Positions 1-64,000 of a stretch of DNA of 64,000 bases are shown piece by piece. Made by a program: the position numbers and the translations under genes. Every line of letters starts with the position of its first letter. Position 1 is the first letter of the stretch. The stretch covers positions 364,020 to 428,019 of the forward strand of contig JALRHH010000001.1 of the NCBI GenBank assembly GCA_023253175.1. The letters are read 5' to 3'. The notes beneath the pieces were generated by a model. The model made no database searches and was not told the origin of the DNA. It saw only the letters and a program-made list of their open reading frames with translations. This DNA comes from Candidatus Saccharimonadia bacterium (GTDB lineage Bacteria; Patescibacteriota; Saccharimonadia; Saccharimonadales; JALRHH01).

Positions 1-306
1 CGCTACGCTCTGCGCACCAGGGTATCGCTCGAGCACCGCAGATGTATTAATAAATTGGTTGAACTGATCTTTATTGACCGCCTGGTTCCCAGCGAACAGG
101 CCAAGCCCAGCATGAAGGGTTTCCTCAAAAATATTGAGCCGGTCCCTAATGACGTTGCGGGTTGATTCACCATACTCCGCCGCGGCCGCATCCAATTCCT
201 TCTGGTTACTGTTAAGTGACATAAAGAATGAAATTCCGACAACCGCCATGACCGCCAAAAATACGACAAGAACTGGGAGCAGAATAGTCTTTTCAATACG
301 CTGCAT
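1..306 (-). CDS. Membrane sensor protein, N-terminal fragment (TM helix plus CHASE-like extracytoplasmic domain); the rest lies outside the window
   Basis: My own translation from the ATG at 306-304 gives MQRIEKTILLPVLVVFLAVMAVVGISFFMSLNSNQKELDAAAAEYGESTRNVIRDRLNIFEETLHAGLGLFAGNQAVNKDQFNQFINTSAVLERYPGAQSVA. The frame stays open to the window edge, so it has no in-window stop and is missing from the ORF track. It replaces the implausible 3..356 ORF. Confidence 0.6.
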   Translation of the reverse strand, partial: MQRIEKTILLPVLVVFLAVMAVVGISFFMSLNSNQKELDAAAAEYGESTRNVIRDRLNIFEETLHAGLGLFAGNQAVNKDQFNQFINTSAVLERYPGAQSVA

Positions 307-431
307 ATATAGCAGTGTAGCGCATGTATATACATGAATGCCAGAGGTGACACCATACTTCAGCGATATTTAAGGATACAAAGGTAGGCTACATATGCTG
401 CCTGTAAGCAGCAAGCAAGGAGAGATAGTAC

Positions 432-953
432 ATGAAAAAACAACTTTTAGCGGCCGGCGTTGCGACCGTAATTGGTGTGACTGGACTCGGTGCTGGAGTC
501 GCTCATGCAGCGACCTCATCAGAAGAAAATGACGGGCCGATGTCGAGCCTCGTGAGCGCAATTGCGACCAAATTTAACCTCGACAAGACACAGGTTCAGG
601 AGGTATTTGATGCACAGCGCGAAGCAATGGAAAAGGAACGCGAAGAGAAGGTACAAACCGAACTAAAGCAGCTCGTAACTGATGGTAAGCTAACCCAAGC
701 GCAAGCAGATGCGATAACTGCCAAGCGCACTGAACTCGAGACGCAGCGCGAAGCAAACAAGGATTCCATGAAAGACCTAAGTAGTGATGAGCGAAAGGCT
801 AAAATGGACGAACAGAAAACCGCACTTGAAGCATGGGCCAAGGAACAAGGTATTAGCACCGAATATCTTCGCTATGTCATGGGTCATGGACCTGGAGGTC
901 ACGGAGGACCGGGAAGAGGACGAGATCAAGCTACCTCAGATACTAATTCCTAA
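432..953 (+). CDS. Secreted coiled-coil protein of unknown function
   Basis: Signal peptide MKKQLLAAGVATVIGVTGLGAGVAHA, a Glu/Lys/Gln-rich middle and a GHGPGGHGGPGRGR tail. AAGGAG lies upstream of the ATG and a terminator follows. Confidence 0.7.
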   Translation: MKKQLLAAGVATVIGVTGLGAGVAHAATSSEENDGPMSSLVSAIATKFNLDKTQVQEVFDAQREAMEKEREEKVQTELKQLVTDGKLTQAQADAITAKRTELETQREANKDSMKDLSSDERKAKMDEQKTALEAWAKEQGISTEYLRYVMGHGPGGHGGPGRGRDQATSDTNS

Positions 954-974
954 TATAACGACTGTAAATCCAAA

Positions 975-1003
975 AACACCGCCTTGTATCGGCGGTGTTT
1001 TTA
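975..1003 (+). terminator. Rho-independent terminator
   Basis: AACACCGCC (975-983) pairs with GGCGGTGTT (991-999) and is followed by a T run. Confidence 0.75.
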
Positions 1004-1054
1004 TATCCGGATCTTTCTCAGGTTATTTTCAAGTAAACCAGTAAAATAGAGAGT

Positions 1055-1735
1055 ATGAGAATATTGATTGTAGAAGACGAACATAAAATTGCCAGCGCCA
1101 TCAAGCGTGGCCTTGAACAACAGTCATATGCAGTTGACGTATCATATGACGCTGATGATGGGCTCGCTATGGCGACGACAGAACCGTATGATCTCATTAT
1201 TCTGGATCGGATGTTGCCTGGAAGCCTCGACGGCATTGGTATCCTCCGTACGCTGCGAGACCAGAATAACCATACGCCTGTTTTGCTATTGACCGCTAAA
1301 GATCGGGTACTGGACAGGGCAGAAGGCCTTAATGCCGGCGCCGACGATTATCTCGTGAAGCCTTTTGCCTTTGTAGAACTCATTGCACGAGTTCGCGCTT
1401 TACTGCGGCGTTCACCTCAGGCTACAAATAGCGTCATAGAGTATGACGATCTTAGCCTTAACACGTTGACTAAAACCGTCGAAAGATCAGGCAACAATAT
1501 TCAACTTACATCTAAGGAATTCGCACTACTTGAATACTTTATGCGTAATCCAGAACGCATTGTGAGTAAAGATGCATTGATTCAGCACGTCTGGAATTAT
1601 GACGCCGACATCCTTCCAAATACTGTCGAAGTATACATGGGCTATCTCAGGGGCAAGATCGACAAACCGTTCAAGCAAAGTAAACCACTACTACACACTC
1701 GGCGCGGATTCGGCTATTATTTTGGTACCGTATGA
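1055..1735 (+). CDS. OmpR-family response regulator (REC plus winged-helix)
   Basis: MRILIVEDE...DLIILDRMLPG...LLLTAKD...GADDYLVKPF, with a C-terminal trans_reg_C-like part (LTSKEFALLEYFMRNP...RRGFGY). Confidence 0.95.
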   Translation: MRILIVEDEHKIASAIKRGLEQQSYAVDVSYDADDGLAMATTEPYDLIILDRMLPGSLDGIGILRTLRDQNNHTPVLLLTAKDRVLDRAEGLNAGADDYLVKPFAFVELIARVRALLRRSPQATNSVIEYDDLSLNTLTKTVERSGNNIQLTSKEFALLEYFMRNPERIVSKDALIQHVWNYDADILPNTVEVYMGYLRGKIDKPFKQSKPLLHTRRGFGYYFGTV

Positions 1736-2745
1736 TTTTTCATAAAACTTCACTAAAGCTGGCCGGACTCTACCTGGCTGTCATGATGACAATCAGTATC
1801 TTTTTCAGCGTCACCATCTATCAGGTTTCTGTCCAGGAATTAGAAAGAGGACTCCGCAGACCGCTACCAGTTTTTAGTGCAAATGGTCCTGGATTTTCAT
1901 CACAAGTTCGCGACGTATTTATAGAACAACGTACTCAGTCCTACGAGGAGGCCAAAGATAAACTCATTGCTAAATTATTACTCATAAATGGAGTTATCCT
2001 TATACTCGGTGGTGGCCTGAGCTACTATCTGGCACTCAGAACGCTCAAGCCAATCGAGGACGCACACGAAGCCCAGAGTGCCTTTGCGGCAAATGCTAGT
2101 CACGAACTACGAACGCCCATCACTGCGATGCGGAGCGAAAATGAAGTGGCCCTGATGGACCCAGACCTTACGCTTGAGGAGGCAAAGCAGCAGCTCCAAA
2201 GTAATATCGAGGAGCTTGAGAAGCTTACTGCGCTTTCAGAAGGACTACTCAGCTTAGCTCAAGCAGAAGGGGCACAGTTGAACAAAGAACGTGTACTCGT
2301 GAGTGACGTTACGGCATTAGTAGCAGAGCGAATGAGGCTTGCCGCAGAAGCAAAAAATGTGACACTAAATATCAAAGTACCGAAAGGTATAGCCATTTTC
2401 GTCAACAAGACCGCAGCAGTAGAAATACTGGCAGTGCTTGTAGACAATGCAATCAAATACTCGTCAAAGGAAGGCAAAATTACTATCAGTGCAGTAGCGA
2501 ATGAAACCATAGACATACGCGTTACAGATACTGGCCCTGGTATTCCAAAAGATGTGCAGGCACACATATTCGACAGGTTTTACAGGGCAGACAGCTCACG
2601 AACCAAGCAGCAAATTGGCGGCTACGGTCTCGGTCTTGCTATTGCCAAGGGTCTCGCTGATGCGAACGATTGTAAACTATCCGTTACCTCAACTGAAGGC
2701 AAGGGTAGTACGTTCGTGTTATCAGCGCCAAAGTTCGTAGCCTAA
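1732..2745 (+). CDS. Sensor histidine kinase (2 TM, HisKA, HATPase_c)
   Basis: H-box SHELRTPIT, N-box DNAIKYS, and G-boxes DTGPGI and GGYGLGLAI. ATGA start/stop overlap with the response regulator gene. Confidence 0.95.
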   Translation: MIFHKTSLKLAGLYLAVMMTISIFFSVTIYQVSVQELERGLRRPLPVFSANGPGFSSQVRDVFIEQRTQSYEEAKDKLIAKLLLINGVILILGGGLSYYLALRTLKPIEDAHEAQSAFAANASHELRTPITAMRSENEVALMDPDLTLEEAKQQLQSNIEELEKLTALSEGLLSLAQAEGAQLNKERVLVSDVTALVAERMRLAAEAKNVTLNIKVPKGIAIFVNKTAAVEILAVLVDNAIKYSSKEGKITISAVANETIDIRVTDTGPGIPKDVQAHIFDRFYRADSSRTKQQIGGYGLGLAIAKGLADANDCKLSVTSTEGKGSTFVLSAPKFVA

Positions 2746-2773
2746 ACCATAAGCGCCGTGCTACTATACAGCT

Positions 2774-3397
2774 ATGTTATCCTCACATTTTCTACGTGTT
2801 GTTTGGCGATTTTTGAAGCCTGAAATTGAAGAAGTAATAGTGTACGTCATATCAATTATTGGCTTCGCTGGCATCGCCTTTTATCAAGCCATTAACAGAG
2901 GCTACATTGGCCAATCTCAGACTATCAGTGACAGTCTGGCGATCATACACGATAACTTTACGTTTATCACAAGTGGGGGAGATGGGGCGGCCAAGCTATT
3001 TACCTTTGGAACCTGGTTTATTATTGGCACCGTAGTTTATATGATTGCCTGGTTTTTTATCTCCTTTGCGAGTGGTGCGTTTAAAGACATCGAGGTGTCG
3101 AATACCTATGTGCACCCACGTTCATTTAACAAATCAAACTTCTGGGGAGCGATTATGGCACGCATTGCCCTGCAAGGCGCGGCAGCTATTTCGTTTATAA
3201 TTTACGCATCAATTTGGCTTACGATTTTTGCACCTGCGTGGCTTGCAAATTATAAGGATCTGTTCCTGAACGGTATTAACAGCGATACGCTGATTGGACT
3301 TTTAGTTTCAATAGTAGGTATTGCAGTGACATTGCACGTCGGAGCAATTATCCTCCGCGTTATGCTGCTCCGTTCAAAATACTTCTACGAACGTTAG
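2774..3397 (+). CDS. Integral membrane protein, unknown function
   Basis: 207-aa ORF with about 5 hydrophobic helices. No family recognised. Confidence 0.65.
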   Translation: MLSSHFLRVVWRFLKPEIEEVIVYVISIIGFAGIAFYQAINRGYIGQSQTISDSLAIIHDNFTFITSGGDGAAKLFTFGTWFIIGTVVYMIAWFFISFASGAFKDIEVSNTYVHPRSFNKSNFWGAIMARIALQGAAAISFIIYASIWLTIFAPAWLANYKDLFLNGINSDTLIGLLVSIVGIAVTLHVGAIILRVMLLRSKYFYER

Positions 3398-3653
3398 ATA
3401 TATCATAGTGCAGACTGATGCCAGCCTTCATACTAGGCTGAATGAGCAAACAATATCAGCGACTTATTCATATATTTGAATCAGGAAATGTCAGCACGAA
3501 GGAGCTGACACTCCGCAATCGTGGCAAAATGAGGCCCGATCTTATTGGAGATAATGATATCGAGTAGGCGCAGCCAAGATACGAGCTAGTTCGTATCTTG
3601 CGAGCACTTCGTGATATACCAATGTATATTGAGTAGGTATACTACCTCTCGAT

Positions 3654-4259
3654 ATGTTGAACATCAAAGATTTTAAGCTTGTTAGTGACCAGATTGACTA
3701 CGACGAGCTGGCAGTCATTATCAGAGAAGCCGATGCGGCTCTAAAAGCCGGCGCCGAAGCGGCTTTCGTAGAACTGGGTTGCTATACCGGTACGACCGCG
3801 TTGTTTATCACCAGGCTACTGATGATGCACGGCAAATCCAATGAGCTACACGTCTACGATTCATTTGATGGACTTCCCGACAAAGTCGCAGCGGACAGCA
3901 GTCCAGCCGGTGAGCAGTTCAAGGCAGGGGAATTAAGAGCCAGCAAACAGCAGCTCATTAAGCATTTTCGCCAAGCAATTCTTCCGCTGCCAATTATTCA
4001 TAAGGGCTGGTTCGAAGAGCTCACGGCAGCTGACATGCCAAACAAAATATCCTTCGCATTTTTGGACGGAGACTTCTACACATCAATTGCATCAAGCCTG
4101 CACGTCATCACGCCGCACCTGGAAGCAGGAGCCGTTATTCTGATTGACGACTACGCAAACGAGGCGCTGCCTGGTGCCCAGAGAGCAGCCGACGAATGGG
4201 CAAAACAACAGGGGAAAAGCATCAAGACAGAAAAAAGTCTTGGTATTGTTCGCTGGTAA
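3654..4259 (+). CDS. Class I SAM-dependent methyltransferase, TylF/MycF-like
   Basis: VELGCYTGTTALFI, VYDSFDGLP and FLDGDFYTSIASSL...GAVILIDDY follow the TylF-type layout. Confidence 0.75.
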   Translation: MLNIKDFKLVSDQIDYDELAVIIREADAALKAGAEAAFVELGCYTGTTALFITRLLMMHGKSNELHVYDSFDGLPDKVAADSSPAGEQFKAGELRASKQQLIKHFRQAILPLPIIHKGWFEELTAADMPNKISFAFLDGDFYTSIASSLHVITPHLEAGAVILIDDYANEALPGAQRAADEWAKQQGKSIKTEKSLGIVRW

Positions 4260-4267
4260 CCAAGCAC

Positions 4268-4729
4268 TTACTCGTGGTGGTAGGGGTGGCCCTTTGTAAT
4301 CATGATCGTGCGGTATAGCTGCTCCATTACAATCAATCGAATGAGTCTGTGTGGGAACACGAGGTTCGATAGTGACCAGACAACATTAGCCGTGTTTCTG
4401 AACTCGTCAGTAACGCCATACGCACCACCAATCACGATTACGGTGCGTCCTTGCCGCGTTGCAAGTCCTTCAAATACATCCGCAAAAGCTTTGTTATCAA
4501 ATTGCTGACCACGCTCGTCAAGCAGGACCACCGAATCAGTATCCTTTATATATTTTGACAGTGCTTCGGAATCTTCGCGCCGACAGATACGCTCATCAGC
4601 CGATCGACTTGCGGGCACAAACTGCCAGGTGATCTGATATTCTCGGCCAAGTCGTTTCTCATATTGATCAATCAATGATTCAATCGTCTGCTCGGATTTT
4701 TTGCCTACAGACAGAATTACAATTTGCAT
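4268..4729 (-). CDS. rlmH: 23S rRNA (pseudouridine1915-N3)-methyltransferase
   Basis: SPOUT/RlmH pattern: VLLDERGQQF, VIVIGGAYG, WSLSNLVFPHRLIRLIVMEQLYR. Confidence 0.9.
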   Translation of the reverse strand: MQIVILSVGKKSEQTIESLIDQYEKRLGREYQITWQFVPASRSADERICRREDSEALSKYIKDTDSVVLLDERGQQFDNKAFADVFEGLATRQGRTVIVIGGAYGVTDEFRNTANVVWSLSNLVFPHRLIRLIVMEQLYRTIMITKGHPYHHE

Positions 4730-4737
4730 ATTAGACC

Positions 4738-5961
4738 CTACACTCTCCGCAGGGCTTCAATAGGATCTTTTTGAGCAGCCTTGAGTGCCGGCGCGACACC
4801 AAATACAACACCGACCAGCAATGCGACCACAAGTGCGATACCCATGATCGGCAGCGTTATGACAGGAACCAGGTTAGTTGAAACCCGCAAAACAAAATTA
4901 GCTACCAAAGAAACAATAATCCCAAATATTCCGCCAACAAAGCTGATTACCGCGGATTCGATCACGAACTGCGCGAGAATCTGTCTGTTAGTTGCGCCGA
5001 CTGCTTTACGGATGCCAATTTCATGCGTACGCTCAGTGACCGATACAATCATGACATTCATAATCCCAATACCACCGACGATCAAGGAGACTGCTGCGAC
5101 AGCCGTAACGAGACTGGTCAAGATATTAAGGATTTCATTAGATATCGAACGATTGTTATCTTGTGTCAGCACAGAAAAATCGTGCTGACCAGCATGCGAG
5201 TTCAGCAGCCGACTTTCAACATTTTTTGCTACCTCATCCCGCTGTGACAACTCATCTGGTCGCAGCAAAATCTGCTGAATAGGCAACTGATTATTGTTGA
5301 GCTTCTTAGCAGCTTCGGTCGGAATAAAGATTGCAGTATTGTAGTCAGCCTCTGGGCTGAGCGAGATGTCGTTGAATTCCTCAAATATACCAACCACCAC
5401 AAAGCTTTGACCGCGCAGCTGCATGCTTGCGCCAACTGGCACCGTTTCTTTAAATAGCTCCTCGGCAACCCTTGGTCCAATAACCGCCACATTCTTGTTT
5501 GCGCCTTTGTCAAAGAATGCGCCGTATTCGATCTTTTGATTGAGCGCCTTTGGCAAATCACCACTCGTACCAAATACCACAGCACGAGGCATCTCAGTTT
5601 TTTCTACCTTTGGCACTCCAGATAGATAACTAACCGGTACCGCATAATCCACATCTGACGTACCGGAAACTACCTTCAAATCATTTTCTGACAACGGGGC
5701 GTTCACAAGACTGCTGAAAATAGAAGCGCTGTTAATGCGACCATTTTCATCAGTTTCGGCAACTTTACCGGGCCTTACGGTGATTAGGTCAGGGCCGCGG
5801 CGATCGATCTCCTCTGAAACCTGTTTCTTAACACCCTCGCCGATACTAATGATGGTCACGACGCTGGCAACACCGATAATAATACCGAGCATCGTGAAGA
5901 AACTGCGCCATTTGGCGTGCTTGATCGAATCCATTGCGATCTTAAAATTACCCGTGACCAT
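4738..5961 (-). CDS. ABC transporter permease, MacB/FtsX family
   Basis: N-terminal TM helix, a large periplasmic MacB_PCD-like domain, and a C-terminal FtsX 3-TM module (ERTHEIGIRKAVGAT). Confidence 0.9.
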   Translation of the reverse strand: MVTGNFKIAMDSIKHAKWRSFFTMLGIIIGVASVVTIISIGEGVKKQVSEEIDRRGPDLITVRPGKVAETDENGRINSASIFSSLVNAPLSENDLKVVSGTSDVDYAVPVSYLSGVPKVEKTEMPRAVVFGTSGDLPKALNQKIEYGAFFDKGANKNVAVIGPRVAEELFKETVPVGASMQLRGQSFVVVGIFEEFNDISLSPEADYNTAIFIPTEAAKKLNNNQLPIQQILLRPDELSQRDEVAKNVESRLLNSHAGQHDFSVLTQDNNRSISNEILNILTSLVTAVAAVSLIVGGIGIMNVMIVSVTERTHEIGIRKAVGATNRQILAQFVIESAVISFVGGIFGIIVSLVANFVLRVSTNLVPVITLPIMGIALVVALLVGVVFGVAPALKAAQKDPIEALRRV

Positions 5962-6845
5962 TACTTCTTCGCCTTTGCTTTCTTGGTTCGCGCTTTATAT
6001 GTACGCTTTTTTGGAGTAGCTTTTTTGACGGAAACTTTTTTGGCAGCGGGCTTTTCATCTGGCATGGTATTCATGAGCGATGAGACGCCCTTGAGATCAT
6101 CATCAACTGTCTTGCGCGGCGCAAAGTACATACTGCGTTTAAGCGTATCTGGGATCTCACCGAGCTTGGTTTGTTCATCAGCAACAATACTACCGTCATG
6201 CATAAAGACCACGCGGCTTGCGTACTTCGTCAAGGAAGGGTTGTGCGTCACCATAAGGACCGTATTGCCAGCTTTATGAATATCACTGAGTAGTTCCATT
6301 ACTAATCGGCTGCTTGCACTATCAAGGCTTCCGGTAGGTTCGTCAGCAATAATAATTTGTGGGTCATTAATCAGCGCTCGAGCAATCGCTACGCGCTGCG
6401 CCTGACCACCACTGAGCTGACTCGGATAGAAATACTCTTTTTCAGAAAGACCTACACGCTCTAACATGGCAGCAGCTTTTTTCAGCCGCTTTGTTTGTAG
6501 CATGCCCTTGTACGCAAGTGGCAAAGCCACATTTTCAATCACCGTCATACGCGGCAAGAGATTAAACGACTGAAATATAAAACCAACTTTGTCACGGCGG
6601 ACCCTTGCCCGGGATTGCTGGCGAAGCCGGGCAACATGACGACCATCAAGCATGTATTTCCCGTGTGTTGGACGATCGAGTAAGCCAATCACATTAAGTA
6701 AGGTTGATTTACCGGAACCGCTTGGACCCATGATAGCCACGAACTCACCGCGCTCAATAGAAAGCTCAACTTCGTCGAGCGCAATCGTCGTTGCATCGCC
6801 AAAGCCATACAACTTGTTGACATCTTCTAATAAAATCACCGGCAT
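5961..6845 (-). CDS. ABC transporter ATP-binding protein (MacB/LolD-like) with a Lys-rich C-terminal tail
   Basis: Walker A GPSGSGKST, signature LSGGQAQRVAIARAL, Walker B IIIADEPTGSLD. It overlaps the permease start by 1 nt. The extra tail is ...KPAAKKVSVKKATPKKRTYKARTKKAKAKK. Confidence 0.95.
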   Translation of the reverse strand: MPVILLEDVNKLYGFGDATTIALDEVELSIERGEFVAIMGPSGSGKSTLLNVIGLLDRPTHGKYMLDGRHVARLRQQSRARVRRDKVGFIFQSFNLLPRMTVIENVALPLAYKGMLQTKRLKKAAAMLERVGLSEKEYFYPSQLSGGQAQRVAIARALINDPQIIIADEPTGSLDSASSRLVMELLSDIHKAGNTVLMVTHNPSLTKYASRVVFMHDGSIVADEQTKLGEIPDTLKRSMYFAPRKTVDDDLKGVSSLMNTMPDEKPAAKKVSVKKATPKKRTYKARTKKAKAKK

Positions 6846-6930
6846 TTACCAGATAGTGTACCTTCTTTGGGGTGTAAGCTTCAAGGTGTAAAATCAACAT
6901 TTTTTCGGTATACTGTGCTGGTGCTAGCAC

Positions 6931-6990
6931 GGAGGGGTCGCCTAGTGGCCTATGGCGCACGCTTGGAAAGCGTGTTGGGTTTACGCCCTC
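6931..6990 (+). pseudogene. tRNA-Ser(GGA)-like 5' part with no T-stem 3' strand or acceptor 3' strand
   Basis: GGAGGGG-TC-GCCT-AGTGGCCTA-TGGC-G-CACGC-TTGGAAA-GCGTG, then variable-arm hairpin GGGT-TTAC-GCCC and CGAGG. The required 3' acceptor strand CCCCTCC is absent downstream. The anticodon stem-loop matches the intact tRNA-Ser at 7111 exactly. Confidence 0.6.
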
Positions 6991-7090
6991 GAGGGTGAAG
7001 ATCACCAGTGGTGATCTGCAAGGGAACCAACTCTTGAAAACTTGTTTTCAAAGATGTTGTTCCGGGGTCGCGGAACGTGACCGAATCCAG
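6986..7090 (+). repeat. Structured repeat, copy A (family also at 15222-15338, 46228-46340, 46353-46460)
   Basis: CCCTCGAGGGTGAAGATCACC-AGT-GGTGATCTGCAAGG, a long hairpin tipped by TGAAAACTTGTTTTCA (7035-7050), the GAA-loop hairpin GGTCGCG-GAA-CGTGACC, then GAATCC. Confidence 0.7.
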
Positions 7091-7110
7091 TAATATAAGG
7101 TTCACAGCGT

Positions 7111-7200
7111 GGAGAGGTGTCCGAGTGGTTGAAGGAGCACGCTTGGAAAGCGTGTGTGCAGGCAACTGTACCAGGAGTTCGAATCTCCTTCTCTCCGCCA
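7111..7200 (+). tRNA. tRNA-Ser (anticodon GGA), CCA encoded
   Basis: GGAGAGG acceptor, D-loop GAGTGGTTGAA, anticodon loop TTGGAAA, long variable arm, T-arm AGGAG-TTCGAAT-CTCCT, then TCTCTCC-G-CCA. Confidence 0.95.
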
Positions 7201-7437
7201 GAATAAAAACAGTCAGGCCATTTGTCTGGCTATTTTTATTCCCCACGAAGAAAAGATTCAAACCAGGCTCGATGGTACGGCCGGTGGTCGATCCGGACCG
7301 GATTGCCATGGCCTTGGGGTGATAGTCAGGAGAACCGCATCTTGACGTCATTTCTAGGTCGAATTGATTAACACGGAGTCCAGAATAGGGTTGACATACT
7401 TGATATTTCGGCGCAATGTGTATTTTAAGAGCTATAT

Positions 7438-7905
7438 ATGGAATATGATCAAGAGCCCCACCAACAACTAGATGCCGGCAGCGCTGAGGGCATAGCCAAA
7501 CCGCCACAAATAGAGAACACAGTCTGTCAGGCGTGGGGAGCGATAGCACTAGGCCCAGATGCCATAGCGGTAGGAGATAAGTCAGTAGAGGATGGTTCTG
7601 CTGCCAGCGAGGCCAAGGAAATGCTCACAAGTATACAACAGGATCAATTAACCCAATTATTAATGGGTGTTGATGATCCTGGCAAACGCCAGGAAATTAC
7701 GATTCGATTTGGTCGGAGAATGGCACGGAAGAATGCCTATATCAGAAGCAGGACAGGGAGACTTATTGCGAATTTGTCGCAGAATGCGGCAGAGGCAGGC
7801 CAGAAGAAGGCATTGAGCCGATTCCAGAAGAAGGGTATAGAAGGGTTTCACCACGTTAAATCAGCCGAGATTTCAGCAGCGAAGATTCGAGGCACCAAGA
7901 AGTAG
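7438..7905 (+). CDS. Hypothetical protein with a basic C-terminal half
   Basis: 155-aa ORF and the only long ORF in this interval. No family recognised. Confidence 0.4.
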   Translation: MEYDQEPHQQLDAGSAEGIAKPPQIENTVCQAWGAIALGPDAIAVGDKSVEDGSAASEAKEMLTSIQQDQLTQLLMGVDDPGKRQEITIRFGRRMARKNAYIRSRTGRLIANLSQNAAEAGQKKALSRFQKKGIEGFHHVKSAEISAAKIRGTKK

Positions 7906-7958
7906 AGCCTAACGCCGAGGCATAGCTTAGTCCCGTACCATTCTGCTATCATGTAAGC

Positions 7959-8726
7959 ATGAATAGTTTACTTGGTATATTAACTGCGGTTTCAACTGTC
8001 GTTCTGGTTTACATGACAACATGGTTCATATTAGCGTTAATTCTAAGACGGCGTGACATCGTGGACAGCGCATGGGGCATTGGCTTTATCGTCGTTGCCA
8101 TAACCGCATTCCTGCAGCGAAATAATGAATCTACCTTTACGGTCATAGCACTCGCACTTGTGACGCTGTGGGGGCTACGCCTATTTCTACACATCACAGC
8201 TCGTAACTGGAAGAAAAAGGAAGATTATCGCTACGCGCAGCTCGGCGAACTGAACTCTGTCCGATTCTGGGCTAAAACTTATACGAATGTATTCCTACTG
8301 CAAGGAGTACTCATGGTCGCGATTAGCTTGCCGGTAATTGGCATTATGTATGCGAGCTCCGATCCAATCGTACTTATAGCTGTAGCCGGCGCAATCATTT
8401 GGTTATTCGGAATTATTTTTGAAGCAATTGGTGATTACCAACTTCGTCAATTCATCAGCGCAGGCAAAAAAGGTGTCATGGACCAGGGACTCTGGAAATA
8501 CACACGCCACCCCAATTATTTTGGAGAAGTTACTGCGTGGTGGGGAGCAGCACTGATCGCGCTATCATTCGGTGTGTGGTGGGGAATTCTTGGAGCAGTT
8601 GTCATCACTATACTCATTACAAAAATATCCGGTATACCGCTACTTGAAAAACGATACGAAAATGACAAAATCTACCAGGCCTATGCAGCGAAAACCCCAA
8701 AACTCATTCCAAGGATTGTAAAATAA
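7959..8726 (+). CDS. DUF1295 / steroid 5-alpha-reductase-like membrane protein
   Basis: Multi-TM protein with the C-terminal motif KYTRHPNYFGEVTAWWG typical of this family. Confidence 0.8.
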   Translation: MNSLLGILTAVSTVVLVYMTTWFILALILRRRDIVDSAWGIGFIVVAITAFLQRNNESTFTVIALALVTLWGLRLFLHITARNWKKKEDYRYAQLGELNSVRFWAKTYTNVFLLQGVLMVAISLPVIGIMYASSDPIVLIAVAGAIIWLFGIIFEAIGDYQLRQFISAGKKGVMDQGLWKYTRHPNYFGEVTAWWGAALIALSFGVWWGILGAVVITILITKISGIPLLEKRYENDKIYQAYAAKTPKLIPRIVK

Positions 8727-8729
8727 GCC

Positions 8730-9323
8730 ATGGCAACCAAACATACTGTCATATACGTCCCGGGACTTGGTGACACTAATATTTCAGGCAGGCAAAAACT
8801 CCTCAGTATTTGGCACTATAAGAACATAGCTATCGAAGCGTGTTCGATGAACTGGCAAGTTAACGAGCCACTTGCCGATAAACTAGAGCGACTCGTATCA
8901 AGAATTGATACGTTACAGTCAAGCGGACAAAAAGTGTCACTTATTGGCGAGAGCGCTGGGGCAAGTGCCGTCATAAATGCGCTCAAGCTACGACCAAAAG
9001 CACTTAACGCCGTCATCTTACTCTGCGGCAAATCCCAGTATCCCGATCGGATCGGAACACATTTGCGCCACAAAAACCCCAGACTTTACGAATCAGTAGC
9101 GTTATCACACGAATACATTCAGGCTATGCCGACAGAACATAAGGCAAAGGTTTTGAATTTGCATCCTGTTGCCGATCCTGTTGTACCGGTCAGGGAGACA
9201 AAAATAAATGGTGTCAGGAATGCAAAAATGCCCTCATTTGGCCATGCAACAAGCATCATATTTGGTATGACAATCTGGAGCTTTAGCATTGTGCATTTTA
9301 TAAAAGGACAGGGGAGTAAATAA
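8730..9323 (+). CDS. Alpha/beta-hydrolase-fold protein (GxSxG)
   Basis: VIYVPGLGD and the nucleophile elbow LIGESAGAS. Confidence 0.65.
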   Translation: MATKHTVIYVPGLGDTNISGRQKLLSIWHYKNIAIEACSMNWQVNEPLADKLERLVSRIDTLQSSGQKVSLIGESAGASAVINALKLRPKALNAVILLCGKSQYPDRIGTHLRHKNPRLYESVALSHEYIQAMPTEHKAKVLNLHPVADPVVPVRETKINGVRNAKMPSFGHATSIIFGMTIWSFSIVHFIKGQGSK

Positions 9324-9325
9324 CT

Positions 9326-9727
9326 ATGAAATTATTTTTAGCACTATATGGGATTGCGGCCAGCATCTTTGTAATCATCGATGCAATTTGGCTATCGCTC
9401 ATTGCGAACAGTTTTTACAAAGAAAAGCTCGGCAAACTACTAGCAGAAAAACCTTCACTCGGCGCAGCGGCTATTTTCTATGCACTGTACATTATTGGTC
9501 TCGTGATTTTCATTATCAAGCCAGGCATTGATCAATCACTTACAACCGTAGCCTGGAAGGGTGCGCTGCTTGGACTGATCATGTACGCAACCTATGACCT
9601 CACCAATCAAGCCACCCTCAGAGATTGGCCCACATCAATTACAATCGTTGATTTGATCTGGGGAACATTCATTACTGCCACAGTGAGTGTGTTAACAGTC
9701 CTTATTTACACCAGAATTTTTGCCTAA
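9326..9727 (+). CDS. DUF2177-like small membrane protein
   Basis: 133 aa with 4 helices, IIDAIWLS...YDLTNQATLRDWP. Tightly packed with the two preceding genes. Confidence 0.7.
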   Translation: MKLFLALYGIAASIFVIIDAIWLSLIANSFYKEKLGKLLAEKPSLGAAAIFYALYIIGLVIFIIKPGIDQSLTTVAWKGALLGLIMYATYDLTNQATLRDWPTSITIVDLIWGTFITATVSVLTVLIYTRIFA

Positions 9728-10431
9728 GAAATTACGGTACCGATTTTTTCGCCTGCAGCAAGTTTGGCAATATTACCAGGCACATTTGAATCGAGCACCA
9801 CAACAGGCATATGCTGTTCCATCGCAAGACCAATTGCGGCCTTATCCATCACCTGAATGTTTTCATTTTCAACGGCCTGCTGGAAGCTCAGCTCGTCATA
9901 CTTAACCGCGTCCGAGAATTTAGCAGGATCTTTGTCATACACACCATCAACCTTTGTCGCCTTAATAACCGCATCACAGCCTAGCTCTAGGCCAAGGTTA
10001 ACCGCAGCGGTATCATGCGTGAAATAGGGGCGCCCGATACCCCCTGCAATAATGATTACTTTACCGCTGGCCAGATGCTTTTCAGCGCGCCGAAACGAGT
10101 AGTGCTCTGCAACTTGATCAGCAAAAATATTACTGAGACAGCGTGTCTCTAGGCCATTTGCTTCGAATACATCAGTTAATGCCAGTGCATTAATAAGACC
10201 GCTAAGCATGCCCATGTGATCGGCAGTAACGCGGCGAATGCCATTGCCAGCGACCTGTGATCCACGGACTAGATTACCCGCACCTGCAACAACCACAATT
10301 TGCGTGCCAGTTGTCACCGCAGCCTTAATTTCATTTGCAAAATAGTCCGCGACTGAAGGGTCAAATCCGGTACCGTGCTCCCCAGAGAGCTGTTCACCAG
10401 ATATTTTCAGTAGTAGCCGCTTATACGCCAT
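9724..10431 (-). CDS. pyrH: UMP kinase
   Basis: MAYKRLLLKISGE..., GAGNLVRG, IIAGGIGRPYFTHDTAA. The track ORF extends to a GTG at 10449. I prefer the ATG at 10431. Confidence 0.93.
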   Translation of the reverse strand: MAYKRLLLKISGEQLSGEHGTGFDPSVADYFANEIKAAVTTGTQIVVVAGAGNLVRGSQVAGNGIRRVTADHMGMLSGLINALALTDVFEANGLETRCLSNIFADQVAEHYSFRRAEKHLASGKVIIIAGGIGRPYFTHDTAAVNLGLELGCDAVIKATKVDGVYDKDPAKFSDAVKYDELSFQQAVENENIQVMDKAAIGLAMEQHMPVVVLDSNVPGNIAKLAAGEKIGTVIS

Positions 10432-10466
10432 TGAACGATAGTGTACCACAACCTATACTATTAGCT

Positions 10467-11258
10467 ATGAAGATTTACTCGTGGAATGTAAACGGCATCC
10501 GTGCAGTCGTCAAAAAAGGCACGTTTCAAGAATTTATAGCCAAGCACCAGCCAGATATTTTGTGTCTACAGGAAACCAAGGCAGAGCAGGGACAGGCAGA
10601 GGTGGACCTGTCCGGCTACGAAGAATACTGGAATTCATCCCAGAACAAAAAGGGCTACAGCGGAACCGCGATATTCACCAAGATCAAGCCAATCGCAATT
10701 ATCAACGACATTCCGAAAGAGTTCGCAGAGAAGAGTGGGCTCATTGCTGATGGCTACGGCGACGCCAACCAAGAAGGCCGCGTGATTGCAGCGGAGTTTG
10801 ACGACTACTACGTTGTTACCGCGTACACGCCGAATGCTAAAGATGGCCTGGCGCGCATCGACCTGCGCCAAAAATGGGACCAAGCCATGATCATGTACTG
10901 CGCCGATTTGCGAACCAAAAAGCCCGTCATTTACTGCGGCGATATGAACGTTGCGCACACAGAAGATGACCTTGCCAATCCCAAACCAAACCGCGGCAAA
11001 AAAGGTTTTAGCGACGAAGAGCGATCTGGCTTTGACGACTGGCTGGCGGCTGGATTTATTGATACGCTGCGTCAGTTTAAACAAGGAAATGGCTTTTATA
11101 CATGGTGGAGTCACTTTGCAAATGCAAGGGCCCGGAACGTCGGCTGGCGCATCGACTACTTCCTGATTTCTGACAGCCTAAAGCCGCAGCTTAAAGATGC
11201 CCAAATCCACCCAGACGTCATGGGATCTGACCATTGCCCAGTAAGTATTGAGGTATAG
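10467..11258 (+). CDS. xth: Exodeoxyribonuclease III
   Basis: MKIYSWNVNGIRA, LCLQETK, GDMNVAH, SDHCPV. The track ORF start at 10335 would overlap pyrH, so I use the ATG at 10467. Confidence 0.92.
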   Translation: MKIYSWNVNGIRAVVKKGTFQEFIAKHQPDILCLQETKAEQGQAEVDLSGYEEYWNSSQNKKGYSGTAIFTKIKPIAIINDIPKEFAEKSGLIADGYGDANQEGRVIAAEFDDYYVVTAYTPNAKDGLARIDLRQKWDQAMIMYCADLRTKKPVIYCGDMNVAHTEDDLANPKPNRGKKGFSDEERSGFDDWLAAGFIDTLRQFKQGNGFYTWWSHFANARARNVGWRIDYFLISDSLKPQLKDAQIHPDVMGSDHCPVSIEV

Positions 11259-11633
11259 ATGAGCGACGTAACCTTCAAGGAAATTGCCGACCTTATTCAG
11301 AAACACCTGGAAGAACGTGGCTGGGAGCATAATCCACCGCGCGGACTGGCAACATCCATTGCCCTAGAAGCCAGTGAACTACTGGAACACTATCAGTGGT
11401 CAGACAAACCGGTAGGGAACAAAGACGAGCTCGCAGGCGAGCTTGCCGATATTTTCATATATGCATTCCAGTTCGCCCAGGTAAACAACATCGATATACC
11501 AGCAGCTATCACTAAAAAACTGGCAGAAGCAGCCAAAAAATATCCAGCAGAAAAATTCAAAGGCAAAGATATGGCCCAGCAGCGTGCAGCCTGGATCGAG
11601 GCTAAGCTAAATCACAAGAAACAGGGACTATAA
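11259..11633 (+). CDS. MazG-like nucleotide pyrophosphohydrolase
   Basis: EASELLEHYQW...ELADIFIYAFQFA fits the all-alpha NTP-PPase (EExE...D) layout. Confidence 0.8.
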   Translation: MSDVTFKEIADLIQKHLEERGWEHNPPRGLATSIALEASELLEHYQWSDKPVGNKDELAGELADIFIYAFQFAQVNNIDIPAAITKKLAEAAKKYPAEKFKGKDMAQQRAAWIEAKLNHKKQGL

Positions 11634-12115
11634 TGGCAGAATTGCATCCAGACATCAGGCGTACGTTAGTATTTTTCCGAAAGGATGATCAGATACTGCT
11701 TGCCATGAAAAAACGCGGCTTTGGCGCTGGCAAATGGAACGGTGTTGGCGGCAAGATTGAGGCAGGTGAAACCATTGAAGAGGCACTTGTCCGCGAGAGC
11801 GTGGAAGAAGTTAGCATGAAACCGTTGTCATGGAAAAAGGTAGCCGAACTGGACTTTATTCAAGATGCCGAGACCGACCCATGGCATATGTACGTCCATG
11901 CCTACATCTCAGAAGAGTGGGAAGGCGAGCCCACAGAGAGTGAAGAGATGAAACCACAGTGGTACAAGATTACAGACATACCATATAGTGACATGTGGGA
12001 CGATGACGAATTCTGGGTACCAAGAATACTCGCAGGCGAAACAGTATTTGGCAATTTCACCTTTAATGAACACGATATAATGACGTCACACGCTATTAGG
12101 CAAGCTGATTTTTAG
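11633..12115 (+). CDS. NUDIX hydrolase (MutT-like)
   Basis: Nudix box GGKIEAGETIEEALVRESVEEVS. Confidence 0.85.
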   Translation: MAELHPDIRRTLVFFRKDDQILLAMKKRGFGAGKWNGVGGKIEAGETIEEALVRESVEEVSMKPLSWKKVAELDFIQDAETDPWHMYVHAYISEEWEGEPTESEEMKPQWYKITDIPYSDMWDDDEFWVPRILAGETVFGNFTFNEHDIMTSHAIRQADF

Positions 12116-12359
12116 GTAAAAGTGGCGGATCATAATTCCAGCGATCTAAAATATTCGCAGGAAGGCCAGGCGACGCCAATATAAACTCTCCAGCATTCGC
12201 ATCCCTCAGCTCCACTGCAACAGAAGCACTAAATGCCACCATTCCAATATAGGTGTGGACAATATCGCCATACGATTTGCCAGTGTATTCACTGATTACG
12301 TCCTCGATGGGTTCACTCAGTTTGCTTGCGGCAGGTAGGCTAATTCGATTAGTCCGCAC
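12096..12359 (-). CDS. Hypothetical protein; possibly the 3' half of a frameshifted gene
   Basis: 87-aa ORF whose 5' end overlaps the 3' end of the 12317..12733 ORF by 43 nt, in a different frame. Confidence 0.4.
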   Translation of the reverse strand: MRTNRISLPAASKLSEPIEDVISEYTGKSYGDIVHTYIGMVAFSASVAVELRDANAGEFILASPGLPANILDRWNYDPPLLPKNQLA

Positions 12360-12733
12360 TGATCCTTAAAACCCTGCAGTACGTGCCAGCTCTCATCCAA
12401 GGCAGTAAGGATATTTTCACCCCGTGCGACCCTGCCCAGTAAAAACCCATGCTGTGCTAATGACGTAGATTCGAGTATCAATCTTCCAAGCGCAAGGCTC
12501 TTGGTCTCATCTTTGTTCTCATCAAATAATAAATCTATGTTCCGCCGAAACTCGTTCATATTTTTGGGGATCTGGGTTTTATATAGTGGTTGGCTTTTTT
12601 GGTAAGCACTGTTGCGGTGGAGCCCATTTCTCCGCTGTGGCCGTGCAATACTTTCTACATGTAACCATTCCTCAACAAGATCCAACCCGCGCCGTTCGTG
12701 CAATTTTATATATTTATTGTTTTCTGTTGCCAT
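12317..12733 (-). CDS. Hypothetical protein; possibly the 5' half of a frameshifted gene
   Basis: 138-aa ORF. No family recognised. Confidence 0.5.
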   Translation of the reverse strand: MATENNKYIKLHERRGLDLVEEWLHVESIARPQRRNGLHRNSAYQKSQPLYKTQIPKNMNEFRRNIDLLFDENKDETKSLALGRLILESTSLAQHGFLLGRVARGENILTALDESWHVLQGFKDQCGLIELAYLPQAN

Positions 12734-12764
12734 TATATTCTAATTATATCATAATTAGTCAAGT

Positions 12765-13553
12765 ATGTCTATGAACTATTGGATGAAACAAGAGGCAGAA
12801 ACGTCACTTTTTCCGGATCTTGCGTGGAGCAAGCCAGAAAATAAAATGCACGCCGGCAAGCTGCTAATTATTGGCGGTAATCTTCATGGCTTTTCAGCGC
12901 CAGCAAATGCTTTTAACGCCGCAGAGAAAGCAGGCATTGGGATGACGCGCGTATTACTACCAAATGCCATCCAGAAATCTGTTAAGACTTTTATGCCGGA
13001 AGCAGACTTTGCGCCAAGTACGCCAAGTGGCAGCCTTGCGACCACAGCGCTTGATAGCCTCCTTGAAAATGCGGCTTGGTCTGATGCAGTCATGATCGCC
13101 GGTGATCTGGGTCGAAACAGTGAAACCGCCGTACTGCTTGAATTATTCATCAGCAAGTACAGTGGACTACTCAGTATCACCAAGGATACGCTTGATTACC
13201 TCGTAGAAACACCGAACCTCATCATAGATCGAGAAAACACCACTATTACCGCCAGCTTTGCGCAGCTGCAAAAGCTTTTCATAACAAGCAAATCACAGCA
13301 GGCACTGACGTATGATATGGGGCTCGTTCGGCTCGTGGATGCGCTACATGAGTTTACGCAAGCGTATCAAATTCACATTATCACCAAATATCACGATGCC
13401 TATGTCGTAGCCGTGAACGGCCAGGTGAGTACAACTAAAGAGCCTTCGCCCAGAGAAATCTGGCGGGTCGATACCGCAGCTGCAGCGACTGTTTGGTGGC
13501 TGCAGCATGCCGCAAAACCGTTCGAGGCTCTCACGACCTCGCTCGTCAACTAG
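12765..13553 (+). CDS. YjeF_C / NAD(P)HX-dehydratase-like carbohydrate-kinase-fold protein (divergent)
   Basis: GKLLIIGGNLHGFSAPANAFNAAEKAGIG and IAGDLGRN resemble the NnrD N-terminal and middle motifs. The C-terminal GxGD motif is not obvious. Confidence 0.5.
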   Translation: MSMNYWMKQEAETSLFPDLAWSKPENKMHAGKLLIIGGNLHGFSAPANAFNAAEKAGIGMTRVLLPNAIQKSVKTFMPEADFAPSTPSGSLATTALDSLLENAAWSDAVMIAGDLGRNSETAVLLELFISKYSGLLSITKDTLDYLVETPNLIIDRENTTITASFAQLQKLFITSKSQQALTYDMGLVRLVDALHEFTQAYQIHIITKYHDAYVVAVNGQVSTTKEPSPREIWRVDTAAAATVWWLQHAAKPFEALTTSLVN

Positions 13554-14104
13554 CGACTCTTAACCAGCAGGGAATCCATATGCTTAAAAAGATCTTGGCC
13601 GAGTCGGGCAAGCTCTGATTGGTAGAATTTCCAAATAACCTCCGCATCATCGAGTGCCCGGTGACGGTTCTCAACGGAAATACCGAGTCGTTCGATAACT
13701 TTGTCCAGGCGGTGGCTGCGGTGCTCTGGATATAATTTACGGGACAAGCGCGCACTGCACATTCGGTCCATCGAAAATGCATTGCCAATACGGGCAAACT
13801 CCGCCTGTATAAATCTGTAATCAAAGTTTACATTGTGTGCCACAAAAATTGCATCAGACAAAAATAGCTCAAGATCATCGGCGATGCCTTTGAATGTCGG
13901 CGCCTCCCAGACCATATCATTGCTGATGCCTGTCATGTTTGTAATAAATGCTGGTATTGGCTGTTCAGGGTTAATGAGCTGGCTGTATTTCGCTACAACC
14001 TGATTATTCTCAACACGGAGCGCACCAATCTCGGTAATGCGCGACTGCGCAGGGCCCATTCCCGTTGTCTCGATATCTAAAAATATAAGTGGTTTATGCG
14101 TCAT
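13550..14104 (-). CDS. DEDDh 3'-5' exonuclease (DnaQ/epsilon-like)
   Basis: Exo I IFLDIETTG, Exo II FVAHNVNFD, Exo III HRALDDAEV. Confidence 0.85.
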   Translation of the reverse strand: MTHKPLIFLDIETTGMGPAQSRITEIGALRVENNQVVAKYSQLINPEQPIPAFITNMTGISNDMVWEAPTFKGIADDLELFLSDAIFVAHNVNFDYRFIQAEFARIGNAFSMDRMCSARLSRKLYPEHRSHRLDKVIERLGISVENRHRALDDAEVIWKFYQSELARLGQDLFKHMDSLLVKSR

Positions 14105-14109
14105 AAAAC

Positions 14110-14658
14110 TTAGGCGTGTATTCCGGTTTGGCCATCTTTGACACTTGTAACGCCAAGCTTGTGCTCAAGGTATACGACGGTCGGTAAATTAAGGAGATGG
14201 AATTTGACGGTGTAACGTCCAAGATTTAGTCCGATCTCTGGATTAATGCCACGGTCAGCCGCACGCATCTCGAACGGCTTGCCATCGTATTTCTTGAGGA
14301 ACGTTGGAATATCGTCATATAGCACAAACTCGATATGCTCCAGACCTTCTTCATGGACGGCGCCTTCTTTTGGGGCAGGCAATTCTATTGCATCGATGCG
14401 CCAATTTGCATGCCTGATAGGTTCTTTCAGCCTAAATGTGCAAATTGGGCGGCCGTTAATTTCCGTCTCACCAAGTAGTGATGCAACTTCCGAAAGCTCA
14501 GCCTTTTTCTGCTCATAATTTTCCAGTGAAGTTGTGCGGTAACAGGCATGGTCAATCTGCACAAAGTCGGACAACTCGAACCCCTCGGCCTCTGTCTGCG
14601 CCAAAATCTCACTCAGAAAAGTTTGATAGTCCCCAATAATTTCTTCGAGCATTTTCAT
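14110..14658 (-). CDS. YecM-like VOC-fold protein
   Basis: 182 aa. IDHACYRT...LEHIEFV resembles the YecM family. Weak assignment made by eye. Confidence 0.45.
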   Translation of the reverse strand: MKMLEEIIGDYQTFLSEILAQTEAEGFELSDFVQIDHACYRTTSLENYEQKKAELSEVASLLGETEINGRPICTFRLKEPIRHANWRIDAIELPAPKEGAVHEEGLEHIEFVLYDDIPTFLKKYDGKPFEMRAADRGINPEIGLNLGRYTVKFHLLNLPTVVYLEHKLGVTSVKDGQTGIHA

Positions 14659-14707
14659 ATACGTATCATAGCAGATACCTACGTATCAGATCAGTCTAAC
14701 TCCCACG

Positions 14708-15169
14708 TTATTTTCTTTTTGAAAGTGGGGCAGTTGAGGCAGCAATGCCGATAGCAACAGCGATCACGACTGCGTTCTTGATGATGTACTGTCCTTCGAG
14801 CGTCGGTACCAGTAAGGACTGCCATGTATGTTCGGGTACCAATACAAGCGGCGAACAAACGATTGCCATATGAAGGAGCAGTAGCGGCACAACGATTCTT
14901 GTAAGCCTCGGGAATAGAAACAGTAACCCCACGATACATTCCAAAACTGCAATTACATAAAACAGTGGCTCAAAATACTGAGCACCGACCGTTTTCGCAG
15001 TCAGCGCCTGCGCAAGTGGACTTGCCGGGCTTAAGCCCAGTAGTTTTATAAGCCCAAACCAAAAGAAAATAAGAAACACCGAGAAACGGGCAACTGGATT
15101 AAACGTGCGTCCAAAAAACGCAATTAATCTCAAATCAAGACTGTAAATATCCAGCTTTTTGTGTTTCAT
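14708..15169 (-). CDS. Small integral membrane protein (DoxX/DUF417-like)
   Basis: 153 aa with 4 hydrophobic helices. Confidence 0.55.
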   Translation of the reverse strand: MKHKKLDIYSLDLRLIAFFGRTFNPVARFSVFLIFFWFGLIKLLGLSPASPLAQALTAKTVGAQYFEPLFYVIAVLECIVGLLFLFPRLTRIVVPLLLLHMAIVCSPLVLVPEHTWQSLLVPTLEGQYIIKNAVVIAVAIGIAASTAPLSKRK

Positions 15170-15183
15170 CTTACAGAGCTATT

Positions 15184-15213
15184 AAAACAAAAACACTCTG
15201 CTTTCGCAAAGTG
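15184..15213 (-). terminator. Rho-independent terminator closing the tRNA-Leu transcription unit
   Basis: On the minus strand, CACTTTGC-GAAA-GCAGAGTG is followed by TTTTTGTTTT. Confidence 0.8.
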
Positions 15214-15221
15214 CTTATGCT

Positions 15222-15338
15222 TGGTACCGCGGGCCGGACTTGACCTACCTTCGGCAGGCCCGAAATTTCGCCATTGAAAACAAGTTTTCATCGGAAAGTT
15301 TCCTTGCAGATTGCCACAGGCAATCTTCACAGCACGAG
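15222..15338 (-). repeat. Structured repeat, copy B, ending in a tRNA-like T-loop/acceptor/CCA
   Basis: On the minus strand: GTGAAGATTGCC-TGT-GGCAATCTGCAAGG, a hairpin tipped by TGAAAACTTGTTTTCA (15275-15290), GGCCTGCC-GAA-GGTAGGTC, then AAGTCCGGCCCGCGGTACCA. Confidence 0.7.
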
Positions 15339-15408
15339 CTAATGCTCACTGGATTTTGACGTTTACGGCACAACCTTCGGGTTGTGCGCCCTGGCGTTTA
15401 AAAATATG

Positions 15409-15493
15409 TGGTGGGCGAGGAGGGACTTGAACCCTCAATCCGTAAGGAACGCGATTTTGAGTCGCGCGCGTATACCAATTCCGCCACTCGCCC
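15409..15493 (-). tRNA. tRNA-Leu (anticodon CAA), CCA encoded
   Basis: GGGCGAG-TG-GCGGAATTGGTATACGCG-CGCGA-CTCAAAA-TCGCG, variable arm TTCCTTACGGATT, T-arm GAGGG-TTCAAGT-CCCTC, then CTCGCCC-A-CCA. Confidence 0.95.
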
Positions 15494-15514
15494 ATCATAT
15501 ATTTTTAAAATACT

Positions 15515-15552
15515 GCCCTGGCGGTATTGTCTACCAATTCCACCACCGCGGC
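15515..15552 (-). pseudogene. tRNA-Leu-like 5' fragment (acceptor 5' strand plus D-arm)
   Basis: The minus strand reads GCCGCGGTGGTGGAATTGGTAGACAATACCGCCAGGGC. GTGGTGGAATTGGTAGAC matches the intact tRNA-Leu (GTGGCGGAATTGGTATAC) with 2 mismatches. GCCGCGG is complementary to CCGCGGT-A-CCA at 15222-15232. Confidence 0.55.
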
Positions 15553-15579
15553 TTACTCAGAATCTAACGGGACCATTTT

Positions 15580-15652
15580 ACTATAGAAGTTGAACGGAGG
15601 GAAATGAAGCTTGCTTCAATTTTCCGAGTACTACGACGTAAACGAAGTTATA
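15580..15652 (-). promoter_or_regulatory. Promoter/operator-like module, copy 1 (copy 2 at 61346-61421)
   Basis: On the minus strand, -35 is TTCATT (15603-15608), followed by 17 nt and -10 TATAGT (15580-15585). The near-palindrome GAAGCAAGCTTC overlaps -35. The module is about 85 percent identical to the copy upstream of ftsI. Confidence 0.5.
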
Positions 15653-15717
15653 AGTAATAGACATTCCATAGTACATACGCTTAAATTGCCTCTAATAAGA
15701 TATAATGTAAGTCAGAA

Positions 15718-16950
15718 ATGGCCACAAACCAAAGCGACAACGACCAACCCCAAGAACGGCACCTTTCTTCGCAGTCACGGAAGGTAGTAGAACCGTTGCC
15801 AAGTTCAAAAAGTGACAACCCAGCTGCTGATCTCATACGCCAGCGCCTCAATAGCTTATACACAGACGAACCGTCAGCTAAAGAAGAAATTGCAGAGGTC
15901 GAAGAAGTAAAGCACCGCTCAAAACACCAGCAGTTCATGTACGAACTCAGTCATTCCGGAAAATCTCTGGCGGAGATCCAGACACAGTGGCACGAATATT
16001 ACTCGGCACTTCCAAATGATGAAAAGCATGAGGTCTGGCAAGAATTCTACGTTAATCATGACAAGCAGCAGGCAGAGGCGAGCCATGACAAAACGCCAAA
16101 AGTCGTAGAAGCTGACAAGGCAATCGCAAAACCCCAGCACGAACCTAAACCGAAACTGTCTGATGCCAGAACCGTTACAGAAGTCAAAGAACAGCTGATC
16201 AGCAAAGTAACCGCTCGGGGCAAAGCCAAACGCAGTCACCATATTCAGTCACTCTTATTTGGTCTGGGAATGGGATCAATCACGCTGCTTATTTTCCTAT
16301 TTGGGTTCTTTAACGAACGATTTATTGCGCCCTTTATTACGCCAGCCAGAGCAGTCAGTTCAACCCCAATCATCATAGATCCGACGAGCGGGGCAGTAGG
16401 ACCAGAGTCCAAAATTATTATTCCCAAAATCAATGTAGAAATTCCGATTGATTTCGACGAGCCAACCATTAACGAAGACGCCATACAACGATCCCTTGAA
16501 AAAGGTGTCGTCCACTATCCAACGACTCCAGATCCAGGTCAAATAGGGAATGGAGTCATATTTGGGCACTCGGCTAATAACATCCTAAACAAGGGTAAAT
16601 ATAAATTTGCGTTCGTACTCCTAAAGCGTCTAGATAGTGGCGATGTATTCTATATCCAAAAAGACGGTAAGCGCTATGCATACAAGGTGTTTGAAAAGAA
16701 AGTTGTCGCCCCAACTGAAGTATCTGTGCTTTATCCGAGCTTCCCAGATAAACCCAGTACTTTTACGCTGATAACCTGTGACCCTCCGGGCACGAGTCTA
16801 AACCGTCTTATTGTTGTAGGGGAGCAGATATCACCTGATCCAGCGGCCAATGTTGCCAGTTCCGTCACAGGGCAGCAACAAGCCACACCAGAAGAGCTCC
16901 CGAGTAACTCCATAACACTCTGGCAACGTATCAAAAACATCTTCAGTTAA
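15718..16950 (+). CDS. Sortase-family transpeptidase with a long disordered N-terminal region and a TM anchor
   Basis: The C-terminal catalytic domain has IFGHS and the TLITCDP (TLxTC) motif. A TM helix precedes it (LLFGLGMGSITLLIFLFGFF). Confidence 0.85.
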   Translation: MATNQSDNDQPQERHLSSQSRKVVEPLPSSKSDNPAADLIRQRLNSLYTDEPSAKEEIAEVEEVKHRSKHQQFMYELSHSGKSLAEIQTQWHEYYSALPNDEKHEVWQEFYVNHDKQQAEASHDKTPKVVEADKAIAKPQHEPKPKLSDARTVTEVKEQLISKVTARGKAKRSHHIQSLLFGLGMGSITLLIFLFGFFNERFIAPFITPARAVSSTPIIIDPTSGAVGPESKIIIPKINVEIPIDFDEPTINEDAIQRSLEKGVVHYPTTPDPGQIGNGVIFGHSANNILNKGKYKFAFVLLKRLDSGDVFYIQKDGKRYAYKVFEKKVVAPTEVSVLYPSFPDKPSTFTLITCDPPGTSLNRLIVVGEQISPDPAANVASSVTGQQQATPEELPSNSITLWQRIKNIFS

Positions 16951-16995
16951 GGTATCGGGTTTTAAATATACGAGTAAGGGGAGTACTATTAAATC

Positions 16996-17379
16996 ATGGA
17001 AGTACACGGCACCAGAGACCAAGTATACATAGCACTCACAGAACCCCTCGAGGTTGATGCAGTCGCTGCTGCCACTAACTACTATATTGGGATCCATAAT
17101 CGAAATACATTCGGGTTAGGTCTTATAGGAAAAAGACGCTTATTTAAACTTGCCGAGAAGACCTTACACCATGGAGCATTCTCAAGAAATGAACTACCAT
17201 TGGAGCTCAACCTCAATGAAACCAAACTTGCAGTAAAAGCACTGACAAAAGTAAACGAACTCATCCAGAAAGCGCCTGAGCCACGGATCATACCATTCTC
17301 TCCCACGCTTGAAACAGTGATCAATGAATGTGTCGATACATATCGGCAGCAGACAGCACTCTTGGAGTCAAATCGCTAA
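16996..17379 (+). CDS. Hypothetical protein
   Basis: 127-aa ORF, convergent with the PEGA gene. No family recognised. Confidence 0.4.
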   Translation: MEVHGTRDQVYIALTEPLEVDAVAAATNYYIGIHNRNTFGLGLIGKRRLFKLAEKTLHHGAFSRNELPLELNLNETKLAVKALTKVNELIQKAPEPRIIPFSPTLETVINECVDTYRQQTALLESNR

Positions 17380-17381
17380 AA

Positions 17382-18854
17382 CTAATCTTCGCCGAGATTG
17401 AGGTCAGTCCAGATAAGCCCTTGCTTATTTGTATCCACGACAGTTGGGCCAACAGTATAAAGACGGTTGTAGTCACGATCAAACATCGGAATAAATGCGT
17501 TATTTGTAGTAACGAGCGTCTGCGCATTGAGTCCATCGTAATCAAACACCGTCATCTTGTTGTCATTACCAACGAGCATAAGTCGGTGACCATCCATCCA
17601 CTTGGCCTTATATTTTTCAGGGATCGCAATCTTTGTATCATATTTATACTGCTGTTCTGTTTCGAAATCATACAAGGCAAAACGAGATCCAGCCTGAACT
17701 GCGATAAACCTTGCGTTACCAGAGAATGACATATACTGTGCGCCCTCAAGTCGAAGTAGCAGCAGCGGAGCCAGAACCTTACTCTGATCCTTAAGGGTAT
17801 CTACGGGGTTCTTGTATATATAGACTTTACCGTCGGCAGTCGCAGAGCCAATCACATAGGTATCACCATCAAACTCTGCCATATTGAGCAGATATGCATC
17901 ACTGCGGACAAGCTCACGAAGCTGATAGGTGGTTTTGCCGTCTTTAAGTTTGAGCTGCACCTTTTCTGTCGTAGCATCAGCTGCTGTAGTGTAGAGTAGT
18001 GTCTCGTCTTTGTACGGCCAGAATGCATAGACTTGGTCGAGAATTTTTTCTGTTGTTTTAGCCTTTGCATCACCGCTCAGCAAGACACCACTCGCGGTAT
18101 CGTGAAGATATAATTGGTCATATTTTTTGTCACGAAGCATCACGTTTTGGTACGCCTTGCCAAACTGCTGCGTAACATTATATGTTTGGGCGCCATCTTG
18201 ACGATCAAACACGATATAGTCATAACCGCCATCGTATACATTCTTGAGCAGGACATGACGATTGTCAGTAGACCACTCCACCATTTCAAGTCTAGCATTC
18301 GCTTTGCCGGCCAAAATCGCAGAAGGAATTGTCACTGGCGTAATAGGCAGCTGCTTATCACTTGTGTCGAGCACTTGGAATTGGTTAATAGCTGCCTGAT
18401 TATGGATAACGATCCAGCGACGGTCCGGTGATTCCGTCACAAGATCAGGCTGAGCTGTAAATGTCTGAATATCAGTGCTCGTGAGCTTATTAGGGAACAA
18501 GAATGGATACACCAGCCGTACAATATTAGCGCCGTGCAGCGTAAAGTCGCGCTTCCAGGTACGATAGCCATCTCGCTGGAGCTCCACATTATATGTGCCA
18601 GCCTCTAGTACGAAACGACCATCAGTTTGGCCGCGGTCTTGGCCATTGATGTACATACGTGCTGCCTGGGGATGCGCATCTACGAAAAGTAGACCATTCT
18701 GCGTAACTTCACCGGTTGAACGATTGATGCCATATCCAAACGCCGCAAAGAGCAGCAGTACTGACGCCAAAAACAATGCAATCGTAACGAGAGCATAGCC
18801 TATATAGAGGCGAATGATGTGGGATCGTTTCTTTCGGGGATCAAGGAAATCCAT
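17382..18854 (-). CDS. PEGA-domain protein with a C-terminal beta-propeller-like region; N-terminal TM anchor
   Basis: The TM helix is followed by a PEGA-like segment (ARMYINGQDRGQTDGRFVLEAGTYNVELQRDGYRTWKRDFTL). The remainder is repetitive and beta-rich. Confidence 0.75.
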   Translation of the reverse strand: MDFLDPRKKRSHIIRLYIGYALVTIALFLASVLLLFAAFGYGINRSTGEVTQNGLLFVDAHPQAARMYINGQDRGQTDGRFVLEAGTYNVELQRDGYRTWKRDFTLHGANIVRLVYPFLFPNKLTSTDIQTFTAQPDLVTESPDRRWIVIHNQAAINQFQVLDTSDKQLPITPVTIPSAILAGKANARLEMVEWSTDNRHVLLKNVYDGGYDYIVFDRQDGAQTYNVTQQFGKAYQNVMLRDKKYDQLYLHDTASGVLLSGDAKAKTTEKILDQVYAFWPYKDETLLYTTAADATTEKVQLKLKDGKTTYQLRELVRSDAYLLNMAEFDGDTYVIGSATADGKVYIYKNPVDTLKDQSKVLAPLLLLRLEGAQYMSFSGNARFIAVQAGSRFALYDFETEQQYKYDTKIAIPEKYKAKWMDGHRLMLVGNDNKMTVFDYDGLNAQTLVTTNNAFIPMFDRDYNRLYTVGPTVVDTNKQGLIWTDLNLGED

Positions 18855-18987
18855 CTAGCATACAGTATATGACGGAAGAGTCGAATTGTGTATAAAAAAT
18901 ATACCCAAAATGTATTGCATTAACCCATTACTGCAGAGTACTATATGCATACGTAACTAAAACGCTTAAGGTAGGGGACAACAACAG

Positions 18988-20079
18988 ATGGCGAAGCACG
19001 TCATAGAACTAAATGGCCAGAAATACGACGCAACCACCGGTCAGATAGTTTCAGCCCCCACCGAAACCAAAAAAGCCCAACCAGCCAGCGCAGTACCCAA
19101 GCATCTTGATGGATTCAGCCGACGTGCAGCACCAGCCCGCGCAGCGGCTATACCAAAGCCAGTACACGCCAAGACACAGAAATCGCAGACACTCATGCGC
19201 AAGGTTGTTAAAAAACCAGTTACGCCAGCTAAAGTCCACCATCAAGTTGCAGCACCAAGTGCAGCGCAAAAGACAGTCAAAGCGACCCCTAAATTTGACG
19301 TTGAAAAGCCAGGACGTACCATCCGGGCCAACAACATCAGCCAGAGCAATCTCATCAGCAAGTTCGGTAAGCAGCCTGCCAATATCAAGTCACAGATCAT
19401 GCCAGTGAAGGCAGCCCCTGTTGATGTAGCGCCCAAAAAACCAACCACCGCAACTGCAAAGTCTGCTCAGAAAGCGCCAGCAACAGCACCGGTCGTATCC
19501 TCAGTTGCGAAGCCAGACCGTAAAGACGTATTCCAGACTGCAATCGAAAATGCTGCGAGCCACAGTAGTCCAAAGCTTAAAAAAGCCAAAGTTCATCACC
19601 GCGTCGCAAAGAAGCTTCACGTCAGCCCACGCCTCATTAGCTTTACCGGCGTAACCTTGAGCATACTGGCAGTAGGAAGCCTACTGGCATATCAAAACAT
19701 GCCAGAAATCGCCATGAAGATCGCATCGACAAGGGCGGGACTGAATGCAAGCCTACCGGCATATCAACCTTCAGGTTTTGCGCTGGCCGGACCAATCAAA
19801 TATGACAGTGGTGAAGTAACGCTTAACTACAAATCAAACAGCGACCAGCGAGCGTTTAATGTGGTGCAGAAGAATTCTTCCTGGAACAGTGAAACACTGC
19901 TCGAAAATTTCGTAGAGACAAATAGCCAGCCGTACCAGACATTCCAAGCAAATGGCCGTACCATCTATATATATGACGGCAATAAAGCGACTTGGGTAGA
20001 TGGCGGTGTCTGGTACAACATTGACGGTCAGGCAAACCTCAACAGTGATCAGCTCCTCAAGATTGCTGAAAGTCTTTAG
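18988..20079 (+). CDS. Membrane-anchored protein: basic Ala/Pro/Lys-rich N-terminal region, one TM helix, DUF4367-like C-terminal domain
   Basis: 363-aa ORF with TM helix ISFTGVTLSILAVGSLLAY. The C-terminal globular part resembles anti-sigma-associated DUF4367. Weak assignment made by eye. Confidence 0.55.
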   Translation: MAKHVIELNGQKYDATTGQIVSAPTETKKAQPASAVPKHLDGFSRRAAPARAAAIPKPVHAKTQKSQTLMRKVVKKPVTPAKVHHQVAAPSAAQKTVKATPKFDVEKPGRTIRANNISQSNLISKFGKQPANIKSQIMPVKAAPVDVAPKKPTTATAKSAQKAPATAPVVSSVAKPDRKDVFQTAIENAASHSSPKLKKAKVHHRVAKKLHVSPRLISFTGVTLSILAVGSLLAYQNMPEIAMKIASTRAGLNASLPAYQPSGFALAGPIKYDSGEVTLNYKSNSDQRAFNVVQKNSSWNSETLLENFVETNSQPYQTFQANGRTIYIYDGNKATWVDGGVWYNIDGQANLNSDQLLKIAESL

Positions 20080-20093
20080 CCGGCTTACCTAAC

Positions 20094-20124
20094 TTGCGAT
20101 TTTACACTTTCATGCTATTATAAT
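20094..20124 (+). promoter_or_regulatory. Sigma-70-like promoter in front of the structured region upstream of gltX
   Basis: TTGCGA (20094-20099), then TATTAT/TATAAT (20116-20124) at 16-19 nt spacing. Confidence 0.45.
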
Positions 20125-20160
20125 ATTGCAAATCGAGAGACTTTTCGGTTTTTGCACTTT

Positions 20161-20673
20161 TGCAGACGTTTTGACCCCTCAGGCTGCAGGGCTGGCGACA
20201 CGGACAATCCCGTCCACATAAATCAAGGTGTGTTGTCAGTCCTGCTGTAGACGGGTGTTGTGATCTGTCGGTGTCCCCCCGGCAAGAGAACCGCACTCGA
20301 GGAGTGGGCCGGCATCGTTACTACTACTACGATGAGCCGCAGGGCATACCCGCGCCCGGCCCACTCCGTACCACCCCTAAGGAAATGATAGAGACCGGTG
20401 AGCCCGATGTTGCCCATATTGCATATGGTGTGCAAAGAGCACGAAGGCCGTCCAACGGTACCGCTCCGTCGGGCTCACCTCTCTTAAAACCCCAAGTCTG
20501 GGTGGGTAGCGTAAAAGGTATGTTGAAAAGGCAACTAGTCACTAGTGTCCGTACCAAGCCTAGCACCGGCAAGTGCGAACGGCTTCGCTACCCAACCTGC
20601 CATTTTGGCGAAAGACAGTTGGTCGAGCTTATGCTCCCACATCCTTCCGCCAAAACCCCGAAAAACGTCTGCA
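20161..20673 (+). ncRNA. Candidate large structured RNA of unknown family
   Basis: Closing helix 20161-20172/20662-20673 (12 bp). Internal perfect helices 20301-20312/20356-20367 (12 bp) and 20397-20407/20469-20479 (11 bp), plus 20500-20511/20586-20597 (11 of 12). Several nested hairpins. GC-rich with no credible ORF. Confidence 0.55.
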
Positions 20674-20756
20674 GTACCTATCAGAATTCACGAAGCATCG
20701 TGGCTTGTGCAAGGTAGCATTCCCATAACAGGGGTAATCTGGTAAACTACCTAACG

Positions 20757-22187
20757 ATGAACAAACCCGTTAGAACCAGATTCGCCCCATCACCAACCGG
20801 ACTCCTCCATGTCGGCGGTATACGAACCGCGCTTTTTGCGTGGCTATACGCCCGACAGAATAATGGCCAATTCATCCTACGATTCGAAGACACCGATAAA
20901 GCCCGCGAAAAGGATGGCGCGCGCGAACACCTTATTCAGAGCCTACGATCCCTGGGGCTACAGTATGATGAAGGACCCGATATCGGCGGACCCCACGCAC
21001 CCTACATTCAAAGCGAACGTCTAGAGATTTATAAGCAGTGGGCACAGCGCCTTATTGACAGTGGACGCGCCTACGCAGATCCATATTCACCAGAAGAGGT
21101 CCAGGCGTTCAGGGACCAGGCCAGAGCAGAGAAGAAGCCATTCTTGTATCGAAACCACCGGCCAGAAAACCCAAAAGCATGGGACGGCAGCACACCTCTC
21201 AGATTCAAGTCAGACCCCAAAGCCTACACCTGGAACGACGCAGTTATCGGTGACGTCAGTACAGGTCCAGAAGTTATTGACGACTTCATCCTCATAAAAT
21301 CCGATGGCTACCCGACCTATAACTTCTGTCATATTGTTGATGATGCCGAAATGGAAATTACCCATATTTTCCGCGGGCAAGAATTTATTGCCAGCGTGCC
21401 AAATTATTTAAACCTGTACGAAGCACTTGGGCTCCAGCCACCTGTAATGGCCCACATGCCACATATCATGGCCGAAGGCGGAAAGCGTAAGCTAAGCAAG
21501 CGCGATGGCGCAAAGGACGTACTCGATTACATCCGTGAAGGGTACCTGCCAGAAGCACTTCGCAGCTTTATTGCGACCCTTGGATGGAACGATGGCACAG
21601 AGCAAGAAGTATTCACCACCGATGAACTCATTGCGAAATTCTCGCTTAATCGTATCGGCAAGAGCGGAGCACTCTTTGATGAACGCCGTCTAAATTGGGT
21701 AAATGGATCATTCATTCGTGAGTTATCACTGGACGAACTATATGAGCGCAGCAAATCGTATCTTCCCAAAAGCGCAGCTTCTTTTGACGAAGCATACAAA
21801 AAACAAGTCGTTGGCCTCGCACAGGAGCGGCTTAAGTACTTTGCAGAACTACCAGAACTCACTGATTTCTTCTTTGAAGATCTTCCGGTAAATCCAGAAC
21901 TCATGAGCGGCCACAAGCAACTAAAAAAAACTGAACCACAAGAACTAAAACAACTTCTCGAATCAGCACTTGAAACAATTTCGGAGAGCAGCTTTACGGT
22001 AGATGATCTGACCACTAGGCTCAACCAGCTCCTCGAAGCAAGTGGCCAAAAGCCAGCTGTACTATTCAGCCTGATTCGTATCGCCACTACGCAGGCACCA
22101 AATAGCCCGGGGCTCGCCGACACGCTCGCCGTATTAGGAAGAGAAACAACGCTTCGCCGTATAAAATCACAGTTAGCCTCATTTTAA
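20757..22187 (+). CDS. gltX: Glutamate--tRNA ligase
   Basis: RFAPSPTGLLHVGGIRTALF (HIGH region) and KLSKR (KMSKS region). Full-length class I GluRS layout. Confidence 0.97.
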   Translation: MNKPVRTRFAPSPTGLLHVGGIRTALFAWLYARQNNGQFILRFEDTDKAREKDGAREHLIQSLRSLGLQYDEGPDIGGPHAPYIQSERLEIYKQWAQRLIDSGRAYADPYSPEEVQAFRDQARAEKKPFLYRNHRPENPKAWDGSTPLRFKSDPKAYTWNDAVIGDVSTGPEVIDDFILIKSDGYPTYNFCHIVDDAEMEITHIFRGQEFIASVPNYLNLYEALGLQPPVMAHMPHIMAEGGKRKLSKRDGAKDVLDYIREGYLPEALRSFIATLGWNDGTEQEVFTTDELIAKFSLNRIGKSGALFDERRLNWVNGSFIRELSLDELYERSKSYLPKSAASFDEAYKKQVVGLAQERLKYFAELPELTDFFFEDLPVNPELMSGHKQLKKTEPQELKQLLESALETISESSFTVDDLTTRLNQLLEASGQKPAVLFSLIRIATTQAPNSPGLADTLAVLGRETTLRRIKSQLASF

Positions 22188-22266
22188 ATTTGCGTAGTAG
22201 CTAAACTATCTGCTACTATACAAAGTAAAGAATAGAATAACTACAGAAAGCTAAAGAGGGTCCTGT

Positions 22267-23733
22267 ATGGTCAAAAAAGCTCTGCACAAAAACTATGTGC
22301 TCTTAATCATCGCGGTCGCACAGTTCATGGTAGTACTTGATACTTCGATCGTGAACGTGGCGCTGCCGTCAATCTTCCATGGACTTGGCTATGCCAGCGA
22401 AAGTAGCCTACAGTGGGTTGTTACGGCCTATACATTGGCGTTCGGTGGGTTCCTACTTCTCGGTGGCCGTGCGGCTGACCTATTTGGTCGTAAGAAAATG
22501 TTTATGTACGCCGTTGCAGCCTTTACCGTTATGTCACTACTCTGTGGTCTTGCGCAGACCAGCACCCAGATGAATGCGCTCAGGGCGCTTCAGGGTCTTT
22601 CGGCAGCCTTTATGTCACCAGCTGCGCTATCTATCATCCTGACGACCTTTAAGGAAGGCAAGGAGCGCGCAAAAGCCCTCAGTGTCTGGGGTGCCGTTGC
22701 TGCCGGTGGAGCAGCAGCCGGTGTACTATTTGGTGGTATTTTGACTCAGTATCTTGACTGGCGCTGGAACTTCTTTGTAAACGTACCTGTTGGCATCGCT
22801 GTGTTCTTAGCAGCCCGTTGGTACGTACCCGAAAGTAAGGCAGATCTTGACCACCAAAAGCTTGATTTGCCAGGTGCAGTCAGCGTTACCGCAGGACTTA
22901 TCGCACTTGTATATGCAATCACGCTCGCACCAGACAAGGGCTGGGGTAGCAGCGAAACACTGGGCTTCCTCGCATCATCTGTAGTGCTGCTTGGCTTCTT
23001 CCTCTGGAACGAGGCGCGTAGCAAACATGCACTCATGCCGCTGAGTATCTTCAAGATCGGTAACGTAGCGGGCGCAAACGCAGCACAGTTGCCAATGATC
23101 GCTGCTATGTTCTCGGTGTTCTTCTTTGTGTCACTATATGTGCAAACAATCCTTGGCTTCTCGCCTGTCCGAACTGGACTCAGCTTCTTGCCAATTCCAT
23201 TCGTCATTGGACTCATCTCATCACAAATGCCAAAGGTTATTCACAAATACGGATATAAACTACCACTTGTAACCGGACCACTCTTTGTGTCCCTAGCACT
23301 ATTCCTCATGTCACGAATCACCGTGGACGGAAACTACTTTACTGACGTATTGCCTGGACTCATTCTGATGGGAATTGGTATGGGACAAGTATTTATATCC
23401 GTAACCATTGCTGCAACGGCTGGCGTCCCAGCCAAGGAGTCAGGTCTTGCCTCGGGCATGCTTAATACCTCACAGCAGATTGGTGGCGCACTCGGACTCG
23501 CGATCCTATCAGGTATCGCCACAGCTGGCGCAAAGGCTTACCAGGTCAATAACGTACAACTGCCTGCAGATCCAGAAAAGGCTCAGCAGCTCATTGCCGC
23601 CGCAGCGCAAGTTAATGGCTTCCAGGATGCACTATTTGTAGCAGCGTTCTTCCCGCTGATCACTTCTGCTGTTGCACTCTTCTTTATTCGCCACTACAAG
23701 ACTGACGACTCGGCCGCAGCCATTCACGTCTAA
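22267..23733 (+). CDS. MFS transporter, DHA2 (EmrB/QacA-like, 14-TMS)
   Basis: LDTSIVNVALPSI, GGRAADLFGRKKMF, and about 14 hydrophobic segments. Confidence 0.9.
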   Translation: MVKKALHKNYVLLIIAVAQFMVVLDTSIVNVALPSIFHGLGYASESSLQWVVTAYTLAFGGFLLLGGRAADLFGRKKMFMYAVAAFTVMSLLCGLAQTSTQMNALRALQGLSAAFMSPAALSIILTTFKEGKERAKALSVWGAVAAGGAAAGVLFGGILTQYLDWRWNFFVNVPVGIAVFLAARWYVPESKADLDHQKLDLPGAVSVTAGLIALVYAITLAPDKGWGSSETLGFLASSVVLLGFFLWNEARSKHALMPLSIFKIGNVAGANAAQLPMIAAMFSVFFFVSLYVQTILGFSPVRTGLSFLPIPFVIGLISSQMPKVIHKYGYKLPLVTGPLFVSLALFLMSRITVDGNYFTDVLPGLILMGIGMGQVFISVTIAATAGVPAKESGLASGMLNTSQQIGGALGLAILSGIATAGAKAYQVNNVQLPADPEKAQQLIAAAAQVNGFQDALFVAAFFPLITSAVALFFIRHYKTDDSAAAIHV

Positions 23734-23754
23734 ATCTCTTAGTAAAGATATGTA

Positions 23755-23782
23755 AAAGACCTCCGTATCCGGAGGTCTTTTG
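23755..23782 (+). terminator. Rho-independent terminator (A-run upstream, so potentially bidirectional)
   Basis: AAAA-GACCTCCG-TATC-CGGAGGTC-TTTT. Confidence 0.8.
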
Positions 23783-23993
23783 TAATCTTTCATCCTTTTG
23801 GATCATACCCCATTGAGGTATGAGGTCCTTCATTCGGAACATAATTTTGAGCAAGTTCAAAATATACGCTACCTCATTCGAGACCCTCATCAGTACAAAC
23901 ACGCATTTGTATAGATTACGTGAGGTGGGTGGGTCCGGCGACAGGGCATTATAGCCATATATGTCGCCGGACCACACCGCACCTCTTCAGGAG

Positions 23994-24830
23994 CTAGCTG
24001 CCCAGCTTGCCGGCCAGCCAGATCAGCTCGTGCCAGTAGATGTCCGGACGCATGTACAGGTCGTGCGCCAGACCCGGCACTGCAGTCAGCGTGAACGAAG
24101 ACTTCGCGCTCATCCTTGCGCCGATGGCACCAGCCGGAGGGAAGGTGAGCGTACGCCCATCGATCCAGGTGTTGCCACCGTTGTACGGAACGACCGCGTC
24201 CAGTCCACCGTGCCACTGGGCGAGATTGACGCCGTCCTTGTTGCAGGGACCGGTGTAGGTGCCCGCGAACGAAGCCGCCGCCTTGAAGACGTCCGGTCGC
24301 TCGCACGCCGCCTTGTGGCTGAGCATACCGCCATTGGAGTCGCCCATCAGACCCACACCGCTGCGCTTCACGCCGTAGTCCACGTCGATCTGCTCGACCG
24401 CCTTGACCAGGTAGCCGACGTCGTCGACCCGGGTCTCGTAGGTGCAGCAAATGCCGCTGTCCCAGCGGAGCGTACCACCCTTGCTGACCGAGTAGACGAA
24501 GATGACGTTCGGCCAGATCGCCGCCAGGTTGTTGAGCGCCGCCGTGGCATTGCTCTGGCCCTCCTGCGTTCCGGCGGGGTGCGAGTAGATGACGAGCGGC
24601 CTCGGCTGCGCGATGCTGTCGACACACGCCTGCTCCGTCGCCGGTGCGCAGGTAGGAACGCGCGCGTAGAACACACGTCCGTCGTCCTGCGTGAACTGCT
24701 TGACCTCCCAGCCGTTTGTGACTGCGGCCGCACTTGCTCCTACCGGAACCGGCACAACCGCCTGGACGAAGATGCTCGCTACACTCACACTGAGCACAGC
24801 GATCAACCTACGAATCATGACAATCACCAT
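23994..24830 (-). CDS. Secreted esterase, PHB-depolymerase/LpqC-like alpha/beta hydrolase (high-GC island)
   Basis: Signal peptide MIRRLIAVLSVSVASIFVQA and nucleophile elbow GDSNGGM. Of the many overlapping ORFs here, this is the only frame with a protein-like sequence. Confidence 0.75.
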   Translation of the reverse strand: MVIVMIRRLIAVLSVSVASIFVQAVVPVPVGASAAAVTNGWEVKQFTQDDGRVFYARVPTCAPATEQACVDSIAQPRPLVIYSHPAGTQEGQSNATAALNNLAAIWPNVIFVYSVSKGGTLRWDSGICCTYETRVDDVGYLVKAVEQIDVDYGVKRSGVGLMGDSNGGMLSHKAACERPDVFKAAASFAGTYTGPCNKDGVNLAQWHGGLDAVVPYNGGNTWIDGRTLTFPPAGAIGARMSAKSSFTLTAVPGLAHDLYMRPDIYWHELIWLAGKLGS

Positions 24831-24996
24831 TTCTTCCTGAATTGTTGCGGCTTACTCGGGTTCAACCGCAGGTACACACTCAACCATCTCTAGGAGTGAC
24901 AACGGTAACAATACCATCCTAGGGAGTATATGCAAAGTTGTTTATGCAGTCTAAATACTTCAGTCCTACAACTGTTTAGGATCATAATAAACAAGA

Positions 24997-27591
24997 CTAT
25001 CTAAGTTTGATCTCAGCGCCGTTATCCGTAATGGTCGGCTGACTGGGATCTACTGGCTTCTTTTTGCGGCTCCGGGTACGCTTACGCTTTTTCTTAGGCG
25101 CCTCGGCTTCGCCAACCGTATGAACTAGGGATGGACGGGCATTTATTTGTGCCTCGGTCTCGGGCACGACAGTCGTTACGTCCTCGACATTCTTGAAGGT
25201 TTCTTTAGATGGTTTGGCTTTGGGTTGGGGTTTCGGTTGTTTTGGCTGGCTAGTAGGCTTGGGCGTCTCTGTAATATAACGACCGTGCATAAATGTCTCT
25301 ATCTCGCCGCGGCCTACCGCATAATTCTGTCGGCTCTGCGCAACGATGTAGCTACTGAAATCTGGTGGTTCAGGCGGAATTGCCATCGTAGTGCCAGAAA
25401 ATGCCTGAGCCTTTTCTCCATTAATCGTCATGCTAATCACGAAGTGGCGATTATGCATGTGCACCATGTCGTGCTCTTCGAACTTCGGCTCAAAGTATTT
25501 CAGCATCACGCGGGCATCGTCGGCACTCGTCCTGAACGATACGATACAACCGACGTTTCCAAAGACTGCATCTTTGACTTCCTGGGACATCTGCGCGGTG
25601 TACTGGTTAGCGACTGTCAGGTTTAGGGCATATTTACGGGCTTCTGACAAAATGACCGCAAATGAATCCGTTGCAAAGTTCTGGAATTCGTCAACGTATA
25701 GGTAGAACGGAATGCGGTCCTTCTGGTCCATATCAGCCCGAGACATAGCACCCATCTGCACTTTGGTTACCAGCAAAGAACCGAGCAAGCTTGCGTTATC
25801 TTCACCAATCAGTCCACGGGACAGGTTGACGATCAGGATCTTGCGGTTGTCCATAATTTCACGGATATTAAAACTGCTCTTTGGCTGGCCGATGATATTA
25901 CGTACGATTGGGTTAGCCGTAAACGCACCGACCTTGTTCAGTACCGGCGCCACCGCTTCGGCTGCAAACTTGTCGTTCCAGCTCGCGAACTCGACGGTCC
26001 AGAAATTACGAACCACTGGGTCTTCAACATATGACAAAACTTCGTTCCTAAACTTTTTATCAGTCAGGATACGAGTAATGTCGAGCATAGTGGCGTTCGG
26101 GTAATCGAGCAGCGCTAAAAGACTGTACCGAAGGATATACTCAAGCCGTGGACCCCACGATTCAAACATTCGCTTCAGGACGCCAATCAATTCAGAACAG
26201 GTATGTGTTTTGAGCTTTGGATCAGTGACCTCCATTGGATTAAAGGCAATAGGGAAGTCAGTGTCGGCGGGATTAAAGTAAATGACATCGTTAATACGGT
26301 GTTCGGGAATTCGCTTGAGGATACTCAGTGCATAGTCACCATGCGGATCGATTACTGCAAAGCCGTAAGGGCTGTAGATATCAGAAATCGTCAGAAGCTC
26401 CAGCATACCAGATTTACCAACACCAGTTTGTCCAATGATGTACATGTGCCTATTACGGTCCGATCGCGGCATACCAAAGATTGTGTTATGCCCACGAAAG
26501 TTCGTAATTGCGATCGGGCTGACCTCATGCTGATTAGCCTGTGTCGCAATCGGTAGGGTAGCGGGGGGTTCAGCGGTCTTGGCGCTTGCCCAGAGAATGT
26601 TTGGAGTTTCTACGTTGGTGTGCGGCAGATGGTATAGACTGGCGACCTCTTCAATATTGAGCACAAAGCCGCGCTTCGGGAAGGCTCGGCGACGATACAT
26701 ATCAACATCATACTCACTTGACGTGTAGGTCTTTTGTGCAAAGCCATTTAGATACGTCGTATTGAACTGTTTGAAGCTGGCGGTGATCGCCTGCATGCGC
26801 ATTCTCGCCTGAGGCTGGTTGGCGCCGCGGTAGACGATACGAACGACCACTTCGTAGGCCAGCTTGTGAGATTTTTCCTCTGCCGCATTGGCGCGCGCGG
26901 ATTCATGCTCTGCAAGCTTTGGTGCGCTAGTGTCAGATTCTGGCGGTGCCCATAGTGCCTTAAATAGTCCCTTGGTGCTTGTCTTGCCGCCGCGTATGCT
27001 TGCAGCGTAGCTTTCACTCTTTTTGTACCAGTTATCAAGCGCAGGTCGGACCACTACCTGCATCCACGCTTCTTCATTTGCATCGAACTGGGCGAGCGTC
27101 GCAGTTATTGCCGCTAAGGGATCAACCTCAAAACTCGGAAAGGTCTTAACGGGCAATGCCTCATTGGCAGTCAGTTTTAGCTCGGTACAGAGTGCGACGT
27201 TTTCCGCATGCACATCCGTAATTGTATAATCAGGCACTTCGCTGATATGAACTGTCGGGTACTGGGCATAGATCTGCTCCTCCACAAAGCTCTTCAGGTA
27301 CTGTGGAACCCACACATAAAAGCCAATTCGCTTCGCCTTAACTGCAATCTCGAAACTAACGCGTTCACGCGTGCTTTTAGAGCCTAAAAAGGTGGCCTGA
27401 CTACTGAGCAGCAAGCCATGTAAACTTGCCAACATTTGCTCGGCGGCAAGCTCTTTCTTCTCGTTGGTGCGAGGCACCTGGAGAAGCAGCACTGAGCCAG
27501 CTTCCGGCTCTGATACGGCTTGGCTTTTAGAAAGTTTCATTACTAGATGTAAGTATACGCGCTTTAGGGGGCGCGGCGCAATCATAAGCAT
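24997..27591 (-). CDS. T4SS coupling-protein-like (TraD/VirD4/TrwB-type) P-loop ATPase with a Lys/Pro-rich tail
   Basis: Walker A GQTGVGKSG and Walker B-like FYLYVDEFQNF, plus AVIDPHGDY. The tail is ...KPQPKAKPSKE...APKKKRKRTRSRKKKP. The start is uncertain; an alternative ATG lies at 27540. Confidence 0.8.
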   Translation of the reverse strand: MLMIAPRPLKRVYLHLVMKLSKSQAVSEPEAGSVLLLQVPRTNEKKELAAEQMLASLHGLLLSSQATFLGSKSTRERVSFEIAVKAKRIGFYVWVPQYLKSFVEEQIYAQYPTVHISEVPDYTITDVHAENVALCTELKLTANEALPVKTFPSFEVDPLAAITATLAQFDANEEAWMQVVVRPALDNWYKKSESYAASIRGGKTSTKGLFKALWAPPESDTSAPKLAEHESARANAAEEKSHKLAYEVVVRIVYRGANQPQARMRMQAITASFKQFNTTYLNGFAQKTYTSSEYDVDMYRRRAFPKRGFVLNIEEVASLYHLPHTNVETPNILWASAKTAEPPATLPIATQANQHEVSPIAITNFRGHNTIFGMPRSDRNRHMYIIGQTGVGKSGMLELLTISDIYSPYGFAVIDPHGDYALSILKRIPEHRINDVIYFNPADTDFPIAFNPMEVTDPKLKTHTCSELIGVLKRMFESWGPRLEYILRYSLLALLDYPNATMLDITRILTDKKFRNEVLSYVEDPVVRNFWTVEFASWNDKFAAEAVAPVLNKVGAFTANPIVRNIIGQPKSSFNIREIMDNRKILIVNLSRGLIGEDNASLLGSLLVTKVQMGAMSRADMDQKDRIPFYLYVDEFQNFATDSFAVILSEARKYALNLTVANQYTAQMSQEVKDAVFGNVGCIVSFRTSADDARVMLKYFEPKFEEHDMVHMHNRHFVISMTINGEKAQAFSGTTMAIPPEPPDFSSYIVAQSRQNYAVGRGEIETFMHGRYITETPKPTSQPKQPKPQPKAKPSKETFKNVEDVTTVVPETEAQINARPSLVHTVGEAEAPKKKRKRTRSRKKKPVDPSQPTITDNGAEIKLR

Positions 27592-27757
27592 AAGTATTTT
27601 AAAGGGGGCTGAGTGTGGACTTGTCGAAGCATGTGGACAGAGGGTACAATAACGCTTATGAATTATCAGAAAAACACGTATAAAATACTACTAAAGGGCA
27701 ATGCTTGATGATTATTCCTATATTTACCGTTAATAAGCTTCCAGGAGGCGAAGCCTC

Positions 27758-29020
27758 ATGATTGACGGCATTACACCAGGTGGCAGCAAGCGCCGACCAC
27801 TGTCCGAAAAAACCAAAGACGAAACACCGGAACCAGCATTCCGTACACCGGAGGCAGTTGCTGCAGTCGCCGATGATGTCATAGCATTACCAAATGACGA
27901 CCCAAAGCCAGCCGACAAGCCACAATTTGCCGGAGGCCGTGGTGAACACAAAAAGCGCAGCCCTAAAGAGTGGTTCTTGGACCTTGGTACAAAGCAAAAA
28001 ATTGCGCTCATCGTAGCTATTTTACTTGTGCTAGCCGGTGGTACCGTTGGCGCAATGCAGCTCCTTAAAAAGGACGCTCCCGCCCCAGCGCCAGCAGCCA
28101 AAGTCGAAGAACCAAAAGAACCCGTAAACACCGTAATCTACTCGCCGCTCACGGGCGTGCCGGTCAGTAAAGAGCAAAGCCAGCTACCCGTCACCGGCAT
28201 TATGATCGAAAATAGCCCAGATGCTAGGCCACAATCAGGCCTTAATAAGGCTGGGGTTGTATTTGAAGCAATCGCCGAAGGCGGCATTACGCGGTTCTTG
28301 ACGCTCTTCCAGGAAGAGCAGCCAGACTACGTTGGCCCAGTTCGATCAGTCAGGCCATACTACGTCGACTGGCTAGAAGGGTTTGATGCAGCAGTCGCCC
28401 ACGTCGGCGGCAGTCCCGAAGCGCTTGCCAAGATTAAATCAGATGGCGTTAAAGACCTTGACCAATTCGCGAACGCCGGTCCATACAAGCGCGTCAGTAA
28501 CCGCTATGCACCGCACAATATGTACACAAGCCTTGGTGGGCTCATTGACCTCAGCAAATCAAAGGGGTGGACCTCGAGCAAGTTTGAAGGATTCCCACGG
28601 AAGCCAGAGGCGGCTAGCGCAGCCCCTACGGCCCGAGGCATAGACATCAAGATATCAAGCCCGCTCTACAATGTTCACTACGATTACGACGCTGCGACCA
28701 ACTCATACAAGCGAGTGCTCGGCGGCAAGCCACACCTTGACGAGCGATCAAACGAGCAAATATCGCCAAAGGTAGTTATTGGATTGGTTGTGCCGTACAG
28801 TATTCACCCTGATGGCGTGCACTCTGTCTATAAGACAATTGGGTCGGGTACCGCTTATATCTTCCAGGATGGTAACGTGACCGAAGCAACCTGGGAGAAG
28901 GCATCCGCTAAATCCCAGATCACCTTCAAGGACGCAGCGGGAAAGCCAGTCACCCTCAATGCCGGGCAAACCTGGATTACTGCAACCGCTGTTAACACGA
29001 ACGTTACATACAAACCGTAA
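27758..29020 (+). CDS. DUF3048 (YerB-like) membrane-anchored protein
   Basis: TM helix followed by VTGIMIENSPDARPQSGLNKAGVVFEAIAEGGITRFLTLF...VRSVRPYY. Confidence 0.85.
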   Translation: MIDGITPGGSKRRPLSEKTKDETPEPAFRTPEAVAAVADDVIALPNDDPKPADKPQFAGGRGEHKKRSPKEWFLDLGTKQKIALIVAILLVLAGGTVGAMQLLKKDAPAPAPAAKVEEPKEPVNTVIYSPLTGVPVSKEQSQLPVTGIMIENSPDARPQSGLNKAGVVFEAIAEGGITRFLTLFQEEQPDYVGPVRSVRPYYVDWLEGFDAAVAHVGGSPEALAKIKSDGVKDLDQFANAGPYKRVSNRYAPHNMYTSLGGLIDLSKSKGWTSSKFEGFPRKPEAASAAPTARGIDIKISSPLYNVHYDYDAATNSYKRVLGGKPHLDERSNEQISPKVVIGLVVPYSIHPDGVHSVYKTIGSGTAYIFQDGNVTEATWEKASAKSQITFKDAAGKPVTLNAGQTWITATAVNTNVTYKP

Positions 29021-29041
29021 GATTGAGATAGCAGGACACGG

Positions 29042-30577
29042 GTGGACCACTTTAAAAAACTTAAAAACCAGATACAGATCCCAATCGCCCTCAGCATTTC
29101 TGCAACCGCAGCGGTCGTTATTGGGGGACAGCTGGCGATTGAAGCGCTCGACATCAGTCCACTCATTGGTGCCGCGGCTGTATTAGTCGTAGTTCTGATA
29201 TTGGCTATACTGCTGTCTGATTTTGCAGCCAAAAAAGCCCTGATCCCCGTCAAAACTATCTGGGAGGCAGTGCTGCACATCGACCCAGACCATCACACGA
29301 CCGCCGCACCCAACTTAACAAGCCTTAAGGTAGGCAGAGAACTTGTTACCAGCATCGTGCTGCAGGTATATCAATTTGCGAGCCAGGAAAACGGCAAAGA
29401 TCTTATCGAGCACCGCAAGCAAGTCATCCAGGCCGCAAATATCGTCAGCCATATGCCTTTGCCACTTTTTGTATTCAACAAAAGCCTTATTGTTACTAAT
29501 GCGAGCAACTCTGCACTAGAATATACCGGTGTTTCTAGCAGTGATTTATTCGGCAAGTCATTATTTGATACCTTAAAGCTTGAATTTTCTGACGATCACA
29601 CCCTTGATGCCTGGGTCATCGCATGTCAGGAAAACAAAGTTACTGACACCGCCTACTGGGAGCGCGTACACGTCCTTTCAAAAGAGAATGACAGCGTGAT
29701 CCGCCAGTGTGATATTTCGGCATACTACAACCGCGATAACGCCAGCGGCGCAGAGTTTATCGTAACCTTGTTTGACCGTACAGCCCGCTACAGCCTAGAG
29801 GATGATCAGCTCAGCTTTGTTTCCATGGCCGTGCACGAACTCCGGACTCCTATTACGATGCTCCGCGGTTACATAGAGGTGATTGACGAGGAATTAAAGG
29901 ATAAACTCGATGACGAAATGAAACAATTTGTTGTCAAAATGGGCATCGCCGCCAAAAACCTCAGTAGCTTTGTTAGCAACATCCTAAACGTTGCCCGTAT
30001 AGACCACAACCAGCTCTCGTTGCACCTCATTGAAAAACCGTGGAAGGAAACCCTGAGCGAAAGCATTACTGATGCAGAGCTCCGTGCAAAGATTCGCGGC
30101 AAGAACATTCAACTGACGATTGATGAAAACCTCCCGACGGTCGCAGTTGATCAGGTAAGTATTTATGAAGTGCTTAATAACTTGCTTGAAAACGCCATCA
30201 AATACAGTGGTGAAAGCAAGGATATCATCGTTAAATCCGGCCTCAATAAAGATGGGCTCGTCGAAACAACGGTCCAGGACTTTGGAGCCGGTATCCCCAC
30301 AAGTGTACTACCTTACTTGTTCGAGAAATTCTCTCGTAATCACCGCACCCGGGCTTCAGTGAGCGGCACCGGACTGGGCCTCTACCTCAGTAAGGCCATC
30401 ATCACTGCACATGGCGGACAAATCTGGGCCTCATCAAAAGAAGGCGAGGGCAGTACCTTTGGCTTTACACTCCAGCCATATACCAACATGGCCAGTGAAC
30501 TTGAAGGTACCCAAAACAAAGAAATAACTCGCAATGCGCACGGCTGGATCAAGAACCACTCACTATACCGCCGCTAA
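29042..30577 (+). CDS. Sensor histidine kinase (TM, PAS-like, HisKA, HATPase_c)
   Basis: H-box VHELRTPIT, N-box NLLENAIKYS, then DFGAGI and GTGLGLYL. GTG start as given in the track. Confidence 0.9.
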   Translation: MDHFKKLKNQIQIPIALSISATAAVVIGGQLAIEALDISPLIGAAAVLVVVLILAILLSDFAAKKALIPVKTIWEAVLHIDPDHHTTAAPNLTSLKVGRELVTSIVLQVYQFASQENGKDLIEHRKQVIQAANIVSHMPLPLFVFNKSLIVTNASNSALEYTGVSSSDLFGKSLFDTLKLEFSDDHTLDAWVIACQENKVTDTAYWERVHVLSKENDSVIRQCDISAYYNRDNASGAEFIVTLFDRTARYSLEDDQLSFVSMAVHELRTPITMLRGYIEVIDEELKDKLDDEMKQFVVKMGIAAKNLSSFVSNILNVARIDHNQLSLHLIEKPWKETLSESITDAELRAKIRGKNIQLTIDENLPTVAVDQVSIYEVLNNLLENAIKYSGESKDIIVKSGLNKDGLVETTVQDFGAGIPTSVLPYLFEKFSRNHRTRASVSGTGLGLYLSKAIITAHGGQIWASSKEGEGSTFGFTLQPYTNMASELEGTQNKEITRNAHGWIKNHSLYRR

Positions 30578-30596
30578 TATGCTAGGATGAAATCAT

Positions 30597-30986
30597 ATGG
30601 AACCAGACATAAAGCAAACTAAAATACTCTGCGTCGAAGACGAACACTTTATTAGCGAACTCTACAACCGAGCCCTCACCAAGGCAGGCTATGATGTAAA
30701 AACCGTGCTTGACGGGGTCGAGGCACTCAAAGAAGCCCAGACAGACGAGTACGACATCATCCTGCTTGATATCATGCTCCCAAACATGACCGGTCTTGAT
30801 ATTCTCGATAAACTCCGTAATCCCGCAGAGCCGCAGATCAAGGCAAAAATTATTATTGCCACCAACCTGGAACAAAGCGAAGAAAACCGCCTCGCAGTAG
30901 AAGAAAAAGCCGATGCCTACGTTGTGAAAGCCGAAATGACCCCACGCCAACTCGTCGAATTCCTCGACCAATTCAAAACCGCCTAG
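30597..30986 (+). CDS. Single-domain (CheY-like) response regulator
   Basis: ILCVEDE...DIILLDIMLPNMTG...ATNLEQ...ADAYVVKAE. No output domain. Confidence 0.9.
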   Translation: MEPDIKQTKILCVEDEHFISELYNRALTKAGYDVKTVLDGVEALKEAQTDEYDIILLDIMLPNMTGLDILDKLRNPAEPQIKAKIIIATNLEQSEENRLAVEEKADAYVVKAEMTPRQLVEFLDQFKTA

Positions 30987-31146
30987 ACTAGTGTTACACT
31001 AGTATTAGCCGTGTGGGTACTTCGTACGCGATTTCTACCTACAGACTTATAACTATCTTGTCGTTGCCAAACGACTCTATCCATACCAATGGATCCAAAT
31101 CTAAAATCTTTTATCTCTTAATTTTATTTGGAAGGGTAGTTATCTC

Positions 31147-31506
31147 ATGGAGTCTCAAAACATATATCACAAAGGAGTCAGCCAAGACGGCGTGGCGATT
31201 CATACTGGTTTTCCGAATCCGGCAATTGACGCCAGCCTGAAAGACCTTGATCTTAATCAGCTACTGATCGCCCATAGCGCGAGTAGTTACATGATGCGTA
31301 TAACGGGCAATGACTGGCGATCGCTCGGGGTTTTTGATGGCGACATTGCAATCATTGATAGGTCATTAACCGCACGGCAAAATGACATTGTCGTCTGGTG
31401 GCACGAAGATAGCTTCATGCTCAGCTATCTATCCCAGACGCCGAAACAGGCAATTGTCTGGGGCATCGTCACCAGCACCACTCACATCTTCAAGGACGTA
31501 CGATGA
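31147..31506 (+). CDS. umuD: UmuD-like S24 peptidase-fold protein (LexA C-terminal-domain-like)
   Basis: SSYMMRITGNDW...DGDIAIIDRSLTARQNDIVVW fits the S24 layout. ATGA overlap with the downstream Y-family polymerase gene. Confidence 0.7.
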   Translation: MESQNIYHKGVSQDGVAIHTGFPNPAIDASLKDLDLNQLLIAHSASSYMMRITGNDWRSLGVFDGDIAIIDRSLTARQNDIVVWWHEDSFMLSYLSQTPKQAIVWGIVTSTTHIFKDVR

Positions 31507-32831
31507 AACGGCCCCCTGTATTCGCACTCATTGACTGCAATAACTTCTTTGTGTCCTGCGAACGCTTATTCAGGCCAGACCTAGAGGGGAGGCCAGTCGT
31601 AGTCCTCAGTAGCAACGACGGCTGCGCCGTATCACGAAGTAGCGAAGCTAAAGAGATCGGCATACCCATGGGCGCGCCGGCTTTTAAGTACCGGGAGCTA
31701 TTCGATAGACACGGGGTCGTACAGTTCAGCGCCAACTTTGAGCTGTACGGCAATATCTCGCGGCGCATCACCAGTTTACTTACCTCTATAACTCCCCGAA
31801 TCGAGATATATTCAGTCGATGAATCGTTTCTAGACCTCAGCCAGCTGCCGATAACAGATTACGAGGCATGGGGCAGAGAAATCCGGCAGCTCATATTCGA
31901 TTGGGTAGGCATCCCGGTATCAATTGGCATTGCGCCGACTAAGACACTGGCCAAACTCGCTAATTTGCGTGCCAAAAAGGATCAATCACTAGACGGAGTA
32001 CTGTCCTTTATTAAAAATCGAGACAATAGGGAGGCATATGCTGTGCACGACGTTATCAAAACATGGCAGCATATGGCCCTCAGCCCAATCGGTGACATAT
32101 GGGGTGTTGGGTGGCGATTCGCGCCCAAGCTACGGGGCGAGGGGATCAGCAACGCCCTGGCGCTCGCACAAAGCTCACCGCGCCTCGCGCAGCAGCTCAT
32201 GGGGATCCACGGTCGCCAGCTTGTCGCGGAATTGAACGGCACTAGTTGTTATCCACTTGAGGTAGAAGGAAAGTTGCCTAAAAGCATCTCTGTAACCCGC
32301 ACCTTCGGGCAGGACACCACAGACAGTGAAGTCGTCGAAGCGGCCATTGCCAGCTTTGCTACCCGCGGCGCATTTAAGCTGCGCAGGAGCCGCCAAATGA
32401 CCAGTCGGGTGTCAATATTTACGACCACCAGCAAACACAAGCCCGGCTATGCCAGCTGGTCCAGGCAGGTAATTTTTCAGCAACCAACCGCGGATACAGA
32501 ACTACTCATAAAAACCCTTACCGGACTATTCAGGGATATTTATAGCCCCGGCATCATGTATCACCGTGCCGGTATACTGTTGCATGATTTTGTCCCAGAT
32601 GATCAACTACAGACCGATCTTTTGGGGACAGTAGACACAAACAGGCATGATATAGCCCGTGACCGCATGGCCGCAGTGGATGCAATTAACAACAAATTTG
32701 GCAGCCACAAGATCCGTTATGCGGCAGAGGACCTGCGCCGAGACTGGACCCCGCAGCGCAAAATCCGCAGCCCGCGTTATGTCAGCCACTGGGAAGATCT
32801 CCCTCTATTAAGGCCTATATTACCAAAATAA
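31503..32831 (+). CDS. umuC: Y-family DNA polymerase (UmuC-like)
   Basis: FALIDCNNFFVSCERLFRPDLEGRPVVVLSSNDGC..., YSVDESFLDL. Confidence 0.9.
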   Translation: MKRPPVFALIDCNNFFVSCERLFRPDLEGRPVVVLSSNDGCAVSRSSEAKEIGIPMGAPAFKYRELFDRHGVVQFSANFELYGNISRRITSLLTSITPRIEIYSVDESFLDLSQLPITDYEAWGREIRQLIFDWVGIPVSIGIAPTKTLAKLANLRAKKDQSLDGVLSFIKNRDNREAYAVHDVIKTWQHMALSPIGDIWGVGWRFAPKLRGEGISNALALAQSSPRLAQQLMGIHGRQLVAELNGTSCYPLEVEGKLPKSISVTRTFGQDTTDSEVVEAAIASFATRGAFKLRRSRQMTSRVSIFTTTSKHKPGYASWSRQVIFQQPTADTELLIKTLTGLFRDIYSPGIMYHRAGILLHDFVPDDQLQTDLLGTVDTNRHDIARDRMAAVDAINNKFGSHKIRYAAEDLRRDWTPQRKIRSPRYVSHWEDLPLLRPILPK

Positions 32832-32850
32832 GTTCAGCTATTATAGTGGT

Positions 32851-33420
32851 ATGGCACGGCGAAGACGAAGACAGCAAAGTGACACTGGTCCGACAACCCT
32901 GGGTCTTGTTGTACTCTTAGTACTTGGACTATACCTATATCAGTCCGGCATACATCTAGGGGTCATAATAGCTATATTCCTACTGTCAGTAACGACCATT
33001 GGTCTATTGATTTACCTTATTTACAGGAATAAACAAGCACTGCTTAGCAAATCAGGTATAGCAACCATCGATACTATGTCTGGCATAGAGTTCGAGTACT
33101 ACCTAAAAGCACTCTTGGAACGAAGAGGATATTCACGCGTAAAGCTAACCACCACGTACGACCTAGGCGTTGACCTTATTGCCCGCAAAGATAACGAGAT
33201 GTGGGCGATCCAAGCAAAGCGCTATAAAAAGCCAGTCGGCCTTGATGCGGTGAGACAAGTAATAGCTGCGGCAGCCCACTATAAATGCACCCGTACTATG
33301 GTTATAACCAACAGCTACTTTACCCGTAATGCCCAGACAATTGCACGCAGTATGGACTGCGTGCTCATAGACAGAGACCTCCTGATAAAGCTAATACTGC
33401 AGGATAATCCGCCTAAATAG
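32851..33420 (+). CDS. Membrane-anchored Mrr_cat-type restriction-endonuclease-fold protein
   Basis: Two N-terminal TM helices, then GIEFEYYLKALLERRGY...DLGVDLIARKDNEMWAIQAKRYKKPVG (PD-(D/E)xK, Mrr-like). Confidence 0.8.
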   Translation: MARRRRRQQSDTGPTTLGLVVLLVLGLYLYQSGIHLGVIIAIFLLSVTTIGLLIYLIYRNKQALLSKSGIATIDTMSGIEFEYYLKALLERRGYSRVKLTTTYDLGVDLIARKDNEMWAIQAKRYKKPVGLDAVRQVIAAAAHYKCTRTMVITNSYFTRNAQTIARSMDCVLIDRDLLIKLILQDNPPK

Positions 33421-33471
33421 AAAAAGGAGCCTAAACGTTGGGCTCCTTTTTCTTGAGCAGTATCCGTTCTG

Positions 33472-33723
33472 CTAACACACAACCTGGTGGGTCAGTAGGG
33501 TCCAGCTGCGGGCTGATCGCTCGAACTTCAGGCGGTACTGATCCCGGCCGTCGCTCATGTTGAAGATCTCGATCATTTCCTGGCCCTTTTGAACAAGGCA
33601 GCGAAGGCCGCCGTGTTCGAATGTTAGTTCTGTATTACCAAACTGGACACGGGAAGGGAAGGTTCGGCCTTTGGTAAAGATGTAGCCAGTTACGTTAACG
33701 GGTTGGTTGATAGTGCGTGTCAT
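33472..33723 (-). CDS. Hypothetical small protein
   Basis: 83-aa ORF with GGAGG upstream of the ATG. Confidence 0.5.
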   Translation of the reverse strand: MTRTINQPVNVTGYIFTKGRTFPSRVQFGNTELTFEHGGLRCLVQKGQEMIEIFNMSDGRDQYRLKFERSARSWTLLTHQVVC

Positions 33724-34006
33724 ATACGCCTCCTTCTAAGATTTTTTGAGATAAATAGAAGATCGTCCACAAATGTTTGTAGCCCAGAGCGGAGTGAGGA
33801 TGAGAGGATTATTCTAGGGAGAAATCGTTCCGCTCGCAGCGATTTCGTAGAAATAATCGTTTGTATATGACATCGCAGTGACCGAAGTATGCTTGTCAGA
33901 AAATGTATATAGGCTCAGAAACGATGACTGTTTCCAGTTCATGCTCCCGTAGCTACGTATAATTATATACCCGCTAATGGTTTACTTAAAATCGTATAAT
34001 TTACAG

Positions 34007-34033
34007 CAAAAGACCGCCTGTTATCGGCGGTCT
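34007..34033 (-). terminator. Rho-independent terminator of the LPXTG-protein gene
   Basis: AGACCGCC (34011-34018) pairs with GGCGGTCT (34026-34033). A U-run follows on the minus strand. Confidence 0.75.
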
Positions 34034-34058
34034 TTATATCTGTCACCAGTATCTCTAT

Positions 34059-35096
34059 TTAAGAGAATAGGCGACGGCTAATGACATAGTACGCTGCACT
34101 TGAGAGTGAAGTTACTCCGGTGAAGATTGCGAATACCGCACCAACACCAGTGTCAGGAAGAGCCTTAGGAGCTTCAGGAGTAGGGGTTACAGGAGTCGCC
34201 GCACACTTACTGAAGTCAGTCGTGTACTTGTCACTCATCTGATTCTGATCAATAGTAACTGTTTGCTTGGTAGCAATTTCACATACGGTGATCTTCCCAG
34301 GAATCTCAGGAGTAACCGTAACAGTCGCTGTACATGCAGCGCCATTCTTAGCACCCACACTTGTATTTACCGTAACCTTAGCAGTGTAAGTACCTGGCTT
34401 AGTCTGTCGGTAGACATGCGCAGCAGTTAGAGAAGTGGTGTTTATAGGACGAGTTTCGGTAGTACCATTACCAGTTGTTACGAATGTGTAACCCGTAATC
34501 TTGGCACCATTCTTTACAGATGCCTTGGCGATAAGCTGGAACTGGGTGCGGTCTAACTGCTTTGCTGTCAGACTTACACATGCAGCCTCTGGCTTTGGCT
34601 GAACAACCTGACCACAGTCCTTGATAGCACCGTGCTCGTATGCAAGCACCGGCAGTACGTTGCGAACACCGTAGGTAAGATCAAGCTGGTAGAAACAACC
34701 CTTTTCTTTAGTACTCTTTACCGGCACCTTAACATCAAGTGTGTGCTTACCGGGGCCAAATACCTTCGTGTTAGGCTTTCCATATGGGATCTGCGCGCTC
34801 CATGGCTGACCATTCATGCTTGGGGCGTAGAATGAGTTGTTAGATACCTGCACGCGGCAGTTTGCACCACCTTCGGCAGTAAATGTTACGCTGGCAGTGT
34901 CGCCTTTAACAACGAATGAGTTGTTACGAGCCTTACCGGTATCAACGTTACAACGTGGTGCATCGCCAACCTGACCAGGCAGGGCAGCCTGCGCTGACTG
35001 CTGTGATATCCCAAACATTGCTCCAGCAAGTACAAAGCCGGCAATAATAGCTAATTTCAGTTTCATGATGATATTCCTCCTCGTGCCCTCCGGCAC
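34059..35096 (-). CDS. Sortase-anchored surface protein (LPDTG sorting signal)
   Basis: Signal peptide, a beta-rich Thr/Val/Gly body, and a C-terminal LPDTG, hydrophobic helix and RRLFS. Confidence 0.8.
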   Translation of the reverse strand: MPEGTRRNIIMKLKLAIIAGFVLAGAMFGISQQSAQAALPGQVGDAPRCNVDTGKARNNSFVVKGDTASVTFTAEGGANCRVQVSNNSFYAPSMNGQPWSAQIPYGKPNTKVFGPGKHTLDVKVPVKSTKEKGCFYQLDLTYGVRNVLPVLAYEHGAIKDCGQVVQPKPEAACVSLTAKQLDRTQFQLIAKASVKNGAKITGYTFVTTGNGTTETRPINTTSLTAAHVYRQTKPGTYTAKVTVNTSVGAKNGAACTATVTVTPEIPGKITVCEIATKQTVTIDQNQMSDKYTTDFSKCAATPVTPTPEAPKALPDTGVGAVFAIFTGVTSLSSAAYYVISRRLFS

Positions 35097-35258
35097 TTAG
35101 TCCCACACTCCTCATGTGTTAAATACATATTAGCATAAGATTGATAATTTGTCAATATGTTTATGCTAAATACACTTTGGCTACGAAAGGATTGTAGCAG
35201 GGAATATTACTTCTTAAAGTGAGCTATTTAACGCATTAATAACTTGAACTCGGTAATC

Positions 35259-35708
35259 CTACTCATTCCGGCGTGCAAAATATTCTTCGGTTTCTCGCAT
35301 GAATATCTCGGCAGTTTTAGGCCCCACTCCATACAGCTTCTGAAGGCGCTTTGATAGTTCATCTTCATTTTCGCTCTGTTCAATCATGAGCAGCAGGGAA
35401 CCATCGTAGAAATCCACGAGTTGCTGCATGCAAGTCTTGAGTGCATACGTCATAACATGCTGGTACCGTGTATAACCGCCTTGGCGAAGTAACGAAGTAA
35501 GCTTGCGGTCCTTTATCTGCACAATTGCCCATGGAAAATCTAATTTATTATCCAGGAACAGCTGCCACGTCTTAACCGCAACTGTTGACTGAATCGGTTT
35601 TCCGAGTAGAAATGTCATCAAAAACCACCGGAACAGATCGTCATCGTTATCGATTACATCCAGGTCAAAATCAGATGGACGATGGATAGGCCGCTTGCGG
35701 GCAGTCAT
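35259..35708 (-). CDS. HhH-GPD-superfamily-like protein that ends shortly after the helix-hairpin-helix
   Basis: LQKLYGVGPKTAEIFMRE lies 14 aa from the C-terminus. No downstream catalytic Asp segment. Confidence 0.5.
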   Translation of the reverse strand: MTARKRPIHRPSDFDLDVIDNDDDLFRWFLMTFLLGKPIQSTVAVKTWQLFLDNKLDFPWAIVQIKDRKLTSLLRQGGYTRYQHVMTYALKTCMQQLVDFYDGSLLLMIEQSENEDELSKRLQKLYGVGPKTAEIFMRETEEYFARRNE

Positions 35709-35793
35709 AGGCGCACTCCTTGTACAAGATAAGCTTCAGTATATATCCTGAGCTAATTTTAACTGTGAAGTATGCCGCTTTATAATAGGCAAT

Positions 35794-36300
35794 ATGATCG
35801 CATATCACGAAGTTCCACTTGATACCGTAGAAGCCGTGCTTTCCAGTGGCCTAAAACGAAGCTCGCGGGGAGCAAAGGGCATGGATGGTGACATTATCAA
35901 AACTGACATGTTTCTTGATGATAAACGCCCCAAACAGCTTGAGGGGCAAGGTATAAGTCGGGATCATAACATTTACGCGTATCTATACCTTAATAACCAA
36001 ATCATCGACATACGAACTGGCAATGGTATACCTTTACAAGATTTTATATCAAACAGTAACCAGGCAGTACTTAAGTTAGAAATCGACCCTCAGCGCTGTT
36101 ACGTTTCAGATCTTGATACCTATGATTCTCTGAAGAAAGCCATCGAAGACGGTGATAACAATGCAAAACTAGAGCAATTAGCTAAAAGTTATTGGGACAA
36201 GCTAATTCCCCTAGAGGAATATCGACCTCATGACATTTTACGTCCAGAAATTATGATTACTTACGATATCTTACCGGCTCAGATTTCACGGTGCAGCTAA
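35794..36300 (+). CDS. Hypothetical protein
   Basis: 168-aa ORF, divergent from 35259..35708. No family recognised. Confidence 0.5.
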   Translation: MIAYHEVPLDTVEAVLSSGLKRSSRGAKGMDGDIIKTDMFLDDKRPKQLEGQGISRDHNIYAYLYLNNQIIDIRTGNGIPLQDFISNSNQAVLKLEIDPQRCYVSDLDTYDSLKKAIEDGDNNAKLEQLAKSYWDKLIPLEEYRPHDILRPEIMITYDILPAQISRCS

Positions 36301-36379
36301 CCCAAATACAGTAAATAAGAGCCAGCGTAGTTATTTTTCTCACAGTTCATATAGATGGTGAAGTTTTATAGTACTCCTC

Positions 36380-37369
36380 ATGACATCACCGCAGTTGCAT
36401 ATTACTCGCCGTAAAAACCGAAATACCTATGATTATTTTGATGTTAACGAAAAGCGCATTACCGATAAAAGAATCATCGAACGCATCAATAAGCTTGCCA
36501 TTCCGCCTGCTTGGAGGAGGGTAGAAATCGCTCCTTCGGCCGCCGCCAAATTACAAGCAACAGGTTATGACTCTGCTGGCCGCAAACAGTCCATTTACCA
36601 CCCAACCTTCAGGCTGAGACAGGACGAGCAGAAATTCGAACGAATACTCCGTTTCGCAAGGGCACTCCCGAAATTACGCGCCCAAGCATCGCGTGACATG
36701 AACAGACGTACATTGTCTCGTGAGAAAGTCTTGGCACTGATTGTAACCCTAATGGACCAGGCTTATTTCCGCGTGGGCAATGAAACATCGGCCAAAGAGC
36801 AGGGCACATATGGCATTACTACGCTCCGCAGTAAACATGTCGACGCCAGCACAACCACCGTAGTATTTGACTTCACCGGCAAAAGTGGCCAGAAACAGCA
36901 TAAGGAAATCAATGACCGCAAAGTAGCCCGAATCATAAAACAGCTCGATGAGGCACCAGGATATGAGCTATTCCATTTTATTGATCATGAAGGGCAGAAG
37001 CAAAACATATCAGCCAGCGACGTAAACGAATATATCAAAGAGACGATGGGCGAGGAGTTTACGGCAAAAGACTTCAGAACCTGGGGTGGAACATTGCTTG
37101 CAACCAGCGCCGCACTAAAAGTCGACATCGATAAGGAAGCCGGTAAGACAGAACTAAAGAAAATGGTGACAACTATCGTCAAAAGTGTCGCCAAACGGCT
37201 CGGCAACACCCCAGCAATCGCCAGAAGTTCCTACATAGACCCACGCGTCATCGGCGCATTCGATGATAAAGAAACACTGCCAAAACTCAGGGAAGCTATG
37301 ACCAAAATGAAACCACGGAAGTATTTATCCATCGAAGAGCAATGCGTCATGAAGCTACTGTCAGGGTAA
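36380..37369 (+). CDS. DNA topoisomerase IB (poxvirus-type bacterial TopIB)
   Basis: INKLAIPPAW, GYDSAGRKQSIYHP, YGITTLR, FTAKDFRTWGGT, and ARSSYIDPRV carrying the catalytic Tyr. Confidence 0.9.
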   Translation: MTSPQLHITRRKNRNTYDYFDVNEKRITDKRIIERINKLAIPPAWRRVEIAPSAAAKLQATGYDSAGRKQSIYHPTFRLRQDEQKFERILRFARALPKLRAQASRDMNRRTLSREKVLALIVTLMDQAYFRVGNETSAKEQGTYGITTLRSKHVDASTTTVVFDFTGKSGQKQHKEINDRKVARIIKQLDEAPGYELFHFIDHEGQKQNISASDVNEYIKETMGEEFTAKDFRTWGGTLLATSAALKVDIDKEAGKTELKKMVTTIVKSVAKRLGNTPAIARSSYIDPRVIGAFDDKETLPKLREAMTKMKPRKYLSIEEQCVMKLLSG

Positions 37370-37560
37370 CAATCTCACGGGGAATCAGCCTTTGGCTGGA
37401 AACTGCGTCGCTTACTCGATGCAAGCATCTGCGTGAGCTTGCTATCCGTCGTCGCTTCGCTCCTTTGGGATAATCTGCAGCCGTGCTCGAAGCAAGCTTC
37501 TGTGCGCGACTTTGATTATCGCATCCCTTCGGGGTTCCATTTCACTCTGTGAAATGACCA

Positions 37561-37595
37561 TAGTAAAGGCCCCACGCAAGGTGGGGCCTTTACTA
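37561..37595 (-). terminator. Strong hairpin immediately 3' of tRNA-Glu
   Basis: 14-bp stem TAGTAAAGGCCCCA/TGGGGCCTTTACTA. No clear U-run. Confidence 0.55.
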
Positions 37596-37670
37596 TGGTG
37601 ACCTCACGGGGAATCGAACCCCGATTGCCAGGATGAGAACCTGGTGTCCTAACCGTTAGACGATGAGGCC
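37596..37670 (-). tRNA. tRNA-Glu (anticodon CTC), CCA encoded
   Basis: GGCCTCA-TC-GTCT-AACGGTTA-GGAC-A-CCAGG-TTCTCAT-CCTGG-CAAT-CGGGG-TTCGATT-CCCCG-TGAGGTC-A-CCA. Confidence 0.95.
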
Positions 37671-37895
37671 AGATGCGCAGGAAAGCGATTTTGTGTTTAC
37701 ATAAAATCATTTTCCGAGCAGCTGGGCTGATCTCGAAGAGATAAGGCCAATTTGCTCAAATGTGCATTAGACCACAAAATACTATCACAACAGAGACAAA
37801 TAGTCTAGATGTCAAATAGACTATTAATTGCATTAAGTAATTTTAGATGGTATAATTATCACCAAGTTCAACACCGAGATAAGGATGTGAAGAAC

Positions 37896-38810
37896 ATGTA
37901 CCTTTTGTGGATGATTGCAGGATCTGTCATCTTGCTGCTCGTGATCGTGCTGGCACCAAGACGCCGCCGCGTCGCGATCAAGCGGATGCTCTTCGGCAAG
38001 GCCATCAACGACTGGCTGGCCTCGTTCTCCGAGGTTCCGCGCCAACTGGACAAGCTGGCCGCCGTACCTCCGCCACCAAAAGGGTGGGACACCCTGCGGG
38101 AGGTGAGGGACGCCCAGGCCGCGATCGAGCGAGCTCGCGAGCTGATCGAGGACGACGCCAGGTACCAGCGCCAGTTCGAGAAGCAGCAAGCCGAGATGGC
38201 CACCCAGGTGATCAACTTCCGCACCCGCGGCGACTACCTGGAGCACCATGACGAGCTGATCGAGCTCGCCAAGCAGCCGCACCTGATGTCCGACGCCGAC
38301 AAGAACTGGGTCGCCGAGCAGGTCAACGCCAACGCCGTCGCCAAGGCCGACCTCTTGCTCGACAGAGCCAGGAAGGGCGACCGGCAGAGCTTCATCGAGC
38401 TGATGACGTTCGCGCCGGAGTACAGTGCCTCCAGCGGACTCAACTGGCTGGACTTCTACTCCGGACAGACCGGCAAGCCCTACGAGGCACCGAAGGACTG
38501 GAACAAGCTGGTCGTGAGGTACTTCGAGAACCCCTCCCTGGACGACTTCCGGAACATCAGTGCGAATCGACTGACTCCGGGAGACTGTCGCCTGATGGCC
38601 GCCTCGGCGCTTCAGGAGGAGTCACTCGTACTCGGTCAGATCGTTCTCGCGCTCTGCAAGATCGGCAACAACGACTCCAGCTACAGGCCGAGCACCAGCT
38701 TCCCTTGGCGGGACGAGATCGGTGCCGTACTCCTGGCCGACGTCACCAAGATGGTTCGCCGGCTGCAGAAGCAGGAGCAGGTCGCCTTCAGCCACACCAC
38801 AACTGAATAG
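37896..38810 (+). CDS. Membrane-anchored hypothetical protein (high-GC island)
   Basis: I prefer the ATG at 37896 (AAGGA upstream). The GC shift begins there. The N-terminal TM helix is LLWMIAGSVILLLVIVLA. The track ORF starts at 37809. Confidence 0.6.
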   Translation: MYLLWMIAGSVILLLVIVLAPRRRRVAIKRMLFGKAINDWLASFSEVPRQLDKLAAVPPPPKGWDTLREVRDAQAAIERARELIEDDARYQRQFEKQQAEMATQVINFRTRGDYLEHHDELIELAKQPHLMSDADKNWVAEQVNANAVAKADLLLDRARKGDRQSFIELMTFAPEYSASSGLNWLDFYSGQTGKPYEAPKDWNKLVVRYFENPSLDDFRNISANRLTPGDCRLMAASALQEESLVLGQIVLALCKIGNNDSSYRPSTSFPWRDEIGAVLLADVTKMVRRLQKQEQVAFSHTTTE

Positions 38811-38821
38811 CCCAACTCGCT

Positions 38822-38887
38822 GTAGAGCCCAACCCGAAGGTGTGTATTTGCCCTTTGGCGAATACGTTCCTCCGGGTTGGGCTCTAC
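38822..38887 (+). terminator. Long hairpin closing the high-GC island
   Basis: 15-nt arms GTAGAGCCCAACCCG (38822-38836) and CGGGTTGGGCTCTAC (38873-38887). Confidence 0.5.
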
Positions 38888-39013
38888 TTATATATGGGGG
38901 GTAAAAATCTCGGTTTTCTCCTATAGCGACATAAACATAACTGTTATAATACCTACAAGTACGTCCCTTGAGATAACTCCCTGGGTGGGAAACAGGGGAC
39001 GATATTTACAGAT

Positions 39014-40750
39014 ATGCAAGCAGTCAATCGTAAATGGTACATAGCCTACAGATGGGTCACGCTGGTGGTAGCGAGCTTGTTTTTGGTGCTCGGAATTATT
39101 GCCTGGACCGTCCCAGAACTGCTGCCGATTGCAAGTTTCAAGGATGTCAGTTACTTCAGTGGGGGACTAGCCATCTTAACAATTGTATATGCGATCTTTG
39201 GCTACGATAGGGTTGCAGCCAAACGATCACACCTCGAATCAATGCTGATCCTTGCTATGGTGCAAGCGACACTGACGCTCAGCCTTGTCCAGACAACCGG
39301 CAAGATGCAGTCCATCTTCCTCATATGGTGGGGCATTATGTCGTTTATGGCACCGATCTTCGGCATCTACGGCAGCGGTGGAACCGCATTTGTCAGCGTT
39401 ATTTACTTCATCCTAATGTCAACAAACACCGAGGGTCATACTGATTACACAGTTCAGAATTTGGCAATTCTTGGCTCTGTCCTAATCGCTACAGGCATCG
39501 GGCATCTGTTCTGGAAACGCTTTTTTGTTGATTCCGAGACAGAGAAAGTCGCGCTGTTATCTGGTGAACTTAAAGCTAACCAAAAACAGTCAGAGATCCT
39601 CGTACAGGCCCTGACAGACGGCGTACTACTCGTAAGCCCAGACGGCACTATCACACTCATGAATCCCGCAGCAGCGCGCATGACAGGCTGGGAGGTCAGT
39701 GAAGGAACCGGGGCAGATAGCCGACTGGTTGTCTCGTTCAAAAAAGAAGACGGCTCTGATCTTGAAAAAGAAGAAAACCCTCTCGAACACATCATTAACA
39801 AGGGCGTCGGTGAAACTGCCACGTTGCAGCTCGTTCACCGCAGCAGTAGCTGGTTAATCGTATCCGTCGTCACATCACCGCTCGTTAACCCTAAAACCCA
39901 AGAAAACATCGGTGGTGTCATCGTGATCAGAGACATTAGCGCCACGCACCAATCCGATAAACAACGTGCAGAATTCATTAGTACAGCCAGTCACGAAATG
40001 CGTACGCCAGTTGCTGCTATCGAAGGTTATTTGCAGCTTGCCTTGAACGAAAAGGTATCGAAAATTGACCCTAAGGCCCGTGATTATTTAACAAAGGCGC
40101 TTGAGTCCACTCATCACCTTGGACAACTCTTCCAGGACCTTCTAACAAGTGCAAAAGCAGAGGATGGCCGCCTTGTCAGTCACCCGGAAGTTGTCGAAAT
40201 GGGTGAATACATCGAAAATCTGTCTGAATCGTTCAAATTCTCGGCTGAAAAGAAGGGGCTGCTCACCAATTTTGTCTTTGGTAAAAGTAGCACTGATGCA
40301 GAGCATGTGATTCGGCCGCTCTACTACGTAAATGTTGACCCGGATAGACTGCGCGAAGTTGTCACCAATCTTTTCGATAATGCGGTCAAATACACCCCAA
40401 GCGGCAAAATAACCCTAGGACTGACAGGTAATAATGATGTCATTCAGATTTTCGTCAAAGACACCGGTCCCGGCATTGCAGCAGAGGATATCCCACATTT
40501 ATTCCAAAAGTTCTACCGCGTTGATAATTCTGCCACCAGGACCATCGGCGGTACAGGTCTGGGTCTCTTCATTTGTAAGAAGATCATCGAGCTATACAAC
40601 GGCCGTATCTGGGCTGAGAGCGAGGTCGGCAAGGGTAGCACCTTCTACATTAACCTCCCAAGGCTAACCAACCAGCAGGCCGATACGCTTAGGCTACAAG
40701 GCTCCCAGCAGGCTCCGGCGCCAATCAGTTCATTAACCACGCCAGTCTAG
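39014..40750 (+). CDS. Sensor histidine kinase (multi-TM, PAS, HisKA, HATPase_c)
   Basis: H-box SHEMRTPVA, N-box NLFDNAVKYT, then DTGPGI and GTGLGLFI. Confidence 0.92.
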   Translation: MQAVNRKWYIAYRWVTLVVASLFLVLGIIAWTVPELLPIASFKDVSYFSGGLAILTIVYAIFGYDRVAAKRSHLESMLILAMVQATLTLSLVQTTGKMQSIFLIWWGIMSFMAPIFGIYGSGGTAFVSVIYFILMSTNTEGHTDYTVQNLAILGSVLIATGIGHLFWKRFFVDSETEKVALLSGELKANQKQSEILVQALTDGVLLVSPDGTITLMNPAAARMTGWEVSEGTGADSRLVVSFKKEDGSDLEKEENPLEHIINKGVGETATLQLVHRSSSWLIVSVVTSPLVNPKTQENIGGVIVIRDISATHQSDKQRAEFISTASHEMRTPVAAIEGYLQLALNEKVSKIDPKARDYLTKALESTHHLGQLFQDLLTSAKAEDGRLVSHPEVVEMGEYIENLSESFKFSAEKKGLLTNFVFGKSSTDAEHVIRPLYYVNVDPDRLREVVTNLFDNAVKYTPSGKITLGLTGNNDVIQIFVKDTGPGIAAEDIPHLFQKFYRVDNSATRTIGGTGLGLFICKKIIELYNGRIWAESEVGKGSTFYINLPRLTNQQADTLRLQGSQQAPAPISSLTTPV

Positions 40751-40833
40751 GGGTTGAAATATGGCACGCCGTGATACAATTACAGACATAAGCATAAACA
40801 ACATACAACGTAACTAAGAGGGCTATAAAAACT

Positions 40834-42354
40834 ATGGCAAAAATTATGCTCGTCGAGGACGACAACAACCTACGCGAAATATATGAAGCTCGTCTCTTGG
40901 CCGAAGGATACGAAATTGTCGCTGCCAAAGATGGTGAGGATGCGCTCGCACTTGCCGTCAAAGAAAAGCCAGATCTTATTATTTCTGATGTTATGATGCC
41001 TAAAATCAGCGGTTTTGACATGCTCGACATCCTGCGCAGTACCCCTGAAACCAAGAACACAAAGGTTATCATGATGACTGCCCTCAGCCAGGCAGAGGAC
41101 AAGGGCCGCGCGGACAGACTGGGCGCCGACCGATATCTCGTTAAGTCACAGGTGACACTTGAAGATGTTGCCAAGGTTGCAGAAGAGGTCTTATCAGGCG
41201 AAGCTGCGCCCGTCACAGCCGCCCCGGCTAGCCCGGCACCAGACCCAACAGTAGCTCAAGCTCCAGCGACTGCCCCAGAACCAATTGCTGTAACACCCCC
41301 GCCGGAACCTCCCGTTACTGCCCCCAGCGCTCCTGTTGCGCCGGATCCAGCACCTGTTACAGCTCCAGTGGCCGAAACCACACCGCCAACACCTACCTCA
41401 ATACCAGTTGTAGACCCTGCGCCAACGGCCGTGACGCCAGTAGTCGAAGAGCCCGCAGCGGTAGCAGAGCCGGCAAGTGCACCAACACCAACAGCAATTC
41501 CCGTCGTTAATGTATCAACTCCGGTAGTCGAAACTCCTGCGTCTCCGGAACAATCTCCAGAAGCGCCAGTCGCGCCAACGGAGCCAGTACAAGAAACTGC
41601 ACCAGATCCAACCCCAAGCGAACCACAGGCGCCAACAGCAGAGATGCCCACAATTGCAGAAGAGCTGACACAAACCTCCCAAGAAGAAGCTGATGCCGCT
41701 GAAACACAAATCAATGAAATACTCGCCCAAGCTGTTGAGCCAGACACAGCCGTGGAAGCACCTGCGGCCGTTGCAGCAGAAACCCCCGCCGCTGAAACAC
41801 AGCCAGAAGTAATTGAAGTAGCACAAACACCTCCACCAACAGAGGTAGATGGCATCAATCAGCCTGTCTTTACGAGTCCCGCGGAAGCTGCACCTGTAGA
41901 CAATACAGCTCCAAGTCCAGAAACACCAATAGAGGCAACTCAGACAGCTCCCGCAAATGCAGAGCAAGTCTTTGCACCAACTGCGCCAAATGTACCCTCA
42001 CCAGAGCCGGTATCAACACCCCCTCAGAACCCAATTAATCAGCCAGTACCCCCGACGCCAGCGGCCGTAAACAACCCTGACAGCGCAATCACCGGCGGTC
42101 AGCGGGTTATTCAGCCAATCAATGACCTGAGCAGCAAGCCAGATCTTAGTGAACTCCTCAAAAAAGAAGAAGCAAAAGCTGATGCCCTCAATACTACAGC
42201 AGCTCCAATGGCCCCAGCTGCAGAACAAGTTGTGATTCCGGGTGCGACCACGCAGCCAAACACCGTTGCGCCAAATGTACCTGGTACCGATGAAAAACCA
42301 GCTACGCCTCCACCAACTGGCAGCGTAATCTCCCCGAACGACATCGCACTATAG
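40834..42354 (+). CDS. Response regulator receiver domain fused to a ~380-aa Pro/Ala/Thr/Glu-rich low-complexity extension
   Basis: REC domain MAKIMLVEDD...DLIISDVMMPKISG...MTALSQ...GADRYLVKSQ. The rest is PAPT-rich, with no recognisable output domain. Confidence 0.85.
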   Translation: MAKIMLVEDDNNLREIYEARLLAEGYEIVAAKDGEDALALAVKEKPDLIISDVMMPKISGFDMLDILRSTPETKNTKVIMMTALSQAEDKGRADRLGADRYLVKSQVTLEDVAKVAEEVLSGEAAPVTAAPASPAPDPTVAQAPATAPEPIAVTPPPEPPVTAPSAPVAPDPAPVTAPVAETTPPTPTSIPVVDPAPTAVTPVVEEPAAVAEPASAPTPTAIPVVNVSTPVVETPASPEQSPEAPVAPTEPVQETAPDPTPSEPQAPTAEMPTIAEELTQTSQEEADAAETQINEILAQAVEPDTAVEAPAAVAAETPAAETQPEVIEVAQTPPPTEVDGINQPVFTSPAEAAPVDNTAPSPETPIEATQTAPANAEQVFAPTAPNVPSPEPVSTPPQNPINQPVPPTPAAVNNPDSAITGGQRVIQPINDLSSKPDLSELLKKEEAKADALNTTAAPMAPAAEQVVIPGATTQPNTVAPNVPGTDEKPATPPPTGSVISPNDIAL

Positions 42355-42369
42355 TCTATACTAGGCAGC

Positions 42370-43026
42370 ATGAGATTAAATAAGTACCTTGCACTGGCAA
42401 CGGGCATGAGTCGTCGTGCCGCTGATAACGCCATTGATGATGGCCGTGTGCTTGTCAATAACAAGCGGCCAGAACAGGGTATTCAGATATCAGATCATGA
42501 TGTCGTCACGCTTGACGGCAATGTAGCCTCGCCCAAGCAGCACGTCACGATTATGCTCAATAAGCAGATTGGTTACGTTTGTTCCAGGGATGGACAGGGC
42601 AGTAAAACCATCTATGATTTATTACCAGAAAGCTACTATAACCTAAAACCGATTGGGCGGCTTGATAAAAACTCTTCTGGTCTCTTACTCCTTACAAATG
42701 ATGGGAATCTCGCAAACGAGCTGACCCACCCAAGCAGGCAAAAGGTTAAAATCTACGAAGTTACGCTTAATCAGCCGCTGCAGCCTTTGCATCGTCAGAT
42801 GATCAGTGATTTTGGCATTGAACTTGAAGATGGTCTCAGTAAATTTGAACTAGAACGACGTACCGATGATGATAGAGACTGGATTGTCGCTATGCACGAA
42901 GGCCGCAACCGTCAAATTAGACGTACATTCAAGGCACTCGACTACACCGTCATTAAGCTCCACCGCACCCACTTTGGCCCTTATATACTTGCAGATCTCA
43001 AGCCGGGAAAAACAAAGAATATTTAG
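42370..43026 (+). CDS. Pseudouridine synthase, RsuA/RluB family (S4 domain plus catalytic domain)
   Basis: MRLNKYLA...SRR (S4 domain) and GRLDKNSSGLLLLTNDG (catalytic Asp motif). Confidence 0.9.
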   Translation: MRLNKYLALATGMSRRAADNAIDDGRVLVNNKRPEQGIQISDHDVVTLDGNVASPKQHVTIMLNKQIGYVCSRDGQGSKTIYDLLPESYYNLKPIGRLDKNSSGLLLLTNDGNLANELTHPSRQKVKIYEVTLNQPLQPLHRQMISDFGIELEDGLSKFELERRTDDDRDWIVAMHEGRNRQIRRTFKALDYTVIKLHRTHFGPYILADLKPGKTKNI

Positions 43027-43090
43027 ATATATTTAAATATAATTATATCATACTTGTCAATAGTAGGTACCTCTGTTATACTAGTATCTA

Positions 43091-44509
43091 ATGAGTAAGA
43101 AACTCCCTATTGTCGCTATCGTTGGTCGAGCTAACGTTGGCAAGTCCAGCTTGTTCAACAGCATCCTCGAACGCCGAGAAGCAATCGTTGCACGCGAAGC
43201 GGGTACAACCCGTGATTCTTTGTGGGCGCGCGCACAGCACAATGACCAGAACTTCTGGCTCATTGACACCGCTGGCATGAAGGACGCCGAAGATGAATTC
43301 GAGCTGACAATTCAAGAGCAAATTAGCGAGGCTACGGCCGCTGCTGATGTTATTTGGGTCGTGATTGAGGCTGACGTGCCAATTACCGAAGAAGACCGCC
43401 GCGTCGCGACCATGGCGCTCAAAAGCCGTAAGCCAGTCATGCTCGTCGTCAACAAGTCTGACAAGGCCAAGAAAGCTACCATCGATGAATACAGGCGCCT
43501 CGGCATTAAAGAGATATTCCTAACGAGTAGCACCCAGCACAAGGGCATAGACATGCTCCTAGATGCACTCACCGATGCCATCCCCAAGGTTATTGAACGC
43601 GAGCCCGACAATGTACTACGTATTGCGCTGCTTGGTCGTCCAAATGTTGGGAAATCGTACTTATTCAATACACTCGCCAAAAAGCAGCAGGCGATTGTTG
43701 CTGACCGTGCTGGTACAACACGCGATATTAACCGCGCTGCCATTCGCTACGAAAAGCGCGACATTGAACTGCTTGACACCGCTGGTATTCGCCGTAGTGG
43801 CAAGATCGAAAAGGGCATTGAAAAGTTTAGCGTCATTAGATCAATTGCCGCAATTGAACAGGCCGATATTTGTCTGCTTCTGATGGATGCGAACGAGCTC
43901 AACACCGGACTAGACCAGAAAATCGCCGGCATGATCAAAGAAGCAGGCAAGGGCATGATCCTTGTTGTGAGCAAGTGGGACATTAAGGAAAAAGATCCGT
44001 TTACGCGCGATCAGCTCGCTGCCGAAATCCGTCAGACCTACGACTTTGTGCCATGGGCACCGCTCATCTTTACCAGCAGCGTAACTGGTCAGAACGTTAC
44101 TAAAATCTTTGAACTTGCCCTTGAAATCGTTGAAGAGCGCAAGAAAAAGATCAAAACAAGGGAACTCAATAGCTGGCTCCGTGAAATTGTTGACCGTCAT
44201 CCACCAGCTGGCCTTAAAAACCGCATGCCAAAGCTCAACTACATCATCCAAGAAGACGATAATGACTCACCGAACTTCAAGGTATACGGGTCGCACACCA
44301 AGCTGCTGCACTGGAGCTACAAGCGCTACATGGAACGGGAACTTCGTGAAAAGTACGGCTTTAACGGTACTGGCCTTCGGTTCTGGTTCTTCGAAAAGCA
44401 TGTCACTCACAAGCACGGTGTCAGCCCGACCCGCGCCGACAACACAGCCCTGCAGCGCCACAACATCAAGAAGCGCAACTGGGGCAAGAAGCCTAAAGAA
44501 GAAGCCTAG
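43091..44509 (+). CDS. der: Ribosome-biogenesis GTPase Der (EngA)
   Basis: Two G domains (GRANVGKSSLFN and GRPNVGKSYLFN, each with DTAG and NK.D), followed by a KH-like C-terminal domain. Confidence 0.95.
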   Translation: MSKKLPIVAIVGRANVGKSSLFNSILERREAIVAREAGTTRDSLWARAQHNDQNFWLIDTAGMKDAEDEFELTIQEQISEATAAADVIWVVIEADVPITEEDRRVATMALKSRKPVMLVVNKSDKAKKATIDEYRRLGIKEIFLTSSTQHKGIDMLLDALTDAIPKVIEREPDNVLRIALLGRPNVGKSYLFNTLAKKQQAIVADRAGTTRDINRAAIRYEKRDIELLDTAGIRRSGKIEKGIEKFSVIRSIAAIEQADICLLLMDANELNTGLDQKIAGMIKEAGKGMILVVSKWDIKEKDPFTRDQLAAEIRQTYDFVPWAPLIFTSSVTGQNVTKIFELALEIVEERKKKIKTRELNSWLREIVDRHPPAGLKNRMPKLNYIIQEDDNDSPNFKVYGSHTKLLHWSYKRYMERELREKYGFNGTGLRFWFFEKHVTHKHGVSPTRADNTALQRHNIKKRNWGKKPKEEA

Positions 44510-44543
44510 TATTCGCTGGCTGCTTTCTGTATCCTAATAATCA

Positions 44544-45176
44544 ATGGCTTTATTTCAGAAGAAACCCGATGTGAGCTCAAATCTCCCAGTGTACTCACTT
44601 GGCCTAACTAAGACACTGCTCATTGTCGGCCTCGGTAATATTGGCAAGAAATACGATGGCACGCGCCACAACATTGGCTTTGCGGCGCTTGACGAAGTCG
44701 CCAGTAATCAGGGCTTTGACCCCTGGATCGAGAAAAAGGACCTAAAGTGTCACATCACCCAAAAAACCGTTGGCGATAATCGAGTTATTCTCTGCAAACC
44801 AACCACCTATATGAACCTGAGCGGGGAAGCCGTGCAGGCCCTCAGCCATTTCTACAAAATACCACTCCAGCAAATTGTTGCGGTTCACGACGAGTTAGAC
44901 ATTCCATTCGGCCAGATTAGAACCCGCACCGGGGGTAGCAGCGCGGGACACAACGGCATCAAGTCAATCACCCAGCATATGGGTGAGGATTACGGCCGTA
45001 TCCGCATTGGCGTTGGGGCAGAAACCCCAATGGAAACAAGTGATTTCGTGCTCGCCAAATTCAGCAAAGACGAGCAAACGCATATGAATGCACTCCTCAA
45101 AGAAACCAATGCCATCCTCACAGAATACATGTATAGCGCCCAGCTCCTATCAGAGACGCGAAGCTTCATCTTTTAA
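44544..45176 (+). CDS. pth: Peptidyl-tRNA hydrolase
   Basis: LIVGLGNIGKKYDGTRHNIGF, YMNLSGEAV, GGSSAGHNGIKS. Confidence 0.95.
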   Translation: MALFQKKPDVSSNLPVYSLGLTKTLLIVGLGNIGKKYDGTRHNIGFAALDEVASNQGFDPWIEKKDLKCHITQKTVGDNRVILCKPTTYMNLSGEAVQALSHFYKIPLQQIVAVHDELDIPFGQIRTRTGGSSAGHNGIKSITQHMGEDYGRIRIGVGAETPMETSDFVLAKFSKDEQTHMNALLKETNAILTEYMYSAQLLSETRSFIF

Positions 45177-45259
45177 CTTCCTGTGGATAAAGTGATTGAC
45201 AGGGGAGGCGGCTTGGCGGATAGTTAGGGTAATTAATGATCTGCGCTTAAAGGTGCCGT

Positions 45260-46225
45260 ATGAAAAGTAAACAAAAACTTCAACGTAAAAAATTTTCACC
45301 CCTTAACATACGACGAAAAGGACTGTTTGCACTTTTACTTATTTCAATATTTGCAGGCATTGGGTCTTACCAAGTATGGAACTCAAGAGCAGCAACCGTT
45401 TACCGCTCTGAGGCGCTTTCGGCCGCCACCAGCGAAGGGTGCATGTTAGTTGGACGCAAATGGGTCAATGGCAACTGTAGTACTACGTGCATTCAAACAG
45501 GCGATAAGTTCATTGCAGGCACTAACTACGTTGTTGGTGGTGAAAAACTCGGATCAGGCTTCTGTCCCGGAGCAGTACAGCAAACCGTGACCAGAGACCA
45601 GTGTACCGGCATAGGAAGGCGCTGGGTATACAGCACTGGATGTGCCCGACAACTAAATCAGACGACCAACAAATTAAACTCGGTACACTGTATCGACTCA
45701 ACCGCAACCTACACGGTACCGTCGAACTCCTGTGTATGTCCAACAGGAACAGAGCGTGACGCCGGAAACGGAAAATGCGTACCCCCAGGAACCGCAAGCG
45801 TTGTATATACCGGCACTGATACAATCGTTCCGTCAGATGGTACCGTCAGTCTTTACAGTAGTACATTTGATCAAGCCGTACACAGCCGTTTGAATGTCTT
45901 TAGATCAAATGCAAATCTCAAACTTTTAAAGGAAAATGCCTGTCTAGCGAAATACGCCCGTGCCAGTGCAAAACGCATGGCGGAAAATAACAGCATGACT
46001 CATGCTACAAATCTACGAAACGCCATCAGTGAATGTGGAGCTAACAAGATAGGTGAAAATATTGCTGCCGGATTTACTGATCCAATACGGCTATGCGCAG
46101 CCTGGTATAACTCCGAAACGCACCGCCGAAACATGCTTGAGCCTTCATACGACTTACTCGCGGTAGCATCATACAAGAGCAGCACAGGACGCGTATACAC
46201 CGCAAGCTGGTATATGGCGAACTAA
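45260..46225 (+). CDS. Secreted Cys-rich protein with a C-terminal CAP (SCP/PR-1-like) domain
   Basis: TM/signal segment, a Cys-rich middle, then a CAP-like end (...MTHATNL...GENIAAG...WYNSETHRRNML...). Confidence 0.75.
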   Translation: MKSKQKLQRKKFSPLNIRRKGLFALLLISIFAGIGSYQVWNSRAATVYRSEALSAATSEGCMLVGRKWVNGNCSTTCIQTGDKFIAGTNYVVGGEKLGSGFCPGAVQQTVTRDQCTGIGRRWVYSTGCARQLNQTTNKLNSVHCIDSTATYTVPSNSCVCPTGTERDAGNGKCVPPGTASVVYTGTDTIVPSDGTVSLYSSTFDQAVHSRLNVFRSNANLKLLKENACLAKYARASAKRMAENNSMTHATNLRNAISECGANKIGENIAAGFTDPIRLCAAWYNSETHRRNMLEPSYDLLAVASYKSSTGRVYTASWYMAN

Positions 46226-46227
46226 AG

Positions 46228-46340
46228 TCCTCAGAGTATGAAGACTGCCAGTGGCTAACAGCAAGGTCATCTTCTCCTGAAAACTTGTTTTCATGGATGA
46301 AATGACGGGCTCGCCGAAGGTGAGTGGGCACTTCTCAGAC
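46228..46340 (+). repeat. Structured repeat, copy C1
   Basis: TCCTCAGAGTATGAAGACTGCC-AGT-GGCTAACAGCAAGG, a hairpin tipped by TGAAAACTTGTTTTCA (46278-46293), then GCTCGCC-GAA-GGTGAGT. Confidence 0.7.
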
Positions 46341-46352
46341 CAACTAAAAAGA

Positions 46353-46460
46353 GCCCTCAGAGGGTGAAAAATCCCTGTGAGATTTTGCAAGGAAATCTAC
46401 TCTTCAAAACTTGTTTTGAAAGATGTAGTTTTGAGGCCACAGAATGGGGCTGAGGCGCCG
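46353..46460 (+). repeat. Structured repeat, copy C2 (tandem to C1)
   Basis: GCCCTCAGAGGGTGAAAAATCCC-TGT-GAGATTTTGCAAGG, a hairpin tipped by TCAAAACTTGTTTTGA (46404-46419, compensatory G/C swap), then GCCACA-GAA-TGGGGC. Confidence 0.7.
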
Positions 46461-46473
46461 CTTTTACGAAGAC

Positions 46474-46863
46474 AAAAAAAGAGCCGTCAGAGGGGGTGGG
46501 CACCGCTGACAGCTCATTTCATGGCTCGAAACGTGTTCGAGCCGGGGAATCACCCTTCAACCCACCCGAGCGAAACATCATCGCCTAACGTCTAGTGGCG
46601 TGTGTCTGCAGAAGCAATCATTTAGACTCGCTTTGATCGGGAGCCGGGGGCGTTACCTCGTAACGTCCGGGGATCTGTTAAAGGGGTTAGTATGTTTTAG
46701 AACGTCTTGCAAACAAGTCACAAGAGCAAAGAGTAAGTGGAGGGTAACAACTTCTAATTGGCGCGCTCTAAAACACTCTAACGTTCATCTCCTAACAAGT
46801 AGGGGACGAATGCTATAAATGGGGGTTTAAAAGGTGCGAAAGCGTCATTACGAACGCTTACAG
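46474..46863 (-). ncRNA. Candidate ~390-nt non-coding transcript bounded by a promoter and a terminator; family unknown
   Basis: Near-consensus promoter at 46870-46898. Terminator GAGCTGTCAG...CTGACGGCTC followed by T7 at 46474-46515. No ORF longer than 20 codons. Contains hairpins such as 46644-46672. Confidence 0.5.
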
Positions 46864-46869
46864 GTTGTA

Positions 46870-46898
46870 ATATTAGCAAATTTGTTTCCTAATGTCAA
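46870..46898 (-). promoter_or_regulatory. Sigma-70-type promoter
   Basis: On the minus strand: TTGACA (46893-46898), 17 nt, then TAATAT (46870-46875). Confidence 0.6.
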
Positions 46899-46962
46899 TA
46901 CTTAAACACTATTTTGTGTTTTTAGCGAAAATGTAACTGTACTATATTTTACCACTAGCGTA

Positions 46963-47910
46963 ATGAATATTCATCTGTTAATATTTATGGTTATTGCACT
47001 TTTGCCAGGGGTCTATACAATGAGATTACATACGAAGAGCAAAGCCCCTCAAATGAAAATTTCACGTATTTCAGCAGATCACACCCTATACCCCAAGCGG
47101 CTGCATACCATTACAGACTACCCAAAACAGCTCTATATAGCGGGCGAATTAGATATAGAGAGCCGTCTAACACTTGCGGTAGTAGGCAGCCGCAAAGTAA
47201 CACCCTACGGAAGGCATGTCACTGAACTTCTGGTCCGTGAGGCTGCCAAGCAGGGCATTGTCATTGTCAGCGGCCTTGCACTCGGTGTAGATGCCATCGC
47301 CCACCAAGCAGCACTGGCAGAGCGGGGCACGACCATAGCGGTGCTTCCGTGTGGCCTTGATACCATGTACCCAACAAGTCACCACCACCTGGCAAAGCAA
47401 ATCCTAGACCAAGGTGGGGCACTCGTCAGTGAGTACTCAGAAGGCACCAAACCTTTTAAACTAAATTTCATCGCGCGTAACCGCATTGTTGCTGGATTAG
47501 CCGATGCCGTGCTTATAACAGAGGCGGCGGGCAAAAGTGGCACACTCCATACCGCAAACTTTGCCCTAGAGCAGGGCAGGACGGTCATGGCCGTGCCAGG
47601 AAACATCACAAGTGAGCAGTCGCGGGGCACAAATAACCTTATTAAAATGGGAGCCGTGCCTGTTACTGATATTACAGATATACTGGCCGCCATGGGCCTT
47701 GAAAACCGTGGGGCAATAGAGCGACTCTTGCTTGGTGATACAGAAGAGGAGACCCGCATACTAAAACTCCTGAGTAGCGGCATATCTGACGCAAGTGAAT
47801 TGCTTCATAAAAGCGAGCTTGATCCTTCACTATTCAATCAGTCGCTAACCATGCTTGAAATTAATGGCAAGGTTCGTCCTTTGGGCGCGGGGCATTGGGG
47901 CATCGCATGA
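46963..47910 (+). CDS. dprA: DNA-processing protein DprA (Smf)
   Basis: LAVVGSRKVTPYGRHVT...IVSGLALGVDAIAHQAAL...GTTIAVLPCGLD. The true start may be an internal ATG (47020 or 47053). Confidence 0.9.
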   Translation: MNIHLLIFMVIALLPGVYTMRLHTKSKAPQMKISRISADHTLYPKRLHTITDYPKQLYIAGELDIESRLTLAVVGSRKVTPYGRHVTELLVREAAKQGIVIVSGLALGVDAIAHQAALAERGTTIAVLPCGLDTMYPTSHHHLAKQILDQGGALVSEYSEGTKPFKLNFIARNRIVAGLADAVLITEAAGKSGTLHTANFALEQGRTVMAVPGNITSEQSRGTNNLIKMGAVPVTDITDILAAMGLENRGAIERLLLGDTEEETRILKLLSSGISDASELLHKSELDPSLFNQSLTMLEINGKVRPLGAGHWGIA

Positions 47911-48113
47911 AATGGCTCTTTAACCTATTATTCCCGACCAGCGCCCGTGACCGCAAGATGTGTAAGGATAAGGTTCGTTTCGCTAATGAACCGGCCGCCA
48001 ACGAGGCAATTAGACGTATCAACCCCACTCGGCGTAAAGACAAGCCGAATAGGGCATACAAATGTCCCAAATGCCGCGGCTATCATCTGACGCGCAGCCC
48101 AAAGCAGCAATAA
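47907..48113 (+). CDS. Small basic protein with a C-terminal CPKCxGxH zinc-ribbon-like motif
   Basis: ATGA overlap with the dprA stop. The motif is ...AYKCPKCRGYHLT. Confidence 0.5.
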   Translation: MKWLFNLLFPTSARDRKMCKDKVRFANEPAANEAIRRINPTRRKDKPNRAYKCPKCRGYHLTRSPKQQ

Positions 48114-48255
48114 TCATACATAATAGTATGTGAACATTTTCATTGCTTATTTTTGCATTTTACAATATAATATTATGGTTTTGTCGAGTTTTGAGAGTTC
48201 TAAATTCTCCTCAACATTACGATCATTGACAAGCAGATACAGGAAGAGGTGATTG

Positions 48256-48528
48256 ATGTCTCCAGCACGTGCTAGACTGTCCGTCGAAAACTGCCACGTG
48301 ACTCCGCTCAAAGCAGCAGAGCTCGGCCAGTATCTCGGCGCACGATTGTCGTGGCACATCGAAGTGGTGATCCATTTCCACTCGAACGAGAGCCTAACGC
48401 TCACGTTTGTTCCACCATGGGAGTACTGGCAGCGACCGGCAATGTTCAAAGAACTTGTCGCGAGAGTCAGTGGCTTCACTACCGGCACCGTAATCGAACA
48501 AGGTACCGAAGACACCGTTCTCCGGTAA
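48256..48528 (+). CDS. Hypothetical protein (high-GC islet)
   Basis: AGGAAGAGG RBS 7 nt upstream of the ATG. 90 aa. The antisense ORFs here are compositional artefacts. Confidence 0.45.
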   Translation: MSPARARLSVENCHVTPLKAAELGQYLGARLSWHIEVVIHFHSNESLTLTFVPPWEYWQRPAMFKELVARVSGFTTGTVIEQGTEDTVLR

Positions 48529-48540
48529 TGAAAGGAAACA

Positions 48541-48702
48541 ATGTCTGTCCAGCAAGGTCGGGGATACGGATACACGTCAGATGAGATGCTGAGCTGCATG
48601 CGAAGCGCGAGAGGCCTCGGCGTCCCGTTCGCACCCCGACGACTCGGCCCCATCGGCATCGTCCTCCAGGGCAGCAAGAAGCTCCTGGGAGTTCTCTTCT
48701 GA
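48541..48702 (+). CDS. Hypothetical small protein (53 aa), second gene of the islet
   Basis: My own translation gives MSVQQGRGYGYTSDEMLSCMRSARGLGVPFAPRRLGPIGIVLQGSKKLLGVLF. AAAGGAAA lies upstream. A 12-bp hairpin follows at 48720-48765. The ORF is below the track size cut-off. Confidence 0.3.
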   Translation: MSVQQGRGYGYTSDEMLSCMRSARGLGVPFAPRRLGPIGIVLQGSKKLLGVLF

Positions 48703-48872
48703 GGGGTGCACTCGGAACTCGCTGTGGGCGATCAAGGCATACGCTGCTCTTGGTCGCCCACAGCGCCCGCCCCCTACGCCCAAAAACCCGTATCTGCTTG
48801 TCATCAACCCAATGAATTACCTTTAAAGTAGTCCTACAATATGTAGGGCTTTTTATATGCCATACTATGTAT

Positions 48873-49046
48873 ATGAGCCAAAAAACAATTATCTACATAT
48901 TTATCGCTATCTTTGGTACGGCAGGCAGCTGGCTCGGCAGTCTCCTCGACAAAGGCAATATGTTTGGTGTCTGGGGCATTATTGGCGGCACCATTGGCGG
49001 ACTGTTCGGCATCTGGGCGGCCGTAAAGGCCACCAGCGGCGAGTAA
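48873..49046 (+). CDS. Small two-helix membrane protein (57 aa)
   Basis: My own translation gives MSQKTIIYIFIAIFGTAGSWLGSLLDKGNMFGVWGIIGGTIGGLFGIWAAVKATSGE. The overlapping track ORF 48857..49123 is in another frame and looks non-protein-like. Confidence 0.5.
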   Translation: MSQKTIIYIFIAIFGTAGSWLGSLLDKGNMFGVWGIIGGTIGGLFGIWAAVKATSGE

Positions 49047-49128
49047 GCGACTTATTTGCATTCGCCATCCATGTGCGTTACGCTAGAGCGGTTTTGATCA
49101 AACAATACATGAGGTATACTTAAGCGTA

Positions 49129-51423
49129 ATGACAAAAAATTTGGTTATCGTAGAGTCTCCGGCAAAGGCCAAGACAATTGAGAAATTCCTCGGCAAGGAC
49201 TTCACCGTCAAGAGTAGCTTCGGCCACATCCGTGATCTTCCCAAGAAAGGGCTCAACATTGATATCCAAAACGATTTTGCTCCAACCTATGATATTAGCC
49301 TTGATAAGAAGAAGGTTGTTTCAGAATTAAAATCAGCTGCCAAGGGCGCCGAAGTCTGGCTCGCATCCGATGAAGACCGCGAAGGAGAGGCGATCGCATG
49401 GCACCTCAGCGAAGCACTTGGGCTCGATGCATCTAAAACAAAGCGTATCGTATTCCACGAAATCACCAAGACTGCGATCGAAAATGCCGTTAAGAACCCC
49501 CGCACAATCGACAAGAACCTTGTTGACGCGCAGCAGGCACGCCGCATCCTGGACCGCCTTGTGGGGTACGAACTCAGTCCAGTACTCTGGAAGAAAGTCC
49601 GTCCAGGCCTCAGTGCTGGACGCGTGCAGTCTGTTGCTGTTCGCCTGATCGTTGAACGCGAACGTGAAATCCGTGAGTACACCGCAGAAACCAAATACAA
49701 AGTATCGGCTGTATTTAATGTAGAATCCGCTGATCTACCGGCAGAACTCAGTACAAGATTCGAAAGCAAGGACGACACTAAACAGTTCCTTGAAGCAAAC
49801 ATTGGCGCAAGCTACAGCGTCCAATCAGTCGAAACCAGCCCAGGAACCCGCAATCCGAGCGCACCGTTTACGACCAGTACACTCCAGCAAGAAGCATCTC
49901 GTCGCCTCGGCTACGGCGTAAAGCAAACCATGACCTTGGCACAGCGCCTCTACGAAGCAGGACATATTACCTACATGCGTACCGACAGTACGACGCTGTC
50001 TGGCTTCGCGATCAAGGCCGCTGAAGATCACATTACCCGTGAATACGGTAAGGAATACCACAAGCTCCGCCAATTCAAGACCAAGAATGAATCCGCCCAG
50101 GAAGCCCACGAGGCCATCAGGCCAACTGATTTTGGCAAACTGTCAGCAGGAGCAGATGCCCAGCAAAAGAAGCTCTATGAGCTCATCTGGCGCCGCAGCA
50201 TCGCCAGCCAGATGGCACCTGCATCAATTGACAAGACCGAGATCAAGATAGCTATCAGCAGCCGCAAGGAATACTTCAGCGCCAAAGGTGAAGTCCTTAA
50301 GTTTGATGGCTTCCTAAAGGTATACGGTGGTGGCAAGGACGATGTTATCTTGCCAGCATTATCAGAAGGACAGAACCTTGAGCGCAGCAGCCTGAGCGCC
50401 ACACAGGTCTTTAGCCGTGCGCCAGCCCGTTATTCAGAGGCGAGCCTCGTTAAGGCACTCGAAGAAAACGGCATTGGCCGTCCAAGTACTTATGCACCTA
50501 CAATTAGTACTATCCAAGCCCGCGAATACGTTATTAAGGCAGACGTAGAGGGCAGGGAGCGCCAGGTAGAAACACTTACACTTGAAAATGATACCGTTAG
50601 CGAAGAAACCAAGACGGAAATTACCGGTGCTGACCGCAATAAACTTTTGCCAACGGCCCTGGCAGATGTCACGACCGACTTCCTCGTAAAGCACTTCCCG
50701 TCAGTCGTTGACTACGACTTTACCGCTCGCGTTGAAGGCAACTTTGACCATGTCGCCGAAGGCAAGGAGACATGGGTCCAGATGATCAAGGACTTCTACA
50801 AGGATTTCCACCCACTAGTCGAAAGCTCGGCAGATATCAGTAGAGAAGAGAGCACTCAGACTCGTGTGCTCGGCAGCGATCCAAAGAGCGGCAAGCCCAT
50901 CATGGCCCGCTACGGCCGTTATGGCCCAATGCTGCAGCGCGGGGAAACAGAAAGTGAAGAAAAGCCAGACTTTGCACCTATGCCAGAGGGCGTACTTCTC
51001 GAGGAAGTCACTCTGGAGCAGGCACTTGAAATGTTCAAGCTACCACGCCTTGTCGGTGTCACCGAGGACGGCAAGGACATCAAGGCCAACATCGGCCGCT
51101 TTGGTCCATATATTCAGGTAGAGAAGCTGTATGTATCCATTAAGCCGCATGATCCAATGAAGATCACCGAGGAAGAGGCACGTGAGCTCTACGCCAAGAA
51201 ACTCGAAGCAGAGGCCAACAAGTACATTCAAATCTTTGAAAAGAGCGGTATTAAGGTCGTAAATGGTCCGTACGGTCCATATATTACCGATGGCAAGAAG
51301 AACGCCCGCATTCCAAAATCAGTTGACCCAGCCAAGATTACAGAAGCAGAAGCTAAAGAGTTAGTAGACAAAGCCCCAGCCAAGAAAAAGCGCGTCATCC
51401 GCCGCACCAAAAAAGCTTCATAG
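49129..51423 (+). CDS. topA: DNA topoisomerase I
   Basis: TOPRIM LVIVESPAKAKTIEKFLG, DEDREGEAIAWH, and the active-site region YITYMRTDS. Lys-rich C-terminal end. Confidence 0.97.
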   Translation: MTKNLVIVESPAKAKTIEKFLGKDFTVKSSFGHIRDLPKKGLNIDIQNDFAPTYDISLDKKKVVSELKSAAKGAEVWLASDEDREGEAIAWHLSEALGLDASKTKRIVFHEITKTAIENAVKNPRTIDKNLVDAQQARRILDRLVGYELSPVLWKKVRPGLSAGRVQSVAVRLIVEREREIREYTAETKYKVSAVFNVESADLPAELSTRFESKDDTKQFLEANIGASYSVQSVETSPGTRNPSAPFTTSTLQQEASRRLGYGVKQTMTLAQRLYEAGHITYMRTDSTTLSGFAIKAAEDHITREYGKEYHKLRQFKTKNESAQEAHEAIRPTDFGKLSAGADAQQKKLYELIWRRSIASQMAPASIDKTEIKIAISSRKEYFSAKGEVLKFDGFLKVYGGGKDDVILPALSEGQNLERSSLSATQVFSRAPARYSEASLVKALEENGIGRPSTYAPTISTIQAREYVIKADVEGRERQVETLTLENDTVSEETKTEITGADRNKLLPTALADVTTDFLVKHFPSVVDYDFTARVEGNFDHVAEGKETWVQMIKDFYKDFHPLVESSADISREESTQTRVLGSDPKSGKPIMARYGRYGPMLQRGETESEEKPDFAPMPEGVLLEEVTLEQALEMFKLPRLVGVTEDGKDIKANIGRFGPYIQVEKLYVSIKPHDPMKITEEEARELYAKKLEAEANKYIQIFEKSGIKVVNGPYGPYITDGKKNARIPKSVDPAKITEAEAKELVDKAPAKKKRVIRRTKKAS

Positions 51424-51536
51424 CTCTATTACCAAGCATCTTGGCACTCCTATACATCGTTAGCACTTATTTTATTTTTCCATAATTATGTTATAATATA
51501 GATATTCACCACCCAAGTGAAGATCCTTCTACCGGA

Positions 51537-51830
51537 TTGGAGAGCACTATGCTCATCAACAACCCCATCATGTTCACCATGTTCATTCTTGCGCTGGTAA
51601 TTTTGTCAAGTGCTTGGCTCAACCTAGCGTACAACACCCTCAAAAGTCCAGACAAAGTCAGTGCACGTTGCACCCTGGCCATAGGGGCATCTTGCTTCAT
51701 TCTGGCTGGTGTCTGGCCGTCGGGAGACTCCGGGCAGAACCCGTGGATCATCAGCCTGTTCTTGGCAGCGGGGGTGATGCACACTTACATCGGCCTGGCT
51801 CACTACCAGAGGTTGAGGGAAACGCCGTAG
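51537..51830 (+). CDS. Small membrane protein (3 helices), GC-rich 3' half
   Basis: 97-aa ORF with hydrophobic helices. The overlapping alternative-frame ORFs were rejected. Confidence 0.5.
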   Translation: MESTMLINNPIMFTMFILALVILSSAWLNLAYNTLKSPDKVSARCTLAIGASCFILAGVWPSGDSGQNPWIISLFLAAGVMHTYIGLAHYQRLRETP

Positions 51831-51964
51831 AAGCATCAAGCCCTTGGAGATTGATTCCGAGGCAGCCAACAAAAACGGGGAAGGTTGGCTCTAGTATCAC
51901 TTGTTGATACAGCCCCGAAGAGGAGATTTGAAGGTTTACCATTTTGGTAAAACTCATCTTTCTC

Positions 51965-52022
51965 TTGTCGCTATACGAATATGATAGTCGTACTGATGAG
52001 CCGTGAACGGCGAAAGCGATAA
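51965..52022 (+). ncRNA. Hammerhead self-cleaving ribozyme, type III topology
   Basis: TTGTCGCTA|TACGA-ATATGATAG-TCGTA-CTGATGA-GCCG-TGAA-CGGC-GAAA-GCGATAA. All invariant core positions and all three stems are present. Predicted cleavage is after A51973. Confidence 0.85.
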
Positions 52023-52209
52023 AACAGGGGTGTTTTTCCACAATTTTGACAGATTACAAACTCGTTTTGTTGTAATATTTCTATAGAATTATCAAGCAGG
52101 GAAGTCTATTTAGTGATACAATAGGCTTATATACATAAATTATTGACTTTAGAGATAGTTTGTTATAGAATAATACTAAATCTCTTGCATTAACAGATAA
52201 GGATAACTG

Positions 52210-53250
52210 ATGACCGACACGGCTACGAAACTGCCTGTAGAGCAAATTGTGAATGACATCTTGGGCACCATTGATCGCGAACGAGAACGCGAGATTGTTT
52301 CACGTCGCTATGGTTTGTTTGACCGCAAGGAAACTCTGGAGCAGATTGGTGAGCTCCTTGGGATTACCCGTGAGCGTGTTCGTCAGCTCGAAAAAGCAGT
52401 TGTCCAAAAGCTGAAGGCACAAGGGGAGAGCGGTGAGCTTCCTCATATTGCCGAAGTCCAGACTGCGCTCGTTGCCGCCATCAACGACATGGGCAAGGTA
52501 GTTCGTGTCAAGAACCTCTCAGAAGTCTTTACAGAAGAAAACAGCAAGCTCGACCAAGCACGCATTGCATTCCTTGCACAGCTTTGCCCAGAGCTAACTG
52601 TTATTGACGACAATGACCACTTTCACAACGCAGTTGCCGTAACTGTTCACCATGATGAAAAGAAGGTGAAAGACCTCGTAACGGGTCTTATTGATACCAT
52701 CAAAGAGCACGGTGAACCAGCTGAAATCAGCACATTTGCCAAGAAGGCAGGACACGACGACCACAAGCACACCGAATCACTTGCATCTGTCAGTAAACAT
52801 CTTGCAACACTGAACGACCGCTGGGGTCTTATCAAGTGGCCTATGGTCAATCCAAAGAACATCCGTGACAAGATCTACGTTATCTTAAAAGAACACGGCA
52901 AGCACATGCACTTCAACGAAATCGCGGAAGCCATCAAGGGCAGTGACTTCAAGCGCAAAGACGTAACCACACAGGCAATTCACAACGAACTTATCAAGGA
53001 CAAGCGCTTCGTGCTCATCGGCCGTGGTATTTACGCGCTCAAGGAATGGGGTTACAGCAAGGGAACCGTTGCTGATATCATCGCTGATGTCCTTAAGGAC
53101 GCAGGCGAACCCCTACACCGCGATGAAATCGTTAAGCGCGTGCTAGAGAGCCGCTACGTCAAGGAAACAACCATTCTTCTGAATCTCCAGGGCAAGCCAC
53201 AGTTTAAGCGCGTTGCCAAAGCTACCTACACCCTCGCTGACGCGGAGTAG
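52210..53250 (+). CDS. Sigma-70 region-4-like HTH protein with a C-terminal HARE-HTH-like domain
   Basis: The N-terminal part RRYGL...TLEQIGELLGITRERVRQLEKAVVQKLK is a region 4.2-type HTH. The C-terminal part MHFNEIAEAI...IHNELIKDKRFVLIGRGIYALKEWGY is HARE-HTH-like. Confidence 0.7.
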   Translation: MTDTATKLPVEQIVNDILGTIDREREREIVSRRYGLFDRKETLEQIGELLGITRERVRQLEKAVVQKLKAQGESGELPHIAEVQTALVAAINDMGKVVRVKNLSEVFTEENSKLDQARIAFLAQLCPELTVIDDNDHFHNAVAVTVHHDEKKVKDLVTGLIDTIKEHGEPAEISTFAKKAGHDDHKHTESLASVSKHLATLNDRWGLIKWPMVNPKNIRDKIYVILKEHGKHMHFNEIAEAIKGSDFKRKDVTTQAIHNELIKDKRFVLIGRGIYALKEWGYSKGTVADIIADVLKDAGEPLHRDEIVKRVLESRYVKETTILLNLQGKPQFKRVAKATYTLADAE

Positions 53251-53252
53251 AC

Positions 53253-54059
53253 ATGCCTCCATTCGGTCCAGAAGAAAACCCAGCAGATCACAGCCTTCAA
53301 GGTGTTGATCAAGACGCCTCTATAATAACCGAACACGAAGCAAGCCAAGAAGAAGTCGTGCGCCTCATTGGAATCACAAAAGCTGCAGGTATTCTTGGAG
53401 TAAGCAACTGGCAAGCCACGAAAATACTCACACCAACCCCAGAAAGCGACCCGATGCCACCAAACCCTGTGCTGTATTTTCCCACTGGCAGACAATGGGC
53501 GAAACGTGATATAGAAAATTTCAGACAGGCTACCCTAGAACTTCGACATACAGAAAGAATGCGAACATACGAAGCGAAAGCAATCTATAGATTCGAAGAC
53601 ATTACAGATAGGAAAGATATCATTCTTAGGGAACATTTTGAAGATTTAGCCCTACTAGAATCACACTCATTCAAGAATGCATGGATACGAGTATTCCATA
53701 AAATTGTGGATGGAGGAGCATCTTCTACGGAAAGACTCACCGAATATCGCGTAGAGAAAGACACCTTGAAGCGTTTCTTCCAGGTTCGTGAGCCAAAGCC
53801 TCTTTATGGAGCAGTTATTATTCACAGGAGCAGCGCAGACATCCCCCCTTACGATGGAAGTCCTAACTCGGACGCTAGCGCAAGAGTATACGCCGAATAT
53901 GGTATACAAGCAGGAAGCATTCTAGAGGGCCTACGACACCTTATTGGGCAAGAACCTGGGGCTAAGGCAAACCAAACAACCCGAGGGCTACACAAGCTTG
54001 CTGAATACCTTGATATACAGATTAACCAAAGTAGCGATGCATCCCAGAGGAGTCTATAA
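53253..54059 (+). CDS. Hypothetical protein
   Basis: 268-aa ORF, tightly coupled to its neighbours. Possible HTH at VRLIGITKAAGILGVSNWQATKIL. Confidence 0.55.
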   Translation: MPPFGPEENPADHSLQGVDQDASIITEHEASQEEVVRLIGITKAAGILGVSNWQATKILTPTPESDPMPPNPVLYFPTGRQWAKRDIENFRQATLELRHTERMRTYEAKAIYRFEDITDRKDIILREHFEDLALLESHSFKNAWIRVFHKIVDGGASSTERLTEYRVEKDTLKRFFQVREPKPLYGAVIIHRSSADIPPYDGSPNSDASARVYAEYGIQAGSILEGLRHLIGQEPGAKANQTTRGLHKLAEYLDIQINQSSDASQRSL

Positions 54060-54487
54060 TGACCAATCCCGAACAGTATGGCCCGAGTCGCTACGGTGAG
54101 TTCTCGCCTGAGCAAAATGCAGCGCTCGAAGCAGGTCCCGGACGTGTCACTAATCCAGCCGGTCCATTTTTAGCATCGACATCAGAGATGAAGCACCTCA
54201 ATAACTTCTTCATGTATTTTGATACAAATACCGATTCTTTTATTTCCAACATGTACAGGCAGCTTCCGTACAGGCAGCGCTTCGCGATCATATACCCAGA
54301 ACTAACCGCAGAATTAGAAGCACACGTGGCAGGTGGCTATAATCCTGTAGGCGATACATCATTCATGGAAACATCACTTGGTAGGCTTTTCGCGGACGCC
54401 TACGACCTCATGCGAGACCAAGTAGATATGGCAGATCCAGGCGTACTTCTTGACGGTGAAGTCAATCGATACCTTCTTTGGGGTTAA
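54059..54487 (+). CDS. Hypothetical protein
   Basis: 142-aa ORF with a 1-nt overlap with the upstream gene. Confidence 0.55.
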   Translation: MTNPEQYGPSRYGEFSPEQNAALEAGPGRVTNPAGPFLASTSEMKHLNNFFMYFDTNTDSFISNMYRQLPYRQRFAIIYPELTAELEAHVAGGYNPVGDTSFMETSLGRLFADAYDLMRDQVDMADPGVLLDGEVNRYLLWG

Positions 54488-55184
54488 GATCTAAATCGTT
54501 TAAAAGTGAACGTTTTACGAACATTGTTCATATTTAGATATTAGGTCGAACTAGTCAAAGAACGATCCAAGCCAGGACAAATCTACCAATTAAGCATTGA
54601 TAGCAGTAGAGCGGGTTAGATTTTTTAATCGCAATACTGGACGTGGGCGAATTCAAAATTGCCAATGAAATTTGGTGAAATATCAAGCAGCAGAGCATCA
54701 AAACGAAATACAAACATGATGTCGCACAATGTATATTTTGCGACTCGAATATCTGGTAATTAGTTGAATACTGATACATTGGCTGTGGGGCATTGTTTTT
54801 CGATATCTCGCATATTTGTACTTTTTACGCTTACAAATATACTTTTTTTATTAACGAACTACATCTCTTATGAACTGGTCCACCTGGTATCACTGACGTT
54901 GTAAATTATAGACGTCGCTCTATAGTTTTCCACAGAACTATTTGCTTTTTTGACTTTTTCTGTTTTTGTTATACTTTTCCCCTCCTCCCCTGCATTTCAG
55001 TAAAAAAGCGTGAAATATTTGACTTTTCACGTTTTAGATATTTTTATATAGTTTTTCTAGCAAATATATGAACATTTTACGAACATGTAGGGTAGTAGAA
55101 CAGTGGTAGTTACGTGTTTGCCTAGGCAGCCCAGATGGCAATAAAGCATTAAGCTGCAGCGCTCTGCCGTAGATCAGCCCTTAC

Positions 55185-56084
55185 TTATTTATAGTAAGCC
55201 CTCTCCTCTACTCTGACGTCAACATATTCCTTAGGCTGCTCCCTGCTCTCTTTCAATTGATTCTTAACCGCGAGGTATGTGCCGACTTGTGTCCGAGCGT
55301 CCTGTAGTGCATTAAATCGGATATAGTACGGAACACCCTGAGGCTTGACCCTAACTTCGTTTGCCTCCAGGGGAAGTGTTATAGACTCGTATGCAATCTT
55401 AGTCGAAGAAAGATGTGCGAGAAGCTGTGCAATAAACGTGACCGTGTCACTTGGGAGGACCTGTTTTCCGGCCTCTATCGGCAAATTGGTCTCATCAGTA
55501 ACCGTGGGGATGTTCTGCGGCTTCTCCGCTATATCAGATACCTTTACGAGTGGCATGCCTTTATCACTCACATAGTACGCACCCTGGCTCGTCGCAAGTA
55601 CAAAAGAAGGGCTCGCAACCGCAATCCTGACAATTGGCTTATGACCAAGAAGCGGCAATGTAACTATCGCACTATCAACCTCTGGAAATTCCTTCTGTAG
55701 CGATTCAATGAGTGGTTGCGCATTAAATGTCAGCTTTGATTTATTAAACACTGATCCACCAAGCTGCTTTGACACATAATCCGCATAAACTTTGTCAGAA
55801 CGCTGCAGTGGCTGACCCGAACTACTGGCAAGCACCTGAATTCGCGGTTGATTACCAAGCAATGAGGCATAGAGTAGTGTGCCGACGATTACCATTCCCG
55901 CAATGAGTGTGGGAGTGTGTTTTAGACGCTCTAGACCCCTACGCTTATCTGCTGGTAGCTCGTACCGCGCGCGTGCTGTCTCCGGGGCAGACCGGTTTGA
56001 ATGATACGAAAATACAGTCGTCCGTTGAACCGGCTGCGACATTCGTCTAGGTTGTATTTCTTTTGATTTTCGCTTTGGGAGCAT
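55185..56084 (-). CDS. ftsQ: Cell division protein FtsQ/DivIB-like (TM plus POTRA)
   Basis: Position after murG, a single TM helix (TLIAGMVIVGTLLYASLL), and a POTRA-like region. Confidence 0.75.
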   Translation of the reverse strand: MLPKRKSKEIQPRRMSQPVQRTTVFSYHSNRSAPETARARYELPADKRRGLERLKHTPTLIAGMVIVGTLLYASLLGNQPRIQVLASSSGQPLQRSDKVYADYVSKQLGGSVFNKSKLTFNAQPLIESLQKEFPEVDSAIVTLPLLGHKPIVRIAVASPSFVLATSQGAYYVSDKGMPLVKVSDIAEKPQNIPTVTDETNLPIEAGKQVLPSDTVTFIAQLLAHLSSTKIAYESITLPLEANEVRVKPQGVPYYIRFNALQDARTQVGTYLAVKNQLKESREQPKEYVDVRVEERAYYK

Positions 56085-56092
56085 ATCTACCC

Positions 56093-57253
56093 CTATTGTA
56101 ACAGTAACTGGGCAAGTTTTTCAGCTGCATTTATCAGCGTTACATCCTGCAGCGTCTTACTGAGCTCTTTTCTTTGATCAGGATTATCCAGCAGCTGTAT
56201 GATCGAAGCTTTGAGCTCCTCCGCGTTCGTGGCCTTGGCAGTTTCAGTCACGATAAGTGCTGCACCAGCAGCCCGAAGCGCCTCGGCGTTCTTAACCTGG
56301 TGACCGCCCGTAAGTAGTGGGTTAGCAACCGCAATAACAGCTTTTCCTTGCGTGCCGAGCTCCGCAACAGTATTACCACTGGCACGTGAAACAACGATGT
56401 CGGCCGCCCCCGTGTAAACATACATTGGGCGCATAAACTCTATAACACGAAGCCGTTTATGGGTGTACGTACCATAAATCCCAGCTTTGCCTTTACCGGC
56501 TTGATGAACAATATATAGATCAGGATATTGAAGGAGCAATTCATCTACGATGGCTTTTACGGCGACATTGATGTTTTGCGCCCCACTACTACCACCTGTG
56601 ATGAGTAGCATTGTGGCATCTTGTGGTACTTCAATCTGCCGTTTCATATCTGCTTGAGTTTCTGGAGTTACGGGCTTAAAGTTCGGTTCCACCAGCACGC
56701 CCACCTGTATTGTCTTAGCCTGAGGGTATGAATATATTTCAGCTGGCATCGCTACTGCATGCGTTCTTGCCCAGCGACCAACAATTCGATTCGCAAGTCC
56801 CGGCAGTGCATCTGAGTCATGAGTTATAAATGGTATCGTGTGCAAATGTGCGGCGATGCCAACGGGCACACCAACAAAACCGCCTTTTAGAAAAACTATA
56901 TTTGGATGCAGTTTTCGTAGCAAAAAGAAACTCTGGATACTACCAAACGCAAACAAAAACAGATCTCTGAGATTTAATAGGTTCGTACGAACATCAACAA
57001 GTCGCTTTAGCCAGGACTCACCGTTATAGCGTCTGAACTTACCTGCCCAAATTTCATAAGAAGCATCAATGGCCTCATGCGAATCAGTTAATTCTTTAAA
57101 CTTTCCATGCTTTTCACCAATGTAAACTGTCCTTACAGTTGGATCAAGCTTCTTGAGTTCGTGCGCCACGGCCAAAATCGGCGTGATGTGTCCGCCCGTT
57201 CCACCACCTGAAAGGACAATCGTTTTACCTTCGTGATGAATATCCGAGCGCAT
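56093..57253 (-). CDS. murG: UDP-N-acetylglucosamine--N-acetylmuramyl-(pentapeptide) pyrophosphoryl-undecaprenol GlcNAc transferase
   Basis: GGGTGGHITPILAVAHEL and ITGGSSGAQ. GT28 layout. Confidence 0.95.
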   Translation of the reverse strand: MRSDIHHEGKTIVLSGGGTGGHITPILAVAHELKKLDPTVRTVYIGEKHGKFKELTDSHEAIDASYEIWAGKFRRYNGESWLKRLVDVRTNLLNLRDLFLFAFGSIQSFFLLRKLHPNIVFLKGGFVGVPVGIAAHLHTIPFITHDSDALPGLANRIVGRWARTHAVAMPAEIYSYPQAKTIQVGVLVEPNFKPVTPETQADMKRQIEVPQDATMLLITGGSSGAQNINVAVKAIVDELLLQYPDLYIVHQAGKGKAGIYGTYTHKRLRVIEFMRPMYVYTGAADIVVSRASGNTVAELGTQGKAVIAVANPLLTGGHQVKNAEALRAAGAALIVTETAKATNAEELKASIIQLLDNPDQRKELSKTLQDVTLINAAEKLAQLLLQ

Positions 57254-58454
57254 ATCTTCTCCCTTCTGGTTTGCGTGGCGGTGCCGTTTCTTCTATGTCG
57301 TGTACACCAAATGTTGTATAGCGGGAAATATTGAATATAAGTCCTACAGCGGCTGTCGCGAATATCAAACTGGTACCACCGTAACTAATAAATGGCAGTG
57401 TAATTCCCTTCAGCGGCAATAGTCCAATCATTGCACCGATATTAATGATTGCCTGCATACTGAGCCACGCCAAAAGACCAACCACCACGAGCCTTGAGAA
57501 ATTATCTGGTGCCCTTTCGATAATATTCTTTACCCTGGTAAAGAACGCCCAAAATACACAGAGGATTGCTGTTACGCCCACAAACCCAAACTTCTCTGCA
57601 ATAACTGCAAAGATCGAGTCGTTGGCTGCCTCTGGGAGGTATCCATACGCCTGTACACTGTGTCCAATGCCTTTTCCGAATAAACCACCCGTACCAACGG
57701 CAATCAGTGCCTGACAAGCCTGATAACCCGCTGCTTGGCAGTCACGTTCAGGGTTCATAAACGTCATCACGCGGTCACGACGATAATCGCTCGTTGAGAC
57801 AGCCAACAGGAATACCACTGCAATCGCCCCAAGTAGCAAAAGCACCCTTTTAACGGGCAAGCCTGCCACAAACCACATCAGCCCCATAATAGCGATAATA
57901 ACCGCCGTTGATCCAAGGTCACTCTGCAGCCCAGCCACGACAAAGGCGATAACGACAAAGGCTATGCCAATTGGCTTTACGGACTTATCTATGTCATTAA
58001 CTTCACCGCGCCGCATGCGATCCGCCAGGAAGCCCGCAAGGATAAAAATAAGTGCAAACTTTACAAGTTCAACAGATTGAAAAGACAGCCCACCAAACCG
58101 TATCCAACGGTGCGCAGGATACTGTTCACTGACAGGAAGCGCCAGGGCTATTAATGTCGCAACAATCGCTGCGCCAATCAGTGGTTTCTGGAGCTTCTTC
58201 CAGGTTTCATACGGGATCGTTGCCATTGCTGTAAACGTAACGATGCCGAGACCAATTGCGATCAGCTGCTTGTTAACATAATAGTTCTCGCTGACGTTAC
58301 GCTGAATCGCGAGCCCAGGACTAATGGAATAGATGGTGACGAGGCCCACAACAAGTAAGATCGCTGTTAAGACAAGTAGTACATAGTCGGGCTTATGACG
58401 CCGCTGCGCCACCCCGCCCCTCTGTATTACCGCAGACCGTCGCCTGGGCTGCAT
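57225..58454 (-). CDS. ftsW: SEDS-family peptidoglycan polymerase FtsW/RodA
   Basis: About 10 TM segments, with YLPEAANDSIFAVIAEKFGF and LPFISYGGTSL. Confidence 0.9.
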   Translation of the reverse strand: MQPRRRSAVIQRGGVAQRRHKPDYVLLVLTAILLVVGLVTIYSISPGLAIQRNVSENYYVNKQLIAIGLGIVTFTAMATIPYETWKKLQKPLIGAAIVATLIALALPVSEQYPAHRWIRFGGLSFQSVELVKFALIFILAGFLADRMRRGEVNDIDKSVKPIGIAFVVIAFVVAGLQSDLGSTAVIIAIMGLMWFVAGLPVKRVLLLLGAIAVVFLLAVSTSDYRRDRVMTFMNPERDCQAAGYQACQALIAVGTGGLFGKGIGHSVQAYGYLPEAANDSIFAVIAEKFGFVGVTAILCVFWAFFTRVKNIIERAPDNFSRLVVVGLLAWLSMQAIINIGAMIGLLPLKGITLPFISYGGTSLIFATAAVGLIFNISRYTTFGVHDIEETAPPRKPEGRRYALGYSSRR

Positions 58455-58457
58455 ATC

Positions 58458-59501
58458 CTAGATGCCTCCACCTAGTAAGAACAAGATTAATCCCAGCACA
58501 CCAGCAACCTGCCCGATAACCCAGAACCGCATAGTGACTTTTGTCTCTTCCCAGCCGGAAGCTTCGAAGTGATGGTGCACAGGTGCAATTTTGAATATCT
58601 TCTTGCCACCGCGCAATTTCTTGGACAAAATCTGAATCAGCGTAGAACCGGCTTCAGCAACAAACACCGCACCAATAATTGGCAGGAGCAGCACCGTATC
58701 AGTAATCATCGCAACAACGCCGAGCGCCGTACCGAGTGAAAACGAACCGATATCGCCCATAAAGAATCGTGCCGGAAATATATTGAACCACGTGTAGCTG
58801 AGCAGACCACCAACAATTGTCATACAAAACGCCGCAACACCGTACCTTCCCTGCATGAATGCGATGACCGCATATGCCGTAAATGCACTGGTTGCGAGAC
58901 CCCCCGCAAGCCCATCGAGCCCATCAGAAATATTAACCGCATTTGCGGTAGAAACGACTACCAGAACAAACAGCGGTATGATCAGCCAACCGATAGATAG
59001 ATCCCCGTAAAACGGAATATTAACACTTGTAACGTCTAGCTTGAAGTAAAAATAGAGACCACCAATCACTGCAATAAGTGTTGTCAGTAGTAGCTTTATC
59101 TTTGAGGGTATACCTGCAACACCCTTACCAGAGCCACGAATATTAATAAGGTCGTCCAGTAAACCAATAAGACCCGCCCCGAGGAATGCAGCCAACGGTA
59201 ACCATGTTTCTGTTCGTTCAAGATTGAACAGCAGCGTCACGAGCGCCGTAGATACGACAAAAATAAGTCCAGCCATAGTAGGAATCAACCGCTTGTGCTT
59301 GGCAGCATGGAGCTTTGCAAACACCGTTGCGACCTCACCGGTCACACTCTTTTCACGCGGCTTCTTCCACCACTCGTATTTATAGGCTAACGTCGTATAT
59401 AGCGGCGTGATAAGCATACTTAGGGTGAATCCAAGAAAACCCATTAGCAAAATGCGAACAAGCGTTTCAGTCTGGACAGCAATTGTAATAACTTCGGTCA
59501 T
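58458..59501 (-). CDS. mraY: Phospho-N-acetylmuramoyl-pentapeptide-transferase
   Basis: NAVNISDGLDGLAGG, MGDIGSFSLG, APVHHHFE. Confidence 0.95.
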   Translation of the reverse strand: MTEVITIAVQTETLVRILLMGFLGFTLSMLITPLYTTLAYKYEWWKKPREKSVTGEVATVFAKLHAAKHKRLIPTMAGLIFVVSTALVTLLFNLERTETWLPLAAFLGAGLIGLLDDLINIRGSGKGVAGIPSKIKLLLTTLIAVIGGLYFYFKLDVTSVNIPFYGDLSIGWLIIPLFVLVVVSTANAVNISDGLDGLAGGLATSAFTAYAVIAFMQGRYGVAAFCMTIVGGLLSYTWFNIFPARFFMGDIGSFSLGTALGVVAMITDTVLLLPIIGAVFVAEAGSTLIQILSKKLRGGKKIFKIAPVHHHFEASGWEETKVTMRFWVIGQVAGVLGLILFLLGGGI

Positions 59502-59559
59502 GTGTATTTTCTTCTTTCTTGGTAGATATTATACCCCTTGAGAGTCAGTCTGGACAGTC

Positions 59560-61335
59560 CTACTCCGACCGAGGCACAACTCCGTAGCTATCAATCATCA
59601 TATTAGCAAGTTTTACGAATATTGGCGCCGCCGCTTTCGACCCAGCGTAACCAGCAATCTTTGGTTTATCAACACGCACGACGATCACATACTCAGGCCT
59701 ATCACCACCGATAAATCCTACATACGTACCGTTGTAGTCATTCTCGTCATAACCGCCATCCGGCTTTGATATCTGTGCGGTTCCGGTTTTACCGCCAACG
59801 GAATACTCAGGACGTATCTGCCCCGCCCCATATGCAGCGCGGTTGTGCCTATAGGTCGTTTCAAGCATTGATACTAGGTCACGGCTTACCTGCTGACTTA
59901 CCACATCCTTTTTTACCACTTCAGGTGCTTTCTTTTGCATTTTCCCTTCTGCGTCGGTCTTTGCCTCAATAAGGGTCGGTTTGTAATACGTACCGCCATT
60001 GAGCATTGCACTAAACGCAGCACCCATTTGCAGTGGAGTAGCGGTCATACCCTGACCAAACGATGTGTTTGCATAGGTAATATTCAGTCCGTATCCGTCA
60101 GTCGGGCTTGGAATCGTTCCCTCTGCCTCGTAGCCTTGTTCGATACCGGTCTTTTTGCCAAGCATGTAGTGATTTGTCATGTAGTCGTACCACTGCGTAC
60201 GAGCTTGGCGATTAATCTCGCCGCCGCCCATTTGCATAAGCAGCCAGGTTGCACCCGTGTTCAGCGAGTACTTGAGGACATCAGTGGTCGTTCGCTGCGC
60301 CGCGCCGCCGTCTTCCTCGATGTTACGCACCGTTGCATCATCAATTTTGTAATAGCTTGGATCGTAGTAGCTCGTATTTGGTCCAACCACCCCAATATTC
60401 ATAGCTGCTGCAGCCGTCAACGGCTTCATGATCGATCCGACTTCAAGTGGAGAGCTGACATTCGTGTTATTGAAGGCAGCACCGTCTGTCACTTTATAAT
60501 ACTCGGCTGGATTAAAGGTTGGGTAGCTTGCCATTGCCCGGATCGCACCAGTATTCACATCCATGATGAGCGCACTACCCGATTTAGACTTGGCGTTATC
60601 AAGGCCTTGCTTCAAAAGGTCCTCAAGCTGCTGCTGAACACCGATATCTATCGTCATCTGTACGCCAGTACCCTGCTTCGGATTAACGACCACGTTATCT
60701 TTATTTGCAGCGAGCGGCACACCAGATGCGTCGGTAATCGCCTTGAGTTGGCCAGGAGTACCATTCAGGTCATCATTCAGTGCTTCTTCAAGGCCGTATT
60801 TACCCTCGCCGTCATCATTCACAAATCCAAGCAGCTGTGCTGCAATTTGGCCGTCAGGATAGGTTCTGTACTGCGACTCCCTGGTGCCAATTCCCTTTAG
60901 TTCAAGCTTGTCGATCTTTTCATGTTGATCACGACTGAGGCGCTTCGCAAGAATGGTATAGCGCGGCGAGTCAGGCTTTTTGAGCTTATTCTCGTAATCC
61001 GACTTTGATCCACCAATGGTTTTTTGGATCTTATCAGCAATATCACCAGCGTCCTTCACGTATTTTGGATCAGCGTACAGTGTAAACAGCGTCTCATTAA
61101 GTACAAGCGGCACTGTCTTATCCCCGCTTTTGGCCGTGATAATACCGCGGCTGGCAGGAATCTGATACTCCTTCAACTGGCTGAAAGCAGCCGATTTTTG
61201 GTAGTAGTCGTGCCTGATTACCTGAAGATAAAACAAACGAACGACAAATAGGCCGCCCAAACACAAAAGAAGCACATACCAAAACCGGATGCGCTGGATA
61301 GTTCCAAATACTGATGTTTTTGTTTGTGGCCGCAT
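59560..61335 (-). CDS. ftsI: Class B penicillin-binding protein (FtsI/PBP2-like transpeptidase)
   Basis: TM helix plus dimerisation domain, with transpeptidase motifs GSIMKP (SxxK), SLN (SxN) and KTGT. I chose the start at MRPQTKT (61335). The track extension to 61410 runs through a duplicated regulatory module. Confidence 0.9.
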   Translation of the reverse strand: MRPQTKTSVFGTIQRIRFWYVLLLCLGGLFVVRLFYLQVIRHDYYQKSAAFSQLKEYQIPASRGIITAKSGDKTVPLVLNETLFTLYADPKYVKDAGDIADKIQKTIGGSKSDYENKLKKPDSPRYTILAKRLSRDQHEKIDKLELKGIGTRESQYRTYPDGQIAAQLLGFVNDDGEGKYGLEEALNDDLNGTPGQLKAITDASGVPLAANKDNVVVNPKQGTGVQMTIDIGVQQQLEDLLKQGLDNAKSKSGSALIMDVNTGAIRAMASYPTFNPAEYYKVTDGAAFNNTNVSSPLEVGSIMKPLTAAAAMNIGVVGPNTSYYDPSYYKIDDATVRNIEEDGGAAQRTTTDVLKYSLNTGATWLLMQMGGGEINRQARTQWYDYMTNHYMLGKKTGIEQGYEAEGTIPSPTDGYGLNITYANTSFGQGMTATPLQMGAAFSAMLNGGTYYKPTLIEAKTDAEGKMQKKAPEVVKKDVVSQQVSRDLVSMLETTYRHNRAAYGAGQIRPEYSVGGKTGTAQISKPDGGYDENDYNGTYVGFIGGDRPEYVIVVRVDKPKIAGYAGSKAAAPIFVKLANMMIDSYGVVPRSE

Positions 61336-61345
61336 AAGCACTATA

Positions 61346-61421
61346 AGTATACAAGCTGCACGGAGGAAAATGAAGCTTGCTTCTTTTTCCGAGTACTGCG
61401 CCGTAAACACGAAGTGTTATA
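61346..61421 (-). promoter_or_regulatory. Promoter/operator-like module, copy 2 (copy 1 at 15580-15652)
   Basis: On the minus strand: -35 TTCATT (61369-61374), 17 nt, -10 TATACT (61346-61351). GAAGCAAGCTTC overlaps -35. The ftsI ATG lies about 10 nt after -10. Confidence 0.5.
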
Positions 61422-61452
61422 CCATCTAAGGTGTTAGAGGTGAATATCTTGC

Positions 61453-61800
61453 CTAATTCTGGACAGTAGCCGATGGGGCGACAGAAACCATGTTCTTGGC
61501 AACATCACTGTTCTTTACGCGATCAAGCGCCTGAAGTCGTGCCGCCGAAACCTGAAGCTCTGCGTTCTGGTCTTTAAGCTGCGTTTGCTGTTGCTGCAGA
61601 TCGTTGATTTTGTACCCGTACGAATTCGTTTTTGTAACCTGCGTCAAATACAGGAGACCAAGAAGGCACGCCAAAATCACCAGCATGATCGTATTGCTGA
61701 TTGGTCCAAGAGTGCGTTCATTTGCCTTAAAGCGTGCCGTATTCTGATTACGACCAAAGCTTTGATTGCGGCGCATAGCTAATGAGCTTGAATATGTCAT
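61453..61800 (-). CDS. ftsL: FtsL/DivIC-type septum-formation initiator
   Basis: Position between rsmH and ftsI. One TM helix followed by a coiled coil (LQQQQTQLKDQNAELQVSAARLQALDR). Confidence 0.7.
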   Translation of the reverse strand: MTYSSSLAMRRNQSFGRNQNTARFKANERTLGPISNTIMLVILACLLGLLYLTQVTKTNSYGYKINDLQQQQTQLKDQNAELQVSAARLQALDRVKNSDVAKNMVSVAPSATVQN

Positions 61801-61957
61801 ATGTATTTTTGTGTTAGTTTTTGTTTGATATGGTCCACTTACCGGGTTATTTTGACCCGGTAAGTGGCGTGATTACACGATTACTGTTCTACTCGAACAA
61901 CAACCTTGTAAGCGCGGGAGAGGCTTTTTACCTGAATAGGCATGGCGCATCCCCTTT

Positions 61958-62842
61958 CTATATTTTTATTTTCACTGCGACTCGAAGTTTTGCACTTCTT
62001 GCACGCGGATTGAAAACAATTTCGTCTGCCCCGCCCGTAATAGGTTGCTTTGTGAGCAGCCTTAGGACGGCGTCGTAGCGATTACCAGATTGTGAGGCAT
62101 AGTACTGTTTAACTATACGATCTTCCAGGCTATGAAAACTGATAACCGCAATTCGCCCTCCCGGAGCCAGTAAATCCGTCCAGATTGGCAAACTCTGTTC
62201 TAGGAGTCCTAGTTCATTGTTTACTTCTATTCGGATAGCTTGGAACGTCCGTGTAGCTGGGTGGACCTTACTGTACCCCGGCCAAGCATGGGCGACGATT
62301 TTCGCTAGTTCATGAGTTGTCGCAATAGGTCTGTGTTCTACTATCAGCTGTGCTATTTTATTCGCACGCGGCTCTTCACCATACACACGTATGATTCTAC
62401 GTAGCCTGTCCACGTCATAGTTATTCACTACATCCGCGGCTGTCAGCTCCTGCGTTTCATCCATGCGCATATCAAGCTTTGCATCAAACTTAATGCTAAA
62501 CCCACGACTCGCGTTATCAAGGTGCGGTGACGATACGCCCAAATCCGCCAAAATAATATCGAACTGCTTGCCCTGGCTTAAAAGCTCCTGGCTTGCGCTC
62601 AGAAAATCTTTATGGATTACCTGAACGCCACTTCCATCGAACTTTTGACCAAGGTGCAAAATTGCGTTTTGATCGCGATCGACAAGAGTTGTGTTGTGAG
62701 GCTTCAAGGTACGATCCAATATCTTTTCGGCGTGTCCACCGTATCCTGCCGTCAAGTCGAGGTAAGATTCCCCTTCTTTTGGGTCAAGATACTGCAGAAC
62801 TTCGTCAAGAAGCACTGGATAATGTTTTGTGTAATCATTCAT
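61958..62842 (-). CDS. rsmH: 16S rRNA (cytosine1402-N4)-methyltransferase
   Basis: HYPVLLDEVLQYL, DLTAGYGGH, ADLGVSSPHLD, SFHSLEDRIVK. Confidence 0.95.
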   Translation of the reverse strand: MNDYTKHYPVLLDEVLQYLDPKEGESYLDLTAGYGGHAEKILDRTLKPHNTTLVDRDQNAILHLGQKFDGSGVQVIHKDFLSASQELLSQGKQFDIILADLGVSSPHLDNASRGFSIKFDAKLDMRMDETQELTAADVVNNYDVDRLRRIIRVYGEEPRANKIAQLIVEHRPIATTHELAKIVAHAWPGYSKVHPATRTFQAIRIEVNNELGLLEQSLPIWTDLLAPGGRIAVISFHSLEDRIVKQYYASQSGNRYDAVLRLLTKQPITGGADEIVFNPRARSAKLRVAVKIKI

Positions 62843-63248
62843 TGCTGAATATATATTACCGTGTTTTTTATTTTGGTTTTGATTTTGGTGTATTTTTTCT
62901 TGTTTTTGTTTTTTACAAGGTCACCTATCCAGCAGCCAACTATTTGTTTTTTGGGTTGTTTTTGTTTTTGTGTGCGTTATATCACGGTGATATATCGCGG
63001 TTTACCTATATCCGGTATGTGAGAGTAGCCTAGGGAATATATTCCAAAGGGTTGCCTTCACTGGTTATAGGCTAAGTGTTGAGAGACTTATGTGAGGTGG
63101 AGTTTTGGGAGGTGTTTTGAGAAAGGTGCTAGGGTTTTTTATATGGTTGCCCTCTGTCCATATGTTGACTGCCGGATAGCTGACCTCGAGTCATGATTTC
63201 CGGTTTAGCTGCTATAAACTCAAATTGTTAAGGTACAGTTAACAGGAC

Positions 63249-63611
63249 TTACTGCTTCGCCATAAGGCGCCAGTATCGTCCAACACCAACAGCTACGATA
63301 TCGCGCTCAATCCCTGCGTAATCCAGTAGGTGCTGTTCAAGCGTAATCCTACCTTGCTTACCGTCGAGTTGCCCCTGCAGCTTGCCCATACGAAACTGTA
63401 CGTTCAGATCTGCGATGCGCTCGTCGAGGATGTCGCCGTCAAGTCTTGGTTCTACCAACTGATCCCATACTGATTTTGGGTATAGGTGAAGGTATGTGCC
63501 AAAACCTCTGGTAATAACTACTCCATTTTCGAACTCGGCTCGAAGCTCGGGTGGTATTGTTAACCGCCGCTTGTCATCAAGCTTTCGTTCAAAGTAGTCT
63601 ACCGTGGCCAT
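63249..63611 (-). CDS. mraZ: Transcriptional regulator MraZ (short form)
   Basis: Two SpoVT/AbrB-like repeats (LDDKRRLTIPPELR and LDGKQGRITLEQHL), first gene of the dcw cluster. Confidence 0.85.
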   Translation of the reverse strand: MATVDYFERKLDDKRRLTIPPELRAEFENGVVITRGFGTYLHLYPKSVWDQLVEPRLDGDILDERIADLNVQFRMGKLQGQLDGKQGRITLEQHLLDYAGIERDIVAVGVGRYWRLMAKQ

Positions 63612-63672
63612 TGGTACCCTGTTTATTAAATTAGTGGTTTTTGTTTTTTCTTTCGGTAACCTATTTTGGATT

Positions 63673-63719
63673 ACCTACGATTACCCACTGACAGTAGTCT
63701 ACTACCCACAAACACCCAC
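63673..63719 (-). promoter_or_regulatory. Candidate MraZ operator: phased GTGGGT/GTAGGT repeats upstream of mraZ
   Basis: Plus-strand ACC(C/T)AC at 63673, 63683, 63704 and 63714, spaced 10, 21 and 10 bp apart. Confidence 0.5.
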
Positions 63720-63795
63720 ATGCAATAGTATTTTTACAGAAAATAGGGATACTTATCCACAGAGCTGCCTAACACGCTACATCTAGCCACAAATT

Positions 63796-63824
63796 AAAAA
63801 TACCGGCACTAGGACCGGTATTTT
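63796..63824. terminator. Bidirectional rho-independent terminator
   Basis: AATACCGG (63799-63806) pairs with CCGGTATT (63815-63822), flanked by an A-run and a T-run. Confidence 0.75.
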
Positions 63825-63841
63825 CTTAAGTAAGTATCTAC

Positions 63842-64000
63842 TTACTGACGAGGTTCTTCCGGAGCGTACTGACGCTCGGCCTCTTCTGAAACGTATTCAT
63901 CAGGAAGAACAAATAGCTCGCCCGCGTCTACGCCTGGATAACCCTGACTATCTGCTTGCTCAGAAATCTTATATGCTACCTTACGGAGGTCAGCATCTTT
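63842..64000 (-). CDS. C-terminal end of an unidentified protein (5' part outside the window)
   Basis: My own translation gives ...KDADLRKVAYKISEQADSQGYPGVDAGELFVLPDEYVSEEAERQYAPEEPRQ*. The stop lies at 63842-63844 and a terminator follows. Confidence 0.5.
   Translation of the reverse strand, partial: KDADLRKVAYKISEQADSQGYPGVDAGELFVLPDEYVSEEAERQYAPEEPRQ

Follow-up and report, generated by a model that had tools for sequence, protein, structure and literature searches.

The four structured repeats in the window (the whole 64-kb stretch of DNA analysed here) are true copies of an undescribed three-hairpin element of Saccharibacteria, ~87 bases in length. The element family has so far been confirmed only in Saccharimonadales or Patescibacteria, and its setting in tRNA loops suggests a small loop-targeting mobile element or a tRNA-linked RNA of an uncatalogued kind.

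Copies, limits and distribution of the element

An earlier note on this DNA had listed four copies of a structured repeat, and all of them were present. A covariance model (CM) built from 62 distinct copies and run with filters off found the ~87-nt core in exactly these four places across the 64 kb: copy A at 6990–7103 (+ strand, 115.7 bits), copy B at 15222–15335 (− strand, 106 bits), copy C1 at 46233–46346 (+ strand, 92.6 bits, the lowest of the four) and copy C2 at 46359–46472 (+ strand, 102.2 bits). The next best match in the window reached 13 bits, compared with 93–116 bits for the four copies. The apex pattern T[GC]AAAACTTGTTTT[GC]A occurred four times in the window, whereas 0.2 occurrences were expected by chance. 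The limits of the cores were refined to 6996–7082 (A, +), 15329–15242 (B, −), 46239–46325 (C1, +) and 46365–46451 (C2, +), and the four copies were ~70% identical to one another. The architecture that had been proposed for them held for the core, which is common to all copies, but not for the initial CCTC(A)GAG(G)G, which is host flank (T-stem or hairpin stem) and lies outside the element.

An exact-pattern scan of 185,579 species genomes gave approximately 60 loci, and the CM was used to confirm the pattern matches. All of the CM-confirmed matches were from Saccharimonadales or Patescibacteria, and those in Paenibacillus, Treponema, Clostridia, Opitutales, a gammaproteobacterial MAG, a Chloroflexi MAG and Bacteroidales were discarded as chance matches with a best CM score of 14 bits. 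A metagenome scan was uninformative, as its pattern was one base short between GGC and GCAAGG and returned five chance matches in GC-rich ORFs; the correctly spaced core pattern is GGTGARANNGCCN{3,6}GGCNNNYNGCAAGG.

The absence of any recognizable known family, which had been asserted from the letters alone, was borne out by Rfam 15, where no match classified the element. At the gathering score the whole window gave three tRNAs and nothing else, the region 46100–46700 at E≤10 gave only a spurious 14-bit match to PK-BYV, and sixteen related loci gave tRNA and RNase P only, with no family for the core. No near match was found in a phage collection, and the exact motif pattern had no match among IMG/VR viral contigs. 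A phage origin was therefore rejected, the window also carrying the housekeeping genes der, pth, dprA and topA.

Fold and covariation

On the tRNA-sense strand the core forms three helices, with invariant bases at the junctions; the successive parts are U-GAARA, P2, GCAAGG, P3 (capped by a CUUG-type apex), GG and P4. For core A, which folds with a z-score of −3.5, these parts are TGAAGA, P2, GCAAGG, P3 (apex TGAAAACTTGTTTTCA), GG and P4 (GAA loop). A conserved single-strand fold had been claimed from a handful of compensatory changes; each of these was real and recurred across the family, and the fold itself was strongly supported by covariation when the 62 distinct copies were aligned. Over the whole structure 96.0% of the cells were paired, compared with 81.2% in shuffled alignments and 31–48% when the partners were slid. 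Double-change cells numbered 280, compared with 80 in the shuffles, and none of 500 shuffles reached the observed pairing or covariation values. Double compensatory changes were found at 20 of the 32 pairs. The apex pair was G-C in 46 copies and C-G in 12, and a pair in the helix below it was U-A in 34 and A-U in 26. A P2 pair was A-U in 20 copies, C-G in 17 and U-A in 16; of two pairs in P4, one was C-G in 33 and G-C in 26, and the other C-G in 29 and U-A in 29. At two P4 pairs the prevailing state was G·U (47/62 and 31/62 copies respectively), and G·U greatly exceeded A·C, which was rare. The inner parts of P2 and P4 were alike, both reading CTGCC-NNN-GGNAG on the same strand in many copies, and P2 was partly broken in C1. 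The closing helix P1, formed by the host stem, had at least 4 bp in 45 of the 62 copies, compared with 38.7 for re-paired flanks, which gives its covariation no clear support.

The P3 apex, TCTTGAAAAC-TT-GTTTTCAAGA, is somewhat like the Hin hix half-sites and parS, with differing spacing and orientation. Hammerhead, hairpin and pistol ribozymes were considered and rejected: UGAAGA resembles CUGANGA, but UGAAAA is present in approximately 60% of the copies, the remaining core elements are absent and there is no Rfam match.

GG^T sites in tRNA-derived loops

The earlier note was right about the fold and the unknown family, but it missed both the specificity for Saccharibacteria and the place of the core, which in nearly all cases is immediately preceded by GG(G)T and lies in a loop of tRNA-derived sequence. 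Immediately before GAARA the T was invariant and the G was present in at least 90% of the 62 copies. Most copies were at T-loop position 54/55; the others occupied the D-loop, an anticodon loop [that of tRNA-Pro(GGG) or Leu(GAG)] or the loop of a non-tRNA hairpin, and GG^T was common to all four site types. The host tRNA pieces were partial duplicates of an intact tRNA gene located 20–100 nt away on the same strand, and the interrupted pieces were often accompanied by inverted copies of the uninterrupted tRNA segment without a core. At least 14 tRNA species were involved. The junctions were inexact, with a net loss of 1–2 nt, contiguous tRNA sequence in the flanks and no target-site duplication.

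Two classes of locus accounted for many of the matches. In class 1 (approximately 27 of 75) a same-strand tRNA lies 72–103 nt upstream and the 3′ flank is the tail of that tRNA, giving the order tRNA, terminator, insert and tRNA tail with CCA. The tail matched the tRNA tail at 19/19 nt in 17 of 26 loci and was 91% identical to it, compared with approximately 52% for the inverted copy, and the closing helix between inverted copy and tail was lost in older loci. Since most class 1 loci have a strong terminator between tRNA and core, transcription of those cores is uncertain. Unrelated inserts of ~100 nt share the architecture of tRNA, terminator, inverted copy, insert and tail, and thus the architecture may be the primary feature, with the core as merely one occupant among others. 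In class 2 (approximately 22 of 75) the same-strand tRNA lies downstream, the 5′ flank corresponds to tRNA positions 1–37 or 1–53, and there is no CCA tail, only 8–10 nt of 3′ flank being kept. Other arrangements included tandem core arrays, one pseudo-tRNA-Gln with two cores (in its D-loop and T-loop) and a sole reversed copy, which follows CTGGG^T on the other strand. In four of seven cases tRNA-His had a downstream duplicate (module) of its own 3′ tail. At two loci (L017 and L046) a core-bearing unit of ~230–260 nt was directly repeated on either side of a 0.9-kb segment with one small ORF. Rearrangement scars were seen around tRNA genes, and a breakpoint between strains fell exactly on a tRNA CCA end.

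The window cores all lie inside tRNA or gene transcription units. Core A has a class 2 context, directly after a truncated tRNA-Ser(GGA)-like 5′ part (6931..6995, +) that comprises the acceptor 5′ strand, the D, anticodon and variable arms and the T-stem 5′ strand GAGGG. This truncated copy forms a 50-nt direct repeat with its parent, the intact tRNA-Ser(GGA) at 7111..7200 (+), and the 5′ flank aligns to positions 1–45; a terminator lies 3′ of the parent gene at 7211–7231. Behind the core is GAATCC (7083..7088, +), a remnant of the T-loop and the T-stem 3′ strand, with no acceptor 3′ strand after it. ARAGORN found no tRNA at this interrupted gene, whether the core was present or removed. The same arrangement of truncated tRNA-Ser and core was repeated at two further loci (L023 and L069).

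Core B is followed by a tRNA-Leu-like 3′ tail (15222..15241, −; AAGTCCGGC CCGCGGT A CCA), consisting of the T-loop remainder, the T-stem 3′ strand, the acceptor 3′ strand and CCA, and then by a terminator-like hairpin at 15216–15191. An intact tRNA-Leu(CAA) at 15409..15493 (−) lies 79 nt upstream on the same strand, but the tail does not derive from it, as the flank does not match; no terminator-like site was found between this tRNA and core B. An orphan 5′ fragment at 15528..15552 (−; GCCGCGGTGGTGGAATTGGTAGACA) contains a tRNA-Leu acceptor 5′ strand and D arm, and we infer that its acceptor strand is complementary to the core B tail and could pair with it as GCCGCGG/CCGCGGT.

Core C1 starts 14 nt past the stop codon of a CAP-domain gene (45260–46225), and C2 is in tandem with it. 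The flanks of C2, CCTCAG...CTGAGG, form the stem of the host hairpin, an uninterrupted copy of which stands next to C2 at 46481..46515 (+; GAGCCGTCAG-AGGGGGTGGGCACCG-CTGACAGCTC). Both cores are placed at GAGGG^TGGGCAC of duplicated copies of this hairpin. A homologous tandem array with hairpin, ending ...CCTCCAGAGGGGGTGGGCACCGCTGGAGG, was found at one other locus (L021).

A possible mobile element or resident RNA

Our preferred reading, held tentatively at a probability of approximately 0.45, is a non-coding, fold-dependent mobile element that enters single-stranded loops at GG^T, is kept only beside an intact tRNA copy and now sits in tRNA transcription units. By inference, the core is, or was, such an element, and its fold would be required as a single strand (ssDNA or RNA) for insertion at an exposed GG^T(U) without target-site duplication. 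As tRNA genes are essential, survivors would be limited to insertions that left an intact tRNA in place or restored one. Fold-back or template-switch repair would be a likely route, proposed by inference only, and would leave direct–inverted–direct tRNA segments; the resident copies would then be transcribed together with the tRNA genes. We counted for mobility the GG^T shared by four site types, the double-core pseudo-tRNA-Gln, the tandem arrays, the reversed copy, the empty hairpin beside C2 and the tRNA-His modules (4/7). Counting against it, the junctions are inexact, most class 1 cores stand behind a strong terminator, the architecture is shared by unrelated inserts and no clean filled/empty pair of orthologous sites was obtained; clustering of 621 ORFs near the copies gave housekeeping families only, with no recurrent transposase, reverse transcriptase or recombinase.

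The element RNA probably also matters in place, since the core, the adjoining T-stem strand and the tRNA tail are conserved while the other scars decay. At an orthologous tRNA-Pro locus (L009 compared with L018) the core was 84% identical, compared with 77% for RNase P RNA, 78% for the real tRNA and 66–72% for proteins, with an unalignable spacer. Core identity was 0.79 within a genome and 0.75 between genomes, from which we judged within-genome copies to be no closer than between-genome ones and saw no sign of recent bursts, a point against mobility.

The main rival, which we regard as unlikely but would not dismiss, is a host small RNA or cis-acting module that was never mobile and is expressed from tRNA units in a tRNA-derived scaffold (T-stem, acceptor 3′ strand and CCA), where tRNA maturation would set stable ends. 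The core outdoing RNase P RNA in conservation at the orthologous locus would suit this reading, as would within-genome copies that have diverged like paralogous genes, a tail kept as the tRNA tail in 17/26 loci though the inverted copy decays, the RNA-type features of the fold (majority G·U pairs, CUUG and GAA loops), the other insert families on the same scaffold and, in the window, the position of core B between tRNA-Leu and a terminator behind a CCA tail. It leaves unexplained, however, why D-, anticodon- and T-loops and a non-tRNA hairpin are all occupied, always after GG^T, and why there is a double-core pseudo-tRNA and a single reversed copy; moreover, class 2 copies entirely lack a CCA tail, the closing helix of inverted copy and tail is not kept in older loci, and most class 1 cores are preceded by strong terminators. 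The layout of class 1 units is like that of the RtT repeats of the E. coli tyrT operon, structured RNA units of ~170 nt that lie just downstream of a tRNA gene, in tandem, and end in tRNA-Tyr 3′ sequence; no function is known for them. There is no sequence or Rfam match between the two, and RtT is bound to one operon, whereas the element is tied to many tRNA species and is also found upstream of tRNAs fused to tRNA 5′ parts, in D- and anticodon loops and in a non-tRNA hairpin. The RtT-like layout, in which the unit follows a tRNA gene and ends in its 3′ sequence, is that of the class 1 copies (approximately 27/75) but not that of the class 2 and class 3 copies, including A, C1 and C2 of the window.

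A derivative acting at the DNA level only, of the protein-less IS200/IS605 or REP/RAYT type (PATE-like), seems rather improbable to us. In that case P2 would serve as left-end hairpin, P4 as right-end hairpin and GGT as transposon-adjacent motif, with movement in trans by an HUH Y1 transposase. Insertion is indeed oriented, 3′ of a short conserved motif (GG^T) and without target-site duplication, as expected of PATEs; the targets are loops that ssDNA would expose, the reversed copy obeys the motif on the other strand, and the hairpins near both ends have similar inner parts. However, these hairpins abut the ends (0–3 nt), whereas IS608 cleavage sites lie approximately 19 and 10 nt from the hairpins; P2 and P4 are on the same strand yet flush with the ends, and PATE palindromes are set back from the cleavage sites. 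The 3′ end of the core showed no conserved motif, P3 (the largest and most conserved part) has no counterpart in the IS200/IS605 family, and conservation in place together with conserved G·U pairs fits RNA better. A tblastn search with an approximate IS200 TnpA query, a weak test, gave no match below E = 0.3 in the window and approximately 0.55 Mb of loci. The IS200/IS605 family is known to include gene-less PATEs with transposon-adjacent motifs and subterminal palindromes on one strand (PMC10055086). Like PATEs and REP/REPIN sequences, the element is short, gene-less and multi-copy, has hairpins with compensatory changes and is inserted strand-specifically beside a short motif without target duplication; those sequences act as single strands (PMC10055086). 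It differs from them in lacking an identified transposase, in its end geometry, in its dominant central hairpin and invariant junction bases, in its tRNA-gene loop targets, and in its old copies, which are divergent within genomes where PATE and REP copies are near-identical. The suggestion of a MITE- or REP-like element or a small structured RNA was supported as an overall reading by the covariation and the lack of an Rfam family. A classical MITE was rejected, as there are no terminal inverted repeats (ends TGAARA... and ...GGTRRG(TC)) and no target-site duplication, and so was a REP/REPIN (a palindrome of 20–40 nt after GTAG, inverted doublets, hundreds of near-identical copies), the element being ~87 nt with three different hairpins and four copies in 64 kb. 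An integron attC was also rejected: R″ (RYYYAAC) and R′ (GTTRRRY) boxes were not seen in the alignment, ORF-flanking repeats occur at two loci only, and no integrase cluster was found near the copies.

Readings in which the RNA itself acts on the tRNA genes go further. We doubt, without ruling it out, that the core represents a novel kind of small RNA, catalytic or self-inserting, of ~90 nt and with cloverleaf topology, which would cleave or ligate at GG^U and so spread as RNA into the exposed T-, D- and anticodon loops of tRNAs; its copies in the genome would then be retro-copied or recombined fossils. In a variant, it would be a guide-RNA-like scaffold with the tRNA tail as guide. A scaffold like the TnpB omega-RNA, with GGT as adjacent motif and the ~20-nt tRNA tail as a guide at the uninterrupted T-loop, for homing or RNA-guided regulation, is very unlikely. 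The scaffold-then-flank layout, with a 20–22-nt flank identical to the tRNA gene and a conserved motif 5′ of the element, recalls TnpB elements, whose scaffold is located inside the ORF or 3′ of it, with the guide portion of the RNA past the transposon boundary (PMC10055086), and the scars near tRNA genes and the strain breakpoint at a CCA end would fit; but no TnpB or IscB gene adjoined any of approximately 80 copies (neighbourhoods only), the 8–10-nt 3′ flank of class 2 is not long enough to act as a guide, scaffolds of this type would be expected to be larger than the core, and cutting an essential tRNA gene would be suicidal.

Hardly credible is a true tRNA intron spliced from functional precursors, or an att- or attC-like site at which integrative cassettes recombine. 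The T-loop and anticodon-loop positions do recall tRNA introns. Those of group I abound in Patescibacteria (PMC13011429) and share with the element the phylum, the host genes and a place in tRNA loops after U/T. Those introns, however, are over 200 nt, Rfam-detectable and self-splicing, in the anticodon loop of complete genes, whereas the element has ~87 nt, three hairpins instead of a group I catalytic core (P3–P9) and partial tRNA copies only; no Intron_gpI match was found with Rfam. A simple T-loop intron was suggested by flanks such as GAGGG-T[core]CGAATCCCTC-TCTCTCC-G-CCA, but the upstream part is an inverted copy of the tRNA 3′ part rather than a 5′ half. In 54,441 in-silico excisions of 74 copies no credible junction-spanning tRNA appeared, the interrupted genes being without their other half; ARAGORN gave junction-spanning predictions for 4/74 copies, all at class 2 loci without an acceptor 3′ strand, and the one inspected had a poor fold. 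Core removal thus never rebuilds a tRNA, and the element is not a simple intron, whether of the bacterial group I or the archaeal bulge-helix-bulge type. The direct repeats around the one-ORF segment at L017 and L046 are cassette-like, and att sites at tRNA genes likewise have a complete tRNA, then foreign DNA, then the 3′ part of the tRNA, from the T-loop on, as a direct repeat. Here, however, the ‘island’ would be only ~160 nt with the core exactly at the would-be crossover point; upstream duplications of 5′ parts and inverted copies are present, no recurrent integrase was found near the copies, the cassette-like duplication is confined to two loci, and double-stranded att arms would not be expected to have covarying hairpins.

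Saccharibacteria have streamlined genomes of ~1 Mb, in which repeats are therefore unexpected; nonetheless, a strongly structured, phylum-specific element occurs four times in 64 kb, in tRNA-gene fragments. Whichever reading is correct, the CM is ready for annotating Saccharibacteria genomes, and the element is a testable system (GG^U cleavage or ligation, ssDNA insertion, CCA-tail processing). If it is mobile, it would represent a selfish-element route into essential tRNA genes, kept only where an intact copy is regenerated, and would account for the numerous partial tRNA copies, a possible source of error in tRNA annotation. If the RNA has a role of its own, it would enlarge the small set of tRNA-tailed RNAs by one more family and be a candidate for a new ribozyme or protein-binding fold. 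Should a catalytic, self-inserting or guide-like RNA prove true, ultrasmall bacteria would have a new mechanism that joins tRNAs, mobile RNA and genome rearrangement.

Fold and distribution of the repeated core

All four copies of a structured repeat picked out in the earlier note (A, B, C1 and C2) were present in the window as described, and they could be aligned over ~95 nt with ~70% identity around the invariant blocks TGAA.A, GCAAGG, AAAACTTGTTTT and the GAA loop. The 16-nt apex alone occurs four times in the window, compared with 0.2 occurrences expected by chance. A search with covariance model R1, run with filters off, returned exactly these copies at scores of 93-116 bits and nothing else in the window above 13 bits. 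The refined limits of the core are 6996-7082 (+) for A, 15329-15242 (-) for B, 46239-46325 (+) for C1 and 46365-46451 (+) for C2.

The fold was obtained from an alignment (A2) of 62 distinct copies using RNAalifold and explicit pair counting. It comprises three helices, P2 (8-9 bp, 3-nt loop), P3 (~17 pairs, with the invariant apex UGAAAAC-UU-GUUUUCA, a CUUG-type loop) and P4 (6-8 bp, with a GAA loop in most copies), between which U-GA, GCAAG and GG are invariant. Standard pairs filled 96.0% of 1,984 cells, compared with 81% in column shuffles and 31-48% with slid partners; both sides had changed at 20 of the 32 pairs, and double-change cells numbered 280 compared with 80 in shuffles. The observed values were matched by none of 500 shuffles. 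The strength of these statistics establishes that the fold, and not only the sequence, is conserved, which had been the central claim of the earlier note. G·U predominates at two P4 pairs (47/62 and 31/62 copies) and A·C is rare, so the fold belongs to the given strand, the one on which the neighbouring tRNA genes read in sense.

When one genome from each of 185,579 species was scanned with an exact pattern, 67 loci were recovered; ~60 of them belong to Candidatus Saccharibacteria/Saccharimonadales or to unclassified Patescibacteria MAGs, and the seven in other phyla were chance matches, all failing the covariance model. IMG/VR viral contigs contained nothing matching the motif pattern, and a phage collection had no near match to a 3-kb stretch around C1/C2. 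The window genes are housekeeping genes (der, pth, a CAP-domain protein, dprA, topA, a two-component system and ABC transporters), and a 644-kb metagenomic contig carries the same ones. Rfam 15 held no family matching the core even at E<=10, consistent with the initial impression that it belonged to no known family, and our literature searches found it nowhere described; the closest publication deals with group I introns in tRNA anticodon loops of Patescibacteria (PMC13011429).

tRNA contexts and the GG^T junction

Sequence derived from tRNAs flanks the genomic copies, a context which the earlier note, correct as to the fold, had missed. Three arrangements recurred among 75 covariance-model matches. 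In class 1 (~27 copies), an intact tRNA is followed by a terminator hairpin, an inverted copy X, a short hairpin and the T-stem 5' strand GGGG-T, and then by the core, (T)CGAATCC, the T-stem 3' strand, the acceptor 3' strand, NCCA and a second terminator; X is a degenerate reverse complement of the T-arm and acceptor 3' strand of the unit's own tRNA, which lies at a constant 72-103 nt upstream. In class 2 (~22 copies), the core comes after a tRNA 5' part and is followed by the next 8-10 nt of tRNA bases, often their inverted copy, a spacer and an intact tRNA of the same species. In most copies this 5' part extends to position ~53; it stops at ~37 in tRNA-Pro(GGG) and tRNA-Leu(GAG) and at ~20 in some of the copies from Ser and Gln. 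Class 3 cores lie within the loop of a non-tRNA hairpin, as in window copies C1 and C2 and a homologous tandem array outside the window (locus L021).

At least 14 tRNA species are involved, and GG(G)T precedes the core in every class (GG^T, with ^ marking the junction); in the sole reversed copy the preceding motif is CTGGG^T, on the other strand. One pseudo-tRNA-Gln holds two cores, in its D-loop and T-loop, one locus carries a tandem array of pseudo-tRNA-Arg+core units, and the core is present at some, not all, tRNA-His genes. The core ends have neither terminal inverted repeats nor a target-site duplication, 1-2 nt are lost at the junctions, and the inverted copies always represent an uninterrupted tRNA segment. 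At two loci (L017:2310-3545 and L046:776-2060), a ~230-260-nt unit of tRNA tail end, terminator, inverted copy, hairpin, core and tail is directly repeated either side of a ~0.9-kb segment with one small ORF (205 aa and 245 aa), each with a hydrophobic stretch at its start by inspection; as far as sequence alone can tell, this layout is cassette-like.

Within the window, copy A belongs to class 2: a truncated tRNA-Ser(GGA) (6931-6995) runs into the core, followed only by GAATCC and then by an intact tRNA-Ser (7111-7200) with its terminator, a locus type also seen at fetched loci L023 and L069. Copy B forms a class-1-like unit, and the 79 nt that separate it from tRNA-Leu(CAA) upstream contain no terminator; its tail, AAGTCCGGCCCGCGGTACCA, comes from a different tRNA-Leu, the 5' fragment of which (GCCGCGGTGGTGGAATTGGTAGACA, 15552-15528) lies upstream of tRNA-Leu(CAA), and a terminator directly follows the CCA of the tail. 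We also observed, at 15388-15523 (-), a 23-nt inverted repeat around tRNA-Leu(CAA) that prolongs the acceptor stem on both the leader and the trailer side (TTTAAAAATAT.TG...), with a 9-nt direct repeat, CGCCAGGGC, outside it (15523-15515 and 15396-15388); these repeats give tRNA-Leu(CAA) the look of a unit inserted into a disrupted tRNA-Leu gene, of which the 5' fragment is at 15552-15528 and the 3' fragment at 15241-15222. In another sample from this population, one contig (L078, ERZ27267747) shares the downstream gene and terminator from ~15221, has unrelated DNA upstream, and carries a complete tRNA-Asn(GTT) ending GCCA where the window has core B and the tail ...GGTACCA. Since tRNA-Asn is joined exactly at that position, the breakpoint falls precisely at the tRNA CCA end, and the difference reflects either a strain-level rearrangement or a chimeric assembly.

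C1 and C2 start 14 nt past the CAP-gene stop codon and lie at GAGGG^TGGGCAC of a duplicated hairpin, the uninterrupted form of which is at 46481-46515. The ~500 nt between C2 and dprA (46452-46962, +) are non-coding with several strong hairpins, including that at 46481-46515 and GGCTCGAAACGTGTTCGAGCC at ~46523-46543. This gap is long for a ~1-Mb genome and may contain another non-coding RNA; Rfam had no match in the part searched, 46100-46700.

Related inserts and signs of constraint

A duplicate of the 3' tail was found ~160 nt downstream in 26 of the 74 tRNA genes of fetched loci with enough downstream sequence. The filling of eight such modules was unmatched by the core-motif pattern, and six of these, when read, comprised one divergent core, one reversed core and four other sequences. 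A variant family (L016:4637-4722, L053:1070-1200 and L028:3909-4010) has in common with the core its start, GGT followed by GAGAA-P2-TYGCAAGG, and its end, ...GGTGAC, but has CCGGAAAC...GAGTTGAGG and different P3 and P4 helices between. It lies within T- or D-loops of pseudo-tRNAs (Arg and Phe in the cases with flanks read), with the intact genes downstream, and its combination of a conserved junction and variable peripheral helices calls to mind ribozyme or riboswitch families. A second insert family, of GAAGC-TT-GCTTC hairpins, fills the equivalent window module at 37372-37560 (-), downstream of tRNA-Glu(CTC) (37596-37670), in the order tRNA, terminator, partial inverted tail copy, insert and tRNA-tail copy; the insert has two hairpins of type CACAGAAGCTTGCTTCGAGCA / CACGCAGATGCTTGCATCGAG and ends in GATTCCCCGTGAGAT (37386-37372, -), the tRNA-Glu tail copy. 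Motifs related to this family occur in loci L025, L038 and L056. A ~60-nt direct repeat pair (15582-15643 and 61348-61408, +; 85-92% identical) containing GAAGCTTGCTTC, with one copy directly beside the tRNA-Leu locus, may, judging from its bases only, be related to it. Extended -10-like boxes (TGTTAAAAT, TGGTATAAAAT) were noticed at tRNA genes and at pseudo-copies in L011, L056 and others; their position only ~7-10 nt before tRNA position 1 suggests that tRNA transcripts in these bacteria may be nearly leaderless.

Core copies were hardly closer within a genome (identity 0.79) than between genomes (0.75), their nearest neighbours usually lay in other genomes and other tRNA contexts, and this comparison revealed no recent bursts. 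At an orthologous tRNA-Pro locus in three species, all core helices are kept. Between two versions of this locus (L009 and L018) the core is 84% identical, compared with 77% for RNase P RNA, 78% for the real tRNA-Pro and 66-72% for protein genes; the pseudo-tRNA part has decayed and the spacer is unalignable. The class 1 tail matches the last 19 nt of the adjacent tRNA with 91% identity (19/19 in 17 of 26 loci), compared with only ~52% for X by the same measure. Thus the core and adjoining tRNA bases are maintained, with the other scars decaying.

Proposed mobile element or tRNA-linked RNA

That the cores form one family with a common fold, obey the GG^T junction rule, lie among tRNA fragments and are not introns of complete genes is directly observed. 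That the core is, or was, mobile, targeting GG^T(U) in single-stranded loops, is inferred, without a clean filled/empty orthologous pair, from identical cores behind one short motif in four kinds of loop, the double occupancy of one pseudo-tRNA, the tandem arrays, the uninterrupted sister hairpin and the presence at only some tRNA-His genes. The reading we tentatively favour, at a probability of roughly 45% and without expression data, is a structured mobile element that targets loops and now resides in tRNA transcription units. Such an element would insert into one strand only, at GG^T(U) in an exposed single-stranded loop; we conjecture that a broken or stalled replication intermediate would then be repaired by fold-back or template switching, regenerating the intact tRNA and leaving the inverted copies as remains. 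Their always being uninterrupted is the residue expected of such insertion and repair. The single-stranded intermediate could be ssDNA, as for the 'peel-and-paste' IS200/IS605 elements and their gene-less PATE derivatives (PMC10055086), or RNA. We lean towards RNA, again without expression data, because G·U pairs are conserved, the loops are of the CUUG and GAA types, and the cores read in sense within transcription units and are conserved in place.

Conservation and class 1 would also be accounted for by a small RNA of the host built on a tRNA-tail scaffold, by analogy with the RtT repeats of E. coli; this is conceivable but unlikely, as site diversity and class 2 are left unexplained. We are more doubtful of a strictly DNA-level PATE/REP-like element. 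The motif rule and missing duplication fit it, but the end geometry is different from that of IS608, P3 is unexplained and no transposase was found, although this was a weak test without whole-genome protein profiles. The P3 apex is at first sight reminiscent of hix half-sites, with another spacing and orientation. A scaffold akin to a guide RNA, for which the tRNA tail would be the guide, deserves little credence, with no TnpB/IscB gene nearby and class-2 flanks too short, and a true intron or att/attC site deserves least: excision of the core, first read as a T-loop intron, gave no credible tRNA in 54,441 boundary combinations over 74 copies, and cassette-like repeats occur in two loci only.

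Taken together, the core is a real, strongly supported and uncatalogued structured element with an unusual, consistent relation to tRNA genes. A self-inserting or guide-like RNA of a new kind is improbable, though conceivable; most likely the core is a new variant of small non-coding mobile or tRNA-linked RNA elements.

Follow-up and report, generated by a model that had tools for sequence, protein, structure and literature searches.

A type III hammerhead ribozyme at the 3′ edge of an inserted single-gene block in a Saccharibacteria chromosome

We find a complete type III hammerhead ribozyme on the plus strand, at positions 51965..52022, of a 64,000-nucleotide stretch of a Candidatus Saccharimonadia bacterium chromosome (contig JALRHH010000001.1; hereafter the window). 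The assignment rests on direct reading, the minimum free energy (MFE) fold, a descriptor match and a family model. The element is of a known kind, that of the gene-flanking bacterial hammerheads presented by Perreault et al. 2011 (PMC3088659), in a new lineage. It ends a short block inserted between two conserved genes, and we think it fairly likely that it is a bona fide hammerhead whose self-cleavage sets the 3′ ends of accessory genes and uncouples the gene that follows.

All parts of the ribozyme can be read directly. Stem III is formed by the 5′ strand TTGTCGCT (RNA UUGUCGCU, 51965-51972), whose last base U51972 is U16.1, and by the 3′ strand AGCGATAA (52015-52022); the two pair over 8 bp, one of them G-U. 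The base that follows, H17, is A51973 and thus not G, which places the predicted scissile bond between A51973 and U51974. Stem I (51974..51992) is a hairpin of 5 bp, UACGA/UCGUA (TACGA at 51974-51978, TCGTA at 51988-51992), with a 9-nt loop, AUAUGAUAG, at 51979-51987 in both the reading and the fold. The catalytic core C3-A9, CUGAUGA (CTGATGA in the DNA), occupies 51993..51999 and leads into the stem II hairpin GCCG-UGAA-CGGC (52000..52011), which has 4 bp, a G10.1-C11.1 closing pair and the loop UGAA at 52004-52007. The remaining core bases G12, A13 and A14 are followed by the 3′ strand of stem III from A15.1 onwards (AGCGAUAA, 52012..52022), so that GAAA stands at 52012-52015 and A15.1 (A52015) pairs with U16.1 (T51972). 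The window copy therefore has every core element of the hammerhead class (C3-A9, G12-A14, the A15.1-U16.1 pair and H17) and three helices of 8, 5 and 4 bp. Its topology is that of type III: loops close stems I and II, and stem III is open, with its strands at the ends of the element. The original prediction had given this element, its core and stems and a cut after A51973, and was correct to the base.

The MFE fold of a 71-nt piece is exactly the hammerhead three-way junction. Its shuffle z-score is only −1.28, and −1.42 for 270 nt; values of this size do not discriminate, and on thermodynamics alone 51965-52022 would not stand out. In the 270-nt context the thermodynamic optimum swaps stem III for pairing with downstream sequence, and cleavage would therefore have to be co-transcriptional. 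A type III descriptor set loosely (at least 4, 3 and 4 bp in the stems) matched once in the window, both strands scanned, and had 0 matches in 40 Mb of first-order Markov sequence of the window's composition; the analytic chance estimate is ~4e-8 per base for this setting and roughly 1e-10 once helices of 5, 4 and 8 bp are demanded. These figures bear out the original claim that such an arrangement is very unlikely to arise by chance. The same strain has been assembled independently three more times, each time with an identical hammerhead sequence, which shows that the core is not a sequencing artefact.

Scored against the Rfam model RF00008 (Hammerhead_3) in a permissive scan, the window copy reached 22.4 bits (E = 0.019) as a local match to model positions 9-47, short of the gathering score of 48.5 bits. 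At gathering level, Rfam reported three tRNAs and no ribozyme in the whole window. Formally, this outcome goes against the original prediction, which had staked itself on a cmsearch score above that threshold. In our judgement the sub-threshold score reflects the limits of the RF00008 seed. The gathering score is the operational cut-off of one seed alignment and no definition of a ribozyme class. Among ~30 family members from 20 loci, only two pass RF00008 (the L104 copies at 1174-1228 and 812-866, with 51.8 and 49.1 bits), and all fit the family model described below end to end. Since RF00008 misses most of the family, annotation pipelines under-report bacterial hammerheads.

A search of related genomes by gene synteny yielded copies in three related Saccharibacteria (three in L001, one in L032, one in L015); one of the L001 copies lies at the same position downstream of topA as the window copy. 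From copies in related Saccharibacteria a covariance model, R1, was built. It scores the window copy at 77.8 bits (E about 1e-15) over its full length and detects over 100 distinct relatives, which come from metagenomes and some viral contigs; 17 matches lie on IMG/VR contigs. The family is dispersed in Saccharibacteria chromosomes, in other uncultured bacteria and in some phages.

All three helices covary while the core is kept, both in the synteny-derived copies, among which C3-A9 is invariant, and in ~100 metagenome and viral copies, the latter pre-selected by core pattern. With 5 sequences, 94% of cells are paired and 12 of 17 pairs show compensatory changes (slid controls 26-47%). In the alignment of 104 distinct sequences, which was fitted to the model and whose metagenome members were pre-selected by core pattern, 90.9% of cells are paired (slid controls 28-48%), 15 of 17 pairs are compensatory and 489 cells are doubly changed, against 159 ± 14.5 in shuffles. 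At A15.1-U16.1, 101/101 scored family members have a U-A pair. In stem II the G10.1-C11.1 closing pair is essentially invariant and the inner pairs covary, as do the columns of stem III. These copies and their covariation support the hammerhead interpretation and, with it, the predicted cutting of a read-through transcript. A chance match unrelated to hammerhead ribozymes would agree with the low Rfam score and the indifferent fold z-score; it is at odds with the empty 40 Mb of random sequence, with the 77.8 bits and with relatives' copies that sit at the same locus and carry compensatory changes. We regard it as effectively refuted by covariation and synteny, its probability being close to nil.

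In its loops and stem I the window copy departs from its family. Loop I is GUGU in 47/99 members and loop II AAAA in 55/99, and stem I mostly has 7 bp; the window loops, AUAUGAUAG and UGAA, are atypical, and no obvious loop-loop Watson-Crick complementarity was seen between them. The L001 copy at 8922-8982, by comparison, carries loops typical of the family. Because of these atypical loops, loop-loop tertiary contacts, and hence the speed of cleavage at physiological Mg2+, are uncertain. The cleavage-site triplet CUA is found in 7/99 family members.

The window holds a second, variant copy on the minus strand (23782..23919; R1 28.7 bits, sequence and fold). Its stems I and III and its core are canonical, and an 81-nt insertion (23805-23885) splits stem II. 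We considered this insertion as a repeated mobile element and rejected the idea, as it is unique in all sequence compared. The genome L193 carries an intact orthologue. Both in this copy and in its orthologue the ribozyme precedes an intrinsic terminator, which shows that the hammerhead is no simple terminator replacement.

The main copy stands between two conserved genes. Upstream lies topA (DNA topoisomerase I; 49129..51423, plus strand; Pfam Toprim, Topoisom_bac and Toprim_C_rpt) and downstream a plus-strand gene at 52210..53250, syntenic in ~50 loci. The original prediction was right about the start and strand of the downstream gene and partly wrong in counting it among unknown genes, since Pfam finds Sigma70_r4 and HARE-HTH domains in it (hereafter sigma70_r4/HARE-HTH gene). 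The order dprA-topA-sigma70_r4/HARE is kept in ~50 loci. Across ~50 genomes the spacer between topA and the sigma70_r4/HARE-HTH gene is usually 190-300 nt long; in the window it measures 787 nt. Spacer alignment and spacer lengths delimit an inserted block of roughly 560 nt (51475..52032, plus strand), absent in most relatives, which comprises a promoter-like box, an orphan gene, hairpins and, at its 3′ edge, the hammerhead.

The gene in the block (51549..51830, plus strand) encodes an orphan hydrophobic membrane protein of 93 amino acids. It had been given on the same strand with a start at 51537; the strand holds, and the ATG at 51549 is the better start, being that of the gene called in four public assemblies. 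Thus topA, this small ORF and the ORF from 52210 all share the strand of the ribozyme, as first described. The orphan protein has no Pfam or PHROG match, and its sole match among 5.8 billion proteins is itself; likewise, the cargo ORFs of L001, L032 and L015 match nothing in Pfam or PHROGs. Upstream of the gene, a putative extended −10-like box, TGTTATAAT, can be read at 51489..51497 (plus strand). A consensus promoter scan did not report it because it has no −35 box, and it may be the gene's own promoter. Downstream, three hairpins on the plus strand (51864-51890, 51894-51910 and 51932-51954) each lack a following U-tract, and no terminator-like site was found on the plus strand between the stop codon of the orphan gene and the start of the downstream gene. 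The hammerhead follows 134 nt past that stop codon.

An imperfect 16-nt direct repeat (14/16; 51475-51490 and 52033-52048) brackets the block. As a target-site duplication it gives a weak hint only: no equivalent repeat surrounds the L001 block, and the motif is not otherwise over-represented. A Pfam scan of the window neighbours found no phage or integrase domains. Beyond the block, and upstream of the sigma70_r4/HARE-HTH gene, lies a non-coding region (52033..52200, plus strand) that all Saccharimonadales relatives have conserved and that contains, by alignment and promoter scan, an invariant promoter-like box (TTGACT-17-TAGAAT, 52143-52171) downstream of the hammerhead.

The spacer between topA and the sigma70_r4/HARE-HTH gene is an insertion hotspot. 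In spacer alignments of the window and of L001 alike, ~10 nt separate the end of the ribozyme from the conserved non-coding region that follows. L177 holds, in the same spacer, two tandem cassettes, each combining a gene for a small membrane protein with a hairpin and a hammerhead. Cargo genes and ribozyme stems differ among window, L001 and L177. In relatives with other insertions at the same hotspot no ribozyme was detectable, and a search of those with long spacers for other ribozyme classes gave none at Rfam gathering level; the ribozyme is thus needed neither for insertion nor for expression of the neighbours. Three genomes thus have an insertion point in common, just ahead of the conserved sigma70_r4/HARE promoter region, and differ in the cargo found there.

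Across the family, the 70 nt upstream of the ribozyme are strongly structured (mean MFE −20.5, shuffle z −2.7) compared with the downstream side (−11.5, z −1.2) and with the region from −200 to −130 (−16.1, z −0.8; Wilcoxon p 3e-10 and 7e-6 for the contrasts). Just ahead of the cleavage site, a stable hairpin that lacks a U-tract is a family-wide regularity. Where the ribozyme lies between co-directional genes, it is 62 nt from the upstream stop and 178 nt from the next start, and in 74% of cases the stop is the nearer of the two. A test on convergent against divergent neighbours gave 12 cases at the end of a transcription unit and only 6 at the start (p = 0.24). Several candidate rules were set aside: (i) a promoter directly after the ribozyme, as promoter-like boxes are only weakly enriched there (18/90 vs 12.7 ± 3.0); (ii) a common upstream gene family, as 113 ORFs fell into 78 clusters; and (iii) an enrichment of membrane proteins upstream, as 29% against a background of 19% is not compelling. 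For a phage origin, too, the signs were sparse: by Pfam and PHROG scans, 100 large neighbours in metagenome loci are mostly housekeeping genes, with a few terminase or portal genes.

Could the ribozyme instead serve the downstream gene? As a 5′-leader element it would trim read-through RNA of the sigma70_r4/HARE-HTH gene to a structured 5′-OH end, possibly in a regulated manner. It lies on the same strand 188 nt upstream of the start codon, it adjoins the conserved upstream region of that gene in the window and in L001, and, with a type III topology, the body of the ribozyme stays attached to the downstream cleavage product. PMC3088659 offers a precedent in the hammerhead of haloviruses HF1/HF2, 13 nt upstream of a helicase gene. 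Three observations make this reading improbable: ~45 of ~50 relatives have the same gene and conserved region with no hammerhead; the invariant promoter-like box comes after the ribozyme, which primary transcripts would therefore lack; and, family-wide, ribozymes lie nearer to the stop codon before them than to the start codon after them.

What, then, would the ribozyme do at this locus? In the reading that we prefer, a self-cleaving boundary after an accessory gene, it would have arrived as the 3′-terminal part of a horizontally acquired single-gene block. Transcripts would arise at the promoter carried by the block or as read-through from topA. As polymerase crosses the ribozyme, stem I would fold first, followed co-transcriptionally by stem II and finally by stem III, and the RNA would cleave itself between A51973 and U51974. 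The upstream mRNA would be left with a 2′,3′-cyclic phosphate shortly after the stable hairpins, its 3′ end defined and probably protected. The ribozyme body would remain on the 5′-OH downstream fragment, and read-through RNA would be uncoupled from the sigma70_r4/HARE-HTH gene, which may be served by its own conserved promoter. The motif, its family and covariation, the setting of the insertion and the coupling of hairpin and ribozyme are observed; that this copy is catalytically active, that these promoters are used and that RNA stability is affected are steps that we infer.

A genuine hammerhead could also be a mere passenger on transferred, possibly phage-derived DNA; it may still cleave, would have no selected role for the host or the neighbouring genes and would persist until it decays. 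Sporadic distribution suggests as much, hammerhead copies being present at only 4 of ~57 Saccharibacteria topA loci, and so do decayed or disrupted copies, such as that at 23782-23919 with its 81-nt insertion and that of L023 with its damaged core. The orphan cargo genes, the members on viral contigs or beside terminase or portal genes and the hotspot insertions that carry no ribozyme point the same way. Against this, more than 100 distinct copies with covarying helices and an intact core speak of strong purifying selection on structure, an intact orthologous copy has been kept between the window lineage and L193, and the steady placement relative to genes and to the upstream hairpin argues for a function, at least for the element or the gene that it travelled with. 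We consider a passenger possible and rather unlikely.

Relatives often carry several ribozymes (2-4 copies per contig), with tandems in L001, L177, L191 and L147. Tandem same-strand copies bracket units of 250-2000 nt (L001, L177, L191, L104, L119 and others), usually one gene, and some bracketed units in metagenome contigs are ORF-less (250-360 nt) and highly structured (z −4 to −9). Further units between two hammerheads lie in L108/L183 and L196. Such pairs could release an RNA that is ligated to a circle or mobilised via RNA, in the way that eukaryotic retrozymes use type III hammerheads (PMC4918200). The window gives little room for RNA excision of this kind: an exhaustive, filter-free scan found one intact copy at the locus and no partner in the block, Pfam showed neither a reverse transcriptase nor a ligase gene in the vicinity, and the flanking direct repeat is weak and not reproduced in L001. 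Moreover, spliced or circular products of bacterial clusters were sought by Perreault et al. and none was found (PMC3088659). For these reasons we hold RNA excision at this locus to be very improbable.

More speculatively, hairpin and hammerhead together might form the 3′ boundary of mobile single-gene cassettes that hit the same hotspots in Saccharibacteria and perhaps in other streamlined uncultured bacteria. The ribozyme could then belong to the transfer process itself, with RNA or a circle as the intermediate, or it could serve as the cassette's own insulator and so make insertion beside essential genes tolerable, and the ORF-less units of 250-360 nt could be non-coding cargo freed as discrete, possibly circular RNAs. 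We put this forward as an unlikely extension.

How does the ribozyme compare with known systems? RF00008, which covers viroids, plant virus satellites, retrozymes and some bacterial and metagenomic sequences, has the same core, topology and cleavage-site rule; the window copy differs in its 8-bp stem III, its unusual 9-nt loop I and its merely local match, and it resides in a Saccharibacteria chromosome and not in a circular RNA replicon. Closer are the clustered hammerheads of Clostridium scindens, Azorhizobium caulinodans and the Agrobacterium tumefaciens ardA locus, which lie beside single genes of varying identity in prophages; their cleavage was shown both in vitro and in E. coli, and a role in processing long transcripts was suggested for them (Perreault 2011, PMC3088659). 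Like these, the window copy and its relatives are intergenic, lie on the same strand as single genes or short blocks of inconstant identity, and often occur in multiple, tandem copies. In contrast to them, the lineage (Saccharibacteria/CPR) is new, the contexts are mostly chromosomal housekeeping regions and not recognisable prophages in Pfam and PHROG scans, and the consistent upstream hairpin is a feature that the consulted passages of that paper do not mention. A literature search on hammerheads in Saccharibacteria, CPR or Patescibacteria found no published report.

Among bacterial self-cleavers, only the glmS ribozyme has a function that is established (PMC6765202). It too is a cis-cleaving mRNA element, and its 5′-OH product alters the fate of the downstream RNA, which provides a mechanistic precedent for cleavage-controlled mRNA stability. 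Its fold is different, it depends on a metabolite and it is always located in the 5′ UTR of one gene, whereas the window hammerhead lacks a ligand pocket, is tied to no particular gene and stands behind a gene. Retrozymes of plants and metazoans, a group of eukaryotic retroelements, spread through circular RNA and carry direct repeats of type III or type I hammerheads around short, often non-coding units (PMC4918200, PMC7229834). The ORF-less bracketed units of some metagenome contigs resemble them; the window locus, in contrast, is single-copy, and no sign of circles, reverse transcription or target-site duplications was seen there. An engineered parallel is RiboJ, a type III hammerhead from sTRSV combined with a hairpin, which cuts off upstream context and uncouples neighbouring expression units. 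RiboJ acts in the 5′ UTR with its hairpin downstream, whereas the window module is natural and has its hairpin upstream, at the 3′ end of a gene.

Hammerheads are chemically the best-understood ribozymes. The role of the hundreds to thousands of them in bacteria and phages is described as largely elusive (PMC6765202). The locus described here adds a lineage, Saccharibacteria/CPR, and offers a natural comparison in which the same two conserved genes are found with no insert, with a ribozyme-less insert or with differing orphan genes that end in differing hammerheads. The regularity of the upstream hairpin suggests a function, in which a ribozyme-made cyclic-phosphate 3′ end would insulate accessory genes from their neighbours.

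The plus strand of the window at 51965–52022, between topA (49129–51423) and the gene for a Sigma70_r4/HARE-HTH protein (52210–53250), reads UUGUCGCUA|UACGA-AUAUGAUAG-UCGUA-CUGAUGA-GCCG-UGAA-CGGC-GAAA-GCGAUAA, and direct reading confirmed every position that the original prediction had assigned to a complete type III hammerhead ribozyme. On this strand, stem III has 8 bp with one G-U pair, stem I has 5 bp and stem II has 4 bp closed by G10.1-C11.1; the A15.1-U16.1 pair is there and H17 is A51973. When 51960–52030 was folded with RNAfold, the MFE and centroid structures were both exactly the three-way junction, with a fold energy ordinary for its composition (z = −1.28). When 270 nt are folded, the minimum-energy structure engages the 3′ strand of stem III with sequence further downstream, and thus cleavage would have to be co-transcriptional. 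Both loops, AUAUGAUAG (loop I) and UGAA (loop II), are atypical for the family, which makes the speed of cleavage at low Mg2+ uncertain.

Could such a motif arise by chance? A type III descriptor, loose by design (CUGANGA, GAAA, stems of at least 4/3/4 bp, H17 not G, generous loops), matched once in the 128 kb of both window strands, at the hammerhead coordinates, and nowhere in 40 Mb of first-order Markov sequence of the window's dinucleotide make-up. The analytic estimate was about 4e-8 chance matches per base with the loose descriptor, and a value about a thousandfold lower with helices of 5/4/8 bp. Together with the covariation and synteny described below, which exclude a chance match, these results make one virtually impossible and bear out the earlier claim that core and helices were unlikely to coincide fortuitously. 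A sequencing error in the core, which would have undone that prediction, is also excluded, because the ribozyme is base-for-base identical in three public assemblies of the same strain; the small upstream gene is common to four, three of which extend to the ribozyme. Rfam at gathering thresholds found three tRNAs only, and no ribozyme, in the whole window. A permissive scan of 51830–52210 gave RF00008 (Hammerhead_3) 22.4 bits (E = 0.019), a local match to model positions 9–47 with stem I mis-registered. As the gathering score is 48.5 bits, the window copy lies below the threshold by which the original prediction had proposed to be judged, and on those terms the prediction would count as refuted.

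Using TopA as an anchor, we fetched 80 loci from species-representative genomes, about 57 of them from Saccharibacteria (TM7, Saccharimonadales), the closest having a TopA 84% identical to that of the window, which places the window in this lineage. By the descriptor, and then by a covariance model, four of the genomes were found to carry hammerheads. Three copies are in L001, all on the gene strand, and L032 and L015 have one each, upstream of topA. The search of related genomes that had been suggested thus recovered the motif, and one L001 copy, located as in the window, follows topA at a distance of about 620 nt. In A1, an in-register alignment of five clean copies, the core is invariant, 12 of the 17 base pairs show compensatory changes and 94% of cells are paired, versus 26–47% when partners were slid by 1–3 columns. 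R1, the covariance model built from these copies, scored the window copy at 77.8 bits. It also recovered L015 (45.2 bits), which was outside the training set and whose stem I is long and branched.

A wider scan with the pattern GTACTGATGAG-N5-AA-N3-CGAAA returned at least 120 stretches in metagenome contigs and 17 in IMG/VR viral contigs; among the matches listed, almost all were full-length to R1 and many contigs carried 2–4 copies on one strand. Across 104 distinct sequences, 90.9% of cells pair, 15 of the 17 pairs show double changes and doubly changed cells number 489 versus 159 ± 14.5 in shuffles, with A15.1-U16.1 and G10.1-C11.1 essentially invariant. Because this alignment was fitted to the model and its members were picked by a core pattern, its stem covariation is informative and its core conservation is not. 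In a typical member, GUGU caps a 7-bp stem I, and AAAA, GAAA or UAAA caps a 4-bp stem II; stem III has 4–6 bp. Two of about 30 members in 20 test loci, both in L104, reached the RF00008 gathering score (51.8 and 49.1 bits), and thus the family is continuous with the Rfam type III hammerhead and mostly sub-threshold. The low score of the window copy therefore appears to show the insensitivity of a curated model to this family rather than a refutation. Judged on its sequence, by core, helices, topology and family continuity, the window element is a type III hammerhead that fails solely an operational score.

Copies of this family do decay: in another Saccharibacteria genome (L023, 647–709, plus strand), a copy scoring 19.4 bits with R1 keeps stem I and CUGAUGA, with GAA changed to GAG and stem II weakened. 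Separately, about seven Saccharibacteria copies share a CTTGTC(A) motif that lies directly before, or overlaps with, the 5′ strand of stem III (window 51963–51969; L001 4449–4458 and 8913–8921; also L141, L169 and L023); we found neither a pairing partner nor a promoter geometry that explains it.

The order dprA, topA, Sigma70_r4/HARE-HTH gene is kept in about 50 Saccharimonadales loci, and both spacers (window 47910–49129 and 51423–52210; loci L001–L057) are insertion hotspots, usually of about 90–300 nt and reaching 2.6–3.6 kb in some genomes, where they hold lineage-specific small genes; in L026 two tRNA genes also lie in a spacer. The second spacer, usually 190–300 nt long, measures 787 nt in the window and 862 nt in L001 and reaches up to 3.6 kb in other genomes. 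In the spacer alignment A2, a non-coding region of about 170 nt (52033–52200, plus strand) is conserved in all relatives (L001–L011). It opens with TT[T/A]TCCACAATTT and contains several promoter-like boxes, and the promoter scan and A2 place an invariant box, TTGACT-17-TAGAAT (TTGAC...TAnAAT), at 52143–52171 on the same strand. Several conserved boxes suggest complex control of the Sigma70_r4/HARE-HTH gene, or a small RNA.

All sequence between topA and this conserved region is lineage-specific. There the window carries an extended −10-like box, TGTTATAAT (51489–51497, plus strand), an orphan gene for a hydrophobic protein of 93 aa (51549–51830, plus strand; no Pfam or PHROG match and no homologue among 5.8 billion proteins), three hairpins without U-tracts and then the ribozyme. 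L001 has a different orphan gene (111 aa) and a hammerhead with stems II and III wholly unlike those of the window, and in both the hammerhead ends about 10 nt before the conserved region. In L177, a metagenome contig from a third relative (TopA 71% identical), the spacer holds two tandem cassettes, each with a promoter-like box, a gene for a small four-TM protein, a long conserved hairpin and a hammerhead, and the conserved region follows. A hairpin-forming segment of about 75 nt (GAAGTGGTAGAGGTGATGGATCATCCATCGACAACCCCTCATACCTCCCACTTCA) is near-identical upstream of both L177 hammerheads (4700–4790 and 5480–5560, minus strand), despite divergence of the cargo genes, and looks like a conserved part of the cassette 3′ end. 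A 14/16 direct repeat flanks the window block and nothing comparable flanks that of L001, so that its significance is a hint only. Relatives with other insertions at the hotspot show no hammerhead and, at gathering level, no other Rfam ribozyme. The ribozyme is dispensable there in most relatives, and since these lack it and a conserved promoter lies downstream of it, a role as a 5′-leader element of the Sigma70_r4/HARE gene is very unlikely.

Family-wide, the genes immediately upstream form 78 clusters from 113, with no dominant family. The large neighbours of metagenome copies are mostly housekeeping genes (RpoB, TopA, Pol III alpha, CTP synthase, GroEL, EF, sugar-nucleotide enzymes), with terminase and portal genes in a few cases, and eight of the loci can be shown to belong to Saccharibacteria related to the window. 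Confident ORFs flank 66 distinct copies on both sides: 38 of these sit between co-directional genes, 12 at a unit end facing a convergent gene, 6 at a unit start and 10 antisense to both neighbours, the latter probably due to missed small genes. For 74% of the copies between co-directional genes, the upstream stop (median 62 nt) is closer than the following start (178 nt), and tandem copies usually flank exactly one gene. The clearest family regularity is strong structure in the 70 nt directly 5′ of the ribozyme (mean MFE −20.5 kcal/mol, shuffle z −2.7; 59% below z = −2), versus −11.5 kcal/mol and z −1.2 for the 70 nt downstream and −16.1 kcal/mol and z −0.8 for coding sequence further upstream (paired Wilcoxon, p = 3e-10 and 7e-6). 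No U-tract follows these hairpins, and promoter-like boxes are weakly enriched after the ribozyme. Strong selection on structure and consistent placement are hard to square with a selfish passenger of horizontally acquired DNA, which we consider rather unlikely even though sporadic distribution and decayed copies fit it.

The window holds a second copy on the minus strand (23782–23919), with a canonical stem III (GUAAUCU/AGAUUAC), H17 at A23912, a 7-bp stem I and a CUGAUGA/GAAA core. A unique 81-nt insertion in stem II (23805–23885, minus strand) folds into extra hairpins (z = −3.5 for the whole element), whereas the intact orthologue at L193 2325–2375 lacks it. On its sequence this copy is probably inactivated, or it may be an unusual multi-branched variant. 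A 12-bp hairpin precedes it and a textbook intrinsic terminator follows (about 23754–23781); an ordinary one also follows the L193 orthologue.

Elsewhere, short units of 249–432 nt from cleavage site to cleavage site are flanked by two same-strand type III hammerheads (L104, between 807–871 and 1169–1233, minus strand; L108 2608–2866; L183 417–674; L119; L196; L191 2219–2603). They hold no credible ORF and are very strongly structured, with long perfect hairpins (shuffle z −4 to −9); the L108 and L183 units are 78% identical, and a further hammerhead-like core lies within that of L104. At gathering level, L104, L108, L119 and L183 matched no Rfam family. Double cleavage could release these units as discrete non-coding RNAs. 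Retrozyme-like excision or circularisation, possible for tandem arrays elsewhere, has no support at the topA locus of the window, where there is one copy, and is extremely unlikely.

What would the hairpin and ribozyme do together? Hammerheads cleave 3′ of H17, leaving a 2′,3′-cyclic phosphate on the upstream product and a 5′-OH on the downstream one, and in type III the downstream fragment retains almost the entire ribozyme, with only the 5′ strand of stem III left on the upstream RNA. The window transcript is predicted to be cut between 51973 and 51974. The module would give the accessory-gene transcript a defined 3′ end a few nucleotides after a protective hairpin, an end that presumably could not be tailed until the phosphate is removed. 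It would also cut off read-through RNA from the transcription unit that follows, which in the window is a conserved gene carrying a conserved promoter of its own. The conserved upstream hairpin and the type III fragment layout lead to this proposed role, 3′-end formation with removal of read-through, which is the best-supported reading. This reading sharpens the transcript-processing idea of Perreault et al. (PMC3088659); the roles of bacterial hammerheads are still largely elusive according to reviews (PMC6765202). Against a simple story count the 270-nt fold, the weak promoter enrichment, dispensability at the hotspot and the terminators after the second copy and its L193 orthologue, so that the module is no simple terminator stand-in.

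Gene-flanking hammerheads of bacteria and prophages have already been reported, and the arrangement of the window copy matches theirs. Our literature search found no paper linking hammerheads or self-cleaving ribozymes with Saccharibacteria, CPR or Patescibacteria, and thus the lineage counts as new. That ribozyme-ended single-gene cassettes are a mobile or insulated unit is distinctly improbable. Also new are the clean natural comparison at a conserved insertion hotspot and the regular association of hairpin and ribozyme.
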